A stretch of DNA of 53,926 nt, from IMG/VR virus record IMGVR_UViG_3300042549_009629, positions 1 to 53,926 of that record; one strand, given 5' to 3'. Below are positions 1-53,926 of the stretch, one piece after another. The DNA comes from a virus (lineage: Duplodnaviria > Caudoviricetes). The notes below the pieces were generated by a model. That model saw nothing but the letters and a program-made list of their open reading frames with translations. It did not search any database and was not told where the DNA came from. A program made the position numbers and the translations under genes. Within the stretch, counting starts at the first letter, position 1; each line of letters begins with the position of its first letter.

Positions 1-1015
1 TTGTATTAGTGGATCCGGATACTCCTATTGTGTATCGGGTTGTATTATCATCATATAATCTTACGTTATAGCAATATATTGCATTTCGGGAACCTGAATT
101 GATTAATGGGCCTGAGAATACGTTGGTTGCTGTGGTTGAGGTTGATGATATTGAGTTATTAGTTGTAGTGGCTTGTAATTGGCCTATTACGTTTATGATA
201 CCAGCCGTTGTTGAATTAATACCTACCGAGGTTGAAGTACCAGCTGTTACATTTCCTGTAATATTAATGGTTCCTATAGATCCGTTATTTATACCATGGC
301 ATGTAGCTGCACTACCTCCATTAACATTTCCAGTAATATTTACTGTCCCGATAGATGTATTTGATATTCCAAATCCAGATGTTGCACCAACAGAACCTCC
401 TGTTACATTTCCTGTTACATTAATGACTCCATTTGAGTTGTTAACTACAGCGATACATGCAGTTTGATATATTCCGGATGTTATATTGCCTACTATATTG
501 ATAATACCACTTGAAGCATTTAATACGCCGTAATTTTGAAGATTTGAATTTGAAGGGCATGTAACGTTGCCTAGTATATTAATAATCCCCGTTGAACTAT
601 TTGTTATTGTCACAAAACCAACTCCTGTAATTGCAGGTTGTTGAACTTCTCCTGTAATATTAATAGTGCCGCTATTAACATTTTCTAAGGTATTTCGGGT
701 TTGTAAAAATGTTGCTATAATTGAAATAGAACCAGTATTATAATATTTTATAAATCCACTAGTTACAGTTGCCCCGGAACTGTTTATTCCGTTAGGAGTT
801 GCTGTTATATTATAATCTGAAAATATATTTAATTGACCACCTGCTACAGCACTACCCGTTGCTATATTTCTAATACTCCTTACAATAATGTTTTGATCTA
901 ATGTTACCATTTGATTATTTAAAAATACATCATCAGATGCAGTAGGTATTAAACTACCACTCCATATTGCGGAATTACTCCAACTTCCCGAATTTATGGG
1001 CCATCTATTTGGCAT
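1..1015 (-). CDS. Beta-helix/G8-like virion adhesin paralog 4 (3'-truncated by the window edge; not in the ORF track)
   Basis: ATG at 1015 directly follows the upstream stop (1017-1019). It translates MPNRWPINSGSWSNSAIWSGSLIPTASDDVFLNNQ..., and the same frame near the window edge reads FSGPLINSGSRNAIYCYNVRL, matching the paralogs. Confidence 0.85.
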   Translation of the reverse strand, partial: MPNRWPINSGSWSNSAIWSGSLIPTASDDVFLNNQMVTLDQNIIVRSIRNIATGSAVAGGQLNIFSDYNITATPNGINSSGATVTSGFIKYYNTGSISIIATFLQTRNTLENVNSGTINITGEVQQPAITGVGFVTITNSSTGIINILGNVTCPSNSNLQNYGVLNASSGIINIVGNITSGIYQTACIAVVNNSNGVINVTGNVTGGSVGATSGFGISNTSIGTVNITGNVNGGSAATCHGINNGSIGTINITGNVTAGTSTSVGINSTTAGIINVIGQLQATTTNNSISSTSTTATNVFSGPLINSGSRNAIYCYNVRLYDDNTTRYTIGVSGSTNT

Positions 1016-1016
1016 A

Positions 1017-2471
1017 TTATTTTCCTTTAAAGGCAGCAATAGTTGCTGCTGTAGTTTGTACTGTTGCTATATTTTGTAAACGAGCTCCAATTGAATTGGA
1101 ACCGGTTAAACTTGATACTGCATAATCTAAAATGTCTTGTGGGGTCAATATAGCAGAACCTGTTATGTTATCCACGGGTACTCCGTAACGAACAGAACCT
1201 GTTGAAGGTACTACCATTGAACCAGAAAATTGGTTTGTCCCACCATATAAACTTCCGCTTCGTACATTGGTTTGGGTGGGTAAACTTGAGGTAAATGCAA
1301 CATCATAAAATGTTACATCTTTTGGAAATGTATCGGATTGTAAAGTGTATGTAGGGGTTGAGTTTGATAGGAGTTGTATACGTGGTGAAAATATTGGGTT
1401 AAATGTATTAAATCCTGCTCCCATAGTTGCTACACGTACTAAACCAGATGTTGAAGTTGAAGAAATAAATGGACCTGTAATTGAACCGGAATAAAATAAA
1501 TTACCTGTTACAATTGTTGTGCTAGCACCAGTTGTAGATATAGGAATACCAACACCCTTTTTTTCTATACTACCTAATATGGTAATAGTTCCCGTGCTAG
1601 TGTGAGAGATATTATTTCCACCTGCAGGTTGTCCTAGTATGTTTCCAATTACGACTATATCCCCAGCAGTAGCTTTAAATATAGTTGCAGGGGCACCAAC
1701 AACTCTCCCTATTAAACTTCCAGAAATAAATATGTTTGAGTTTCCGGATGAATTATTTATAGTAACAGAGGAAACGTCACCTTGATATACACTACCCGTA
1801 ATAATAAGTGTATGTGCAGCCGTTTGCATGTTAATCGGATTATTAGCGGCATTTGCTGTGAAGTTATGATGATAAACATCTCCAGTAATATTAGTTATAC
1901 CAGTAGAAGTTGTTGTAATACCATTAGCTCCATTTACACTTCCTAGGCCAGGTGCACCTTCTACATTTCCAAATATTCGTAATGTGCCTGTTGAAGAATG
2001 TTGTGTTGCCCAACCGTTGGACGCAGCATACGCAACACCTGACACGCTTCCTGAGATAGTTACATTAGAAGAGCCAGTCATAAGTAACATATTTCCAAAC
2101 CCACCAGTACTAGTAGTATGATTTCCAGGCATTCTCATACTGCTGCTTATAATAGCAGAATTTGATTGAGATATTAAAAGCAATGAAGATGATGCTTGTG
2201 GTGCATAAGGCCATATTCCTGGGAGTGAGCCTGTACCATATGCTATTACAGTAACGCCATTATTTAAAACAAAAACTCCACCACCTTGTATATTTATTGA
2301 ACCTGATCTAGCACTTGTAAGTTGTGTTACTGTAATATCAGTATCAATAGTTACTCTTAATTGGTTCGGGGAAACAACATCAGATCCAGTAGGTAAACCT
2401 AATACCCCTCCGTTATTCCATGTTGCTGTATCTGACCAATTTCCATTTATTACTGCCCAACGAAATGCCAT
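1017..2471 (-). CDS. Beta-helix/G8-like virion adhesin paralog 3 (484 aa)
   Basis: N-terminal GNWSDTATW..P..SDVV motif, Gly/Ser/Thr/Ile-rich beta-helix-like middle, conserved C-terminus (NVRSG..YG.TNQF, GVPVDN.TGSA.LTPQD). Confidence 0.6.
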   Translation of the reverse strand: MAFRWAVINGNWSDTATWNNGGVLGLPTGSDVVSPNQLRVTIDTDITVTQLTSARSGSINIQGGGVFVLNNGVTVIAYGTGSLPGIWPYAPQASSSLLLISQSNSAIISSSMRMPGNHTTSTGGFGNMLLMTGSSNVTISGSVSGVAYAASNGWATQHSSTGTLRIFGNVEGAPGLGSVNGANGITTTSTGITNITGDVYHHNFTANAANNPINMQTAAHTLIITGSVYQGDVSSVTINNSSGNSNIFISGSLIGRVVGAPATIFKATAGDIVVIGNILGQPAGGNNISHTSTGTITILGSIEKKGVGIPISTTGASTTIVTGNLFYSGSITGPFISSTSTSGLVRVATMGAGFNTFNPIFSPRIQLLSNSTPTYTLQSDTFPKDVTFYDVAFTSSLPTQTNVRSGSLYGGTNQFSGSMVVPSTGSVRYGVPVDNITGSAILTPQDILDYAVSSLTGSNSIGARLQNIATVQTTAATIAAFKGK

Positions 2472-2472
2472 A

Positions 2473-3840
2473 TTATAAACTTCCTGTTAATGCAATTAAT
2501 ATTCCGTCTGATGCAACTGTTGCTGTGTTGCTTAAACGTGCTCCTAAACTATTTGAAGCAGTTAAACTGCTTGTTGATGTGTTCCACACATTTTGTGTTG
2601 TAAATGAAGCAGAACCTGTTACGTTATCTACAGGTACTCCTTTAAGTACAGAACCGGTAGGAGGTATTGCTACTGTTCCTGTGAATTGGTTTGTATCTCC
2701 AAATATGGTTCCTTGTCTTACGTTTGAGGTAGATGGAAAATTACCTGGATAATTTTGTGTGTATAGTGTTCTTTGTTCTGCATATGTTTCTGTATCAAAA
2801 GTCCAAGTTGGGGTTGAACCTGATAGTAATTGGAATATTGGGGCATATACTGCATTTCTATTATTTTTATTATAAAATGGTCCTGTTAAAAATACACTAG
2901 GAACATTATTACTAATAAATAGTCCCGGGAAATTTATTCCTGCAGATATTGGGCCTAATATACGTATAGTACCTGTAGTAAGTTTATAAAATGCAGCAGC
3001 TGTTGCGGTGTCTGCAGTTGTAACACTCCCAGAAACTGTTATTGTCATTGATGTTGCAGCATTAATGTCTTGTAAAGCCGGTGCATTAGTTCCTAATAAA
3101 CTTCCTGTTATAGTTATAGTAGAAGTACCACCATTTACTAATAATGCAGGTGCACCTGCAGATGTTAAATTTCCATTAATGTTTACAATATTGTTATTCG
3201 ATAAGAGTAGTGCAAATGAATTAACAACGCCTCCCGTTAAATTACCCGTTATATTGATAGTACCACCAGTTGTTGATTGTATAACAGCATAAGCTGTAGC
3301 TAAACCACCACCACTAATATTACCTATTATATTTAATGTTCCTCCCCGATTAAAAACTATTCCATTTGAACCATTTTGCGCATATACAAAAACATTTCCT
3401 AATACATTTAATGTTCCTGTAGAGCTGTGTATTAAGCCAGTACCATTACCACCTGCAGGTGAATTGATACTTCCGGTATAAGTTAAATTAGCAGATCCTG
3501 TTAAAATTATGGCGGTATGGTTAAATCCAACATTAGACATAACAGGGCAACTAATAGTTGCTGAGTTTGATCCTGAAATGATAATCATTCCTGTTGTTGA
3601 ATTTCCGGGTAATATTAAACTGGTTACTGTTGCTGTAATTCCATTATTAAGGTAATAGGTTCCTCCATTTGTAACACCAGTAATAGTTCCGCTTTGTAAA
3701 CTACGTACTATTATATCGGTATCAACGTAAACAGATTGATTATTAGCATATACATCATCTGAAGCCGTTGGTATCAAACTACCGCTCCATATGGCTGAGT
3801 TGCTCCAATTTCCTGATGATATGGGCCATCTATTCGGCAT
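2473..3840 (-). CDS. Beta-helix/G8-like virion adhesin paralog 2 (455 aa)
   Basis: Same N-terminal (MPNRWPISSGNWSNSAIWSGSLIPTASDDV) and C-terminal blocks as its neighbours, with a divergent middle. Confidence 0.6.
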   Translation of the reverse strand: MPNRWPISSGNWSNSAIWSGSLIPTASDDVYANNQSVYVDTDIIVRSLQSGTITGVTNGGTYYLNNGITATVTSLILPGNSTTGMIIISGSNSATISCPVMSNVGFNHTAIILTGSANLTYTGSINSPAGGNGTGLIHSSTGTLNVLGNVFVYAQNGSNGIVFNRGGTLNIIGNISGGGLATAYAVIQSTTGGTINITGNLTGGVVNSFALLLSNNNIVNINGNLTSAGAPALLVNGGTSTITITGSLLGTNAPALQDINAATSMTITVSGSVTTADTATAAAFYKLTTGTIRILGPISAGINFPGLFISNNVPSVFLTGPFYNKNNRNAVYAPIFQLLSGSTPTWTFDTETYAEQRTLYTQNYPGNFPSTSNVRQGTIFGDTNQFTGTVAIPPTGSVLKGVPVDNVTGSASFTTQNVWNTSTSSLTASNSLGARLSNTATVASDGILIALTGSL

Positions 3841-3842
3841 AA

Positions 3843-5333
3843 TTATACTTTAAATGATGATATGGTAGCTCCTACTGTTTGTACAGTGGAAGCTCCGGTT
3901 AATAAATTTCCTATACTACCCGAGGTAGTTAATGTTTGTGTTGCTACATCAAACATATCTTGTGGGGTTAAAATAGCAGAACCTGTTGTATTATCTACAG
4001 CAACTCCTGTTTTTACTGTTGTTGGATCAGGCATTTCAAGTGAGCCAGTTAATCCAAAGTTATATTGTGTTCCTTTTCGTACATTTGTTTGTTGAGGTAC
4101 TCCGGGAAGTTGATTTGAAGTGTATAGTGTTTTTGATACACCTACTGTTTCTGTATCAAAACGCCATGAAGTTGAGATAGGTTCTAGCATTTGCATACGA
4201 TATGCATATACGGCATTGAATGAACCGGTATTGAAAAATGGGCCTGTGAATAGGTTTGTTGCTGTAAGTCCTGTTGATACTAAACCATTGTTATTTGATG
4301 ATGGTGTCCAACTAGCACTAATAGGCCCTCGTACTACTATAGTAACACTAGCTGCTGTTGAATATATTCCAGAATTATTTCCTCTAGAATTAACACTACC
4401 AGTAACAAATATAAAACCATTACCTGAATTAGTAATACCATAACATGCAGAACCGGCTCCTCCATCAACACTACCTGTGACTATTATATTATTGATGGAT
4501 GAATTAAGAATTCCAGGGCTATTATTTCCAGTACTTCCAGATACACTACCAGAAATGGTAATAGTAGCACCGTTTCCAGCAGTTATTCCAGCATTATTAG
4601 TACCTACAGTTCCAACACCACCTTTAACTTGTCCGTTAACATATATACTTGCAGACTGCACAGCTATGATTCCATAGCATGTACCACCGCTTCCGCCAGT
4701 TACATTACCTTGAACTGAAATAGTTGAATTTGATGCTGCATATACTCCATACCCATTTGCGCCGCCACCAGCATGAGCAATAATAGACCCAGTTACAATT
4801 AATGTAGTAGGAGTAACCATCCAAATACCAGCACCACCTAAACCTGATCGTGGGCCGGCATCAACTGATCCGCTAATTAATATAATACCAGTTGAGGTAC
4901 TTAATATACCCATACATGCTTGGCCGTTGCCAGCAGTAGTAACGCTACCTGTTATATATAAATTTGATGCGTCTGACATCGATACAGCTAAATTGTTATT
5001 ACCGTTGGCAGTTGTTATTGATCCCGTTATATAAGCAGTATTAGATCCGGAGATAGTTACTGCTGCACGTCCTGTACCTCCAACTAAATAATTTCCAGCA
5101 TTACCTCCATTAATTGTAGATTGTACTCGTATACTGTTGGTTAGAAAAAATGTCCCTCCAGATGTTACACCTGTAGTGTTAATGTTATTTAATGAATTAA
5201 CAATAATATCTTGGTCTACAGTAACTAATTGATTATTAGCATATACATCATCTGAAGCTGTAGGTATTATTGACCCACTCCAAATTGCTGCATTGCTCCA
5301 ATTACCTGATGTTATGGGCCATCTGTTCGGCAT
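3843..5333 (-). CDS. Beta-helix/G8-like virion adhesin paralog 1 (496 aa)
   Basis: Same conserved termini; repeating I.V.G.V.GG...A.GI units typical of a right-handed beta-helix. Confidence 0.6.
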   Translation of the reverse strand: MPNRWPITSGNWSNAAIWSGSIIPTASDDVYANNQLVTVDQDIIVNSLNNINTTGVTSGGTFFLTNSIRVQSTINGGNAGNYLVGGTGRAAVTISGSNTAYITGSITTANGNNNLAVSMSDASNLYITGSVTTAGNGQACMGILSTSTGIILISGSVDAGPRSGLGGAGIWMVTPTTLIVTGSIIAHAGGGANGYGVYAASNSTISVQGNVTGGSGGTCYGIIAVQSASIYVNGQVKGGVGTVGTNNAGITAGNGATITISGSVSGSTGNNSPGILNSSINNIIVTGSVDGGAGSACYGITNSGNGFIFVTGSVNSRGNNSGIYSTAASVTIVVRGPISASWTPSSNNNGLVSTGLTATNLFTGPFFNTGSFNAVYAYRMQMLEPISTSWRFDTETVGVSKTLYTSNQLPGVPQQTNVRKGTQYNFGLTGSLEMPDPTTVKTGVAVDNTTGSAILTPQDMFDVATQTLTTSGSIGNLLTGASTVQTVGATISSFKV

Positions 5334-5624
5334 TTATAGTCCTTTTTCTATTATAAACTGTTGAATCGTTGTAAGTATGTTATATGCAGCTGTTTCAGCC
5401 GGTATATCTTCGGATTCAAATACATCCAAATAAACTACAGGACGATCATGTCCTTGTAATACATCAGTAACACCTTCCTCTGTTTCACGGTACGGAGTTA
5501 ATCGCATTGCAACACTTGCTCCTACACTAGTTTCTCGAACTATAGGAGAAATTGCTAAATTCACAGTATAGTATGGGTATTCAATTCCATCTACTACAAT
5601 TGGATTTGTTGATTGTATTGGCAT
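5334..5624 (-). CDS. Hypothetical protein, possible fibre assembly/adaptor protein
   Basis: 96-aa ORF translationally coupled between the fibre gene and the adhesin array. Function is inferred from position only. Confidence 0.4.
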   Translation of the reverse strand: MPIQSTNPIVVDGIEYPYYTVNLAISPIVRETSVGASVAMRLTPYRETEEGVTDVLQGHDRPVVYLDVFESEDIPAETAAYNILTTIQQFIIEKGL

Positions 5625-5628
5625 AACT

Positions 5629-7584
5629 TTATGAATATGTGTATGAATATCTATTTGTCCAAGCTGCGCTTGAAGTTGTTTGTGTTAAAGTAGCACCTGA
5701 TGATGATATGGAAAGTCTTGAAATATCCCAAACATCTGCTGATTCTGATGAACCACTTACTGCATCTCCTAGATATAACAGGTTAATGTTTGGATCAAGT
5801 GAGGATGTATAATCGCTTCTGCGAATATAAGTTGTTCCTCCACCACCACCACCATTTAGAGCAAATGATGCTGTTAATGCATATGAAGCACTTACAGAAT
5901 TTAAAACATATGATGCTGTTTGTGCTGTTTGAACGTATGAAGCCGTTTGAGCTATTTCAATATATGAAGCTGTAATTGCATATGAACTGCTTACTGCTTG
6001 TAAAACATATGATGCACTTATAGCATTGTTTGCCCAAGATGAAGTTCCAAATAATGATCCAGTTATACCAGCTGTTACTGTTAAACTACCTGTTATAATT
6101 GTGGTTGAAGCACTTGAATATATTTGTGAATCATCTAAATGATCTCCACCGTCTGAACGAGGGATACGCCATTTAGTTAGATTTGGTTCGTCACCTAAAG
6201 ATCCAGTATTGCGAGGACCAGACAATAACATACCTCCAGTATATGTGGCTCCATCTACGTTTTCGTAAACCCAATGATTATGTAATGAATCCCATGCTAA
6301 AGATGCAGATGCCGTTGAAGAACCAGAATCGTATACTTTTAAACCACCAAAACGTTGAGCCGGTTCAAATACATTTACCGAAATAAATGAAGCAGATACT
6401 GCTAGTTGAGATGCTGTGATGTATGTAAATGAAGATGAACCATATATAGTTACACCTTGTAGTACTGTTAAGCTACCTGTAATTAAAACATCTTGATTTA
6501 ATGTTTCAACATATGATGCTGTTTGAGTATATGATGATGATATTGCGTTTAAAACATATGATGCTGTTTGAGCATTTTCTACATATGATGCTGTTATAGA
6601 ATTTTCAGCCCATGAAGCTGTACCATATAAGCTACCCGTTATACCATCATTTACAGTTAAAGATCCTGTAATTTCAACATTTCCATCTCGTGAAATTGGA
6701 TTTGAACCTGTCCATTTAGATGAAACAATCCCTGTTAAATTTGAACCATCACCATAAAATGATCCTGTAAAAGAACCAGTATTATATGAAGATGTAAATT
6801 GATCAAATGAAGATGTTAAAACAAATGTACCTGATACTGCTGTAAATACTGGGTCTGTTTCATTGTAATATGAAGCTGTTTGAGCTAATTCAACATAGCT
6901 TGCTGTTGAAGAATATGAAGCACTTTCCGCATTTAAAGCATATGAAGCTGTTAAAGGAACATTAGCAGCATATGAAGCTGTTAATGCATATGAAGCACTT
7001 TCTGCATTTAAAACATAAGATGCTGATTCAGCAGTTCCAAGTAAGCTTCCTGTAAATCCACTTATGCTAGTTACACTGCCACTAAATATAGCGGGACCGA
7101 TATTGATAAATGTTGATGAACCCGATACAATTAGTGAACCCGTAATTTCAACGTTTCCTTCACGTGTTATTGGATTAGATCCAGTCCATTTAGATGAAAC
7201 AATTCCGGTTAAATTGGAACCATCTCCATAAAACGAACCTGTAAATGAACCCGTGTTGTATGATCCACTAAATGTTTCAAAACTTCCAGAAAGTAATGAT
7301 ATACTTGAACTGTTGTTTAATATATTTACATCAAATGAAGCACTATCTAAATAATATGATGCTGTAAATTCATTAAATGAAGATGTTAATACAAGTGATC
7401 CTGTATCTTGGGTTATACCAGCTTGCCCTTGAGGTCCAATAGATGAAACAGTAACAATATTGGTAACAGGTTGGGTAACTTCAATGTTTATACCTAACTT
7501 ATCGTCCGTTATAGTAACTTTTCCATTAGCATCTTGTAAAGATACATTGTTGTTGTTTTGGTTTACATTAATTGAATTAGCCAT
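5629..7584 (-). CDS. Fibre/stalk protein with TASY/SASY and TGS repeats
   Basis: 651 aa with 6/9-residue A-x-[TS]-A-S-Y repeats, an internal duplication, and a poly-Gly linker before a compact C-terminal domain. Confidence 0.65.
   Translation of the reverse strand: MANSINVNQNNNNVSLQDANGKVTITDDKLGINIEVTQPVTNIVTVSSIGPQGQAGITQDTGSLVLTSSFNEFTASYYLDSASFDVNILNNSSSISLLSGSFETFSGSYNTGSFTGSFYGDGSNLTGIVSSKWTGSNPITREGNVEITGSLIVSGSSTFINIGPAIFSGSVTSISGFTGSLLGTAESASYVLNAESASYALTASYAANVPLTASYALNAESASYSSTASYVELAQTASYYNETDPVFTAVSGTFVLTSSFDQFTSSYNTGSFTGSFYGDGSNLTGIVSSKWTGSNPISRDGNVEITGSLTVNDGITGSLYGTASWAENSITASYVENAQTASYVLNAISSSYTQTASYVETLNQDVLITGSLTVLQGVTIYGSSSFTYITASQLAVSASFISVNVFEPAQRFGGLKVYDSGSSTASASLAWDSLHNHWVYENVDGATYTGGMLLSGPRNTGSLGDEPNLTKWRIPRSDGGDHLDDSQIYSSASTTIITGSLTVTAGITGSLFGTSSWANNAISASYVLQAVSSSYAITASYIEIAQTASYVQTAQTASYVLNSVSASYALTASFALNGGGGGGTTYIRRSDYTSSLDPNINLLYLGDAVSGSSESADVWDISRLSISSSGATLTQTTSSAAWTNRYSYTYS
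6658..7263 (-). repeat. Internal direct duplication in the fibre gene (copies at ~7132-7263 and ~6658-6790)
   Basis: Both copies encode SYNTGSFTGSFYGDGSNLTGIVSSKWTGSNPI[TS]R[ED]GNVEITGSL, with many synonymous differences. Confidence 0.85.
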
Positions 7585-7986
7585 TTAGAAACTTCCTAAA
7601 GTTACATTTTTAGATAATTGTACTTGTCCTTCAAGCAATCTAGTTACTACATAACAATGTCCACTACCCGTAGCAATTTCTAAATCATATACACCTTGAG
7701 TAAAGGATAATTGTGATGATGATTCTGCGGAAATGTATACTCCTATGGTACCTGATGTAGGTGGGTTGATCGAATTAGATCCACTTAAATTTAAACCGGT
7801 TCCACATGGGTCTAGGCTAGAGGATAATGTAATGTATACTTCACTAGATCCAACACTTGGTCTAATTTGCATCCTGGCTTGATATCCTGTTAAATCAACT
7901 GGAAGGTTATCAGAATCAGTGTATGCTATTTGAAAATTAGTTGTAGCACCTTGTTCAATTACAAAAGAGTATCTTCCTGCAGCCAT
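7585..7986 (-). CDS. Ig-like beta-sandwich fibre attachment/adaptor protein (BppU/LtfC-like)
   Basis: IEQGAT...PVDLTGYQARMQIR...GVYDLEI...RLLEG pattern typical of phage fibre-anchoring beta-sandwich proteins. Confidence 0.55.
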   Translation of the reverse strand: MAAGRYSFVIEQGATTNFQIAYTDSDNLPVDLTGYQARMQIRPSVGSSEVYITLSSSLDPCGTGLNLSGSNSINPPTSGTIGVYISAESSSQLSFTQGVYDLEIATGSGHCYVVTRLLEGQVQLSKNVTLGSF

Positions 7987-7996
7987 TATTTTTGTT

Positions 7997-8004
7997 ATAA
8001 ATAT
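7997..8004 (-). promoter_or_regulatory. Putative late promoter ATATTTAT (fibre operon)
   Basis: Recurrent intergenic motif, 10 nt upstream of ATG 7986. Confidence 0.65.
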
Positions 8005-8006
8005 GG

Positions 8007-8705
8007 CTAACCTCTAAAAGTTTTGTATACTTCAAGTATTTCGTCTACGATAGGATGTCTATGATTTTTCTCTAAAGTAACCACATTAAATCCAGTTACA
8101 TCTTTCATATGTTTGCATACGACATCAAATCCAGAAGTTTTTCTGTCTTTTAAATCGATTTGAGCATTATCACCACAAAAAATCATTTTACTACCATCAC
8201 ATATACGAGTTAATAGTAACTCGGTTTGGTTGTCTGTTAAATTTTGTGCTTCATCTACTACAACTAAACAGTTAGTAAAATTTCTACCGCGCATAAATGA
8301 TACAGGTACGATTTCTATTTCGCCTTCTGCAATACATTTTTCGATTTTTTCTTTACTGTATAATCGATGCATATTTTCATATACTGGGGCTGTAAATGGT
8401 GCTAATTTTTCATTAACATCACCAGGTAAAAACCCAATATCTTGACCTGCTACTACTGTTGGTCTTGTTATAATTATTTTTTCAATTTCTTTACTAAATA
8501 AAAGATCAAGGGCAACATTAGCCGCTAATAATGACTTACCAGAACCTGCTTTACCTCGTAAAATAGTTATAGTATTGTCTAGAATTTTAGCTTTTGCTAC
8601 TTTTTGTTCTTCGTTTAATGAAATGTTAAACTTAATTGGACCTTTTGGTTTTCTTTTATCCTTGAAGATTTTTTGAGCTTCAGGAGTGCGATTGTAATCT
8701 GTCAT
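8007..8705 (-). CDS. phoH: PhoH-family ATPase
   Basis: GKAGSGKS Walker A, IIITRP, IGFLPG, FMRGRNF, VVVDEAQN, GDNAQID, RHPIV motifs. Confidence 0.95.
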   Translation of the reverse strand: MTDYNRTPEAQKIFKDKRKPKGPIKFNISLNEEQKVAKAKILDNTITILRGKAGSGKSLLAANVALDLLFSKEIEKIIITRPTVVAGQDIGFLPGDVNEKLAPFTAPVYENMHRLYSKEKIEKCIAEGEIEIVPVSFMRGRNFTNCLVVVDEAQNLTDNQTELLLTRICDGSKMIFCGDNAQIDLKDRKTSGFDVVCKHMKDVTGFNVVTLEKNHRHPIVDEILEVYKTFRG

Positions 8706-8721
8706 ATAACTATATTTGTTG

Positions 8722-8729
8722 ATAAATAT
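8722..8729 (-). promoter_or_regulatory. Putative late promoter ATATTTAT (phoH)
   Basis: Motif 16 nt upstream of the phoH ATG, just after the capsid terminator. Confidence 0.6.
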
Positions 8730-8741
8730 TATAGGAAAACT

Positions 8742-8766
8742 AAAAAAGCCGAACTTTCGTTCGGCT
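8742..8766 (-). terminator. Rho-independent terminator after the major capsid gene
   Basis: Minus strand reads AGCCGAAC-GAAA-GTTCGGCT followed by a T tract. Confidence 0.9.
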
Positions 8767-8791
8767 CTTTATTTTTTGGTTTTTTACTCTA

Positions 8792-10501
8792 TTATAGAGA
8801 AGACAAACCTGATACGAATACACGACCATAAAATTCTGGACGAATCATTTTCTTAGCGTAACGAGTCAATAAACCTTTACGTGGAGTAAACGTTTCTGGG
8901 TCATACACCAATGGAGTCATGATTAATGGAACATATGGAGCAAATACAGCACCTGTTTCAAGGAATTGAGATCCTCTATAACCCATCAAGATAACGTTTT
9001 CAGTCATATAAGGGTTTTTATAAACAGTGTAACGGTTGTTCAAGTTACCTGATTTTTGGATACCGAATGCGTAAGACGATTTAGTTACATCACCATCAGA
9101 AGTTGAAGCAAATCCTGGGATTGATTCCAATACAGTTGCTACTGATGGAGAACATACTAAGAAATTTGCACCACCACGTAGTGTTTTTTGGTGAATCTTG
9201 TTAGACACTTTTTGGAATTTGGTACCCAAAGTTTGGAACCATTGACCTTGTGTGTTAAAGAATCCTAAATTATCATATCCTGTTTTAGCAGCGTTTAATG
9301 ACAAGTTATTTTGTGCATTCCAATATTCATCAGCAGCAGAAGCATCTTGAATCAACATATCTAAATTCTCTAAATCGATTTCTAGAGCGATATATTCAGA
9401 CATGATTGAAGTTAATTCAGCTTCAGCATCCAATGATTGGTATGCATTTAAATCTTGTGCAAACTCTGGTGTCCATTGTGCTTTCAATTTTCTTGTTTTA
9501 GCAACAATAGCTTCAGATTTCATTTTGATATCAATAGACGGGATAGCTAATGCGTCCGCAGCAGTTGATTCAGCATTTGGATAACCACCACCTAAAGGAT
9601 TAGATCCAGCACTAGATTTATCTTCAAAATCACCTCTGTTGTTATCAAGTGGTTGAATGTTGTAGAATAATGCATGAGAACCAACAGCTGTAGGAACATC
9701 AGCACTTGCTACTGCACCACCATAGATAAATGAAGCTGTTAAGTTAAGTGAAGTTGTACCAGTTACAGTTGTAAATTCAGGTAATAATTTAGCGTTAGTT
9801 GCAGGAGTTAAAGTTGAACCAGAAGCTAAGATAAATGCTCTAACACCTTTAACATCAGCATTTGATGGTAAACCAATAGATACTTTAGTATAAGATTGAG
9901 AAGATGAAACAAATTCTGCTCCGTATTTCAAATCTGACCAAGAAGCTGTTGCAACTGTAACTGTTGCTGAAGCTGTGAATTGGTTGATTGAATAAGCAAA
10001 TCTACCTGCACCATATAAACCACCAGTTGGGTCTCCACCAGCCGCTGGGTTAGTGTTACCGTACATTGAGGAAGTAGCACCATAAACATCTCCAGAAGGA
10101 CCGAAGTTACTAAATGGAGCGTTTTTACCACCTGCTTGTCCATATTGGAAATCTAGGAAAAATACAAGACCTGAAGGTAGATTCATTGGTTGTACAGACA
10201 TGAATTCTTTAGTTGATAAAGAACCAAATACTTTACGTACCAATGGAAGAGCTACACCAGCCCATTGCTCACCTTGTCCTACTGTAAAAGTAGCACCGCT
10301 ATTTCCAGTTGTGTTAGACTCAACAACTAATTGTTTTGCTTGATTTTCAAGAATCATAGCCATGTTGTTTTTATCAACTTCGCTTCCTATTCCTTCTAAT
10401 AAGCCTGTTTTAGACCATTTTGACGCCATTCTAGCCGCGTCGTTCTGCATGTTTTTCCAACCACCTGCAGCGCTTTCGAGTAATGAATTAATACTTGACA
10501 T
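8792..10501 (-). CDS. gp23: Major capsid protein (T4 gp23-like)
   Basis: ILENQ, LPLVRKVF, VQPMNLPSGLVF, AKTRKLKAQWTPEFAQDLNAYQSLDAEAEL, APYVPL, DPETFTPRKGLLTRY motifs. Confidence 0.95.
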   Translation of the reverse strand: MSSINSLLESAAGGWKNMQNDAARMASKWSKTGLLEGIGSEVDKNNMAMILENQAKQLVVESNTTGNSGATFTVGQGEQWAGVALPLVRKVFGSLSTKEFMSVQPMNLPSGLVFFLDFQYGQAGGKNAPFSNFGPSGDVYGATSSMYGNTNPAAGGDPTGGLYGAGRFAYSINQFTASATVTVATASWSDLKYGAEFVSSSQSYTKVSIGLPSNADVKGVRAFILASGSTLTPATNAKLLPEFTTVTGTTSLNLTASFIYGGAVASADVPTAVGSHALFYNIQPLDNNRGDFEDKSSAGSNPLGGGYPNAESTAADALAIPSIDIKMKSEAIVAKTRKLKAQWTPEFAQDLNAYQSLDAEAELTSIMSEYIALEIDLENLDMLIQDASAADEYWNAQNNLSLNAAKTGYDNLGFFNTQGQWFQTLGTKFQKVSNKIHQKTLRGGANFLVCSPSVATVLESIPGFASTSDGDVTKSSYAFGIQKSGNLNNRYTVYKNPYMTENVILMGYRGSQFLETGAVFAPYVPLIMTPLVYDPETFTPRKGLLTRYAKKMIRPEFYGRVFVSGLSSL

Positions 10502-10529
10502 TGTTTTTTGTTTTTGTTTTAAATTTTAA

Positions 10530-11765
10530 TTAAATAATACCAGCCAATTTTTGCATTCTTTTAAATACATCGTTTGACTCTACGATTGATTGTTTTTTAG
10601 TTGGAGTAATAGTTCCTTTAGAAGCTCTACCTAAGTTTTCTTTAATAGTACTTTTAGCTACTTTAATACCCTCGTTTAAAGTTTCATATACCATTTTTAC
10701 TTCACCTACGTTTTTAGCTTTGTCAAATGAACTTAATACTTTCACTTTTTGACTTTCGTTTAAGTTTTTAGCTTTGAATATTTTATTTGTGTAAAGCAAT
10801 TTAGCGTTTAACAAATTAATAGTATTCAATTCTTCTTTTAAAGTTTCGATTGCAGCATAAGCTTCTTCTAATTCTTCTTTAATGTTTTCTTCAAAAGCTT
10901 GTGGGTTTTTGAAAGCTCCACCCCCTTGGATTCTTCCTAAAAGACGTAACATTTCGTTATTGTTTAATCTTTTTGCTGTATCCGTCATGGTTTTGTCACT
11001 ATTTTGCATAGCTTGAAAGGCTTTAAGAATAGAAGTAATTTTCTCTTTATCTTCAGGATTTTTGTTTTCAAGGCTTTCCCATTCTGGGTAATTTTGGTCT
11101 AACCATTTTCTTTCGGATCCTTTAAGTAAGTTTTTAAAGAAATCACCGACTCCTTCTTCAACTTCTTCTTTTTCTTCGTACATTTCTTTTTTTTCTTCGT
11201 ACGTTTCTTCTTCTTCCATTTCTTCAATTTCTTTTAAAAGTTCTGCTAAATCTACTTCTTCGTCAGACATTTCCATTTCTTCACCTTCTTCACCTTCTTC
11301 TTCGCCTTCTTCACCTTCATGTCCTGCTTCAAGTTCACCTGAACCAACCATGTCTGCAATTACGTCTTCGATCATTTTTTTAAGGTCTTCGTCTGTCATG
11401 TCTTCTAAATCTAATGGTTCACCTTCTTCTCCGCCTTCTTTTTCTTCTTCCTCGCCTTCTTCAGCTTCGTTTAAGTTTTCATCCATTTCTTCATTTTCTA
11501 GCTCTGCTAAAAGTTCTTCCAAATCAATCTCATTCATGTCTTTATCTTCCATTTCTTCCATAGATTCTTTGTCTTCCATTTCGTACATGTCTTTGTCTTC
11601 CATTTCGTCCATCTCTTCCATTTCTTGAAGTTTCATTGATAACATAGATTTCAATTGAGGTGTGAAGGCTTCTTCTAGAGCTGCTTTTGCGTTTGCTATA
11701 GCCATTTCTTTTACAGCTTTAGCTTCAGCGATTGCTTCTTTAAGCATTTCTCTGTTTGTTGCCAT
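10530..11765 (-). CDS. Prohead scaffold/core protein (gp22-like position)
   Basis: Extremely Glu-rich coiled-coil protein between protease and capsid, with many [LIV]-x-E sites. Confidence 0.8.
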   Translation of the reverse strand: MATNREMLKEAIAEAKAVKEMAIANAKAALEEAFTPQLKSMLSMKLQEMEEMDEMEDKDMYEMEDKESMEEMEDKDMNEIDLEELLAELENEEMDENLNEAEEGEEEEKEGGEEGEPLDLEDMTDEDLKKMIEDVIADMVGSGELEAGHEGEEGEEEGEEGEEMEMSDEEVDLAELLKEIEEMEEEETYEEKKEMYEEKEEVEEGVGDFFKNLLKGSERKWLDQNYPEWESLENKNPEDKEKITSILKAFQAMQNSDKTMTDTAKRLNNNEMLRLLGRIQGGGAFKNPQAFEENIKEELEEAYAAIETLKEELNTINLLNAKLLYTNKIFKAKNLNESQKVKVLSSFDKAKNVGEVKMVYETLNEGIKVAKSTIKENLGRASKGTITPTKKQSIVESNDVFKRMQKLAGII

Positions 11766-11794
11766 TTTTCCTAAATTTATTTTTGTTGGGAAAA

Positions 11795-11878
11795 TACGTT
11801 TATTAGAAACGTAATAGAATTTTATTAATTAGATACCACATAATGTATTGAGGGGTGGTATATTCGTATTATATGTAT
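11795..11878 (-). promoter_or_regulatory. Structured 5' leader of the scaffold-capsid operon (two hairpins plus a variant promoter)
   Basis: Inverted repeats ATACCAC/GTGGTAT (11833-11861) and TACGTTT/AAACGTA (11795-11813); variant motif ATACATAT at 11871-11878. Confidence 0.45.
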
Positions 11879-11907
11879 GTGTGGGGTAATGTAAAGTCGC
11901 AGAGAAC

Positions 11908-11930
11908 AAAAAAGCCCTCAAAAAGAGGGC
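11908..11930 (-). terminator. Rho-independent terminator after the prohead protease
   Basis: GCCCTC-TTTTT-GAGGGC followed by a T tract on the minus strand. Confidence 0.8.
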
Positions 11931-11954
11931 AATATTGTGTTATGTTATTTTATA

Positions 11955-12587
11955 TTAAAATATAGGGCAAGTACCTTTAGCACACAAAATTTCAGTCAAT
12001 AATGAATTTGTACGTGCATATGGATCTAAATATGTTGTTCTAGATTCATTTAATGAACCATTTTTCATCCATGAATCTGGGTTAGATGGGTTGGAAACTA
12101 AATCCCAAGTTAGCAATTCAAAGTCGTCTTGAACTTCCATTACTCCATCTGATTCTTTCAATGAACCCATTCCACGAGATGAAATACCAATAATTAAACC
12201 GTTATTAACTAACGCACCCGCTATACGACCAGATACTGTACCTTTTTCTCCTGGGTCTGAAAATATTTCAACCATACCTAAAATTTCATCTCCCTCCCAC
12301 CATATTTTTCTTATAGCGTGAGATGCATTTTTTAAATTGATAATCTGTGAGTCCGGATGATCCAGCTCACCACATGTTTCAGTTGTTCTCTGTTGGATTT
12401 TACGTTGGAAATTGTCGATTTCACGCTCCCATAACTCTCGTTTATAATATCTCCCGTTACCGTTTTTTATTTCAACAGTAGCCAAAATACCTTCAACAAA
12501 AACATTTCCACCGTTTCGCATTCCTTCTAAAATACGAACTGGTTTCGGAACAAATTGTCTGGTTTCTATTAAGAGTTGTTTATCCAT
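11955..12587 (-). CDS. gp21: Prohead core protease (T4 gp21-like)
   Basis: KNGNGRYY, GELDHP, SHAI, GISSRGMGSL, WDLVSNPS motifs. Confidence 0.95.
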   Translation of the reverse strand: MDKQLLIETRQFVPKPVRILEGMRNGGNVFVEGILATVEIKNGNGRYYKRELWEREIDNFQRKIQQRTTETCGELDHPDSQIINLKNASHAIRKIWWEGDEILGMVEIFSDPGEKGTVSGRIAGALVNNGLIIGISSRGMGSLKESDGVMEVQDDFELLTWDLVSNPSNPDSWMKNGSLNESRTTYLDPYARTNSLLTEILCAKGTCPIF

Positions 12588-12589
12588 TT

Positions 12590-14446
12590 TTAATATTCTT
12601 CTTCGGTATCTAATTCTTCACCTTGTCCAATATCTGAATCTTGTTTCCAGTAAAGGAAGTTTTTTATATGATTTCTCTCATCAAGTGATAAATTTGGATA
12701 ATTACCAATGATTGAATCAATGCTTTCTCCATCTCTTAATCTTTGTTCAGCATCTTTAAGATATTTAGGATCAATATCCTCTACCATATCTTCGGAATTA
12801 TCCATTTCATCAATTACTTCTTTTTTCTTTCCTTTATGCTTACCCATCATTTTATCAATTTTGGATTTTGCTTTTTCTAGTGCTTTGATATCTTTTTGAA
12901 TTTCTTTAACTTTTTTAGCATCGGTAAGGGCTTTCATATCCTCATCCTCGTCTAATTTGCTAATTTGAGATTGTTTTTTGTCAATTAAATCTTGTACTTT
13001 GTTTAATTTAGATTGTAAAATTTCGTGTTCAGCTTCTTTATTGATAGCTGCTAATTCTTTTTCAACACCTTCTTTTAAATCTTTTAAACTTTTTTCTACA
13101 GGGACAAATACACTGATATTACCTTTTGAATTAATTTTAGCACCTTTAATTTTAAATACTGGTTTTCCTCCTAATATAGCTGTTTCGATGTTAGCTCTAT
13201 CCATTAAGTGTTTTCTTAAATCTGAATTTCCAGCTTTAGGTCCAAGATTAGCATGCAATACTTTAGTTATAAAGATTTTATCTTCACCATTATCACCTGT
13301 TTTTACTATAAGATTTCCTTCTGATCTTTGGATTTTTTCAAAGTCTTTATCAAATGTTAAATATTTGTTTGATGGGTCTCTTTCTTCTCTATCTTTATTA
13401 ACTTTTTTAGGATTGATAATAGTACTCATTTGAGTAGCTTCACCTAATTCAGCATCAACCATTTCACGAATTATTTCACGTAATTTAGTTTCTTCAGGTG
13501 AATTATCTTTTTTTCTTTCAGCACGTCCTGGATATAATTGATTTAATTTAGCTTCAATTTCTTCTGGAGTGAATTTTTTGTCTGGTTTTTCAGTAAATGC
13601 TTTTTTAACATTGGATATAAAGCTATCTATTTCTTTAGATTCTTTAAATCCTATTGCTCTATCTTTAAGTTTATCTTTAAGAGCATCTCTTAATCCTTCT
13701 ACACCTTTTGTTGATAGCATAGAATTAACTACTATAGGAGTAACTCCCATACTGTGTAATTTTGATTTAAGATCTAATTCATCCATTGTATTAATGTCTG
13801 GTTCGTATGCCTCATTAATTTTAGATTCTTTTAAATCACCATATCCGGATGATTTCCATTTACCTTTAGCTTCTTTTGGCTCACCTAAACCAGGTGCTTC
13901 AGTAGTGTATCCTAAACCTTTAACTCCAAATTGACCATCTTTTGTATAGTGAATTGGATCTTTAGATAAATTTTTAATTACCATGTCTTTCAACTGTTGC
14001 ATGGTTTTATCAGCATTTTTAGGATCTTTCATTTCAGCATAATAACCCATCATGATTTGATCAAATATCAAATTATCTGGGTTTTTATCATCTTTATTGT
14101 CGAATTGTTTTTCAAGATCTTTTTCTACAGGTTTAGATACTTTTTTCTCTTCTGCTTTTACTTTCTCGTCTTCGTTTTCTTTCTTTTTTTTAGCTTCAGA
14201 TAAAAATGACTCAAATGCTAATTCATATGGTTGTTTTTTAGTCGGTTCAATATAATTAATAGGCATTACATTAATAATGTTTTCATTAATAATATTTTTT
14301 GTTTTTAATGAAGCCGCTGCTTCCTCAAATGTAGCAGCATTAGGTACATATTGTGGAAAGTCACGTTTTGCGTCTGCAAGGAAAACGCCTTTATGTCCTT
14401 TACCTTCTTTAATTAATAAATACTGATCTTGTAATGTCTTTTTCAT
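12590..14446 (-). CDS. Putative internal head polyprotein (618 aa)
   Basis: K/E-rich protein in the head cluster, segmented by IKE, INE, LSE, LKE, LGE, LDE and IDE sites. Confidence 0.5.
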   Translation of the reverse strand: MKKTLQDQYLLIKEGKGHKGVFLADAKRDFPQYVPNAATFEEAAASLKTKNIINENIINVMPINYIEPTKKQPYELAFESFLSEAKKKKENEDEKVKAEEKKVSKPVEKDLEKQFDNKDDKNPDNLIFDQIMMGYYAEMKDPKNADKTMQQLKDMVIKNLSKDPIHYTKDGQFGVKGLGYTTEAPGLGEPKEAKGKWKSSGYGDLKESKINEAYEPDINTMDELDLKSKLHSMGVTPIVVNSMLSTKGVEGLRDALKDKLKDRAIGFKESKEIDSFISNVKKAFTEKPDKKFTPEEIEAKLNQLYPGRAERKKDNSPEETKLREIIREMVDAELGEATQMSTIINPKKVNKDREERDPSNKYLTFDKDFEKIQRSEGNLIVKTGDNGEDKIFITKVLHANLGPKAGNSDLRKHLMDRANIETAILGGKPVFKIKGAKINSKGNISVFVPVEKSLKDLKEGVEKELAAINKEAEHEILQSKLNKVQDLIDKKQSQISKLDEDEDMKALTDAKKVKEIQKDIKALEKAKSKIDKMMGKHKGKKKEVIDEMDNSEDMVEDIDPKYLKDAEQRLRDGESIDSIIGNYPNLSLDERNHIKNFLYWKQDSDIGQGEELDTEEEY

Positions 14447-14895
14447 TATTTTTCTGTTAAAAGTTGTTTTACCTCTTTAAGGTAATTTAATACCATTTCT
14501 ATTGGTTGTGTTATATCAAATGAACCTGCGTTTCCACTATATAATTCAATTGTTTCATTCTTTGCATTGGAAACTAATGGTGATATTTCATTCAATAATT
14601 TCTCAATTTCGTCTAAACCAGCTATACGTTTCTTTTGAAATTCGTTCATTTCATTTAACATCTCATCTTCCCACAATTGTTTTTTATCGTAAGATTTTGG
14701 TTTGATATTTGGAACTGGTTTAAATCCTAATTTATAGTAATAAATATTCTTAGTTCCTTTAGAATTAGTTTTAGAAGCAAATGCTGCCGGTGTAGCATAT
14801 CCTTCACCTTGACCAGCACTAAAAGAAGCGCCACCATTGCCGGTAGCGTTCATTTCTTTAATTTTAGCTCTTATTATTTCTTTAATCTTATCCAT
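14446..14895 (-). CDS. Hypothetical head protein
   Basis: Leader MDKIKEIIRAKIKE, YATPAAF motif, LNE site. Confidence 0.45.
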   Translation of the reverse strand: MDKIKEIIRAKIKEMNATGNGGASFSAGQGEGYATPAAFASKTNSKGTKNIYYYKLGFKPVPNIKPKSYDKKQLWEDEMLNEMNEFQKKRIAGLDEIEKLLNEISPLVSNAKNETIELYSGNAGSFDITQPIEMVLNYLKEVKQLLTEK

Positions 14896-15745
14896 TTACA
14901 GTCTCTAATTCATTAATTAAGTCATAATACTGTAACAGGTCAACTAAATCATTATCTGTTACCTTAGCATTTTTAGATGGAGGTTGAATGATTGAAATAA
15001 TTTCGTTGATTTTTATTTTAGTAGAAGGATTTTTTGTTTTTTTATTTAAAGCAGTTAATCCGGTTTTAATTTCATTAATCTTATTAGTATAGAATTCTTT
15101 TAGACGTGGTGTATTGTCTACTGAATTGATATATTCTTTAAGAAGTAATTTTTGATTAAGGTTTAATGAATCATATTTAGTGTTAAATTTCTCCATTAAT
15201 ATCTTATGGGTAAGGAAAAGGACATCTCTGTCAGCTTTTTCTACTTCTTCCATTACCTCATCTCTCAATTTACTTTCTTTAATAGACGCTGCAGTTAAGT
15301 GCTCTAGAATAGTAACTTTGTTTGTTATGATTTGGTTTGGATTTGCTGATTGTTGAACATTAGATATTTCTAGTAATGTGTAGAATGCAGCATATACTTT
15401 GTAACTAGGTAATTTATGATTAAAAAATTCATTTACATTATAATGTTGTTGAATTTCGTTAATTAAATTATATTTTTGTCTTTTAACAACTCCTCTATTT
15501 AATGTTTTAGAAGAATCTATTAAAGTAGATACTACAATATTAGCTTTTGTTTCAGTTAATGTAGTTTTCTTTAAAAGAGTTTCATATAATTTATATTCCC
15601 TTCCTAATTCTGTTTTTACAAAATATTTTTTAAGTATATCTTTTGCGGGGGAATCTTTACCCTCTAACGTATCCGAGGTAATTTGACGAACTAAAAGTTC
15701 AAAAAGGATTCCAGTATTTTTATACTTTGAATGTTTGACTTGCAT
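14888..15745 (-). CDS. Hypothetical helical protein adjacent to the portal
   Basis: Clean 285-aa ORF (KHSKYKNTGILFELL) with its own promoter motif. Confidence 0.5.
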   Translation of the reverse strand: MQVKHSKYKNTGILFELLVRQITSDTLEGKDSPAKDILKKYFVKTELGREYKLYETLLKKTTLTETKANIVVSTLIDSSKTLNRGVVKRQKYNLINEIQQHYNVNEFFNHKLPSYKVYAAFYTLLEISNVQQSANPNQIITNKVTILEHLTAASIKESKLRDEVMEEVEKADRDVLFLTHKILMEKFNTKYDSLNLNQKLLLKEYINSVDNTPRLKEFYTNKINEIKTGLTALNKKTKNPSTKIKINEIISIIQPPSKNAKVTDNDLVDLLQYYDLINELETVNG

Positions 15746-15767
15746 TCTTTTTAGTTTGGTTTTATTG

Positions 15768-15775
15768 ATAAATAT
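15768..15775 (-). promoter_or_regulatory. Putative late promoter ATATTTAT
   Basis: 22 nt upstream of ATG 15745. Confidence 0.6.
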
Positions 15776-15786
15776 ATAAAAAAATA

Positions 15787-17682
15787 TTACTCTCGTATTT
15801 GTGATTCATCTAATAGTGAATTTCCCTTTATATCTGCTTCAAAGATCATTTGTTTTTTATGGGTTACAATATCTTTAAACATTTTTGTATTTTTGTTTCG
15901 TTTAGTTTCCAATGCTAATGGGGATCCACCTTTGTATTGTGGTTTAGTTGAATCAGATTCATCATTATCTTTTTTAGCACCTAAGGCTCCTATTCTATCT
16001 TTACCTAAAGCATTATCTTGAGTGTTTCTATCAGTTACTTTTTCTTCTGGTCTGCCTAATACTGGTTTTTCCTCTTCATATCCTACAGGAACTTCTCCAG
16101 AATCATATCTACTTCGACCATATAGGGAAGCTAAATCATGTGGTGTACCGTATGATTTTCCAGTTTCAAGTGGGTCATTACCTTCGTTTTCGATCTGAGT
16201 TATACGGAATTTACGTTTAGCATCTTGAGCAATCAAGTCTCTATATTCATCATATTGATCTTCACTCAAATGGAATATGTTTTCATATATCCAATCAGTA
16301 GGCATTAATTTATTTTCCATCATTTGAGTAGCTAGATCTACTTTTTCTTTCATTAATGCTACTCTTTCTTGGTCATAAATGATTGATGGTGTAGTTAATG
16401 ATAGTTCAAAATTAGTCATACTCTCATCTGTAAAACCTTGAGTATATAAATGAACCAATGCTATTTTAGTTAATTCAGATATTATAATACGTTGAATTCG
16501 TTCAATAGTACGAGCAAATCTAATATCTTCAGCTGCTAATGTAGCTTTACCTGTTAAATCTTTTTCATACCCCATAAACGCTTTAGGTACTTTAAGAGCA
16601 GCAAATAATTTATCTCTTAAATACTCAACGTCTTGAATCCCATCCCATTGTAAACCGCCTAAATTATCAATTTTAGTTGCTTGATCATTACCACGAATTG
16701 GGATATAAAAATCTTCAAGTAAATTTTGCATGTTATACTTCAAATTATAATCACCTGTTTGTTGATCAATATATGGAGTACGTTTCATTTTAGATATTGT
16801 CTTTTGCATGAAATTTTCTACTTCAGCAGGAGCAATATTACCAACGTTAATGTAAAATATACGTTTTTCAGGCGCTCTAACAATACGATGAATTAACATC
16901 GCATCTTCCATCATAGTATATTGTTTAAACAATTTACGAGCTGGTTCTAAATACGATCTACCATAAGGTAAAAAGTTAGTATCTGTAAGTAAACGGAAGT
17001 GAGCCATTTCATAGTTATCAAAATAAATTGAATTAGCTTGCCCTCCAGCATTTGGTACATTATAGTATCCATAATCTGATGGTGATGAAATACCATCTGG
17101 ATCAAATCTAAAACGAATTGAATTTGGATGGTCTCTATCATATCCATCTTGTCTTTCAATGTGATATGCATTGTATGGGATTACATTATATACTCCAAAT
17201 TTTTCAGCTATTTCTAATTTTAAAAAGAAATCTCCATATTTCAACATATTGCGAATCCAAGGCCATAAATTAAATTCTATGTTCAGTACGTCGTAGAATA
17301 AATTATATAGAATTTTTTGCACGTCCTCATCTGAGCTACGTATTTGAAGCACTTCTCCCATGTCGTTACGCAATGTGCTTTCGTCAGATAAAATATCTAA
17401 AGCAGAAGCAATAATAGCATCTGTATCCATTGAATCATATTCTGAATATAAAGTAGGTCTTAAGGTTTGGTAATTAAAGCTACTTTGGTACCCATAAATT
17501 GATGTATGTGAGTTAGTATATATTCGATTAAATCTATCTACAAGTGCATTTGTTTCATATTCACCTGAGATTTGTATTTTGTTTATATCAACTACTTTTA
17601 GTTGATTTCCCCCATCATTTCGAATGATTACATCGGTTGAAAATAATCTTTTTAATCTTGAAAATAATTTAGTATCTGCCAT
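15787..17682 (-). CDS. gp20: Portal protein (T4 gp20-like)
   Basis: MEDAMLIHRIVRAPEKRIFYINVGN, LEDFYIP.RG, DVEYLRDKLFAALKVP motifs. Confidence 0.95.
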   Translation of the reverse strand: MADTKLFSRLKRLFSTDVIIRNDGGNQLKVVDINKIQISGEYETNALVDRFNRIYTNSHTSIYGYQSSFNYQTLRPTLYSEYDSMDTDAIIASALDILSDESTLRNDMGEVLQIRSSDEDVQKILYNLFYDVLNIEFNLWPWIRNMLKYGDFFLKLEIAEKFGVYNVIPYNAYHIERQDGYDRDHPNSIRFRFDPDGISSPSDYGYYNVPNAGGQANSIYFDNYEMAHFRLLTDTNFLPYGRSYLEPARKLFKQYTMMEDAMLIHRIVRAPEKRIFYINVGNIAPAEVENFMQKTISKMKRTPYIDQQTGDYNLKYNMQNLLEDFYIPIRGNDQATKIDNLGGLQWDGIQDVEYLRDKLFAALKVPKAFMGYEKDLTGKATLAAEDIRFARTIERIQRIIISELTKIALVHLYTQGFTDESMTNFELSLTTPSIIYDQERVALMKEKVDLATQMMENKLMPTDWIYENIFHLSEDQYDEYRDLIAQDAKRKFRITQIENEGNDPLETGKSYGTPHDLASLYGRSRYDSGEVPVGYEEEKPVLGRPEEKVTDRNTQDNALGKDRIGALGAKKDNDESDSTKPQYKGGSPLALETKRNKNTKMFKDIVTHKKQMIFEADIKGNSLLDESQIRE

Positions 17683-17692
17683 GTTTTGTTTA

Positions 17693-19288
17693 TTATAATA
17701 ACCAAGAAATATCTTCTTGATTATCTGCGTAAGGGTTGTTTATTTTAAAAGGGTTATTATGAGTGCCATCAGGAGATTGAGGCAAATTTGAATATCCACC
17801 TGAATATTTTGTTGTATTAGTTGACATACTGTTAAGAATGCTTTTAGTCATTTCCATTCCACTTTGTCTTAATTTAAATGCTGTGTCTCTTAAGTAACAT
17901 CCAATTGAGAATGCCATTACTAAATCATCATTGTATCCAGATTGAGCTTCTGCTCTACCATTTCTCCAAATAAATACTTTCATTTCTTCAAGTAACCTTA
18001 TTGATTGAAATGTAACTCCTTTATCTCCTATAGCTTCTTGGAATTTACCAATAGCGATAGGGCGTGTTGTTGTCGACATTGTAAATCCAGGTGTCATTCT
18101 ACTTGTATCCATATATGGATCAAAATACGAATCAACTGTCATGTTTCCACCCTTAGGTGAATAATAGAAATTTTGATAACCTCTATCTAATATTGTTTGA
18201 ATAGTAGACCATCCTATGTTAGAATTTTCAACTGCTAATAAAGCATTATTATATTCAGTTGCTATGCTTACTAGTAAATGACCATAATCTTTTGTTCCGA
18301 TTTGTCCCCTATATTCACCTACCTGGGTAAATGTTTCAATATCAAAGATATGAAACCCTGAATAATCCTTACCATCACCACGAGCAACGTCTGCTACGAT
18401 CAAATAGTTCCGAGAATAATCCGCTGGTTCCCAAATCCATAAGTTTTGGTCTACTCCCCGTTTTTCCAACGGGTCTCTTATATAAGTTTTTCCATAAAAA
18501 TCTATATCTTCAGAATAAAATACAGTATCTCCAGAAGTACTAAAGTCACAGTCACATTCCTGTGCTGCCATTCTAATACCTAAATCTTTATCTTGTAAAT
18601 CTCTCCATGTTTGATCTCGTTCAGGATGAACTTGCCAAGGTAATCTAATGGGTAAAAAACTATTTTCACTCATTTCTGCACCAACCCACATTTTATGGAA
18701 CCAGTTACCTGTACCATAAGGTGTAGATAATGCTATACAACCCCCACCCGTAGCTAGGGTTTGTTGAGCTGATGCCCAAATCTCACCTATACCATTAATA
18801 AAAGCTGCCTCATCAATTATTAGCAAAGTAACGGCTTCTGAACGACCTGCATCACTTGATGCTGAAGTGGCTTTAACTTGAGATCCATTATTTAATCTAA
18901 GGGTTAATTTACTTTCCTCAGCGGGTTTATTATTTTCTCTTAACCAAGAAGGTAAGCTATTGTACATGAACTTAACTTTAGTAACCATGTTTTTAGCGGT
19001 TTCCTGTTTAGTTGCAATACATAGCACATTTTTATCTTCATGGAATAACATCAACCATAACGAGTAACCTGCTGCTAAAGTAGAAATACCTAACTGTCTA
19101 GATTTTAATACAATTGAATAATCGTTTTGTTGAAATAAAGTTAAAACACGTTCTTGGAATGGGTAAAGGTTAAATTGAATTCTACCACGTTTTGGATGCT
19201 GGATGTAGCAATATTTTTTCATAAAATATGCAGGTGATGCTGCACATTTAATATATTCTTCTCTTATTGCTTTTCTTAAATCAGACAT
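17693..19288 (-). CDS. gp17: Terminase large subunit (T4 gp17-like)
   Basis: KSRQLGIST Walker A, IIDEAAFI Walker B, STPYG coupling motif, ADVARGDGKDYS and NDDLVMA nuclease motifs. Confidence 0.95.
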   Translation of the reverse strand: MSDLRKAIREEYIKCAASPAYFMKKYCYIQHPKRGRIQFNLYPFQERVLTLFQQNDYSIVLKSRQLGISTLAAGYSLWLMLFHEDKNVLCIATKQETAKNMVTKVKFMYNSLPSWLRENNKPAEESKLTLRLNNGSQVKATSASSDAGRSEAVTLLIIDEAAFINGIGEIWASAQQTLATGGGCIALSTPYGTGNWFHKMWVGAEMSENSFLPIRLPWQVHPERDQTWRDLQDKDLGIRMAAQECDCDFSTSGDTVFYSEDIDFYGKTYIRDPLEKRGVDQNLWIWEPADYSRNYLIVADVARGDGKDYSGFHIFDIETFTQVGEYRGQIGTKDYGHLLVSIATEYNNALLAVENSNIGWSTIQTILDRGYQNFYYSPKGGNMTVDSYFDPYMDTSRMTPGFTMSTTTRPIAIGKFQEAIGDKGVTFQSIRLLEEMKVFIWRNGRAEAQSGYNDDLVMAFSIGCYLRDTAFKLRQSGMEMTKSILNSMSTNTTKYSGGYSNLPQSPDGTHNNPFKINNPYADNQEDISWLL

Positions 19289-19291
19289 AAA

Positions 19292-19720
19292 TTATTTAAC
19301 TAATGCAAATGTAAGTAAGGAAATTAGGGTTCCCACGAATCCTCCACCAACCCATTTAAGGCCTGTTTTTAAATTGTTATTTTCGGTAATAAGTTTATCT
19401 TTGTCTTTTTCAAGACCCGTAACTAAAATAGATTGTTTTTCTTTTATTTCAGCATAACTTTTTACTTGATTGATGTAGTTAGTATCTTTTTTTATATAAA
19501 ATAAAATAACACTATCTTTTTCAACTATTTTTTCATTTAATTGAAATACTAGTTTTTTTGTTTTCTCCAATTCTGCTTTTGCAGAATCCCCTTTAACTAA
19601 ATCAGCTGCTATTTTTTTAGCTGTTGATTGATCAAAACAAACTTTATTTATATCGTTTTGAGAAAAAATCGTCAAGTTGAGAAGGAGTGTAATTAGCAAT
19701 ATCCCTAATTTTTTTACCAT
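19292..19720 (-). CDS. Secreted coiled-coil protein with C-terminal TM helix (spanin-like component)
   Basis: Signal peptide ending IFS|Q, coiled coil, C-terminal hydrophobic helix; overlaps the upstream ORF by 77 nt. Confidence 0.5.
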   Translation of the reverse strand: MVKKLGILLITLLLNLTIFSQNDINKVCFDQSTAKKIAADLVKGDSAKAELEKTKKLVFQLNEKIVEKDSVILFYIKKDTNYINQVKSYAEIKEKQSILVTGLEKDKDKLITENNNLKTGLKWVGGGFVGTLISLLTFALVK

Positions 19721-20003
19721 AATAGTTACGTATATTTGTTATTTGTTGGTTGGTGCTATCTATTTCACAATCTAATGAATCTATTTTTGTTTGATGAAAT
19801 TCAATAGATTTATTTAATTCAACTTGTTCTTTTTTTAATCCATTTAAAACATTATTTAAACTATCAATTTGTTGTTTTTGTTTATCGTATTTAGATGAAT
19901 CGTTTTTAGTTGGTTTTAAAAATGCAAACCACAGTAAAAATAAAATAATCGCACCCATTATAAGGTGCGATATTCTAATATTTAGTATTTTGTCTTTAAC
20001 CAT
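19644..20003 (-). CDS. Inner-membrane-anchored coiled-coil protein (i-spanin/Rz-like)
   Basis: N-terminal TM helix (LIMGAIILFLLWFAFL) followed by a coiled coil; overlapped-gene architecture. Confidence 0.5.
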   Translation of the reverse strand: MVKDKILNIRISHLIMGAIILFLLWFAFLKPTKNDSSKYDKQKQQIDSLNNVLNGLKKEQVELNKSIEFHQTKIDSLDCEIDSTNQQITNIRNYYGKKIRDIANYTPSQLDDFFSKRYK

Positions 20004-20953
20004 TATTCAACTCCTCTACCAGCTGCTCTTTTTAAATCGTCCAACATTGTTTTTGGAAATTTATACTCGTCTTTAGCTTTTTTCAAATAAGCATCAACTT
20101 TAGCTTTATCGTCTTTATATTTACCAATAAATTTCAAACCTAAATTGAATTTTTCTTTTTTATCTGATGAGATATTTGATAATTGGTTTGCTGTTTTATC
20201 ACCTGCTATATCTTTAGCTGATGGACCTTCTTCATCTTCTGCATCTGAATATGACACATCATCAAATCCATCCTCTCCAGGTGTACGAGTAGCTACTTTA
20301 GGAGTATTATCTGAACCTGAACCTGCTGGTCTTCCTTTTTTACCTGTTGAAGCTGGTTTTTCTGGTTTGTTTGGGTCTGCTTTTCTACCACGTTGTCCTT
20401 TTTCTGTACCTAATACTTGTGCAGCAGCATCTTTTTCAATTGTGTTAGTTGCAATATCATCTTTAAATTTGTCACCTGCTTTTTCAGCATCTAACATTAC
20501 TACAGTTAATAAATCTTGTAGATTAATATTATGTTCTGCTTTAAGTTCTTTTTTAAGTGCAGATACATATCCTTTTAATCTTGCATTTTTACCTTCACCT
20601 GAAAATGTTGGGTTTTGTTTTAGTTTATCAATAGTAGATCGCTCAGCAGCTTTAACAGCAGATAATTCTTTACTTTTACCTTGTTTTTCTAATTGTGTTT
20701 TTAATTGAGTTATACTAGCCATTTCAGCTAATTGTTCAATTTCATCTAATTGTTCTGTTTCTTTAATATTTTGTCCAGCAGTAGTTTCAATATTTGAAAT
20801 ATTGCTGTCTTGTTTAAGATTAGTTACTGCTTTTTTCTCATCTGGGGTGTTAAAAGGCATTGTGGTAGTTTCTCCTTTTTTATTGGTTACAAGCACATTT
20901 AATGCTTCACTAATTTCTTCACGTATGATTTCAAGTAAACGAGTTTTTTTCAT
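20003..20953 (-). CDS. Putative internal head protein with AT-hook-like motifs
   Basis: Leader MKKTRLLEIIREEISE; GQRGRKA and GKKGRPAGS motifs. Confidence 0.5.
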   Translation of the reverse strand: MKKTRLLEIIREEISEALNVLVTNKKGETTTMPFNTPDEKKAVTNLKQDSNISNIETTAGQNIKETEQLDEIEQLAEMASITQLKTQLEKQGKSKELSAVKAAERSTIDKLKQNPTFSGEGKNARLKGYVSALKKELKAEHNINLQDLLTVVMLDAEKAGDKFKDDIATNTIEKDAAAQVLGTEKGQRGRKADPNKPEKPASTGKKGRPAGSGSDNTPKVATRTPGEDGFDDVSYSDAEDEEGPSAKDIAGDKTANQLSNISSDKKEKFNLGLKFIGKYKDDKAKVDAYLKKAKDEYKFPKTMLDDLKRAAGRGVE

Positions 20954-20970
20954 TTTGTATATTTTTATTT

Positions 20971-20978
20971 ATAAATAT
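20971..20978 (-). promoter_or_regulatory. Putative late promoter ATATTTAT
   Basis: 17 nt upstream of ATG 20953. Confidence 0.6.
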
Positions 20979-21508
20979 TAAGGAAATAACGTCTGTTTAA
21001 CTTTTTCAATTCTTTCCTCAACAGAACCCGATAAATGAATATAGTTTTTTATTTTAGATTTATTTTGAGTTATAATTTTTTGAATTTCTCTATCAACGTC
21101 TGTTCTATAATCTGCATCTGTAGTTCGAACTCCATTATCCTCAATTTCAACTCCTTCAGGTGAAATGTAAAATATATAATCGTATTTTCTAATTAAATGT
21201 GATGCCGCTTGACATACTTCATCTCCAATATAGTATGGAATAGATTTAGCTAAACACGTAAATGCCATTACATCAATTACTGTTCGATCTGTTATTACTC
21301 TAGAATGAAGTAATTCAGAAGCACGCTCAGCTAAAAATATAAATTGACCTTCTATTGTTGAATCTGTATTTAAAGGTATACCTAAATCACGTAAATATTT
21401 TGAACGCTCTGTTGCAAAGTAAAATTCTTTAAATTCAGGTAATTCTTTTAAAGCATTAACCAATGTAGTTTTACCTACAGACATTGTTCCTGTAAATCCT
21501 ATTTTCAT
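20978..21508 (-). CDS. NadR/AAA_28-like P-loop nucleotide kinase
   Basis: GTMSVGKTTL, ITDRTVID, YDYIFY, EDNGVR motifs. Confidence 0.75.
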   Translation of the reverse strand: MKIGFTGTMSVGKTTLVNALKELPEFKEFYFATERSKYLRDLGIPLNTDSTIEGQFIFLAERASELLHSRVITDRTVIDVMAFTCLAKSIPYYIGDEVCQAASHLIRKYDYIFYISPEGVEIEDNGVRTTDADYRTDVDREIQKIITQNKSKIKNYIHLSGSVEERIEKVKQTLFP

Positions 21509-21509
21509 A

Positions 21510-22826
21510 TTATTTAATTAAATTTTCTGCTACATAAATTGCTTGCGCTCCTGATACTGTAATACCACGTGCACTTAAAGCATCACCCACGAAATGTACG
21601 TTAGGATAATCAATCAAACTAAGATTTTCGTAATTTACTTTAACTTCAGGTGAAAGATATTTTACCTCAGGAATATACATTCCCCAATCATCTCCTAATG
21701 TTGGGAATACTTTTTTCATATCTTGGATGAAATCCCAAACATATTTAAAATAACCTTCCATAACAGGTTCAATAGTATGAGTTAATTCACCTAAACTAAT
21801 TTGAGTTGCTGTTACATTATTACCTTCAGATGTAGTTGATGGTTTGCGAGATGGACTATAATACAAACCAGTATTGTAGGCCTGTAATTTAGAAACTACA
21901 TCACGTGACCAAGTAAATGGATCTTCAATACCATTAATTTCCATTAATATACCAAAGTTAGTCATATTGTTTCTATACGCTTCGTCTTTCTTAGCGTGAC
22001 CATTGTAACTGTGATCTCCATATGTTTCTTCTACAGCAACATAAGCAGCATTATTGTTTGTACAGAATGAACGTAATGATACTCCTTCATCATCAAATTT
22101 TCTATATAACTTAAAGTCATATGAAATATCAATTAGTTTTTGAAAGTGTTCTTGTGGTGCCTCAAATCGAACACCAATTTGTACTGATTTAGGTTCATCT
22201 GGGAGTTCATATTCGTTTGCTAATTGTTGAGCAAAATCAATTCCTGATTTACCTACGGCAAAAATAAGTTCATCGTATGAAATAATATGATCATTATATT
22301 CAGGTTTATAGTATTCATAATGAACTTCTGAGTTTTTAAAATCAATATCTTTTACTTTAGCTTCCCAATGAAATTGTACACCTTTTTCAACCAAATAATC
22401 ATACCAATTTTTAGCAATTTCAGATAAATAATCTGTGCCAACGTGCCATACAGGAAATAAACGTAAACCAAAATATGGTTTAATAAATTCAGGTTCTTCG
22501 TGTGGGTCAGAACATTGTACTTCCTCTGGATTAGGGTGGAAACGTTTAAAATTAGTAATTACCTGGTCCATTAATTCCATTGCTTTATCCTCACCCGTAT
22601 ATTTAGATAATTGACCTCCAATTGCTGTATGGTAAGTTAATTTACCGTCACTCCATCCTCCAGCACCTAGAAAACCTGTCATTACCTCCTCAGGTAAACG
22701 TTTGTATGGATCTTTACCCATATCAATTATTGTAATCAATTCTCCAGGATATCCATTATCCACTAATTTAGTTGCAGCATTTACACCTGCTACACCTGCT
22801 CCTACTATTACTATTCGTTTTTCCAT
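21510..22826 (-). CDS. NAD(P)/FAD-dependent oxidoreductase
   Basis: IVGAGVAG Rossmann motif, GFLGAGGWSDGKL, IGVRFE, RSFCTN, FVGD..RGI motifs. Confidence 0.85.
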   Translation of the reverse strand: MEKRIVIVGAGVAGVNAATKLVDNGYPGELITIIDMGKDPYKRLPEEVMTGFLGAGGWSDGKLTYHTAIGGQLSKYTGEDKAMELMDQVITNFKRFHPNPEEVQCSDPHEEPEFIKPYFGLRLFPVWHVGTDYLSEIAKNWYDYLVEKGVQFHWEAKVKDIDFKNSEVHYEYYKPEYNDHIISYDELIFAVGKSGIDFAQQLANEYELPDEPKSVQIGVRFEAPQEHFQKLIDISYDFKLYRKFDDEGVSLRSFCTNNNAAYVAVEETYGDHSYNGHAKKDEAYRNNMTNFGILMEINGIEDPFTWSRDVVSKLQAYNTGLYYSPSRKPSTTSEGNNVTATQISLGELTHTIEPVMEGYFKYVWDFIQDMKKVFPTLGDDWGMYIPEVKYLSPEVKVNYENLSLIDYPNVHFVGDALSARGITVSGAQAIYVAENLIK

Positions 22827-22842
22827 TATTTATTTTATAAGT

Positions 22843-22874
22843 TTAATATACAAAAAAAGAAGTGACCTCCCAAG
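22843..22874 (-). promoter_or_regulatory. Possible host-type (Bacteroidota -33/-7) promoter
   Basis: CTTG-N20-TATATTAA, a degenerate match to TTTG-N19/21-TAnnTTTG, overlapping the terminator. Confidence 0.3.
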
Positions 22875-22883
22875 GGAGGCCAC
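22852..22883 (-). terminator. Rho-independent terminator ending the head-cargo transcript
   Basis: GTGGCCTCCC-TT-GGGAGGTCAC followed by TTCTTTTTTT. Confidence 0.85.
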
Positions 22884-22933
22884 AGATCTCTATTAATTTT
22901 TTTAAGTCGACAGGCTATGAATCTGTCTATATG

Positions 22934-23209
22934 TTATGCTTTTTTTACTGATCTTACACTATCACCTTTTGTAAAAAGATTATCGTCTTTTGCTATACCT
23001 TTCCAAAAGTTTTGTGGGTTGATATCTGAAGCTATATCTTTGGCTGTAAGTGTATATTTAGTTTCTTCAACACCATCTCTATCATCTACAGTATAACTAA
23101 CAGTATATTTGCCAGGTTTAAGATTTTTTAAAGGAGTACTTTTTAATTCAGATTCATTAAGAATACTTTTAATTTCTTCTTTAATAAGGTGTTTTAATCT
23201 ATCATTCAT
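22934..23209 (-). CDS. Small putative internal head protein
   Basis: Leader MNDRLKHLIKEEIKSILNE. Confidence 0.5.
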   Translation of the reverse strand: MNDRLKHLIKEEIKSILNESELKSTPLKNLKPGKYTVSYTVDDRDGVEETKYTLTAKDIASDINPQNFWKGIAKDDNLFTKGDSVRSVKKA

Positions 23210-23466
23210 GATTTATGTATCTTTAATTTTAATGTTCCTGTTCCTTTAATAACACGATGCCACTCATGTCTTGGGATAAATATACGTTCTTTTAGTGAGG
23301 TAGGCAAGCAATTATCTAATTGAAGTTGCCAATTTGTTTCATTTAGAATTTCAATTGTTCTATCTTCATCATCACGATGCCATAACAATTCAATTGGGTC
23401 TATATTTTCGTTAAACTCACGAATAATATATTTATCTGTAACTTCTATGTCTGTGTATGGATGCAT
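23206..23466 (-). CDS. Small cupin-fold protein
   Basis: WHRDDEDR...IFIPRHEWHRVIKG resembles the two cupin metal-binding motifs. Confidence 0.55.
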   Translation of the reverse strand: MHPYTDIEVTDKYIIREFNENIDPIELLWHRDDEDRTIEILNETNWQLQLDNCLPTSLKERIFIPRHEWHRVIKGTGTLKLKIHKS

Positions 23467-24065
23467 TAAATATCAAGTAATTTTATATTACCCTCAGAAT
23501 CATAGCCAAATTGTTCTGTGTGTATATCTAGTTTTGTTTTACCCATTATAGATGATACTTTAATTAAAAAATCAATCCATTTTTTTAATAAGTCTGGGGT
23601 TGATGTTAGGGATAATAAAGTATTTAATTCTTTTTTTAAAGAAGAGGAGGGAGTGTTTAGAAATAAATGATATAGTAAGCCAATAAAGTCTAGTCCCTCT
23701 AAATTATCATTTTCCATTAAATCATCTAATAAAATTGAATATTTTCTTTTTTTTTCACTACGCCATTTTAAATTAAAGAATTCTGTTTGTAATTTTTCAA
23801 GCTCATTAATAGCTTTTTCAGTATTTAATTTTTCTAAAACAGCATATTTGTCTGTTACTTTATAAACAATTGGGAAAATATCGGGGTGTTTTTGGAAGGT
23901 TGTTATTTGGTCTTTATTAATAGATTCTCCTTCATATGGGTCAAAAGTTTTTATTACTTTATTAGAATCTTTAGAATATGGGTAAATAATATGTTCAGAT
24001 CCTTGTCCTATAGGTTCTTTACCAGATATAGAAATTTCTTTTAATATGTCTATTAATTTTATCAT
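23466..24065 (-). CDS. Minimal protein-kinase-like enzyme with leader peptide
   Basis: IGQGSEH Gly-loop, VIK lysine, DIHTEQFG catalytic loop and terminal LLD; leader MIKLIDILKE. Confidence 0.65.
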   Translation of the reverse strand: MIKLIDILKEISISGKEPIGQGSEHIIYPYSKDSNKVIKTFDPYEGESINKDQITTFQKHPDIFPIVYKVTDKYAVLEKLNTEKAINELEKLQTEFFNLKWRSEKKRKYSILLDDLMENDNLEGLDFIGLLYHLFLNTPSSSLKKELNTLLSLTSTPDLLKKWIDFLIKVSSIMGKTKLDIHTEQFGYDSEGNIKLLDI

Positions 24066-24499
24066 TCTCCTTTACGTTCTTGCCATTCATAAGATATACT
24101 ATCTTTAACTATAGGACCACCTTTAGCCCACGTTCTACAAGTACGAGCTGAATGGCATTTGAAACTATGCATCCAACAATATCCTAATCTACCATCATTA
24201 TCTGATAATGGGCCAGGCATGCAATCTTCCATTCTTGGGGAGATATCAAACGCTGCACAATTAGCACATAATGATTGTTTAGCAGCTTCAACTGTTGTAT
24301 CCCAATGTTCTGCTAATTCATCCCAATAGTCTCCAGGTTCATCAACATTTAAAGGACCATATTTAATGTAATCTGCTTTAATAGATGAGTCTCTATTTTT
24401 AGTGTTAAGTTCTAGATTTTGGGTAGGAAGAGGGCAAGTCATAGCAGCTTCATATAATTTTCCTTCAGCTAAATATTTTCTTAAATCAAAGTTATCCAT
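24062..24499 (-). CDS. Cys-rich metal-binding protein (HiPIP-like spacing); start revised to 24499
   Basis: MDNFDLRKYLAEGKLYE start lies immediately after the upstream stop; CANCAAF...GYC-x12-CRTW motif. Confidence 0.5.
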   Translation of the reverse strand: MDNFDLRKYLAEGKLYEAAMTCPLPTQNLELNTKNRDSSIKADYIKYGPLNVDEPGDYWDELAEHWDTTVEAAKQSLCANCAAFDISPRMEDCMPGPLSDNDGRLGYCWMHSFKCHSARTCRTWAKGGPIVKDSISYEWQERKGE

Positions 24500-24500
24500 A

Positions 24501-24971
24501 TTATTTTGTTTTACCCCATTTAGTGCCTTTACCAGGTGTTTTACATTGTGCTGCTGTAGGGCGACATGAAGGATATTTAGAACGTTTTTCTCCTTCTTCT
24601 CTACCACATGCTTTATATCCTGTTATTTCACCATCTTTTCTAATAGGTGCATTACAATCAACCCATCCACCTTTTTTACCAGGTGCACCTTTACGTTTGA
24701 ACCAAGTTCGAAGAGTTTCTTTAACTTTTTCAAGAATCAATTCTTCTTTCACTTTAGCAAATCCTGATCCATAAGGAGCAGCTTTACCTGATTGTGGGTC
24801 ATCTGTTTCTTTTATGTCTTTCCAAATATCTCCTTTACGACATCTAACTACAGCACCGGATTTATAAGCCGATGGTTTATCAAATTTGCGATCAGCAATG
24901 CGTAAGCATCTGTCGCGTTTTTCTTTTTCCTCTTGTAAGACTTCTTGTATGATTTTTTTTAATCTATCCAT
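24501..24971 (-). CDS. Basic Cys-containing putative head protein with small modules
   Basis: Leader MDRLKKIIQEVLQEE; modules SAYKSGAVVRCRKG and LRTWF..GGWVDC..CGR..KYPSCRP separated by IKE/ILE sites. Confidence 0.5.
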   Translation of the reverse strand: MDRLKKIIQEVLQEEKEKRDRCLRIADRKFDKPSAYKSGAVVRCRKGDIWKDIKETDDPQSGKAAPYGSGFAKVKEELILEKVKETLRTWFKRKGAPGKKGGWVDCNAPIRKDGEITGYKACGREEGEKRSKYPSCRPTAAQCKTPGKGTKWGKTK

Positions 24972-25651
24972 CACCAAAATCCTGAAAATGAAGATTTTAA
25001 TCCAAGTAACTTAGCATAACGTGGTAATCTACATGACCAATAAGATGCTTTTGTTCTGTCTGTTTTATTTTTACAATCGTGACGTGCCGCGAATGCTCTA
25101 CGTGCTTCTGGGTTGTTTATTTTAGCTGATAGGCCTGATGTATCTCCAAAACTAACTTTTTTGATTTTTTTAGTTTTTGGATTTTTTACATAAACATAGA
25201 ATTTTTTAGATCCACCACGTTTTGGTTTTCCAATTGGAGGATTTTTCTTTTTGTCTTCTGCTTCTTCAAGTTCGTCTTCCTCTAACATAGGTAAGTCTAA
25301 AGGTACTTTTTTACCTTCATACATTCCATATTCACCTAAGCTAGTTTCAAGTAAAATTTCTTTATCATCATCGTTTACATGAATAATTTCACGTAAATAT
25401 AAGTAACGAGCTTCCGACCATAAATTAAGAAACGATTGCGAACCATATCGGAACGTGTTTTCGGTAAGTGGGAGTTGTTTATCCACGTGGTAACGCAGAT
25501 TTTCCGATAATATATCTTTTTTAACTAAACTTTCGTTTAGTACTACACCAGTGTTACCTACATTATCACAATCGTGACACCCACAATTGCATTTATCTTT
25601 TTTAGGTGGGGTAGATAGTACTTCTTTTATTAATTGTTTTAAACGTTCCAT
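24971..25651 (-). CDS. Putative head protein with basic C-terminal module
   Basis: Leader MERLKQLIKE; CNCGCHDC; C-terminal KKFYVYVK..KVSFGD..RRAFAARHDC..ASYWSC module. Confidence 0.5.
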   Translation of the reverse strand: MERLKQLIKEVLSTPPKKDKCNCGCHDCDNVGNTGVVLNESLVKKDILSENLRYHVDKQLPLTENTFRYGSQSFLNLWSEARYLYLREIIHVNDDDKEILLETSLGEYGMYEGKKVPLDLPMLEEDELEEAEDKKKNPPIGKPKRGGSKKFYVYVKNPKTKKIKKVSFGDTSGLSAKINNPEARRAFAARHDCKNKTDRTKASYWSCRLPRYAKLLGLKSSFSGFW

Positions 25652-25655
25652 ATTA

Positions 25656-25663
25656 ATAAATAT
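25656..25663 (-). promoter_or_regulatory. Putative late promoter ATATTTAT
   Basis: Only 4 nt upstream of ATG 25651. Confidence 0.5.
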
Positions 25664-26889
25664 TATTTGTTTGTTCTAATATTTATCCTTAAAGGTAATA
25701 CTTTACCTGCAGCATTCCTAGCTACAATTTGATATACTAAAGGAACTTTTTTACCACCCTCTAATACTTCACTTTCAGTTTCAATTCGAATTTCAAGTAC
25801 TTTAGTTGAAGGACCAGGATATTTTACTTTAACTGAATCTGATTTTAAGTCACCTACCATTTTATAAGCGTCTTCTGGGGATGCTACGTGATAAATAAAT
25901 AATTTTCCTCCAGGTTTTTCTCTAACATACCAGTAACCAAATCCAAAAGATGAAGCTAATAGGTTTTTAACTTTATTTATATCTACATCATTAATAGATT
26001 CCCAACTATTTGGTGTGCCTGTTTGATTAATATAATTGTTTAATCCATCTGCTATCCTTTGTGAATCAATTTTTAAAATATCAAATATTTCTTGAAATAA
26101 TGGATTATCTCCATATTTTGATTGATCAAATATTACTTTACCTTCTTTATCAAATACAATAAATGGAATATTTCCACCATTATAAATGGCAGAACCACCA
26201 ACATTTTTAATTGATAAATAATAGGTTTGTTTTGGTGCTTCAATTACAATATCTGCAATAATATCACCTATTTTTTGAGGCCCATCAAATGAAAGTTTTC
26301 TTGAAGTATCAGAAGCACCTGCAAAATAAATATCTTTAGGTACTAATTGAGAAGGATCAATTCCTAGAGTAGTAAATATTTGTTTTACTTCATAATCTTC
26401 AATTGAATCTAAAGGAGTTCCAGCCGCAGATTGTAATTTTCCAAGTAAACCTTGTTCATATTTTTCACCTTCATTTGCTCCGCCTGCTAGAACAATTTGA
26501 ACTTGACCTTCACCTTCTAAATCAAATTCAAACATATTGTATTTTGAACTATCGTTAGGCCCTTCTTTAGGACCATATACTTTAATTTTAGGTGAGTTAA
26601 ATACACTGTTTAAGATAGCAATAAATTTATCTTTATCTATTTTATTTGGATTACCTATCCTGTATGTGTCAGCCATTTTGGTTAAACCTGCTTCTTTACC
26701 TGGTTGGGAAGATGCTATAGTATCAATAGCTTTACGTGTATTAGAGGCTTTAGTTCCCTCTCTCAAGTCAATATTATGTTTAAATAGTTCACGTTCTAAA
26801 ATCAAAATATCCTGAGTATTTTTCATGTCAGGATATCCTTTTGGGAATTTATAAGATATGCTATTTAAAAATTGTTCTAAAATATCCAT
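25663..26889 (-). CDS. PD-(D/E)XK restriction-endonuclease-like protein
   Basis: GEKYE helix, then ADIVI...YLSIK (S-x-K variant); N-terminal FPKGYPD segment ending at LRE. Confidence 0.5.
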   Translation of the reverse strand: MDILEQFLNSISYKFPKGYPDMKNTQDILILERELFKHNIDLREGTKASNTRKAIDTIASSQPGKEAGLTKMADTYRIGNPNKIDKDKFIAILNSVFNSPKIKVYGPKEGPNDSSKYNMFEFDLEGEGQVQIVLAGGANEGEKYEQGLLGKLQSAAGTPLDSIEDYEVKQIFTTLGIDPSQLVPKDIYFAGASDTSRKLSFDGPQKIGDIIADIVIEAPKQTYYLSIKNVGGSAIYNGGNIPFIVFDKEGKVIFDQSKYGDNPLFQEIFDILKIDSQRIADGLNNYINQTGTPNSWESINDVDINKVKNLLASSFGFGYWYVREKPGGKLFIYHVASPEDAYKMVGDLKSDSVKVKYPGPSTKVLEIRIETESEVLEGGKKVPLVYQIVARNAAGKVLPLRINIRTNK

Positions 26890-27362
26890 TATGCTTCAGG
26901 TGTTTCTTCTGGTGGGGTTTCAGCTGGGGTTTCAGCTGGAGGTGTTTCTTCAGATGGTGGGACTCCTAAATCTTCCATTCCCGGTTCAACTGTTTCTTCT
27001 TTAGTTCCGTATCTTAATAGGTTAGCTATAGATTGTGCTGCTCTTTCTTCTTCAGGTAAATTTAATAAATAATATTTTTTACCTTCTACTTGAGCGATCC
27101 AACTACGTTTACCATATATTAAATAAAATGATTGATCATTTTTTAAATTCATTCTAAATGTAGTAGGACGTGGTGCAACCCAATCAATTGAAGCTAAAAA
27201 ACTATCATATTCTGGGGTTAATAGATCAACAAGAACAGCTTTTAATTCAGGAAATTTTGTTAGCTCATCATATTGAACAGCTTCCTCAGATGTAATCGTT
27301 TGATTAGAATACACTTGTTTGATTAAAACCCTTAATTTATGTTGAAGATCTTTAAGTGTCAT
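26889..27362 (-). CDS. Hypothetical protein with acidic Pro-rich tail
   Basis: Clean ORF coupled by TAATG overlaps; ETPPAETPAETPP tail. Confidence 0.5.
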   Translation of the reverse strand: MTLKDLQHKLRVLIKQVYSNQTITSEEAVQYDELTKFPELKAVLVDLLTPEYDSFLASIDWVAPRPTTFRMNLKNDQSFYLIYGKRSWIAQVEGKKYYLLNLPEEERAAQSIANLLRYGTKEETVEPGMEDLGVPPSEETPPAETPAETPPEETPEA

Positions 27363-28249
27363 TATTTTTGTTTAAGTTTAGCTAAAACAGCTTCTTTAAT
27401 TTTTGCTTTCATTGCAGTTGATGTAGCAATTTTACCTGCTTTTTCATCCGACATTCCTTTATCTTTTAAAGTATCGTATATTTCACCTCTTTTTTTGACT
27501 TGTTTTTTAGACATTTTTTCGTCAATAGCACCTTCTTTAGCAATATTTTTAAAAGGCATACCTTTTTCTCTAGATTTTTCAGGAGTCATTTCTTCATCAA
27601 TAACATCTTCTTCATTAGCAATACCTACCATAGCATCAATCTTTGGTTCGTCTAATTCAAACTCAAGATAATGTTTTGCACTTGAAATCATATTTCTAGC
27701 AGTAGTAAGTTTTGATTGCCACCATGCTGGGAAGTCTACTTCTTGTGGTCCTTCAAATTGATCAACCATTTTATATAATTCTATAGCATATCTAGCTATA
27801 TGGGCTAATTCTGCTTTAATCATATGTGGTTCATTATCTTGGTGACCTAAATCAAGATCTTCTGAAATTGGTTCGTCAGCAATTAGTTCTTCTCCTGTTT
27901 CAAATTCATCAATTACACCTCTTGCTTTTAAAATATCAGCTTTAGTTACTTTACCATCACCTGTTAAATCAGGAAAAGATTTTTTCTTTTCATTTAACGG
28001 ATTAGATAAAGCTGCTTGAATCATTTCTTTTAATTTTTGCTCTTGGTCCATTGGTTCTTCTGTTGTTGGTTCTTCAATATTATTGCCTGCCTTTTTTTTA
28101 ACTTGGTTTACAGCAGAGGCATAAGCTATTCGCTCTGCCTCTATACCGTATTTTTTTACCAAATTATCTCTTCGAGAATTAACGATGGCTAGAAATTTAT
28201 CGTAAATTTCCTTTGATTCATCAGATGAAAATGCCTCGTTAATATTCAT
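27362..28249 (-). CDS. Modular putative internal head polyprotein
   Basis: Modules bounded by INE/LNE/IDE/ISE sites, including the EF-hand-like DLTGDGKVTKADIL and GHQDNEPHM..FPAWWQSK. Confidence 0.5.
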   Translation of the reverse strand: MNINEAFSSDESKEIYDKFLAIVNSRRDNLVKKYGIEAERIAYASAVNQVKKKAGNNIEEPTTEEPMDQEQKLKEMIQAALSNPLNEKKKSFPDLTGDGKVTKADILKARGVIDEFETGEELIADEPISEDLDLGHQDNEPHMIKAELAHIARYAIELYKMVDQFEGPQEVDFPAWWQSKLTTARNMISSAKHYLEFELDEPKIDAMVGIANEEDVIDEEMTPEKSREKGMPFKNIAKEGAIDEKMSKKQVKKRGEIYDTLKDKGMSDEKAGKIATSTAMKAKIKEAVLAKLKQK

Positions 28250-28251
28250 TT

Positions 28252-28425
28252 TTAAGCTGCTTTGTCTTCTGCAGTTGAAGTTTTCTTAAATTCAGCTGCT
28301 AGTTTTTTAATTGTGTTAGCTGCACTACGTGCTCTACCACGAGCCGCTTTAGAAGTTTTACCATTTTCTATTTCTAAAATAGCTACTTGTTCTTTGATCG
28401 AGTTTAAAATTTCTGTTGTGTTCAT
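28252..28425 (-). CDS. Histone H1-like Hc1-family small DNA-binding protein (57 aa; not in the ORF track)
   Basis: MNTTEILNSIKEQVAILEIENGKTSKAARGRARSAANTIKKLAAEFKKTSTAEDKAA; KAA.xRAR...EF[RK]K.S pattern of Hc1-like proteins. Confidence 0.7.
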   Translation of the reverse strand: MNTTEILNSIKEQVAILEIENGKTSKAARGRARSAANTIKKLAAEFKKTSTAEDKAA

Positions 28426-28454
28426 AGATTTTATTTTTATATAGATTTAATTGT

Positions 28455-28910
28455 TTACTGTTCTCCTCCACCAATATATTCGCTTACGAAAAATTTAAGT
28501 GTGTTTCCTACTTGTGTTTCAAGTTTTTCATTATTCATACCTTTAGCAATTTTAAATGCACTCATTAAATGGTCCATCAATTCACCTTCAGTTCCTTCCA
28601 TATCAGCAACTACATCTTCTAAACCACCATTAGCAGGTGCTTCTTCAGCAGGAGCATCTTCAGCTGGTATTTCTTCAGTTGTATCTGTTGTTTCAGTATC
28701 AGTTGTTTCAACATCTGCTACTTCTTCGTCTTTTTTCTTTTTAGCTTCATCTAGGTCTTCATCAACATTTAATTCAGCTAATACCATTTCACGAATTTTA
28801 TCACGCATGTTACCTTCATGAATGCTAGTGTTTTTACCTATTATATCATTTAGATTCTCAAGAGCTTTGCTTTCTTTTAAGAATTTTTTTAAATCAAAAT
28901 TATCTGACAT
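28455..28910 (-). CDS. Acidic putative prohead core protein
   Basis: Leader MSDNFDLKKFLKE; IRE and LDE sites; acidic linker. Confidence 0.5.
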   Translation of the reverse strand: MSDNFDLKKFLKESKALENLNDIIGKNTSIHEGNMRDKIREMVLAELNVDEDLDEAKKKKDEEVADVETTDTETTDTTEEIPAEDAPAEEAPANGGLEDVVADMEGTEGELMDHLMSAFKIAKGMNNEKLETQVGNTLKFFVSEYIGGGEQ

Positions 28911-28914
28911 TTTT

Positions 28915-29541
28915 TTATTTTTTAGTTATCGTGTATAAATATTCGGAAAGTAATGTTCCTATCACTCCTACTTTTTGTCTTATGTAAATCCATTCATCTT
29001 TTGTTAAATGATGTTTTTCTTGGAATGATATAGTTAATACACCTATTAAATGATTATCTAAACTATGTAAACCAACCATGCAAATTGATTTAGTACCAAA
29101 TTGAGTTGATAAATATTCTAACCCAAAAGTATCTTCAACACCATTTACATCATCAAGTGATAATTCATTATCTTTGTAAACTTTAGATAATACCCTTGGA
29201 AATAAAGATACTGGGATATTCTGGAATGTGGTTTGAATATTTGGAGTTTCGGGGGTGCATTTTTCGTAAAATATAGAGAATTTTTGAATAGAACGTCCTG
29301 TAGGGTAGAACATGCCTCCATTATGGAATTGGGCAATCCAAATTCGATCACATTCTAATTCTTCCATCATTTGTTCTAATTGAGTATCAATTAAAGTCGA
29401 GGTTTCAAGGGCATCACGCATTGGAGCAGATGTATCTTTATTTTCCATTTTGAGTTTAACCCAAGTTACTAAAATAGGTCCAAACACCGCTGTAATTAAG
29501 GCTACTAAAATAGTTGTTAACATCATAAAAGTTTCCATCAT
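28915..29541 (-). CDS. Putative holin, T4 T-like (single N-terminal TM plus GAF-like domain)
   Basis: TM TILVALITAVFGPILVTWV; CDRIWIAQFHNGG...FSIFYE and LIGVLTISF GAF-like strands; several N-terminal Met codons. Confidence 0.55.
   Translation of the reverse strand: MMETFMMLTTILVALITAVFGPILVTWVKLKMENKDTSAPMRDALETSTLIDTQLEQMMEELECDRIWIAQFHNGGMFYPTGRSIQKFSIFYEKCTPETPNIQTTFQNIPVSLFPRVLSKVYKDNELSLDDVNGVEDTFGLEYLSTQFGTKSICMVGLHSLDNHLIGVLTISFQEKHHLTKDEWIYIRQKVGVIGTLLSEYLYTITKK
28935..28942 (-). promoter_or_regulatory. Putative late promoter ATATTTAT inside the holin 3' end
   Basis: 24 nt upstream of ATG 28910. Confidence 0.45.
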
Positions 29542-30110
29542 TTTTTAAGAGAATTTAAATAGTTTATTACTTCATCTAGGGATTCTACTGCACGTTCTTT
29601 ATTAATCCCTCCAACCCATTTTTCAACATCACCTGCTTCTGTAATAAAACTATTATTGCTCTCTAATAACTTATCTTCTATAAAACTCTTATATTCTTCA
29701 ATTTGGTTATCAATTTCTTGATTAAACATATCTTTAGTATATGACTCCCATTCACCTTTAAGTTTTAATGTAGTTTCAAATACTGTTCTACAATCTAAAC
29801 ATTCACCATAAGATTTATAGTAAAATGGATCTAATTGTTTATCCATAACTTGTTTACATTTAGGACAAAATAAAGGAACTGCTATTGATTTAAATTTATC
29901 TAATTTAGTAACATTTTCTCTAACTCCATCTCGGATAGTCCAAGTTTTTCCTTTATATTCCCAAACATCACCTTCTTTATGGTCTTCTTCTTGTTCACCT
30001 TGATATCCAACACCTAGTGTAGTTCGACTACCATGTTTACCTTTAACAAGATTGCGAAGGCGTTCAACATCTCGTTTTTGAAACTCTTTTTTTAATACTG
30101 AATCTGACAT
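29538..30110 (-). CDS. Zinc-finger hypothetical protein
   Basis: CPKC...CLDC and a KEGDVWE..GKTW motif. Confidence 0.55.
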   Translation of the reverse strand: MSDSVLKKEFQKRDVERLRNLVKGKHGSRTTLGVGYQGEQEEDHKEGDVWEYKGKTWTIRDGVRENVTKLDKFKSIAVPLFCPKCKQVMDKQLDPFYYKSYGECLDCRTVFETTLKLKGEWESYTKDMFNQEIDNQIEEYKSFIEDKLLESNNSFITEAGDVEKWVGGINKERAVESLDEVINYLNSLKK

Positions 30111-30634
30111 TATAATCCTAATTGTTTGAGTTGTTCAATAGTGTTAGCTGCTGAGGTGTGTAAAATTCCTATTCCACCGGCTGCATTCCAACTATCAATT
30201 GTATCTGCTCTATCGTCTATAAGTATACGGTTTTTTCCTGAAAGTTCTTGTTTGAATCGAGCAGGTTTAAAATAAATATTTTTCATTCCATCTAAACGTT
30301 GAGCCCATTCACGTTTTCCTTGTTTAGATCCTGGATCTAGTGATGGGGCTGTTAATACATATGGTTTATATTGTTTAATATAATCCCATAAGTTTTGCCC
30401 ATCAGACATCCAAGGTAAATTAACCCAATAATCATATTCGGTTAAATCTTTTTCTTTTAAACTGTTAGTTAATAATTTCCAAAATTGGTTTTTACCTTGC
30501 TCATTAGCATGCGAAGTAGACATTCCGGTTAAGTCTTCATATCCTTTGTCGAAATCAACTAATACACCATCCATATCACAAAAAATGATATATTTTGGTT
30601 TTATAGCTTCATATAAATCAAGTAAATTGGGCAT
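30110..30634 (-). CDS. HAD-family 5'(3')-deoxyribonucleotidase-like protein
   Basis: FCDMDGVLVDF, LTAP, GKREW, LIDDR, W.AAGGIGILH motifs. Confidence 0.85.
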   Translation of the reverse strand: MPNLLDLYEAIKPKYIIFCDMDGVLVDFDKGYEDLTGMSTSHANEQGKNQFWKLLTNSLKEKDLTEYDYWVNLPWMSDGQNLWDYIKQYKPYVLTAPSLDPGSKQGKREWAQRLDGMKNIYFKPARFKQELSGKNRILIDDRADTIDSWNAAGGIGILHTSAANTIEQLKQLGL

Positions 30635-30636
30635 AT

Positions 30637-32325
30637 TTAAAATTTAGATAAATTTAATGCCCCTAATCTGCTTCTCCAAAGATTAAGTATTTCTTCTTTT
30701 TGTTCCGGAGTTATATCTTGAGCATTTAAATAAGTGTCTATAACATCTCTAAACGGACGTTTTTCTTTTTTAGCACGTAAATACATTCCTTGTAAATTAG
30801 CATCTACTTCTTTTTCTAATTTAAAATATTGAGCCGGAGGGAGTAAATCAGCATCTATTAATTTTCGAATTAGTTCATCATCTTCCATAGATTTACCTTT
30901 ATTTAAATTAGGACCTTCACCATGAGTTAAATGTTCTATTTCATGACGAACTACATCTTTTAAATTCATTGATATTTCTTCCCAATATTCTGGGAGTAAT
31001 TCGGGGTCAATTTCGAAACGGATTTGTAAATACCCTGTTTCAGAATCTGCTCCACCATCTACTTTAAGTCCTTTAGAATCAGGTACAAATGAAATATTTG
31101 CATCTATATCTATTTCTAAATCACTATCATTAAATGTTTGGTCAATTCTAGATGCTTCAGCAGCATTATTATAATCACTTTTCCATTTATTAAATATAGT
31201 AGAAGAAATTTGATTTGTAATTTTATCGTAACGACCTTCGTTTAATGATGGAGTATTATCATGTCCACATTTATGACAAATGTATAAATCATCTCCACCA
31301 TCTTTTATTTTCCAACTCCATCCACAATCATCACATACTATTCTATCTCCAAGTACACCTTCAGTTAATGTATCTGTCCAATTTCGAAACATCATATTAC
31401 CTTTTTCATATGCTTCTCTTTCAATTTCAGGTAGATCTCCGTCTTCGTTTGTATTTGTAGTATTGATATTTGTTAATTTATCATTACAATTTTGTTCGTG
31501 GTGGATCATTTCATGCGCAAATGAACGCATAACATCTTTTGGATGACGATCCATAGTGTAAAGTACTATAACGCGATTATTCGGGTCATAATATGCTGTT
31601 TTACCGAAAAAATCTTTTGCATTTTCACTGTCATCATCTACAAATTTAACTTTAGGTAAAGGACGAATATTCATTCCTTTTTCTAACATATATTCTGTAA
31701 GAGATTTAACTATTGGAGGAAAACTAAATTTGCTAGGTTCAGCATACATTATTTCTTCAATTGGTGTTTTGGTTAAAATACTCCAAACTTTATTTCGTTC
31801 TTCATCATTTAACTCAACGGGTAAATAACGTTGAAAATTTTCAAAATTATTATCTATTAACGCGGCTCGTGCTTTAGTACCACTAACGCCTTGATCACCG
31901 TGGATAACAATTGGTTCAAAATTATTATATTTACCCTTCATGCTATCAAATCGTTTGATATCTTTTAAATCAAACTCTCCTCTAACTCCTACTACAGGTA
32001 AATAAAAATTTTCAGGGTTATTTTTAATAATTGAATTTACATCTTGAACTGGGGAGTTACTATCTGCTATTTGGATTTCAACATTATTAGGTAAATATTT
32101 TTTATATATGTTCCATATAGCTAAACTTTCATCTTTAGTTACACCGTCTCTATCTTTATGACCTATTAAAACTATTACTTTATTTACTTCAGGTCTTTTT
32201 GCAATCTCACTTGCCAAATAAAAATGTCCTGCTGTTGGGGGTTTAAACCCACCAGGAACTAAAGCAATGCCTTGTTTTGTTTCCTCTAATAAAGGTTGAA
32301 TGAGTGATTTAACTAACGAATTCAT
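30637..32325 (-). CDS. Multidomain protein: HxGH nucleotidyltransferase, HExxH zincin, Zn ribbon, second HExxH zincin
   Basis: PGGFKPPTAGH...VSGTKAR; HEMIH (aa 271-275); CDDC/CHKC; HEIEH (aa 461-465). Confidence 0.75.
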   Translation of the reverse strand: MNSLVKSLIQPLLEETKQGIALVPGGFKPPTAGHFYLASEIAKRPEVNKVIVLIGHKDRDGVTKDESLAIWNIYKKYLPNNVEIQIADSNSPVQDVNSIIKNNPENFYLPVVGVRGEFDLKDIKRFDSMKGKYNNFEPIVIHGDQGVSGTKARAALIDNNFENFQRYLPVELNDEERNKVWSILTKTPIEEIMYAEPSKFSFPPIVKSLTEYMLEKGMNIRPLPKVKFVDDDSENAKDFFGKTAYYDPNNRVIVLYTMDRHPKDVMRSFAHEMIHHEQNCNDKLTNINTTNTNEDGDLPEIEREAYEKGNMMFRNWTDTLTEGVLGDRIVCDDCGWSWKIKDGGDDLYICHKCGHDNTPSLNEGRYDKITNQISSTIFNKWKSDYNNAAEASRIDQTFNDSDLEIDIDANISFVPDSKGLKVDGGADSETGYLQIRFEIDPELLPEYWEEISMNLKDVVRHEIEHLTHGEGPNLNKGKSMEDDELIRKLIDADLLPPAQYFKLEKEVDANLQGMYLRAKKEKRPFRDVIDTYLNAQDITPEQKEEILNLWRSRLGALNLSKF

Positions 32326-33064
32326 TTATTTTATTTTTAGCAGTATCTATAGTATCAAATTCAGGTAATTGATTAACCATAGATTCAATATCTTTATTTA
32401 ATTGTAATTTTTCAGCATCTGATTTTGCTTGTTCTTCTGGGGATTTAGGTTTACCTACAGATGTAGATGCTTGGATAAATGGTTCAAGTAAATCAGTATT
32501 AAATCCTCTATTAGCATCTTTTGGGTTATTATTTAATAATATAAAATTATTTCCAAATGCTTCTTTATATGTTTCAATGTTTTTATTTACATCTCTCCAA
32601 GTTCGTAACACAATCCCAGGCATTAAACTTCTATCACGTTGTTGATTACGTTCAAGTGAAGTTAAGGGTGAAACATAAATCATTAACATTAATGTTTCAT
32701 ACCCTAAATCTTCTAGTTGTTGTTTTTTCTTTAATACAGGTCCAGATGCAGCACCAGTTCCATCAATAACAATATTATTTTTATTTTCTATTGATTGAGC
32801 TAATTTATCTTGAGTTACTTTTCTAGCTTGAGCTTGTAATTTAGCAGATTGAGATAATTCATCCGGAGTAAAATCTTTTTGTTTTAAACCGATTCCACTA
32901 GCTTTTAACAATGCTTCATAAGTATCGTCTGAATTGATAGAGGTAAATGTGTTAGGTATAAGTTTAGAAGATATATAGGATTTTCCACTCCCTGCAGGAC
33001 CTGCTAAGAATATAGCTTTAGGACCATCTTGCATTTCTTTTAAAAGTTGAACTAAACTTATCAT
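32309..33064 (-). CDS. Zeta-toxin/AAA_33-like P-loop kinase
   Basis: FLAGPAGSGKS, INSDD, IVIDGTG, SLERNQQRDR motifs; leader MISLVQLLKE. Confidence 0.8.
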   Translation of the reverse strand: MISLVQLLKEMQDGPKAIFLAGPAGSGKSYISSKLIPNTFTSINSDDTYEALLKASGIGLKQKDFTPDELSQSAKLQAQARKVTQDKLAQSIENKNNIVIDGTGAASGPVLKKKQQLEDLGYETLMLMIYVSPLTSLERNQQRDRSLMPGIVLRTWRDVNKNIETYKEAFGNNFILLNNNPKDANRGFNTDLLEPFIQASTSVGKPKSPEEQAKSDAEKLQLNKDIESMVNQLPEFDTIDTAKNKINEFVS

Positions 33065-33068
33065 AATT

Positions 33069-33076
33069 ATACATAT
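33069..33076 (-). promoter_or_regulatory. Putative late promoter variant ATATGTAT
   Basis: 4 nt upstream of ATG 33064; one mismatch to the consensus. Confidence 0.45.
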
Positions 33077-33849
33077 TACATCTTTTTCTTAACACTCGTT
33101 TTAAATTCAGTAAATACTGGTGCTTCATTTGGGTTTTCTAAGTCAAATAAACGTTTTACTGTTTTAAATATTTCGATATTTTCTTCTTGTGTACGAGATG
33201 GTAAAATCATTTCCCACCCTTTACCTTGCATTTTGTCTTTTGAACCTTTACGCTTATTAGATTTTAACCATAAAATACCTGTTTTATCAGGTACTACACC
33301 AAAACACTCTGCATAACAATGAGCGTAAACAGCTGCTTGTAGCTCATATGTGGTTTGGATATGGTTTGATGTTTTATGATCAATAATCCAAAGTGAATTA
33401 TCAATTTTACAAACTAAATCTGTTGTACCTGCTACTTTAAGTGTATCTGAGTATAAGTGAATTTCTTGATCAATTAATTCAGGTTGATAAGTTTCCCAAA
33501 AATCAACAAAACGTAAAAACATTTGCCAAATATTTGGATCGTGTTGAGGATTTCCCCATTCATTTAAAAAGTTCATTTCTTTACCTTCTAAATATTCTTC
33601 AATCATTTCATGTACTTTAGTTCCATCTTGACCAGCTTTTTTAACAATGTAATCCGCTGAGCGACCCATGTTTTTTAACCATTCTTCAAAATGTTTTCCT
33701 TTTGGGTAAGAACTTAAAACGTGAGTAATTGATGGGTAATATTCTCCATTTCGTCTGTAGTATCTTGAATCCGGAAGAGTAATCTGTTTTGCATCATCTG
33801 AAATTTCAAGAATGCGGTTGTTAACGTGTTTGATGTTCCTTTTTTTCAT
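33076..33849 (-). CDS. PD-(D/E)XK exonuclease (RecB/Cas4-like fold)
   Basis: YPSITHVL, GTKVH, AGTTDL, IIDHKTS, LQAAVY motifs. Confidence 0.85.
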   Translation of the reverse strand: MKKRNIKHVNNRILEISDDAKQITLPDSRYYRRNGEYYPSITHVLSSYPKGKHFEEWLKNMGRSADYIVKKAGQDGTKVHEMIEEYLEGKEMNFLNEWGNPQHDPNIWQMFLRFVDFWETYQPELIDQEIHLYSDTLKVAGTTDLVCKIDNSLWIIDHKTSNHIQTTYELQAAVYAHCYAECFGVVPDKTGILWLKSNKRKGSKDKMQGKGWEMILPSRTQEENIEIFKTVKRLFDLENPNEAPVFTEFKTSVKKKM

Positions 33850-34775
33850 ATCAAGGATAATTTTCTCTCCATCAATTTATATTGATTTAATGGAAGAGTT
33901 GTTTGTATTAGTTTAGTAAAGTTTTCAAAACCTAACTCGCTTGGGTCTTTCCCGTTTAATTCAACTAAATAAACTTCTTTTCCAGAGTCTAATAGTTGCT
34001 CACAAAATCTAAGTGCTTGCTCTATAGCATCGTTATCTAAAGCAATATATATTTTTTGTACTTTTGATTCAACTAACCGTTTCATTAAATTAGGTTGAAT
34101 ATTTTTCCCAAATAAAGGTACAGCATTTCGTTTTATAGCTAAAGCATCAAATGGTCCTTCACACAATATTATAGGTAAATCCCAATTAACAAATAACTCA
34201 AACGGTATTATATCGCGAGACGTTTCCGGATTGCGGTATTTGGTGTATGGATCTTTTTCAAATGATCTTGCGGTAAAATAATTTAATTTACCATTACCAT
34301 CGTATGATGGTATAACTATCATATTATTATATTGACCTGAATCACAATAACCTATATTATATCTTAAAATATCTTGTTTAGTAACATCTCGTTTTTTAAG
34401 GTAAGCCCAAGCATGTCTAGTAATAATATCTCTATTGTCAGTAAATGTTTTAAATTCTTTTGGTAATTCTAATATATGTTTTGGAGAATCTCCTATATCA
34501 TCGGAGTATATATTTTTAACTAATTTACTTAGTTCATAAAAATGGTCTGTAGTTACTTGAACTTGTTTAAATAAACTTTTTATGGTTTTACCTTTTTTAC
34601 CACAAGTCCAACATGCCCAAGGATTATTTCCTTCTTTATTTTCTGTAAAGTTAACCTCTAATTTTGGTTTATGATGTTGGCAAAAAGGACAAGAATATGC
34701 TTGGTTTCCTCTTGCTGTACGTTTTCCTGTTCCTAAAACAGAATTTACCAAATTAACTAATAGTTCATTTACCAT
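33846..34775 (-). CDS. dnaG: DNA primase (Zn finger plus TOPRIM); ATG start at 34775 preferred
   Basis: CPFC...CWTC zinc finger, LCEGPFDA, ALDND, KDPSE motifs. Confidence 0.9.
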   Translation of the reverse strand: MVNELLVNLVNSVLGTGKRTARGNQAYSCPFCQHHKPKLEVNFTENKEGNNPWACWTCGKKGKTIKSLFKQVQVTTDHFYELSKLVKNIYSDDIGDSPKHILELPKEFKTFTDNRDIITRHAWAYLKKRDVTKQDILRYNIGYCDSGQYNNMIVIPSYDGNGKLNYFTARSFEKDPYTKYRNPETSRDIIPFELFVNWDLPIILCEGPFDALAIKRNAVPLFGKNIQPNLMKRLVESKVQKIYIALDNDAIEQALRFCEQLLDSGKEVYLVELNGKDPSELGFENFTKLIQTTLPLNQYKLMERKLSLI

Positions 34776-34779
34776 GATT

Positions 34780-34810
34780 GGAAGATACAATCTTATTCTT
34801 GGGTAACAAA
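34780..34810 (-). promoter_or_regulatory. Possible host-type (Bacteroidota -33/-7) promoter for primase
   Basis: TTTG-N19-TATCTTCC just upstream of ATG 34775. Confidence 0.3.
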
Positions 34811-35248
34811 GTCTCTTCTAAAAAATTTACCCAAAATATTATCGTTTATCCATTCATCTGAATTTTCTAAAACACCTAATTGAAATAAATATTTACATTC
34901 ATAGTACGTTAAAAGTTTTTTATTATTAACAGTACATAGGATTTTACGAGTAAATTCTTTTTGTTTACCTTGTTTTATTAATTCAAGTATAGGTTTAGCT
35001 GAACCATAATAGGTTTTCCAATCAGATTCTTTTTGAGTAGTAACAGTTGTTGGTTTGCGTCCTCTACCTGTTTGTTCAGCAAGTTCTTTTTTAGTTAATT
35101 TCTTTTTAACATTATGATATAATACTTTTTTACCCAAATATGATTTACCTGATGGTTCATGTATTGTGATGTAGATAAAACCGTATGTTCCTTCTGTAAA
35201 ATCTTCAAGAGAATTTATCCATCCTCCGTTGTAAAACCATTTTTCCAT
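34793..35248 (-). CDS. GIY-YIG endonuclease-like protein
   Basis: YGFIYITI...KSYLGKK, ESDWKTYYGS, YYE, WINDNI motifs. Confidence 0.7.
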   Translation of the reverse strand: MEKWFYNGGWINSLEDFTEGTYGFIYITIHEPSGKSYLGKKVLYHNVKKKLTKKELAEQTGRGRKPTTVTTQKESDWKTYYGSAKPILELIKQGKQKEFTRKILCTVNNKKLLTYYECKYLFQLGVLENSDEWINDNILGKFFRRDFVTQE

Positions 35249-35253
35249 AAAAT

Positions 35254-36180
35254 TTATAAATCTAAGTTAACTAATATAGTTGTATCTGTTACGGCTGAGG
35301 TTGGTAAGGGTTGAGCTAATTTAGCTACTGCTATTAATTCATAATTATTATTATACATGCCTACTGTTGTTATATAGGGAGTAAAATAAGAACCAGTTGC
35401 AAAATCATATATTATTCCACTATTTAAACTACCCGAGATTAATGTTGGGTTTTGTGAAAAATTAAATTCATTTTGTCTTAAAGTACATTTATATTGTGAT
35501 TCATATATAGTAACTGTACTTTCAAATGAACAAGTTAAAAATGGAGTTGTAACAAAACCATTAATAAATGAACTAGAATTAAAAGATAAATTACCTTTTG
35601 TTAATATGATTATACCATGTTCATATATTACATTTCCTACTCTTCTTATACTATTTTGAGTTGGGCCTGGGGTTGTTATATTTCCTAAACCATCATCTTG
35701 TAATACTCTGCTACCTGATTTTAAATATATTGTGGTTGGTTTTAAATATTCACCAAATAAATTTGAAGGGATAGAAATTACCCCTATTATATCTCCTGAT
35801 CCTGTTGGGATGTATCTATAAGAAGGTAAAGTAGTAGATAGATAATTATAATAATTTGGAGTATAAGCTGGTCCTGTTATAGTTCCATCAGGATTAAATG
35901 AAGCTGTTCCTGCTGGGGATCCGGATGGGTCAGTTAAATAATTTGAATAGTAAAGTTCTTTAATAGAATTATAAACTAAAATTTTATCTTGGATATTGAT
36001 TTGTCCGGTTGGGTTTGATCCAGATATCCAAAGTGAAGATGTAATATTTTGTCCAATATATCTATCAATCTCTACATTAGAAGCCGTTAATTCAGAATTA
36101 CCCTTAAAAGTAAATGATTTATTTACTTCAAAAGGTGAGACTAAAACGTCAGATGTTATGAATGGTTTGAATACGCTCAT
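35254..36180 (-). CDS. Baseplate/tail-fibre attachment protein (tail-collar-like C-terminus)
   Basis: GNVIYEHGIII; EFNFSQNPT; YITTVGMYNNNYELIAVAKLAQPL. Confidence 0.6.
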   Translation of the reverse strand: MSVFKPFITSDVLVSPFEVNKSFTFKGNSELTASNVEIDRYIGQNITSSLWISGSNPTGQINIQDKILVYNSIKELYYSNYLTDPSGSPAGTASFNPDGTITGPAYTPNYYNYLSTTLPSYRYIPTGSGDIIGVISIPSNLFGEYLKPTTIYLKSGSRVLQDDGLGNITTPGPTQNSIRRVGNVIYEHGIIILTKGNLSFNSSSFINGFVTTPFLTCSFESTVTIYESQYKCTLRQNEFNFSQNPTLISGSLNSGIIYDFATGSYFTPYITTVGMYNNNYELIAVAKLAQPLPTSAVTDTTILVNLDL

Positions 36181-36185
36181 TCATT

Positions 36186-37190
36186 TTAAAAATCTAATTT
36201 AACTCTAACTAAAGCTTCTTTTGTAAAATCTTTTAACAGTGGTCTTGACATTTTAGCAACTGCTAATAGATCATTACTATCGTTATACATTCCTATAGTA
36301 GTAACATATACTTGAGGTTGATTTATAAAATTAGCATAAATTACCTCTCCATTAGATCCAGAAATAAAACTTGGATTTTCTGAGTAGTTAAATTCACTGT
36401 TACGAGCTCTAACAAATATATAATCTGATGTGATTGTTTCTTCTGAATTTAAAGCAAATGAAGCACCTTTTGAAATAGCATTATATAATGTAGTTGTATT
36501 TAACCCATCTGAATTGTTTGATCTACTTGGGGATACATTTATTGATTGACTTAATGCTAATGGATTTAATAGGATTGTTCCTAAATCAGGGAATACTAAT
36601 CCGTATGAACCAGAATTAGCTACATATCCACTGTTTGGAAGAGAACCTGCTGTACCATTAGATCCTGAAATTAATTGGAATACTCTAGTAGTTCCTATGA
36701 ATGAATTTACTAGGTTATCTTGAGAATCATCTGTAAGATTGATAATCCCTCCTGATCCGGAAATTTGTAAATTTAAAGATCCAGGGAATAAAGATTCTTT
36801 ATATCTAGCTCTTTCTATAGAAAGGACCCAAAAATTTGATCCAGTTACTATATTTGTTCCTTTTCCAAAAACAAAATTAGCATTTTCGTCTTCTAAAATT
36901 AAAGCACGATATTGACCAAACATGGTTTTTGTTGGTGAATTTCCAGGTACAATACTATTAAACCAATCACTTCCACTTCCTAAAGCATCTGCATATACAA
37001 TATCAAATTGTGTATCTGAGAGTGAAGATGAAGAATAAATACTTAAGTAATAATTACCAGAAGAACCTGCTAATTGGACTGAGGATGTAAAAAATGAAGT
37101 TAAGGTTGGATTTCCAGTTGACCACAATGTGGATGTGATTGAATCACTACTAACTACAAAATCTTCTGGGTCGAATCTTTTAAATGCCAT
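36186..37190 (-). CDS. Baseplate/tail-fibre attachment protein, paralog of 35254-36180
   Basis: EFNYSENPS; YVTTIGMYNDSNDLLAVAKMSRPLLK. Confidence 0.6.
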   Translation of the reverse strand: MAFKRFDPEDFVVSSDSITSTLWSTGNPTLTSFFTSSVQLAGSSGNYYLSIYSSSSLSDTQFDIVYADALGSGSDWFNSIVPGNSPTKTMFGQYRALILEDENANFVFGKGTNIVTGSNFWVLSIERARYKESLFPGSLNLQISGSGGIINLTDDSQDNLVNSFIGTTRVFQLISGSNGTAGSLPNSGYVANSGSYGLVFPDLGTILLNPLALSQSINVSPSRSNNSDGLNTTTLYNAISKGASFALNSEETITSDYIFVRARNSEFNYSENPSFISGSNGEVIYANFINQPQVYVTTIGMYNDSNDLLAVAKMSRPLLKDFTKEALVRVKLDF

Positions 37191-37201
37191 TATTTATATT
37201 T

Positions 37202-37867
37202 TTAAACGTTTGTTTTGTTAATTGTTACGGGAATGGTTAAACGGGCACCACTGTCTAAACCTACTACTGTTAATGTAGCTGCTAATTGAGTATTAGAACC
37301 AAATAATGTATTTACTGTTGTTGCTCTTAAATTAATTTGAGAACCAATAACAGTTTGAGAAACATTTGTTCCTAAAGTTGTTGTTGTAGGAATATTTGAA
37401 TTTGTTGCTGATGTAGTATTAATTCCAACCCCTGTAAATGTACTCATTAATCTAATATCCGAAATAGTAGCTGAATATCCACTGGTTTCGTATAATTGAG
37501 TATTACCTAAGAAGTTTAATGTTTGTGGTGTTATAGAAAGTGAAGCTCCTTGTTGTAATGTAACAGCACTGTATCCTAAATCAAGTACAGGTAATTTAGC
37601 TGTTCCACGAGGTAACGTAGCTAATTTATATTTCATTATTTGAGTTTCAATTGGAAAAGCCTCTAGTAAAGGCATGTTTTCAATTGCTTCTCCGTAAAAT
37701 GAAGAACCTGAAGGGTGGTTTGGATTATATAAAGTATAATCTATTTCATCATCTGCTAGAGCAAATTGTGTAATTCTAAAAGAACCATCGTTTTTTGCTA
37801 AAAGTTCTCTACCTTTAGTTGTTAATATCGCGTCAATTGTAACGACTTGATTGTTTAAATATCCCAT
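37202..37867 (-). CDS. Virion structural protein (tail-collar-like N-terminus)
   Basis: DAILTTKGRELLA...ITQFALADDEIDY motif. Confidence 0.55.
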   Translation of the reverse strand: MGYLNNQVVTIDAILTTKGRELLAKNDGSFRITQFALADDEIDYTLYNPNHPSGSSFYGEAIENMPLLEAFPIETQIMKYKLATLPRGTAKLPVLDLGYSAVTLQQGASLSITPQTLNFLGNTQLYETSGYSATISDIRLMSTFTGVGINTTSATNSNIPTTTTLGTNVSQTVIGSQINLRATTVNTLFGSNTQLAATLTVVGLDSGARLTIPVTINKTNV

Positions 37868-37896
37868 TTTTATTTTATTGTGAGTGTATTATACTA

Positions 37897-37904
37897 ATAA
37901 ATAT
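37897..37904 (-). promoter_or_regulatory. Putative late promoter ATATTTAT
   Basis: 29 nt upstream of ATG 37867. Confidence 0.6.
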
Positions 37905-37906
37905 TA

Positions 37907-40900
37907 TTAAAGCAAACCTTTCTGTGTAAGATCGGTGATATATGTGTCAACGTTTTTATTTAATTCAGGAACTACATATTCAGGAGTTATAATATATGGG
38001 CCTGTTGAATTTATAGGTGCAAATCCTTCAAATAAAATTTGTGAAGCATCATCAACATATCTTCTAATTAAAAAATGATCTAGGTTAAAAGCATTTGAAC
38101 TAGCACTAACTGGAAGGTTTCTATTAAAGTGGACTTCAATTGAACCGGAAACAGATTCAGGAAATATTCTTGAACCAGATCCTTCTTCAGGCCCATAAAT
38201 TGTACCTACTTGATATGAAAAATCTTCTCTACCCTCAAATCTAAATTCATCTCCATATTCTATAGACCACGGTAACACTATTGGATTAAATCCAGAACCT
38301 GTTATACTAGTTTGTTTAACATTAGATTTATAAAGTTCAACTAATGTATAGTTTGATGATGTTATAATGTATGGATAACTTCCAGAATTTGGGAATTGCC
38401 ATATTGAATTGACTCCGGAGGATGTTATTGGTTGTGTATATAGTGGATATTGTGAGACCCAAAGTCTTGGATTTTTAAGATTTAAATTAGAACCTTCAGC
38501 ATAAATTTCAACATAAATAGTATCTCCTACCTCTAAATCTGAGGTTGGAATTTCAATAAAATCTATTCCTTGACCATTGAAAGAAAAACCACCAGCCCCA
38601 TATAGTTGTCCCACTCCACCTTGATCAGGATAGTATACCTTATTAACTCCTCTTTGTTTTACTATTCTTCCATATGCTGGGAAGCCACTTGAACCCGGAA
38701 TATTAATTGTATATTTTGTTTGAACTGAAAGGTTTACCCCGTCTGTTATAGTATTTGCAACAACAGTATATTCATTATTAGATACTGGAGTTCCATATGT
38801 TGTTTGGGTTAAGGGTACTTTAGTCCACGATTGAGCAGGTGGTGTGAATGGTGGAGTGGAAGGACTTGAATATAAAGCGGTATAGTTTCCTACAGCACCT
38901 TGATCAGAAGGAACAATATCTTCAAAACTCATTGTTGTATTCCACTGTGCATTTGGAGCACTTCCTGATTGGGTGTATAAAATAGGCTCAATACGAGACC
39001 CTCCTCTAATTACATTTCTATATTCTATAGCGTTTCCACTACCTACAGTATTTGAATTTATTCTAAATCTTTCTCCAGATTGGAATGTGCCTTGAACATT
39101 TGCAAGTGAATTTTCTGATGTGTTAGGGATAAAAACATCTCCATTTTGGTTAATTAGATATTTAACGTGAAGAGCAGATGCATTCATTCTTTCAGGTGGC
39201 CATCCTCCAATCCAATCACAATATGCAACCATAGTTTTTAAACTTTCTGCGGTTGGTGTTTTACCAAATGTTCCTATATCGCCTTCAGTCCATTTATTTA
39301 AAAATTGAGATGTTGATTTACTACCTAAATATCTTGGGATTATATGACGATTTAAGGTATAATTTGAATCTTGAACTGCTGCTTTCTTTGCACTTCCACT
39401 AATTAAAAGATCAAAATTAACTGGTTCTGTTATACCTGCTGAATAATCTACATCTTGGTAAGTTGTACTTAAACGAGTAAGTTCAACGTTATTTAATAAA
39501 GCATTTTCATCACTATTATAAAAATTAGGTGTTGTGATATAAGGTTCAAAAATAACAGGTTCACAATTTGAAGCACTAACTGCTCTACTTTGAGTAAGTA
39601 ATAATTGAGCTGAGGTTATATTTATTGCTCCTCCAGATAGAGGTTTTTCTAATTTAATATAATATTGGTCGTTTTGGATTGGGTAAAGTGATGCAGTTAG
39701 TAATATATTAGTAGTACCAAGAGTATTATAATATTGTGATGATATTACAGTTTCAATATTATTTCTATTTTGAATTAAAGATATAGGGTAAGATGTACCA
39801 ATACCAAAAGTTCCAGATGAAGTAATTGATGCTGAGAGGGTTAATAATGTATTGGGTGTGTTTTCAAATGTTAATATTCCTGAAGAGGTATTAAAATAGG
39901 AGGTTCCGTAATGGGGTAGGTTAGTTCCAGCTAATGTAGAATTCCAATTTATAACTGTTTTTGGAGAACCATTACCAACATTATATGATGCTGTTACAGA
40001 TGATGATACAGTATAATTAAATACTTGGTTAGGCCAAAATGATGAGATATATGTTTGAGATTTATTTAAAGTGTATAAGTAATAATTTGGGTTTTCATTT
40101 AATACTGTTACATAATATGGAACATATGTTCCTAATACCGAATTATATATTACAACTTGAGTAATATCTCCTAATACAGTTGTATTATTACTTCCACTAC
40201 AATCTATTTTTGCAATTTTTAAATATTGTGTAATCCATACATTATATGGAGGAGTAGGGGGTCCAAAACCAAAAATTCTAACAGGGTAATTATAAAATAA
40301 TATTTCTCCGTTTTGAGGTGAAGTAACATTATTTAAAAAATTATCTTTAAAAGTTACATCTTCTAAAGAACTTGTAATTCCATAGTAATGAACTTGTTTA
40401 TAATATGAATCTTGAACATCTAATGGATAAGATTGATTTAATACTTGAGTTGTAACTACTAAGTTAGAACCGCTATATTCACCGTTATAAAACTCATCTT
40501 GATTATCATGTAATACAAGTACCGATCCGGAAACTGTTGGGTAAGATTCGTACCAGCTTTGAGATATGTTGCTAAGGAAGTTAAATTGATTAACCATTCC
40601 TCCGGCACCACCATCAAAATGTTCTACAGTTCCTGGTTGGTAATCATTCCATTGGGGTTTTAAAGTTCCGGAAATGTCCAAATCTTCCCATTCAACTTGT
40701 GGTTGAGGGTATTTATTTCTTTCAAGTAAATGTTGTTTAATAACAACTCCAGAAGCAAGACTTGTACGTGCAGGTACAAAATCTTTAATCATTTTAAATA
40801 ATGAATTATCGAAAAATTTAATTAAACGAATGAAATCTGTTAAATTGTAATTTTTAGTATATTTTTCAAAATATTCATTTCGTAAAGTATCTAAAGCAGG

Positions 40901-43831
40901 ATATGACTCTGCTGAGGATGATCTTAGTCTTGGATCACCTATATAATCTCCTATGTTAAAATACCCAATTTGATTTACTATATCTTCATTAATTTCATTT
41001 TGTGGAGAAAATGCTACTTCAAGATAATTAATATTTTGAGTGTAACTTTGAGATACATTTGCCATTTGAGATAATGACATGAATGGAGATAAAGTATCTC
41101 CTTCAGGTATTACATTATTTTCTAAACGAATTTTATCATTAATTATATTTCTAACTCCTGCTACTGGTTGATCTGAAAAGAAATATTCTGTGTTAGGATT
41201 AAATAAAGGTATAGTAGAGAAATAAAAATTACTATCAGAGGGAAATGAATTTGTAATAGCCCATGAACCTGTAACTTTAGGGTGAATGGAAATGGATCCA
41301 GTGTATAGTTCTCCTCCTAAAGGAGCTCTAAAAATAAGTTCATTAGGGGAACTATTTATTGAATTTCCTTCAATTGAATATGGATTCATTACATAATCCT
41401 TAAATACACTTTCACTTATAGGGATAGTGTAATATCTTAATTCTTGAAAATAACCTTCAAAATTTTTATAGTTGATTGAGTTAAATGAAACAGGTCTTCC
41501 TAAAGATGATAGGGTGCTATTTGTCCAAGAATTATCTGAGGAAGTAATAGATGATGCTGAGTAGAAACCTAAAATGGTATTGTTATCTCCACCTTCATAT
41601 ATTTTATTAGATGTTACTAATTCAAAACTACTAGTTCCTCCTCCTAAGTTATGTCTATTTATCATTACTGACCACCAGTTTCCATCAAAAAATGGTAATA
41701 AAATGCTGGCTGAAGATAATGGGGAATTGGTGAAATCAGGATATAAAGTTAAGTTAGCATATTGATAGTAAGGATCAACAATAGATCCTGAATAAGATCC
41801 ACTAGATAGTAAAGATCCTGTATAGGTTAAGGTTAAGTATGATTTGTCATCAACATACCAAATACTTTGAGAATAAGAAAAATTAGAAGGAAATCCTGAG
41901 GGTTTAAATCTAAACATTAATGAATTGGGAACATCATTTAATGAGGCCCAATCTTTATTTACTTCCCAATCAGTATATAGAAAGTTTTTATTTTTAGTAT
42001 TAAATGAATAATTGAATTCATCTTGCCAATTATCCCAATCATTTGAATTAACTTTATCTTTTCCTCCAAATTCATTAATTCTTAATACAGTATCAGGAAT
42101 ACCATATGAAGTAATAAGAGCGCGCAGACCAGGCAAAGTACCTTTTGACTTGAGTAGGTATGGGATATTGTGGTAAATGCGTTTATATAGCGATTTATTT
42201 ACATCATCTAACGGTAAATAATCATTGGATGCCGAAGTAAATACATTGATATATTCATATCCTGAAGGTGTAGGGAGTGAACCTGTAATATTTGGGAATG
42301 GGAATAAACCACCATCTGGGGTTAAACCTAGAAATGCTGTGTATAAATCTTCATTGGAAAAATTATTTTGATATAATTTAACTCCAAAATCTCTGATTGC
42401 ATCCGCTACTATGTCTTTTGAAATACCATATTCTAAACGATTATCCGCATCATATTTATTTGTTACATCTTTATAATAGATCCAAATATTATCATAATGT
42501 TGACCCACCATGTCAATAAACAATTGATAATTGTCATTGCTTGGATCATTTCTTAAATACTCTGGGATTGCAAAAAATAAATTATCTGGGTTGGATAAAT
42601 CATATTGTGAGGCCGAAAGTAAAAGACCTCCATAATATATAGAATTTTCATCTGAAGATCCTAACCAAGTTAATACTATTGGGTCTGTTGAAGAATAAAG
42701 TTGGTAAGGAGGTTCTGTTGTTGATTTGGGATAAGCAAATGAACCGCTTGAGTAATATAAATAATAATCATAACCATCAAAATTAGTTATAATATCTGTT
42801 ATTTTAGCTTCATATATAGCTTTACTACTACTAACATTATTTGGAGAATTTATTGTAGAATCTAAAACAGCAATGGAAGCAGAGTAATCTTCTAATAATT
42901 CTACTTTATAGTAAAAATTTTCTAGTCTTGTCTTTGCAGAACTAAAATGTATAAAATTAGAAAAAGAAGTATAATCTACATTTATATCAATTTCTTTTTC
43001 TTCAAGTAAACTATTTATTTGATTTCTTGAACTAGTAAGAGTTGTTAAAACTAAATCACTATACGATAATGCTAATGTTGAATTGTTTACTTGATCTTTT
43101 AAATCAAGATTAAAATTAGGACCTCCTATTTTAACAGTATCATTAAATATTATAGGTTCAATTGGAAATGCTATTTGATAACTAATAGGATCTTCAATAG
43201 TAGTAACAACCCATAATGTACTATTTAATTCAATTGTATCAGGTAATGGTTCGTATAATTTAATTAATATAGTTGGGTTATTAATATCTTGATCATCTAA
43301 TTCAATATTGTTAGCTAATATTAAATTATTTTCTCCAAAATTTAAATAAAAATCTACAAAATAATTACTTTCTTCTCTTTCTTTAATAAATGCATTAGTT
43401 TTTTCTACTAAATCTAAAAAAGGTAAATCTGTACTATCTATTCTTAATTCAGTTCTATCGGATGATATTTCAGATATGTAAAGATTTTCAAGATATGATC
43501 CTATTTTTTTATCAAAAAAGTTAAAAGAAGTAATATAAGTACCTTGAGAAAACCCATTGTTAATTAATACTTTTTCAAGATCAATGTTGATTTGAGAAAT
43601 ACTATTATTATTACCTGAGGATTGTCCGTTATTTAGTACAGTGTATTGGGAAAAATTATATTCTAATGATAAAAGAGTTTTATTAGGATCATATATAAAA
43701 AGTTCAATATAACTATCAGATGTAAATTCTTTATTGATGTTAGAAGTAGGGATTAATGTTACAACTTGAGAATTATATTCTGTGGTGGAATTTAAACCTT
43801 GACTACTTACTTGAGTAATTTCTACAGCCAT
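37907..43831 (-). CDS. Large baseplate wedge protein (1974 aa)
   Basis: IPEYL...LLKSKGTLPGLRALITSYGIP (gp7/P2 gpI-like) and FKMIKDFVPAR motifs; LamG-like segment; located in the baseplate cluster. Confidence 0.65.
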   Translation of the reverse strand: MAVEITQVSSQGLNSTTEYNSQVVTLIPTSNINKEFTSDSYIELFIYDPNKTLLSLEYNFSQYTVLNNGQSSGNNNSISQINIDLEKVLINNGFSQGTYITSFNFFDKKIGSYLENLYISEISSDRTELRIDSTDLPFLDLVEKTNAFIKEREESNYFVDFYLNFGENNLILANNIELDDQDINNPTILIKLYEPLPDTIELNSTLWVVTTIEDPISYQIAFPIEPIIFNDTVKIGGPNFNLDLKDQVNNSTLALSYSDLVLTTLTSSRNQINSLLEEKEIDINVDYTSFSNFIHFSSAKTRLENFYYKVELLEDYSASIAVLDSTINSPNNVSSSKAIYEAKITDIITNFDGYDYYLYYSSGSFAYPKSTTEPPYQLYSSTDPIVLTWLGSSDENSIYYGGLLLSASQYDLSNPDNLFFAIPEYLRNDPSNDNYQLFIDMVGQHYDNIWIYYKDVTNKYDADNRLEYGISKDIVADAIRDFGVKLYQNNFSNEDLYTAFLGLTPDGGLFPFPNITGSLPTPSGYEYINVFTSASNDYLPLDDVNKSLYKRIYHNIPYLLKSKGTLPGLRALITSYGIPDTVLRINEFGGKDKVNSNDWDNWQDEFNYSFNTKNKNFLYTDWEVNKDWASLNDVPNSLMFRFKPSGFPSNFSYSQSIWYVDDKSYLTLTYTGSLLSSGSYSGSIVDPYYQYANLTLYPDFTNSPLSSASILLPFFDGNWWSVMINRHNLGGGTSSFELVTSNKIYEGGDNNTILGFYSASSITSSDNSWTNSTLSSLGRPVSFNSINYKNFEGYFQELRYYTIPISESVFKDYVMNPYSIEGNSINSSPNELIFRAPLGGELYTGSISIHPKVTGSWAITNSFPSDSNFYFSTIPLFNPNTEYFFSDQPVAGVRNIINDKIRLENNVIPEGDTLSPFMSLSQMANVSQSYTQNINYLEVAFSPQNEINEDIVNQIGYFNIGDYIGDPRLRSSSAESYPALDTLRNEYFEKYTKNYNLTDFIRLIKFFDNSLFKMIKDFVPARTSLASGVVIKQHLLERNKYPQPQVEWEDLDISGTLKPQWNDYQPGTVEHFDGGAGGMVNQFNFLSNISQSWYESYPTVSGSVLVLHDNQDEFYNGEYSGSNLVVTTQVLNQSYPLDVQDSYYKQVHYYGITSSLEDVTFKDNFLNNVTSPQNGEILFYNYPVRIFGFGPPTPPYNVWITQYLKIAKIDCSGSNNTTVLGDITQVVIYNSVLGTYVPYYVTVLNENPNYYLYTLNKSQTYISSFWPNQVFNYTVSSSVTASYNVGNGSPKTVINWNSTLAGTNLPHYGTSYFNTSSGILTFENTPNTLLTLSASITSSGTFGIGTSYPISLIQNRNNIETVISSQYYNTLGTTNILLTASLYPIQNDQYYIKLEKPLSGGAINITSAQLLLTQSRAVSASNCEPVIFEPYITTPNFYNSDENALLNNVELTRLSTTYQDVDYSAGITEPVNFDLLISGSAKKAAVQDSNYTLNRHIIPRYLGSKSTSQFLNKWTEGDIGTFGKTPTAESLKTMVAYCDWIGGWPPERMNASALHVKYLINQNGDVFIPNTSENSLANVQGTFQSGERFRINSNTVGSGNAIEYRNVIRGGSRIEPILYTQSGSAPNAQWNTTMSFEDIVPSDQGAVGNYTALYSSPSTPPFTPPAQSWTKVPLTQTTYGTPVSNNEYTVVANTITDGVNLSVQTKYTINIPGSSGFPAYGRIVKQRGVNKVYYPDQGGVGQLYGAGGFSFNGQGIDFIEIPTSDLEVGDTIYVEIYAEGSNLNLKNPRLWVSQYPLYTQPITSSGVNSIWQFPNSGSYPYIITSSNYTLVELYKSNVKQTSITGSGFNPIVLPWSIEYGDEFRFEGREDFSYQVGTIYGPEEGSGSRIFPESVSGSIEVHFNRNLPVSASSNAFNLDHFLIRRYVDDASQILFEGFAPINSTGPYIITPEYVVPELNKNVDTYITDLTQKGLL

Positions 43832-44187
43832 TATATTATATTAGAGGATGAAATTTGTAAATCTATGTTTTGTTTTTGAGTATCAAGTAATTCAATTCTC
43901 AATTGAGCTATTTCATTTTGTAAAGCTATTATTTCTTCTTGGTTAGCTTCAAACCCAATATATTCACTACTTTTTTTAATTAAATATTCATGTGAATTAA
44001 ATTCTCCTTTTTCTGGGATTAGGTAAAATAAATCATTATACATATCAAAAAAATCAGTAACCGTGGGTTGGGATTCTATTTGATCTGAGATTGGTTGGAC
44101 TCCTAATTGGGTAAAAGAGGTATCTATTACTTTAGAATATGCATTTTTATCAAATACACTTTTATTAAATTGAATTTCTTCGGCCAT
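43831..44187 (-). CDS. Hypothetical baseplate-associated protein with C-terminal coiled coil
   Basis: Coupled ORF; EIIALQNEIAQLRIEL heptads. Confidence 0.5.
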   Translation of the reverse strand: MAEEIQFNKSVFDKNAYSKVIDTSFTQLGVQPISDQIESQPTVTDFFDMYNDLFYLIPEKGEFNSHEYLIKKSSEYIGFEANQEEIIALQNEIAQLRIELLDTQKQNIDLQISSSNII

Positions 44188-45368
44188 TAGTTAATAACTT
44201 TAAAATAATAATCATCATCAAATATTAATGTAGAACCATCAATTATAGTTTTAATTAAAATTTTATAATATCTTTCTGGTTCTAATCCACTCATGTAAAT
44301 ATCAAAATAATTTCCTTTTGAATTAGCACTTATTTGAGTATATTGTTCATCGAAGTTAATAACAAATTCATTAGTAGCCAAGTCTTTTATGGCGTAGTAT
44401 GAAGAAGTAGGTAAATAATTTAAATTAGTAAATAATGAAGAGGTTTGATATACCCTAGCAGGATATAAAGGACTTACATTTACATAAAATCTATTTACAC
44501 TGTCTGGGTAAAATGATTCTGGATTTTCAGATAAAGATAATTTTAAATCTGGGGTGTTTACTATTGAAGATGGGGGGATTGTTATTGAGGAATAATCTCT
44601 CCATCTAAACTCTAATTGAGGGGGATAAATTGTATTGGTATCAACACTATAATATTTTAAAATAGGTTGAATATTAGGATTAGTTGAAAATTCAAATTCA
44701 TCTGTAAGTTTACAAATAAATCCGTAATTTGGAATAATAGATCCATTCCAAAGATCTACTATTGAAGTAACATCTAATTCAATATCTTTTACATCTCTTA
44801 ATCCAAAAGATATATCTGGTGAACCATTAAGTGGTAATGGTGTTGGTATATATCCAGGAATAACATATCCTACAGTTACATATGAACTAGATAAGTTATT
44901 AAAAAACCAATTTCCTCCACCAAGTTCAGAATAACCAGGGTTATATGAACCTGTAATAAGATATCCATTATATGAACCCGTAAATATCCATTGTCCTGAG
45001 CCTGAAGTAGAGGAAAATTCCCATGAGGCTCCATTTTGTTCTTGGGGTGAATCTAAATAATATCCGGTACCATTATTCCATGATTGAGCAATAGGATATA
45101 TTTCAAGTGATGTATCTGTAGAAATTCCTTGAGCAGTTGCAATAAAGTTTTTTAAATATATTTGATATAAATTTCCATTAATTTTATTAGAAATTATATC
45201 TTGAATTTCTTCATTATCAAATTGAGTTAAATATCTTGATACTGTGGGAGACCCCGCAGAATTTAAAATATTTGAAATTTCTAAAATAGAATCTAACCCA
45301 GTATTCATTAAAGGATATCCCGAATAAAGAGTAGTATCTTGAGACGGGAATATTTTATAAACAGCCAT
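44187..45368 (-). CDS. CBM96/DNRLRE-like domain virion protein
   Basis: DTTLYS..P..NTG, RYLTQFD, QSWNNGTG, DVTSIV..W, PNYGF, PQLE pattern. Confidence 0.55.
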   Translation of the reverse strand: MAVYKIFPSQDTTLYSGYPLMNTGLDSILEISNILNSAGSPTVSRYLTQFDNEEIQDIISNKINGNLYQIYLKNFIATAQGISTDTSLEIYPIAQSWNNGTGYYLDSPQEQNGASWEFSSTSGSGQWIFTGSYNGYLITGSYNPGYSELGGGNWFFNNLSSSYVTVGYVIPGYIPTPLPLNGSPDISFGLRDVKDIELDVTSIVDLWNGSIIPNYGFICKLTDEFEFSTNPNIQPILKYYSVDTNTIYPPQLEFRWRDYSSITIPPSSIVNTPDLKLSLSENPESFYPDSVNRFYVNVSPLYPARVYQTSSLFTNLNYLPTSSYYAIKDLATNEFVINFDEQYTQISANSKGNYFDIYMSGLEPERYYKILIKTIIDGSTLIFDDDYYFKVIN

Positions 45369-45383
45369 TTATGTTATTTTATT

Positions 45384-45391
45384 ATAAATAT
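45384..45391 (-). promoter_or_regulatory. Putative late promoter ATATTTAT
   Basis: 15 nt upstream of ATG 45368. Confidence 0.6.
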
Positions 45392-45395
45392 GCTA

Positions 45396-47240
45396 TTATA
45401 AAGGAACTACTTTACCTTTTATATCAATACTAGGGTATCTTATTTCAAAAATGCTAGGATCTAATGATGGATATATAACTGAATTTTGAGTAGCTGCTGT
45501 TATATCATAAGCATATTGGGAATATCCTATAGATGTTCCTGCAAGGTTTGTTATAATAATATTTTTAACAGTTTGAACTCCTTTTATTTTATCTAAAATA
45601 ATATATAAGTCTTTCATCATAATAGGTTGATTTAATTGCCAATTATCTATTTGAAAAAGGTTTTGCAATTCACTTATACAAGATATTATTACTTCACTAT
45701 TATTATATTCAGGGCGAACTATTATTTCAAAATTAATACCTATATTAATTATATAAGCATCTTTTATTTCAACATTGTCTCCAATCATTCTATATTGGGA
45801 TAAATAAGTTCGTAAATTATTTTTTAATGTATTATTAGCATAATCTAATTGACCATTTGAATTTAAAGATAAAACATATAAATTTAATGTTTCAATTGTT
45901 GAAACTTGGTTATCTGTTAGTTTAGGTTGTTCAATATATGCTTTTGTTATTGCACCATAATCAGAAGGCATACTTAAAGCTCTAATTAAATAATCATCTG
46001 CTGTAACTGAACGTTTTTGGGAAGCAACTAATGATAATGTATTTTGTCTAATTTCTTCTAAAGTATCTCCTCCTCTACCTCCAGCAGCTGGGATAGGGTT
46101 AGTAGAAGCTAATGTATTAAAAATATAATTTGCTGTAGTTGAATTAAGGGTTGGGTTATTAAAACTAGCATTAGTTGTATTTAATGAAGTTAATGTACCA
46201 GCAGCTACATTAGAATTAACTCCCCCTCCTGTTAAATATCTTACTGTTAATGTTGTGCTTGAAGGTGCTATTCCATAAGTTCCTGTATAAAGAAAATTTA
46301 CAGGAGAATATGCTTGTGTTAATTTATCTTTTTTAAATGGTAACCCTAAACCTACATTATTTGGGTTAGGAGTTATCTCTTCAGTTACATTTTCTGGTGA
46401 ACCTGCTCCAAATTGTATTTGTAAATTTTGTAGAGAAGTAAATCTAGTAGCAAATCTCCTAGCAACTTTTTTAAGTTTTAATAAATATGGAGTATCTTTA
46501 TCACTATTAGGGTCATTTATATTAGTATTTTTTATTGTATCTAAAACCATTTCTTGCCCTAAATGATCTACTTCATACCATTGATTACCATCAGAATCAA
46601 ATACATCTAATATTTTTATAATATTTGGAGAACTTAAATTAACTGAATTAAACGGGATTGGGTTAGTAAAATCAAAAGTTTGGACATTAATTATAGATGA
46701 TATAGCAGTTCTAGATTTTTTAAGTAAAAAATATTGTGGTGTATTTCCTGAGATTTGGTAAACTGAAATTTCTGTAGGGTCTTGGGAGCTAGAGATAGAA
46801 AAATCTATTCTATCTTGAATAAGGAAATTTATTCCGTTTTGAGATGATACAGATGTATTTTCTTTTAAAGTTAATGCATAATCATAATCTGGTATAACTA
46901 ATCCACTAACAGTTTTAGCTGGGAGTTGTTGGTAAAAATCTATGGTTGTTTGGGCAACCCCTGTAGTTTTTGGTTTATATCCAAACATATATGCTAAATC
47001 AAATATATTATTTGTTTGTTGGGCATATTGAATGAAATTTTCTTGAAATTGATTATCTAAATAAAAACTTAGAATATCACCAACATATGATGCTTGTTCC
47101 ATAAACATCATTCCTGGGGATGTTGGGGAAAAATCATTATAGGTGGATGGAAAATATGTTTTAGAATATTCTATCAATCGTGATCTAAATTCGGAAAAAT
47201 CCCGATTTATGTATTTTATATCTCTATTTACTGAAGCCAT
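45396..47240 (-). CDS. gp6: Baseplate wedge subunit (T4 gp6/baseplate J-like)
   Basis: RDFSEFR..L, YNDFS..SPG, SYVGDILSFYLD, FGYKP, GG...DTLEEIR, QKRSVTADDY motifs. Confidence 0.85.
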   Translation of the reverse strand: MASVNRDIKYINRDFSEFRSRLIEYSKTYFPSTYNDFSPTSPGMMFMEQASYVGDILSFYLDNQFQENFIQYAQQTNNIFDLAYMFGYKPKTTGVAQTTIDFYQQLPAKTVSGLVIPDYDYALTLKENTSVSSQNGINFLIQDRIDFSISSSQDPTEISVYQISGNTPQYFLLKKSRTAISSIINVQTFDFTNPIPFNSVNLSSPNIIKILDVFDSDGNQWYEVDHLGQEMVLDTIKNTNINDPNSDKDTPYLLKLKKVARRFATRFTSLQNLQIQFGAGSPENVTEEITPNPNNVGLGLPFKKDKLTQAYSPVNFLYTGTYGIAPSSTTLTVRYLTGGGVNSNVAAGTLTSLNTTNASFNNPTLNSTTANYIFNTLASTNPIPAAGGRGGDTLEEIRQNTLSLVASQKRSVTADDYLIRALSMPSDYGAITKAYIEQPKLTDNQVSTIETLNLYVLSLNSNGQLDYANNTLKNNLRTYLSQYRMIGDNVEIKDAYIINIGINFEIIVRPEYNNSEVIISCISELQNLFQIDNWQLNQPIMMKDLYIILDKIKGVQTVKNIIITNLAGTSIGYSQYAYDITAATQNSVIYPSLDPSIFEIRYPSIDIKGKVVPL

Positions 47241-47243
47241 TTA

Positions 47244-47645
47244 TTAAAAATTAAATAATATATTATTTGAAGTGTTTTGGTAAGAATATTTAAGATTAAC
47301 TGTAAGTGAATTAGATACATTTTGAGTTTCAAACACATCTAATGAAATTACATTTACTGAAGGAAAGTAGGTAGATAATTTATTATTTACATCAGTTTTT
47401 AAATTACTTAAATCTCCATCAGATATTTGTTGAAATAAAAATGATCTTAAACCACCTCCAAATGTTGGGTTTAAAGGAATCTCTCCGGGTTCAGTTAAAA
47501 AAAAATTAATAAGATTATTTTTTATAGCTTCTTGAGTAGTATAATTTGAAGTAAATACAGAAGGACCATTAAAAGGAATATTTACCCCAACAGCAATATT
47601 TGGATTTAAATTAAGGGGGTCAATATATTGAGGATTAATAGGCAT
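47244..47645 (-). CDS. gp25: Baseplate gp25/GPW-like protein
   Basis: AIKNNLINFFLTEPGEIPLNPTFGGGLRSFLF motif. Confidence 0.85.
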   Translation of the reverse strand: MPINPQYIDPLNLNPNIAVGVNIPFNGPSVFTSNYTTQEAIKNNLINFFLTEPGEIPLNPTFGGGLRSFLFQQISDGDLSNLKTDVNNKLSTYFPSVNVISLDVFETQNVSNSLTVNLKYSYQNTSNNILFNF

Positions 47646-47980
47646 TATTTACTCATTAATTTCATTATTTGGTCCATTCCTATTTCACCTTCTCCTAAAC
47701 TTCCATTTATAGGATCAACTGATTGAGGTCTAAAGGGTTGTTGAACATCATTTGATGTAAAACTTAAAGCTGTTTCACCTAAAATATCCATATATTTTGA
47801 TTTCAAATCCATTGTTGGTTGAGTAAAAGATGGTTCTGGGGTGTGAGGGGGTGGGTTGTAAGCTTCTCTAACTAATTGTTTAGGTGCTTTAATAGCTTCT
47901 AGTAAGATGTCTTTCAATTCTTCTTGAATTGCTTCTTTAACTGCTTCTTTAATAATTTTTTTAAAATCTGTGCTTTTCAT
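47645..47980 (-). CDS. Hypothetical protein
   Basis: Clean ORF with an amphipathic N-terminus (FKKIIKEAVKEAIQEEL) and its own promoter motif. Confidence 0.5.
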   Translation of the reverse strand: MKSTDFKKIIKEAVKEAIQEELKDILLEAIKAPKQLVREAYNPPPHTPEPSFTQPTMDLKSKYMDILGETALSFTSNDVQQPFRPQSVDPINGSLGEGEIGMDQIMKLMSK

Positions 47981-47986
47981 ATGTTT

Positions 47987-47994
47987 ATAAATAT
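47987..47994 (-). promoter_or_regulatory. Putative late promoter ATATTTAT
   Basis: 6 nt upstream of ATG 47980. Confidence 0.55.
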
Positions 47995-47998
47995 AGGG

Positions 47999-48562
47999 TT
48001 AATCGGTTTTTTCAACAGTTGTTCCTTTTATAGGTTTATTAGTGTCACCAGATACTATAGTACCTGCGGTTTTTGTAATTTCATTTTGAGGAGGGATATA
48101 TAAAGAGTACTTAGTAAATTGAACATGTTTTTGAAGTTTTTTACTAAAAAATGAAGTTAATTGTTCCGCGTGCTGTCCTTTAATTTTTCGATTTTTAGGT
48201 GGTATGATTTCATATTTTCCTTTTAAAGAAATTACTTTCAATTTTTTACCCTCTAAATCTTTGGGAAGATTAAAGGTAATAGGGTTAGAATAATTATAAT
48301 TTCCCTTTTCTTTTTTAAAGTATTGTAAAGATATATTTATACCTGTATATTTCTTATCTGAGTTAAGGAGATAAAATGATGGTGTATCTGCAGTTTGGTC
48401 GGGGTAATATAAAAATTCTAAAGAATATTCTCCATCAGGGATAGTAACATGTCTATTACTCCATTCCTCAAAAGCAATACTAGCAAACCTAACTGTTGTA
48501 TTAATTGACCATAATGATTCTGGATCAACTGTGGTGGGGTCTTTTACTATATAATCATCCAT
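47999..48562 (-). CDS. Hypothetical protein with C-terminal half beta-sandwich tag
   Basis: Ends TKTAGTIVSGDTNKPIKGTTVEKTD, similar to the GH19 protein's C-terminal segment. Confidence 0.5.
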   Translation of the reverse strand: MDDYIVKDPTTVDPESLWSINTTVRFASIAFEEWSNRHVTIPDGEYSLEFLYYPDQTADTPSFYLLNSDKKYTGINISLQYFKKEKGNYNYSNPITFNLPKDLEGKKLKVISLKGKYEIIPPKNRKIKGQHAEQLTSFFSKKLQKHVQFTKYSLYIPPQNEITKTAGTIVSGDTNKPIKGTTVEKTD

Positions 48563-48563
48563 T

Positions 48564-49613
48564 TTAATCTGCTTTTAAATTATTCTGTTGTATATAAAAT
48601 ACAAGCTCGTCTATTAATATCTGATCAATTGAGCTAAAAGACCACTCTCCTTTAAGCATTATTACACCTTGTTTATTTTGAGCAATAGCTCTTCTACGTT
48701 TTAGTGAATTATTTGTATTTTCAGTTTCAACTATCATTTCAAACCCATTTACATTTGTTACTACTGGTATTTCTGTAGATTGTTGGATAGTTAAATTAGT
48801 TAAATCTATAGCTATTTGTTCTTGATCATCATTAGGATAACATGATTGAATAAGTAAATCTAATAAATTTAATAATTGTAATACTTGTGTTAATATTTGC
48901 CTTAATAATACTAATATAGAAAGTATTCCAACATTAATTTTTTTTAATGACGATAATCTTTTATCTAAAATATCTATAATTTTAGTAACATTTGCAGGAA
49001 CAGGGACAGGATTAGCTAATTGAAGGTTAAGAGCAATTTCTAAACCTTGAATAATACCCCCAGTAATACCTAATGTTTTAGTAGTAATATCTATTACTTT
49101 TAAAGTATTATTTAATTGTTTAACTAATTTATTTTTTTTATCAATAATATCATTTATATTACCTTGGGAAGGGCAACTAATTTTTTTCTTAAGTTCTGCT
49201 AAAATTTTATCTTTATTTTGACCAGCTAAATCGGTAGCTTTAGTAATTCCAAATCCTGCTACTAAAGTTAGTACTGTTGGAATTAATATAGTTTTTAGAT
49301 TGTTTACTTGATTAGTTAATCGTTCTTGAGCAAAATAATTAAAATCTTTTTTATCTTTAGATAATTCATCTATTTGAGCTTTAGTAAGTTGAGATGCATT
49401 TATTTTATCTTGTTCTAATCCTTTATTTAAAGGGTTTAATTTAATAACCCCTAAATCATTTTTAGCAGTACCATCTCCTTTATATGGTATTATTTCTAAT
49501 GATTCATATCCCGGGGATTTAATTAAGAGTTTATTAGGGATATTAGATCCAGTTGTTTGAATAGATGAAGTTAAATCTGTTTTAAATTCCCCTTTATTAT
49601 TTGAAGTAATCAT
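48564..49613 (-). CDS. Baseplate-associated helical protein with N-terminal half beta-sandwich and hydrophobic helices
   Basis: Starts MITSNNKGEFK...LLIKSPGYESLEI; hydrophobic segments ILIPTVLTLVAGFGI and VGILSILVLL. Confidence 0.5.
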   Translation of the reverse strand: MITSNNKGEFKTDLTSSIQTTGSNIPNKLLIKSPGYESLEIIPYKGDGTAKNDLGVIKLNPLNKGLEQDKINASQLTKAQIDELSKDKKDFNYFAQERLTNQVNNLKTILIPTVLTLVAGFGITKATDLAGQNKDKILAELKKKISCPSQGNINDIIDKKNKLVKQLNNTLKVIDITTKTLGITGGIIQGLEIALNLQLANPVPVPANVTKIIDILDKRLSSLKKINVGILSILVLLRQILTQVLQLLNLLDLLIQSCYPNDDQEQIAIDLTNLTIQQSTEIPVVTNVNGFEMIVETENTNNSLKRRRAIAQNKQGVIMLKGEWSFSSIDQILIDELVFYIQQNNLKAD

Positions 49614-50476
49614 ATGTTAAAAGGATTAATATCACCGGGTACTGAAATCCCAAATGGATTAGATTGGGTTTCAGTAAGTAATGTTGGTTGTAAAGGGGTT
49701 AATGAAGTAGGAGGAGATTCAATAACTTCAATCGTTATATCATTTACAGGTTGATTTGTATCTAAAGATACTACTATTCCTGTTGTTTTAACTATAGGAT
49801 TAGAGGGAATAATATTTTGTAAAATTTTATAGTATTCTATAGTTTTAGATGCTCTTAATCCTCCTTCTAAACGAGCTGCATTTACTCTATAAGTAACTTT
49901 ATCAATATTGTTAAATTCTACAGCTCCAGAATTAACAATTTTAAATAATCCTCTATTATAGAAATAAAATATAGCTGATGATATAATATGTTTTCCTGAG
50001 ACTTGGTCAGGATCAGTCATTATAGTCTGGTCTTGTAAAAAATCAGCAAATGCTTGATAATTAGATTTTCCGGTTAATTGGATTGCTCCTCTTCCACGAT
50101 AATTCCATCCATCACCTGAGGCTACATCACCATTTCCATTTATACCAGCATATATAAAATTAGCTTTTACTTCACCTGATTTAGGACCTAAAGTATCAGC
50201 AGTATATTTTGGGTTAGCTTTAACTTTTATTTGTCTTTCTTGTTTAAATCTTCCTGAAAATATGTTACCCATTGTCTTAGCAGACCATGTAGTTTTTTCA
50301 CTAAATGCCATAAATCCTCCAGTTTCAACATATGCTTGACCTAACACATAAGACATTTCTTTAGCATTTAAACTATAATAAAGTGCTGTAGCTTTAATAG
50401 TTTCTAAATCAAATTTTCCTGTTACAGGAGAATCTACAAATTTTTGATATTCTATAATAATGTCAGATGAAGTCAT
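49610..50476 (-). CDS. GH19 (chitinase-like) lysozyme, probably virion-associated
   Basis: ETGGF..E, GDGWNYRGRGAIQLTGKSNY; PG-binding-like N-terminus; adjacent to the gp5-like gene. Confidence 0.85.
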   Translation of the reverse strand: MTSSDIIIEYQKFVDSPVTGKFDLETIKATALYYSLNAKEMSYVLGQAYVETGGFMAFSEKTTWSAKTMGNIFSGRFKQERQIKVKANPKYTADTLGPKSGEVKANFIYAGINGNGDVASGDGWNYRGRGAIQLTGKSNYQAFADFLQDQTIMTDPDQVSGKHIISSAIFYFYNRGLFKIVNSGAVEFNNIDKVTYRVNAARLEGGLRASKTIEYYKILQNIIPSNPIVKTTGIVVSLDTNQPVNDITIEVIESPPTSLTPLQPTLLTETQSNPFGISVPGDINPFNI

Positions 50477-50477
50477 A

Positions 50478-51764
50478 TTAAATTACTTTTACAAAATTGG
50501 ATTTTAAATTATTTAATTGAGCTTTAATCCTATTTAAATTGGTTTCAGCTATTGATGCTACTGGTCCTATTGTTGGGTCAGAGGATGGAATACCACTAGG
50601 CCATATTTGTATGGTTTTTAAAGCTGTAGCTAAATTGGAAATCTCAGTAGTTAAACTTTTTAAAAGTTCTACAGTATCATCTCCTTTTAAAACTGATTGG
50701 GATGCATCTTTAGAACCTAATCTAATATCATTTCCATCAATATAAACTTCCTTAGCTTCTATGTTGATACTTTTATTTGAAGATAATCCTACAGATGTTT
50801 GTCCACTTATAATAACACTATCAGATTTTGCGTTTAAAATCACTCTATCCGAATTGAGTATTATCTGGGGTTTACTAAAGGATGATGGGGATGGTGGGGG
50901 TGTTGAATATGAAACAAAATTTTCATTTGCTATACTAAATGGTAATTTTTGATAAGATGTTAAATAAATTGAAGATAAATCTGTTTTAATATTTTCAGTT
51001 ATAGGAATCCAACCATCGTTATTTGGTGTTGGGGATTGACCATTTCTAAAAATAGTAATAGGATCTCCATTTTTCCCAACCTCAGACCAATTATTTTTCT
51101 TTTCACTTTGTGATTTAGATGTACTACCTAAACGAATACTTTGACCATGTCTTCCTTCATGTATTATATCTCCCATAAAAGGCATTAAAGATCTTATATT
51201 AGTTTCTTCAATAAAATTATTTTGGCTGGGGTTGTTTGGGCTATTTAATTCTATTTCAGTTTCTCCATCTTCAACTCTTCTAACATTTCCTCCTTCTGTA
51301 GTTTGATAATCTTGTTGTTGTGAGTCTGGGAGGGTAGAATTAGTAACTAAGTTTGGGTAAGCATTATGGTGAGGATGATTCCATATTCCCATAGCATTCA
51401 TATAATAATATGATGTACTTGAAGTAATATTACCTATTCCTTGATCTGGGAGTTTTAGTAAAAGTACTATTTCATTTATTAAAGGGTAAGTTTTGGATTG
51501 AGGATCATAGGGAAGTGCAAATTCACTATTTGATCTTGTCCCTAATGAGTTTACTACTTCAAAAAATATAGCTCCTATTCCATTCCACTGTCCTACTTTA
51601 TTAAAATATGGATGATTTTCATCCAAAACAATATCTATTACCCTAGCAGAAACTATAAAATTTTGTAGATTTAGAATTTGATTATTAAAGTCAGAAGTAG
51701 CTAAAGTAGTTGATATGGTTACTCCTTGATTTGAATTAGCTATTCCGGTTTTATATAAAGCCAT
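50478..51764 (-). CDS. Baseplate central spike (gp5/VgrG-like)
   Basis: OB-fold-like YPLINEIVL, GDIIHEGRHGQSIRLGS, beta-helix QIILNSDRVILNAK, VLKGD. Confidence 0.65.
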   Translation of the reverse strand: MALYKTGIANSNQGVTISTTLATSDFNNQILNLQNFIVSARVIDIVLDENHPYFNKVGQWNGIGAIFFEVVNSLGTRSNSEFALPYDPQSKTYPLINEIVLLLKLPDQGIGNITSSTSYYYMNAMGIWNHPHHNAYPNLVTNSTLPDSQQQDYQTTEGGNVRRVEDGETEIELNSPNNPSQNNFIEETNIRSLMPFMGDIIHEGRHGQSIRLGSTSKSQSEKKNNWSEVGKNGDPITIFRNGQSPTPNNDGWIPITENIKTDLSSIYLTSYQKLPFSIANENFVSYSTPPPSPSSFSKPQIILNSDRVILNAKSDSVIISGQTSVGLSSNKSINIEAKEVYIDGNDIRLGSKDASQSVLKGDDTVELLKSLTTEISNLATALKTIQIWPSGIPSSDPTIGPVASIAETNLNRIKAQLNNLKSNFVKVI

Positions 51765-52102
51765 TAATCTTTAGGGTTAAATTTCTGTACTTCGGATAAT
51801 AATTGAGCTTTTTCTTCTTGGGTCATTCCAAATCCTTCTTCTTCTGATTTATTTGAAGCTAGGGCACGTTGAACGATAGTAGCCATTTTAACTAATTGTT
51901 CATCGTTTTTAATACCTAATTCCATATATTCTTTAATTAATGGAACTATTAAAGTAGCATCACCAATATCGTTAATTAAAGGTTTTAATTCACCTATTAA
52001 AGCAGATATTTGTACTTCTTTTTTCTTTTGATTATCGTAAATTTCTTTTAATAAATCGGAAAATTTTTTCTTACCAAATATATTAGATTCTAAATTACTC
52101 AT
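51764..52102 (-). CDS. Hypothetical helical protein
   Basis: Clean ORF with its own promoter motif; no family recognised. Confidence 0.5.
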   Translation of the reverse strand: MSNLESNIFGKKKFSDLLKEIYDNQKKKEVQISALIGELKPLINDIGDATLIVPLIKEYMELGIKNDEQLVKMATIVQRALASNKSEEEGFGMTQEEKAQLLSEVQKFNPKD

Positions 52103-52117
52103 ATTGTTGTTTTGGGT

Positions 52118-52125
52118 ATAAATAT
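52118..52125 (-). promoter_or_regulatory. Putative late promoter ATATTTAT (start of the baseplate operon)
   Basis: 15 nt upstream of ATG 52102. Confidence 0.6.
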
Positions 52126-52140
52126 GAGAATGTATAAGGA

Positions 52141-52872
52141 TTAAAAATTTATATATCCATTCTCTAAATAAAACACATAGTGTTTTTTAAATACATCGTA
52201 AAGAACATTTGCTATTTTTGTGATTTTTGGTGTTTTAGCTTCAGGAACCATTTCATGAATATAAATGTATAAAGCTTTCTTATTGAATATATCTATTTGA
52301 TCTCTCTTTCTAAATAACTCTAAAACAGCATCTGCAATCTTAGCATCATTTTCTTTTGGGAAAAAAGTATATAGATTTGTAGTCATATATTCAGTATACT
52401 GATTTAAAAAATGAGATAGTTTATCTACTTCACCTGAGGTTTCTATAGTATAAGAATGAGTATCATCTTTTAACAATTCATCAGTAGATACTTTACTGAT
52501 TTTAGATTTGTAATTTTTATCATTATACAATATACACCAACGTTTTACAATAGTACCAAAATAAGAATATGCTTTAGCTCCATTATGTGGGTTAAATAAA
52601 TGGATCTTTGACAATAAAAATACTATTATTTCATGTTGTAAATGTTCTAAATTTTCTACTTCAGTATGGTAAAACTTAAAAGTATGAATTATATTTTGAG
52701 TCAATTTAAAAAATGCGTAATGAATTTTTTCTTCGTATATTTTACTTCGTAATACGGGATCTAAAGTATTATTATATAATACAATGGCGTTCTCAGTTTC
52801 TTGAGTAAAATAATTTTTACTTTTAGCTTTTCTTACCACTTTTTTAGTTGAATTTTCTAATATTAAATTCAT
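52141..52872 (-). CDS. Late-transcription sigma factor (T4 gp55-like)
   Basis: KNYFT N-terminus and the region-2-like FNPHNGAKAYSYFGTIVKR; no obvious region 4. Confidence 0.65.
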   Translation of the reverse strand: MNLILENSTKKVVRKAKSKNYFTQETENAIVLYNNTLDPVLRSKIYEEKIHYAFFKLTQNIIHTFKFYHTEVENLEHLQHEIIVFLLSKIHLFNPHNGAKAYSYFGTIVKRWCILYNDKNYKSKISKVSTDELLKDDTHSYTIETSGEVDKLSHFLNQYTEYMTTNLYTFFPKENDAKIADAVLELFRKRDQIDIFNKKALYIYIHEMVPEAKTPKITKIANVLYDVFKKHYVFYLENGYINF

Positions 52873-53131
52873 TAAGGATTTTTTGGATTTCTACTATCGA
52901 TTGGAAAATTTGTCCTACATCATCGTCTTTTTCAAACATCCCTGCACGATCTATTTCTTTTAATTTTTTATCAGAAATTTCAATTACTCGAGATAAACGA
53001 TCAAGATAAGAAAGATAACCCGAAAGAATATCCTCTGATTTTTCTTGTTTTTTCATTAGATTGAAAGTCGTGAACCCTAGGATCACGACTAAAATTGCTA
53101 ATACACAAACTGTTATTATTAAAGCTATCAT
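52844..53131 (-). CDS. Small membrane-anchored protein
   Basis: N-terminal hydrophobic helix; FEKDDDVG motif. Confidence 0.55.
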   Translation of the reverse strand: MIALIITVCVLAILVVILGFTTFNLMKKQEKSEDILSGYLSYLDRLSRVIEISDKKLKEIDRAGMFEKDDDVGQIFQSIVEIQKILNEFNIRKFN

Positions 53132-53922
53132 AAACTATCAAATAAATTTTTCAAACCTTCACTTTTAAATGAACCTAATGCCTTTTCCTTTGTTGAGGTT
53201 TTCTTAGACATGTTTGGTTTATTCCCCAATGTAAAACTTTTCTTTCCGACATCCACGGACTTCTTACCTTCTTTTAATTTAGGTAACCATTCACGTTCGA
53301 ATTCAATACGTGCTGCCATTAAATCTGCCTGATGTAATATAAAAGGTAAAGATGTTCTTGGTTTTTGTTCTGGCATAAATGCCATGAGATATTTTTTATT
53401 TGCTTCATCATATAAACCATCATGAGTCTGGATAGCAATCATTTCATTAAATGTATAAGATATACCATGGGATTGAAGCATAAATAATCCTCTATCTGGG
53501 ACTGATGAAAATGGAACTTTAGTATTAAACATATAATCCTCTCCAAGTTTATCTTTTCTCCACTGATCAGTTTGAGGGATGTATGAATCTTCTTCTTCAC
53601 TTCCCATTTTACCTAGGTCATGATTTAATGCTGAGAATATTAATTCTTCAGATGTAAAAGTAGTCATGTCAGCTCCTTCACTTGCCCATAAGTCATACTG
53701 TTTTAAAGCACATCGAATAACGCGTAAAACATGTTCCACATATCCTCCAGGGAAAGCATTATGATATTCTTTTTTATGCGCGGCAGGCATTAACATTAAA
53801 CGTTCAGAATATTGATTATAAAATTCTAAAACTTTTTCTTTACGTGGGGATGTAATATAACCATCAATATAAGACATTAATTCTTCCCAATTGTCTTGGA
53901 TTTGTTCGGCTGTTAAATTCAT
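53128..53922 (-). CDS. HD-domain phosphohydrolase
   Basis: YHNAFPGGYVEH, NHDLGK, THDG, LHQAD motifs. Confidence 0.85.
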   Translation of the reverse strand: MNLTAEQIQDNWEELMSYIDGYITSPRKEKVLEFYNQYSERLMLMPAAHKKEYHNAFPGGYVEHVLRVIRCALKQYDLWASEGADMTTFTSEELIFSALNHDLGKMGSEEEDSYIPQTDQWRKDKLGEDYMFNTKVPFSSVPDRGLFMLQSHGISYTFNEMIAIQTHDGLYDEANKKYLMAFMPEQKPRTSLPFILHQADLMAARIEFEREWLPKLKEGKKSVDVGKKSFTLGNKPNMSKKTSTKEKALGSFKSEGLKNLFDSL

Positions 53923-53926
53923 AACT

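Follow-up and report, generated by a model that had tools for sequence, protein, structure and literature searches.

In the window, by which we mean the whole stretch of 53,926 nucleotides of freshwater phage DNA analyzed here, a lysozyme and a protein of 187 residues carry similar motifs at or near their C-termini, and the gene between them encodes a protein, here called X, that begins in the middle of a domain. This layout raises the question of whether the pieces are two parts of one beta-sandwich divided between genes and, if so, whether the parts find each other again. A sequence-only reading of the window had proposed both, with strand complementation docking interchangeable cargo onto X.

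Results

Gene order around X

The genes for X, the lysozyme, and the 187-aa protein all lie on the minus strand (Table 1). The ATG of X overlaps the lysozyme stop codon (ATGA), and the 187-aa gene starts 1 nt past the stop codon of X. X sits between the spike and gp25. The label spike-like for the 428-aa protein reflects its position ahead of gp25/gp6 and the sequence-only reading; the protein matched no Pfam or PHROG profile, and its homologs (24.7–31.1% identity) come from Flavobacterium phage immuto, Microcystis phage Mel-JY01, and one uncultured phage record. The gp25-like and gp6-like genes matched the PHROG baseplate wedge subunits phrog_261 and phrog_219. In nearly all loci, the 111-aa gene is the downstream neighbor of X at an 18-nt gap; in the window, this gap follows the 187-aa gene, not X. 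The lysozyme matched the phrog_181 endolysins (E 1.1e-32 over residues 38–224); its score on Pfam Glyco_hydro_19 was 20.3 bits, below the cut-off of 25.5, with the catalytic glutamates judged by eye.

Table 1 Features of the locus in window coordinates
Feature	Position	Strand	Remarks
Spike-like protein, 428 aa	50478..51764	-	Adjoins X directly wherever X is whole
Putative cargo 1: GH19-like lysozyme, 288 aa, C-terminal tag and tail	49610..50476	-	
Putative donor hairpin (strands A-B) on lysozyme, 23 residues	49724..49792	-	Foreign-tag profile, window rank 2
Pro-rich lysozyme tail after hairpin, 37 residues	49613-49723	-	
X: conserved post-spike protein, 349 aa	48564..49613	-	Acceptor half-sandwich, long helices with hydrophobic stretches, C-terminal alpha/beta
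Putative acceptor half-sandwich, X residues 1-61, strands C-G	49431..49613	-	Unsplit-domain profile
Putative cargo 2: 187-aa accessory protein, tag at its end	47999..48562	-	
Putative donor hairpin on 187-aa protein, 23 residues	48005..48073	-	Foreign-tag profile, window rank 1
Conserved 111-aa gene	47645..47980	-	Context gene, normally 18 nt after X
gp25-like wedge gene	47244-47645	-	Pfam GPW_gp25 31.2 bits, cut-off 27.2
gp6/Baseplate_J-like wedge gene	45396-47240	-	Context gene

X belongs to no described family or known fold. A word-based search returned 1424 homologs and a full scan 998 representative clusters; the freshwater and marine phage group is very abundant. The AlphaFold2 model of X (mean pLDDT 67.7) is helical with hydrophobic stretches and had no PDB match by fold or by sequence profile, and the protein atlas gave no usable lead; the C-terminal alpha/beta domain is conserved. 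X showed no homology to VgrG and matched no tape-measure profile in Pfam or PHROG; tape-measure proteins are essential, single-copy, long, helical proteins encoded beside the hub, and their length scales with the tail. Searched by tblastn against cultured phages, X and the 187-aa protein returned nothing at E 1e-3. The immuto homolog of X was detected through synteny only, and Mel-JY01 carries a lysozyme in the region of the X slot but no X there; the literature on these two phages yielded no virion proteomics. Since X has no known fold or family and Mel-JY01 lacks it in this slot, placing X in the baseplate or elsewhere in the virion is a guess from gene order. The 12 closest relatives of X (P0001–P0012, 75–95% identity) all begin at the same point as the window protein, and a scan of viral and metagenome contigs for close relatives returned one contig only, a partial one that bears both labels L001 and L083.

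One hairpin on two proteins

The two C-terminal motifs quoted in the sequence-only reading are present and represent one hairpin motif of ~22 residues common to the lysozyme and the 187-aa protein. Smith-Waterman alignment of lysozyme residues 207–250 with residues 141–184 of the 187-aa protein scored 86 over 43 residues, a value reached by none of 2000 shuffled versions of the 187-aa protein (mean 34.1, s.d. 5.4, maximum 60). A foreign-tag profile, built only from hairpins at other loci (23 distinct cargo genes), was scanned against all 1200 six-frame segments of the window (57,480 aa). Its best match was the C-terminus of the 187-aa protein (E 3.4e-7) and its second the lysozyme tail (E 0.0034), followed by opposite-strand noise (E 0.036), so that the two hairpins are the sole matches in the window. 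The lysozyme hairpin can be aligned with the 23 other cargo tags. In the 187-aa protein, the hairpin is followed only by a final Asp and the stop codon.

The start of X matches the rest of the domain. On a profile of the unsplit domain made from relatives (92 positions), it covers positions 32–91 (E 8e-9), and the tail of the 187-aa protein covers positions 6–24, weakly (E 0.72); the lysozyme tail stays below detection on this profile at E ≤ 10 and is found by the cargo-tag profile alone. Together, the two profiles bear out the proposal of two first halves and a single second half in the window.

No CarboxypepD_reg domain was found by Pfam in the lysozyme, X, or the 187-aa protein at E ≤ 1, the gathering scores of PF13620 and PF13715 not being reached. 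Because Pfam is blank at this level, the sandwich assignment comes from the relatives and not from the scores of the window. The first strand in X is strand C of a CarboxypepD_reg/transthyretin-like sandwich, which approximately half of the X relatives have whole. The unsplit relative L011 reaches 37.3 bits against a cut-off of 32.3 on CarboxypepD_reg and 33.5 bits against 32.2 on CarbopepD_reg_2, whereas Pfam misses the pieces in the window, which are too short or too diverged. In L056, Pfam matches the halves separately, with profile positions 2–23 at residues 102–123 and 28–63 at residues 241–277. Residues 225–350 of the naturally fused relative L032 were modeled by AlphaFold2 as one transthyretin-like sandwich (pLDDT 78.2; blocks of residues 11–40 at mean pLDDT 82–93) in which the tag forms strands A and B (14–23 and 34–38). 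In Foldseek, this model matched the N-terminal extension of SusC (9hfj, TM 0.75 by target), the transthyretin-like domain of carboxypeptidase D (5aq0, TM 0.76 by target), and CnaB2 (8bdw, E 4.3e-4). The hairpin and the start of X are homologous to the two parts of one sandwich, as the sequence-only reading had it: unsplit relatives clear the Pfam thresholds, and the fused relative folds in the model as a single sandwich with the hairpin as strands A-B.

The junction is real

An assembly error near position 49610 had been raised as a possible source of the split. A 1566-nt contig from run X2 (48544–50109) and a 312-nt contig from run X3 (49325–49636) are identical to the window across 49610–49613, and a diverged contig from run X4 spans the junction as well, with two 1-nt indels that compensate each other at a distance of 70 nt; all three are Logan contigs, not raw reads. 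As independent metagenomes carry the identical junction, the split is not an assembly error. It had also been considered that relatives with one fused gene would expose the split as an artefact. Such fused and unsplit relatives were found, yet 26 distinct junctions, varied in spacing and frame, retain the split.

A tagged gene usually accompanies truncated X

Gene order was compared in a table of 79 related loci plus the window, which omits L033, where the C-terminal regex missed X though the same split layout appears, and L001, where X is cut by the contig end. Whole or fused X lies directly downstream of the spike gene in all 41 evaluable loci. An extra gene ending in the hairpin occurs just upstream of truncated X in 31 of 33 loci and upstream of whole or fused X in 0 of 41. 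One of the two exceptions, L045, is an ORF-start artefact, the tagged gene (163 aa) being present, and the other, L048, has a 32-codon ORF (2146–2244) that overlaps the X start and encodes the hairpin only. The switch between split and whole occurred at least 7 times on a quick tree of the X core (76 rows). The complete 173.8-kb genome with L004 holds exactly one tag. In L001, X is 95% identical to the window X, truncated, and located 3 nt after the spike; neither a lysozyme nor a mini-ORF lies between the spike and X, and the downstream side falls beyond the contig. A donor on that side would have to serve, unless X manages without strands A-B.

The survey of relatives also turned up the other domains anticipated on the same tag, as the cargo varies among GH19, DUF5675-type, and unknown domains. 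The catalytic domain has been swapped on a constant tag and tail between the window (GH19) and L002 (DUF5675): the window lysozyme and the L002 cargo are alike only over their last 65 residues, at 52% identity.

The 187-aa protein, a putative accessory cargo

Homologs of the 187-aa protein comprise six from a protein search plus those of L085 and L086. The hairpin is the most conserved part of the family, with 23 of 31 positions invariant in residues 157–187 and 40 of 156 elsewhere (Fisher p 5e-7). L085 (38% overall identity) and L086 keep both the intact tag and the downstream slot at 36–38% identity, and the downstream homolog in L002 has lost the tag without obvious replacement. By hhalign (probability 96.9%, E 2e-10), the cargo domain is homologous to the donors of 160–170 aa encoded upstream in L013-type loci. 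As a cassette, the gene is accessory: in runs X1, X2, and X4, related strains have contigs that lack it exactly, joining 47998 to 48564 and skipping 565 nt, and the 6-nt repeat GATTAA flanks it at both ends. Scans with the protein or its family for close relatives found nothing in viral or metagenome contigs, and the protein atlas gave no usable lead.

A weak Pfam match of the 187-aa protein to DUF5675 (E 6.4e-4, below the cut-off) was considered. The protein was left uncalled because its profile alignment with DUF5675-type cargo is confined to the tag region.

Predicted binding of tag and acceptor

The complex of X residues 1–66 with residues 141–187 of the 187-aa protein was predicted at ipSAE 0.40, 0.40, and 0.41 (best of three controls with X replaced, 0.00). 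Of 80 solved complexes, 58 reach the mark for this score, as do 2 of 110 mismatched pairs; just 7 of those 80, plus both mismatches that passed, score 0.60 or less. The runs agree in at least 93% of contacts, with a partner pLDDT of 61–62. By the tool's own calibration the score is weak, and its verdict on the physical complementation proposed earlier is weak support.

Discussion

In its ancestral form, X, a conserved protein encoded beside the tail spike gene of Immutovirus-like myoviruses, would have started with a seven-stranded transthyretin-like (CarboxypepD_reg) sandwich, a position that often bears N-terminal cargo domains, mostly wall-binding or wall-cutting. In many lineages, the gene has been cut in the long B–C loop, which leaves the cargo with strands A-B on one polypeptide and strands C-G with the rest of X on another. 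By fragment complementation, the two pieces would most likely rebuild the sandwich non-covalently and tether the cargo to X in the virion, from where it may be delivered to the host wall. In the window, the upstream donor would be the GH19-like lysozyme and the second donor the 187-aa protein downstream of X. The two might divide between them the several copies of X in one particle, or they might compete. We regard non-covalent rebuilding of the split sandwich, with cargo tethered to X, as the best explanation of the whole and as a probable one. More tentatively, the system could be a natural modular tag-and-catcher, in which any protein ending in the ~22-residue A-B hairpin loads onto X by completing its first domain. 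Cargo could then be swapped, added, fused, or split, and a 32-residue hairpin-only microprotein would cap the acceptor where there is no cargo.

It is unlikely, in our judgment, that gene fission merely left half-domains that do not interact, with the hairpins as relics and the lysozyme as a free lysis or tail enzyme. The truncated X of L001 without an upstream donor and the tag loss in L002 would fit such a vestige, as would the N-terminus of the X model, partly structured on its own (blocks at pLDDT 51–78). Relics, however, would not be expected to be more constrained than the cargo domain and intact in homologs as distant as those of L085 and L086, nor would L048 be expected to retain an ORF for nothing but the hairpin, and the donor tracks the truncation of X across the loci. 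It is quite unlikely that the hairpin instead has some other target, for example the spike's helical C-terminus, the 111-aa protein, or host peptidoglycan, and is unrelated to the missing strands of X. In favor of this, binding of the hairpin to X is a prediction, and LysM and PG_binding_1 modules occur in long forms of X, so the region deals with the wall. Yet the hairpin is integral to the sandwich in fused and unsplit relatives, donors occur exactly where the acceptor is without these strands, and the complex controls with X replaced scored 0.00. Production of a fused lysozyme-X by frameshift, stop read-through, or coupled re-initiation, which would make docking unnecessary, we consider highly improbable. 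A -1 slip at the overlap of the lysozyme stop and the X start would join the frames, and 4 of the 26 distinct junctions are in frame. The gaps at these junctions nevertheless range from -4 to +42 nt and the frame offsets are distributed 13, 9, and 4, with no conserved frame, and no slippery heptamer was seen at the window junction; because spacing and frames vary in this way, a programmed frameshift is disfavored. Moreover, as the 187-aa gene lies downstream of X, recoding could not fuse it to the N-terminus of X.

For the 187-aa protein alone, another reading is doubtful, though it carries more weight: the gene may be a captured L013-like cassette whose tag is unused on the window X, or its product a cap or competitor that regulates lysozyme loading. 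The exact absence of the gene from co-occurring related strains and its flanking repeats agree with capture, and the protein ends at the same point as the L013-type donors; the search found no longer, fused forms of it, which is weak evidence. Against this stand the downstream slot and intact tag kept in L085 and L086 and the weak support for a predicted complex with X 1–66. L001-like phages may also have a 187-aa homolog as their sole donor, on the side not visible in L001.

The proposed docking of tagged cargo on X has partial parallels in known systems. Unsplit X relatives clear the Pfam thresholds of both PF13620 and PF13715, and the fused relative's model can be superposed on domains of this kind (9hfj, 5aq0); known examples are one continuous chain, whereas here one gene encodes two strands and the following gene five. 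In type VI secretion, a TTR module near the contractile-tail spike, at the VgrG C-terminus, anchors wall- or membrane-attacking enzymes, and fused ("evolved") and separate ("cargo") effectors both exist, as with X. There, however, the spike carries an intact TTR that binds a complete effector. In the window, the domain belongs not to the 428-aa spike-like protein but to X, a separate protein encoded after it, and each partner has only a part of the domain. If docking occurs, it would parallel the duality of cargo and evolved effectors through a different mechanism. Tail-associated lysins fused to a spike or tape-measure protein, the lysozyme domain of T4 gp5 among them, are likewise wall hydrolases encoded in a baseplate or hub cluster and probably particle-borne; here the attachment would be non-covalent, via a split domain, and the carrier is of no described family. 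Such docking would explain how wall-degrading and unknown cargo is exchanged without touching the conserved tail protein, and the hairpin would then be a sequence rule for recognizing virion cargo among hypothetical proteins.

A narrow search of the literature on split beta-sandwiches and strand complementation in phage tails found no description of such an arrangement; if the halves reassemble, this would be a case, evolved in nature, of docking through a split domain in a contractile tail. In chaperone-usher pili, another polypeptide donates the strand that an Ig-like sandwich lacks, which X would resemble. The pilins, from a family unrelated to X, lack one C-terminal strand, supplied by an N-terminal extension, whereas X lacks an N-terminal hairpin of two strands, supplied by the C-terminal end of its partner. 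SpyTag/SpyCatcher is an engineered split of CnaB2 with a single-strand tag locked by an isopeptide bond. There too, a short peptide tag docks on the remainder of a related sandwich fold and can carry any cargo; that system is covalent, whereas nothing here suggests a covalent lock, and the tag and acceptor of X, if they bind, could serve as a small, non-covalent protein-ligation tool.

Results

X, the 349-aa protein of the window, belongs to a gene run for which the minus strand is the coding strand throughout. The X start overlaps the lysozyme stop (ATGA), 1 nt separates the X stop from the start of the 187-aa gene, and an 18-nt spacer follows before the 111-aa gene. The 53.9-kb contig is a piece of a large myovirus genome found chiefly in lake-water metagenomes, and among cultured phages it is closest to Flavobacterium phage immuto, whose large terminase is 57% identical, and to Microcystis phage Mel-JY01. 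On the downstream side of the wedge genes, at 37907-43831 (-), lies a 1974-aa ORF without a PHROG match at E 1e-5, a candidate for a giant fibre or another wedge protein.

Table. Genes of the region in order of transcription
Feature	Coordinates	Strand	Description
Spike-like protein	50478-51764	minus	428 aa
Lysozyme	49610-50476	minus	288 aa; phrog_181 endolysin match, E 1.1e-32; GH19 score 20.3 bits, under the Pfam cut-off of 25.5 bits
X	48564-49613	minus	349 aa
187-aa protein	47999-48562	minus	
111-aa protein		minus	
gp25-like wedge protein		minus	Pfam GPW_gp25, 31.2 bits
gp6/Baseplate_J-like protein		minus	

The sequence-only reading had claimed that the lysozyme near its C-terminus and the 187-aa protein at its end have a similar motif and that X carries the second half of the same CarboxypepD_reg sandwich, and both observations hold. 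In local alignment the two C-terminal motifs score 86, far beyond chance (2000 shuffles: mean 34.1, sd 5.4, maximum 60, 0/2000 at 86). When a profile built solely from the hairpins (strands A-B of the sandwich) that 23 cargo genes in other phages encode was run on 1200 six-frame segments of the window, the best two were the tails of the 187-aa protein (E 3.4e-7) and the lysozyme (E 0.0034), the third match (E 0.036) being noise. The N-terminus of X aligns (E 8e-9) to positions 32-91 of 92, the second two-thirds, of the unsplit-domain profile. Pfam detected no CarboxypepD_reg domain in the window proteins themselves.

Whole sandwiches are present in relatives of X, as the sequence-only reading had suggested looking for. 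X has 1424 homologues by word-based search and 998 representative clusters by full scan. Among the best 120, 43 have a length of 370 aa, and the unsplit N-terminus is present in 46 altogether; some of 341-367 aa begin past strand B, as X does in the window, and others of 473-595 aa have additional N-terminal domains. The 370-aa forms among the matches listed have precomputed PF13715/PF13620 matches, the unsplit L011 protein passes both Pfam thresholds when re-scanned, and in L056 Pfam finds the sandwich halves 120 residues apart in a single chain. In the naturally fused L032 protein, residues 225-350 are predicted by AlphaFold2 to form one sandwich (pLDDT 78.2), with strands 1-2 coming from the hairpin; in structure this model best matches the SusC N-terminal extension, CnaB2 and the carboxypeptidase D transthyretin-like domain. 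Long X representatives carry extra CarboxypepD_reg, LysM and PG_binding_1 modules, in keeping with a function at the host wall. Separately, X genes of 474-645 aa (L058, L065, L081, L055, L080, L056) have domains of 100-300 residues inserted within the sandwich, between strands C-D and strand E, including repeated modules of ~60-100 residues; besides the split, the sandwich accommodates large insertions.

The state of X goes with the kind of gene upstream. We fetched 80 loci around X homologues; the table of neighbours covers 79 of these and the window, with L033, which has the split layout, outside it. Truncated X has an additional 160-420-aa gene just upstream, with a hairpin near its end, in 31/33 loci. 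The two exceptions are L045, an artefact of start-codon calling in which a tagged 163-aa gene does exist, and L048, which has, between spike and truncated X, a 32-codon ORF (2146-2244, +) that codes for the hairpin alone and whose stop shares 4 nt with the X start, a candidate microprotein capping the acceptor without cargo. Where X is unsplit or fused, the spike gene lies directly upstream in 41/41 evaluable loci; beyond these, the upstream side is reduced to a 64-aa fragment, reading like the end of a spike, in one locus and is missing in another, and X runs off the contig in four. In the complete 173.8-kb genome to which L004 belongs, the tag occurs exactly once. A quick maximum-likelihood tree of the X core, built on 76 rows of which 65 differ, requires at least 7 changes of the whole/split state, some of which could be mimicked by recombination of the 5′ part.

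Other domains occur on the same tag, as the sequence-only reading had also suggested looking for. Upstream cargoes comprise GH19-like lysozymes (L004; L034, also with LysM), DUF5675 proteins (L002, 39.5 bits; others weaker), a ~170-aa family also found fused (L012), and a 160-170-aa family (L013 type). Between the lysozyme of the window and the DUF5675 cargo of L002, the sister of the window on the X tree, similarity is confined to the last 65 residues (52% identity), which indicates that the catalytic module was swapped on an unchanged tag and tail.

The 187-aa protein has six homologues, and the hairpin is the most conserved region of the family (invariant at 23/31 positions vs 40/156 elsewhere, p 5e-7). 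Two relatives, 36-38% identical (L085, L086), occupy the same slot, 18 nt before a homologue of the 111-aa gene; the last 17 residues of their tag differ from the window's at three positions and are identical to the family consensus. Homology links the cargo domain to the 160-170-aa donors that L013-type phages encode upstream of X (probability 96.9%, E 2e-10), and with DUF5675 cargo the protein shares tag and linker, nothing more. The gene is a presence/absence polymorphism: in related strains (sequencing runs X1, X2 and X4), 47998 is joined to 48564, skipping the 565 nt of 47999-48563, and the 6-nt repeat GATTAA at both ends of the gene is the last codon and stop of X and of the 187-aa gene. 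In L002 (3346-4039), a deletion has stripped the 155-aa homologue of its tag and the 111-aa gene of its initial ~20 codons, and a 56-aa remnant ORF is left; the locus is either defective or misassembled. We put the chance that the 187-aa protein is a true second donor at about even.

Discussion

In the proposed mechanism, a cargo with strands A-B would, while the tail is being assembled, co-fold with strands C-G of X to give a single sandwich. In this way the wall hydrolase would be carried beside the spike and attack peptidoglycan at infection; fused forms would reach the same outcome covalently, and two donors in one genome would share a particle's several X copies or compete for them. We consider it fairly probable that complementation is the working principle in the window phage. 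Donor-strand complementation in pili and the engineered SpyTag/SpyCatcher pair rest on a similar principle, although their family and topology differ. The closest functional parallel is T6SS VgrG, whose transthyretin-like domain loads effectors that exist in fused and separate forms (PMC7043769); the T6SS domain differs in being whole and on the spike. Narrow literature searches found no account of phage tails that use a split sandwich for this purpose. The arrangement here belongs with virion-associated wall hydrolases and with the loading of cargo onto contractile tails.

The sequence-only reading had allowed that the split might be an assembly or frameshift artefact. Comparing contigs rather than raw reads, we found that those of runs X2 and X3, from two other samples, match the window without a difference at the lysozyme/X junction, which a diverged X4 contig likewise spans; an assembly artefact is thereby ruled out. 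The 12/12 closest X homologues share the start residue of the window X. A single programmed shift joining lysozyme and X is improbable, as 26 distinct split junctions range in gap from -4 to +42 nt and fall into each of the three frame relations (13, 9 and 4). Against complementation stands L001 (2711-4462), whose X is 95% identical to that of the window: it has no lysozyme gene, and the truncated X begins 3 nt past the spike stop with no upstream donor. Either a downstream 187-aa homologue, on the side beyond the contig, which ends inside X, acts as donor and would then be resident in this clade in that role, or X can do without strands A-B.

As for binding itself, a complex prediction of the kind proposed in the sequence-only reading was made for the 187-aa tail (residues 141-187) with X 1-66. 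It gave ipSAE 0.40, 0.40 and 0.41 against 0.00 for the best of three controls (partner pLDDT 61-62; at least 93% of contacts agree between runs) and was graded weak support on a scale whose mark is reached by 58/80 solved complexes and 2/110 mismatches, scores of at most 0.60 coming from only 7 of the 80 solved complexes and from both mismatches above the mark. These models shift the odds of binding a little upward, no more.

Also speaking against, X matched no recognised fold or family (fold search of the model, PDB sequence-profile search, protein atlas), the immuto homologue lacks the sandwich and Mel-JY01 lacks X in the slot after the spike. We therefore infer from gene order, from the helices and hydrophobic stretches of X and from its wall-directed appendages that it belongs to the baseplate or is ejected. 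The immuto protein (L082:8056-9171, gene 155 of Flavobacterium phage immuto_3-5A, 371 aa) starts with a coiled coil instead, has the conserved C-terminal domain and lies in a shared gene order (spike, X, 139-aa gene, gp25, gp6); its annotation, 'DNA repair ATPase, RecN', is probably wrong. In Mel-JY01 the slot (L084:6409-7440) is taken by a 343-aa protein that is acidic and Pro-rich in its N-terminal part and ends in a GH19-like domain, and a 176-aa relative of the 111-aa gene comes next. After its repetitive middle, the spike-like protein of the window ends in ~70 helical-looking residues conserved across loci, a possible contact site for X.

Tag subtype also appears matched to acceptor subtype across loci, in a small number of independent cases: hairpins with an (I/V)-(I/V)-S-G core (L055, L068, L080 and the 187-aa protein of the window) go with X starts bearing an Asn-Asn-x-Gly-Glu strand-C motif, and other hairpin types accompany other X starts.
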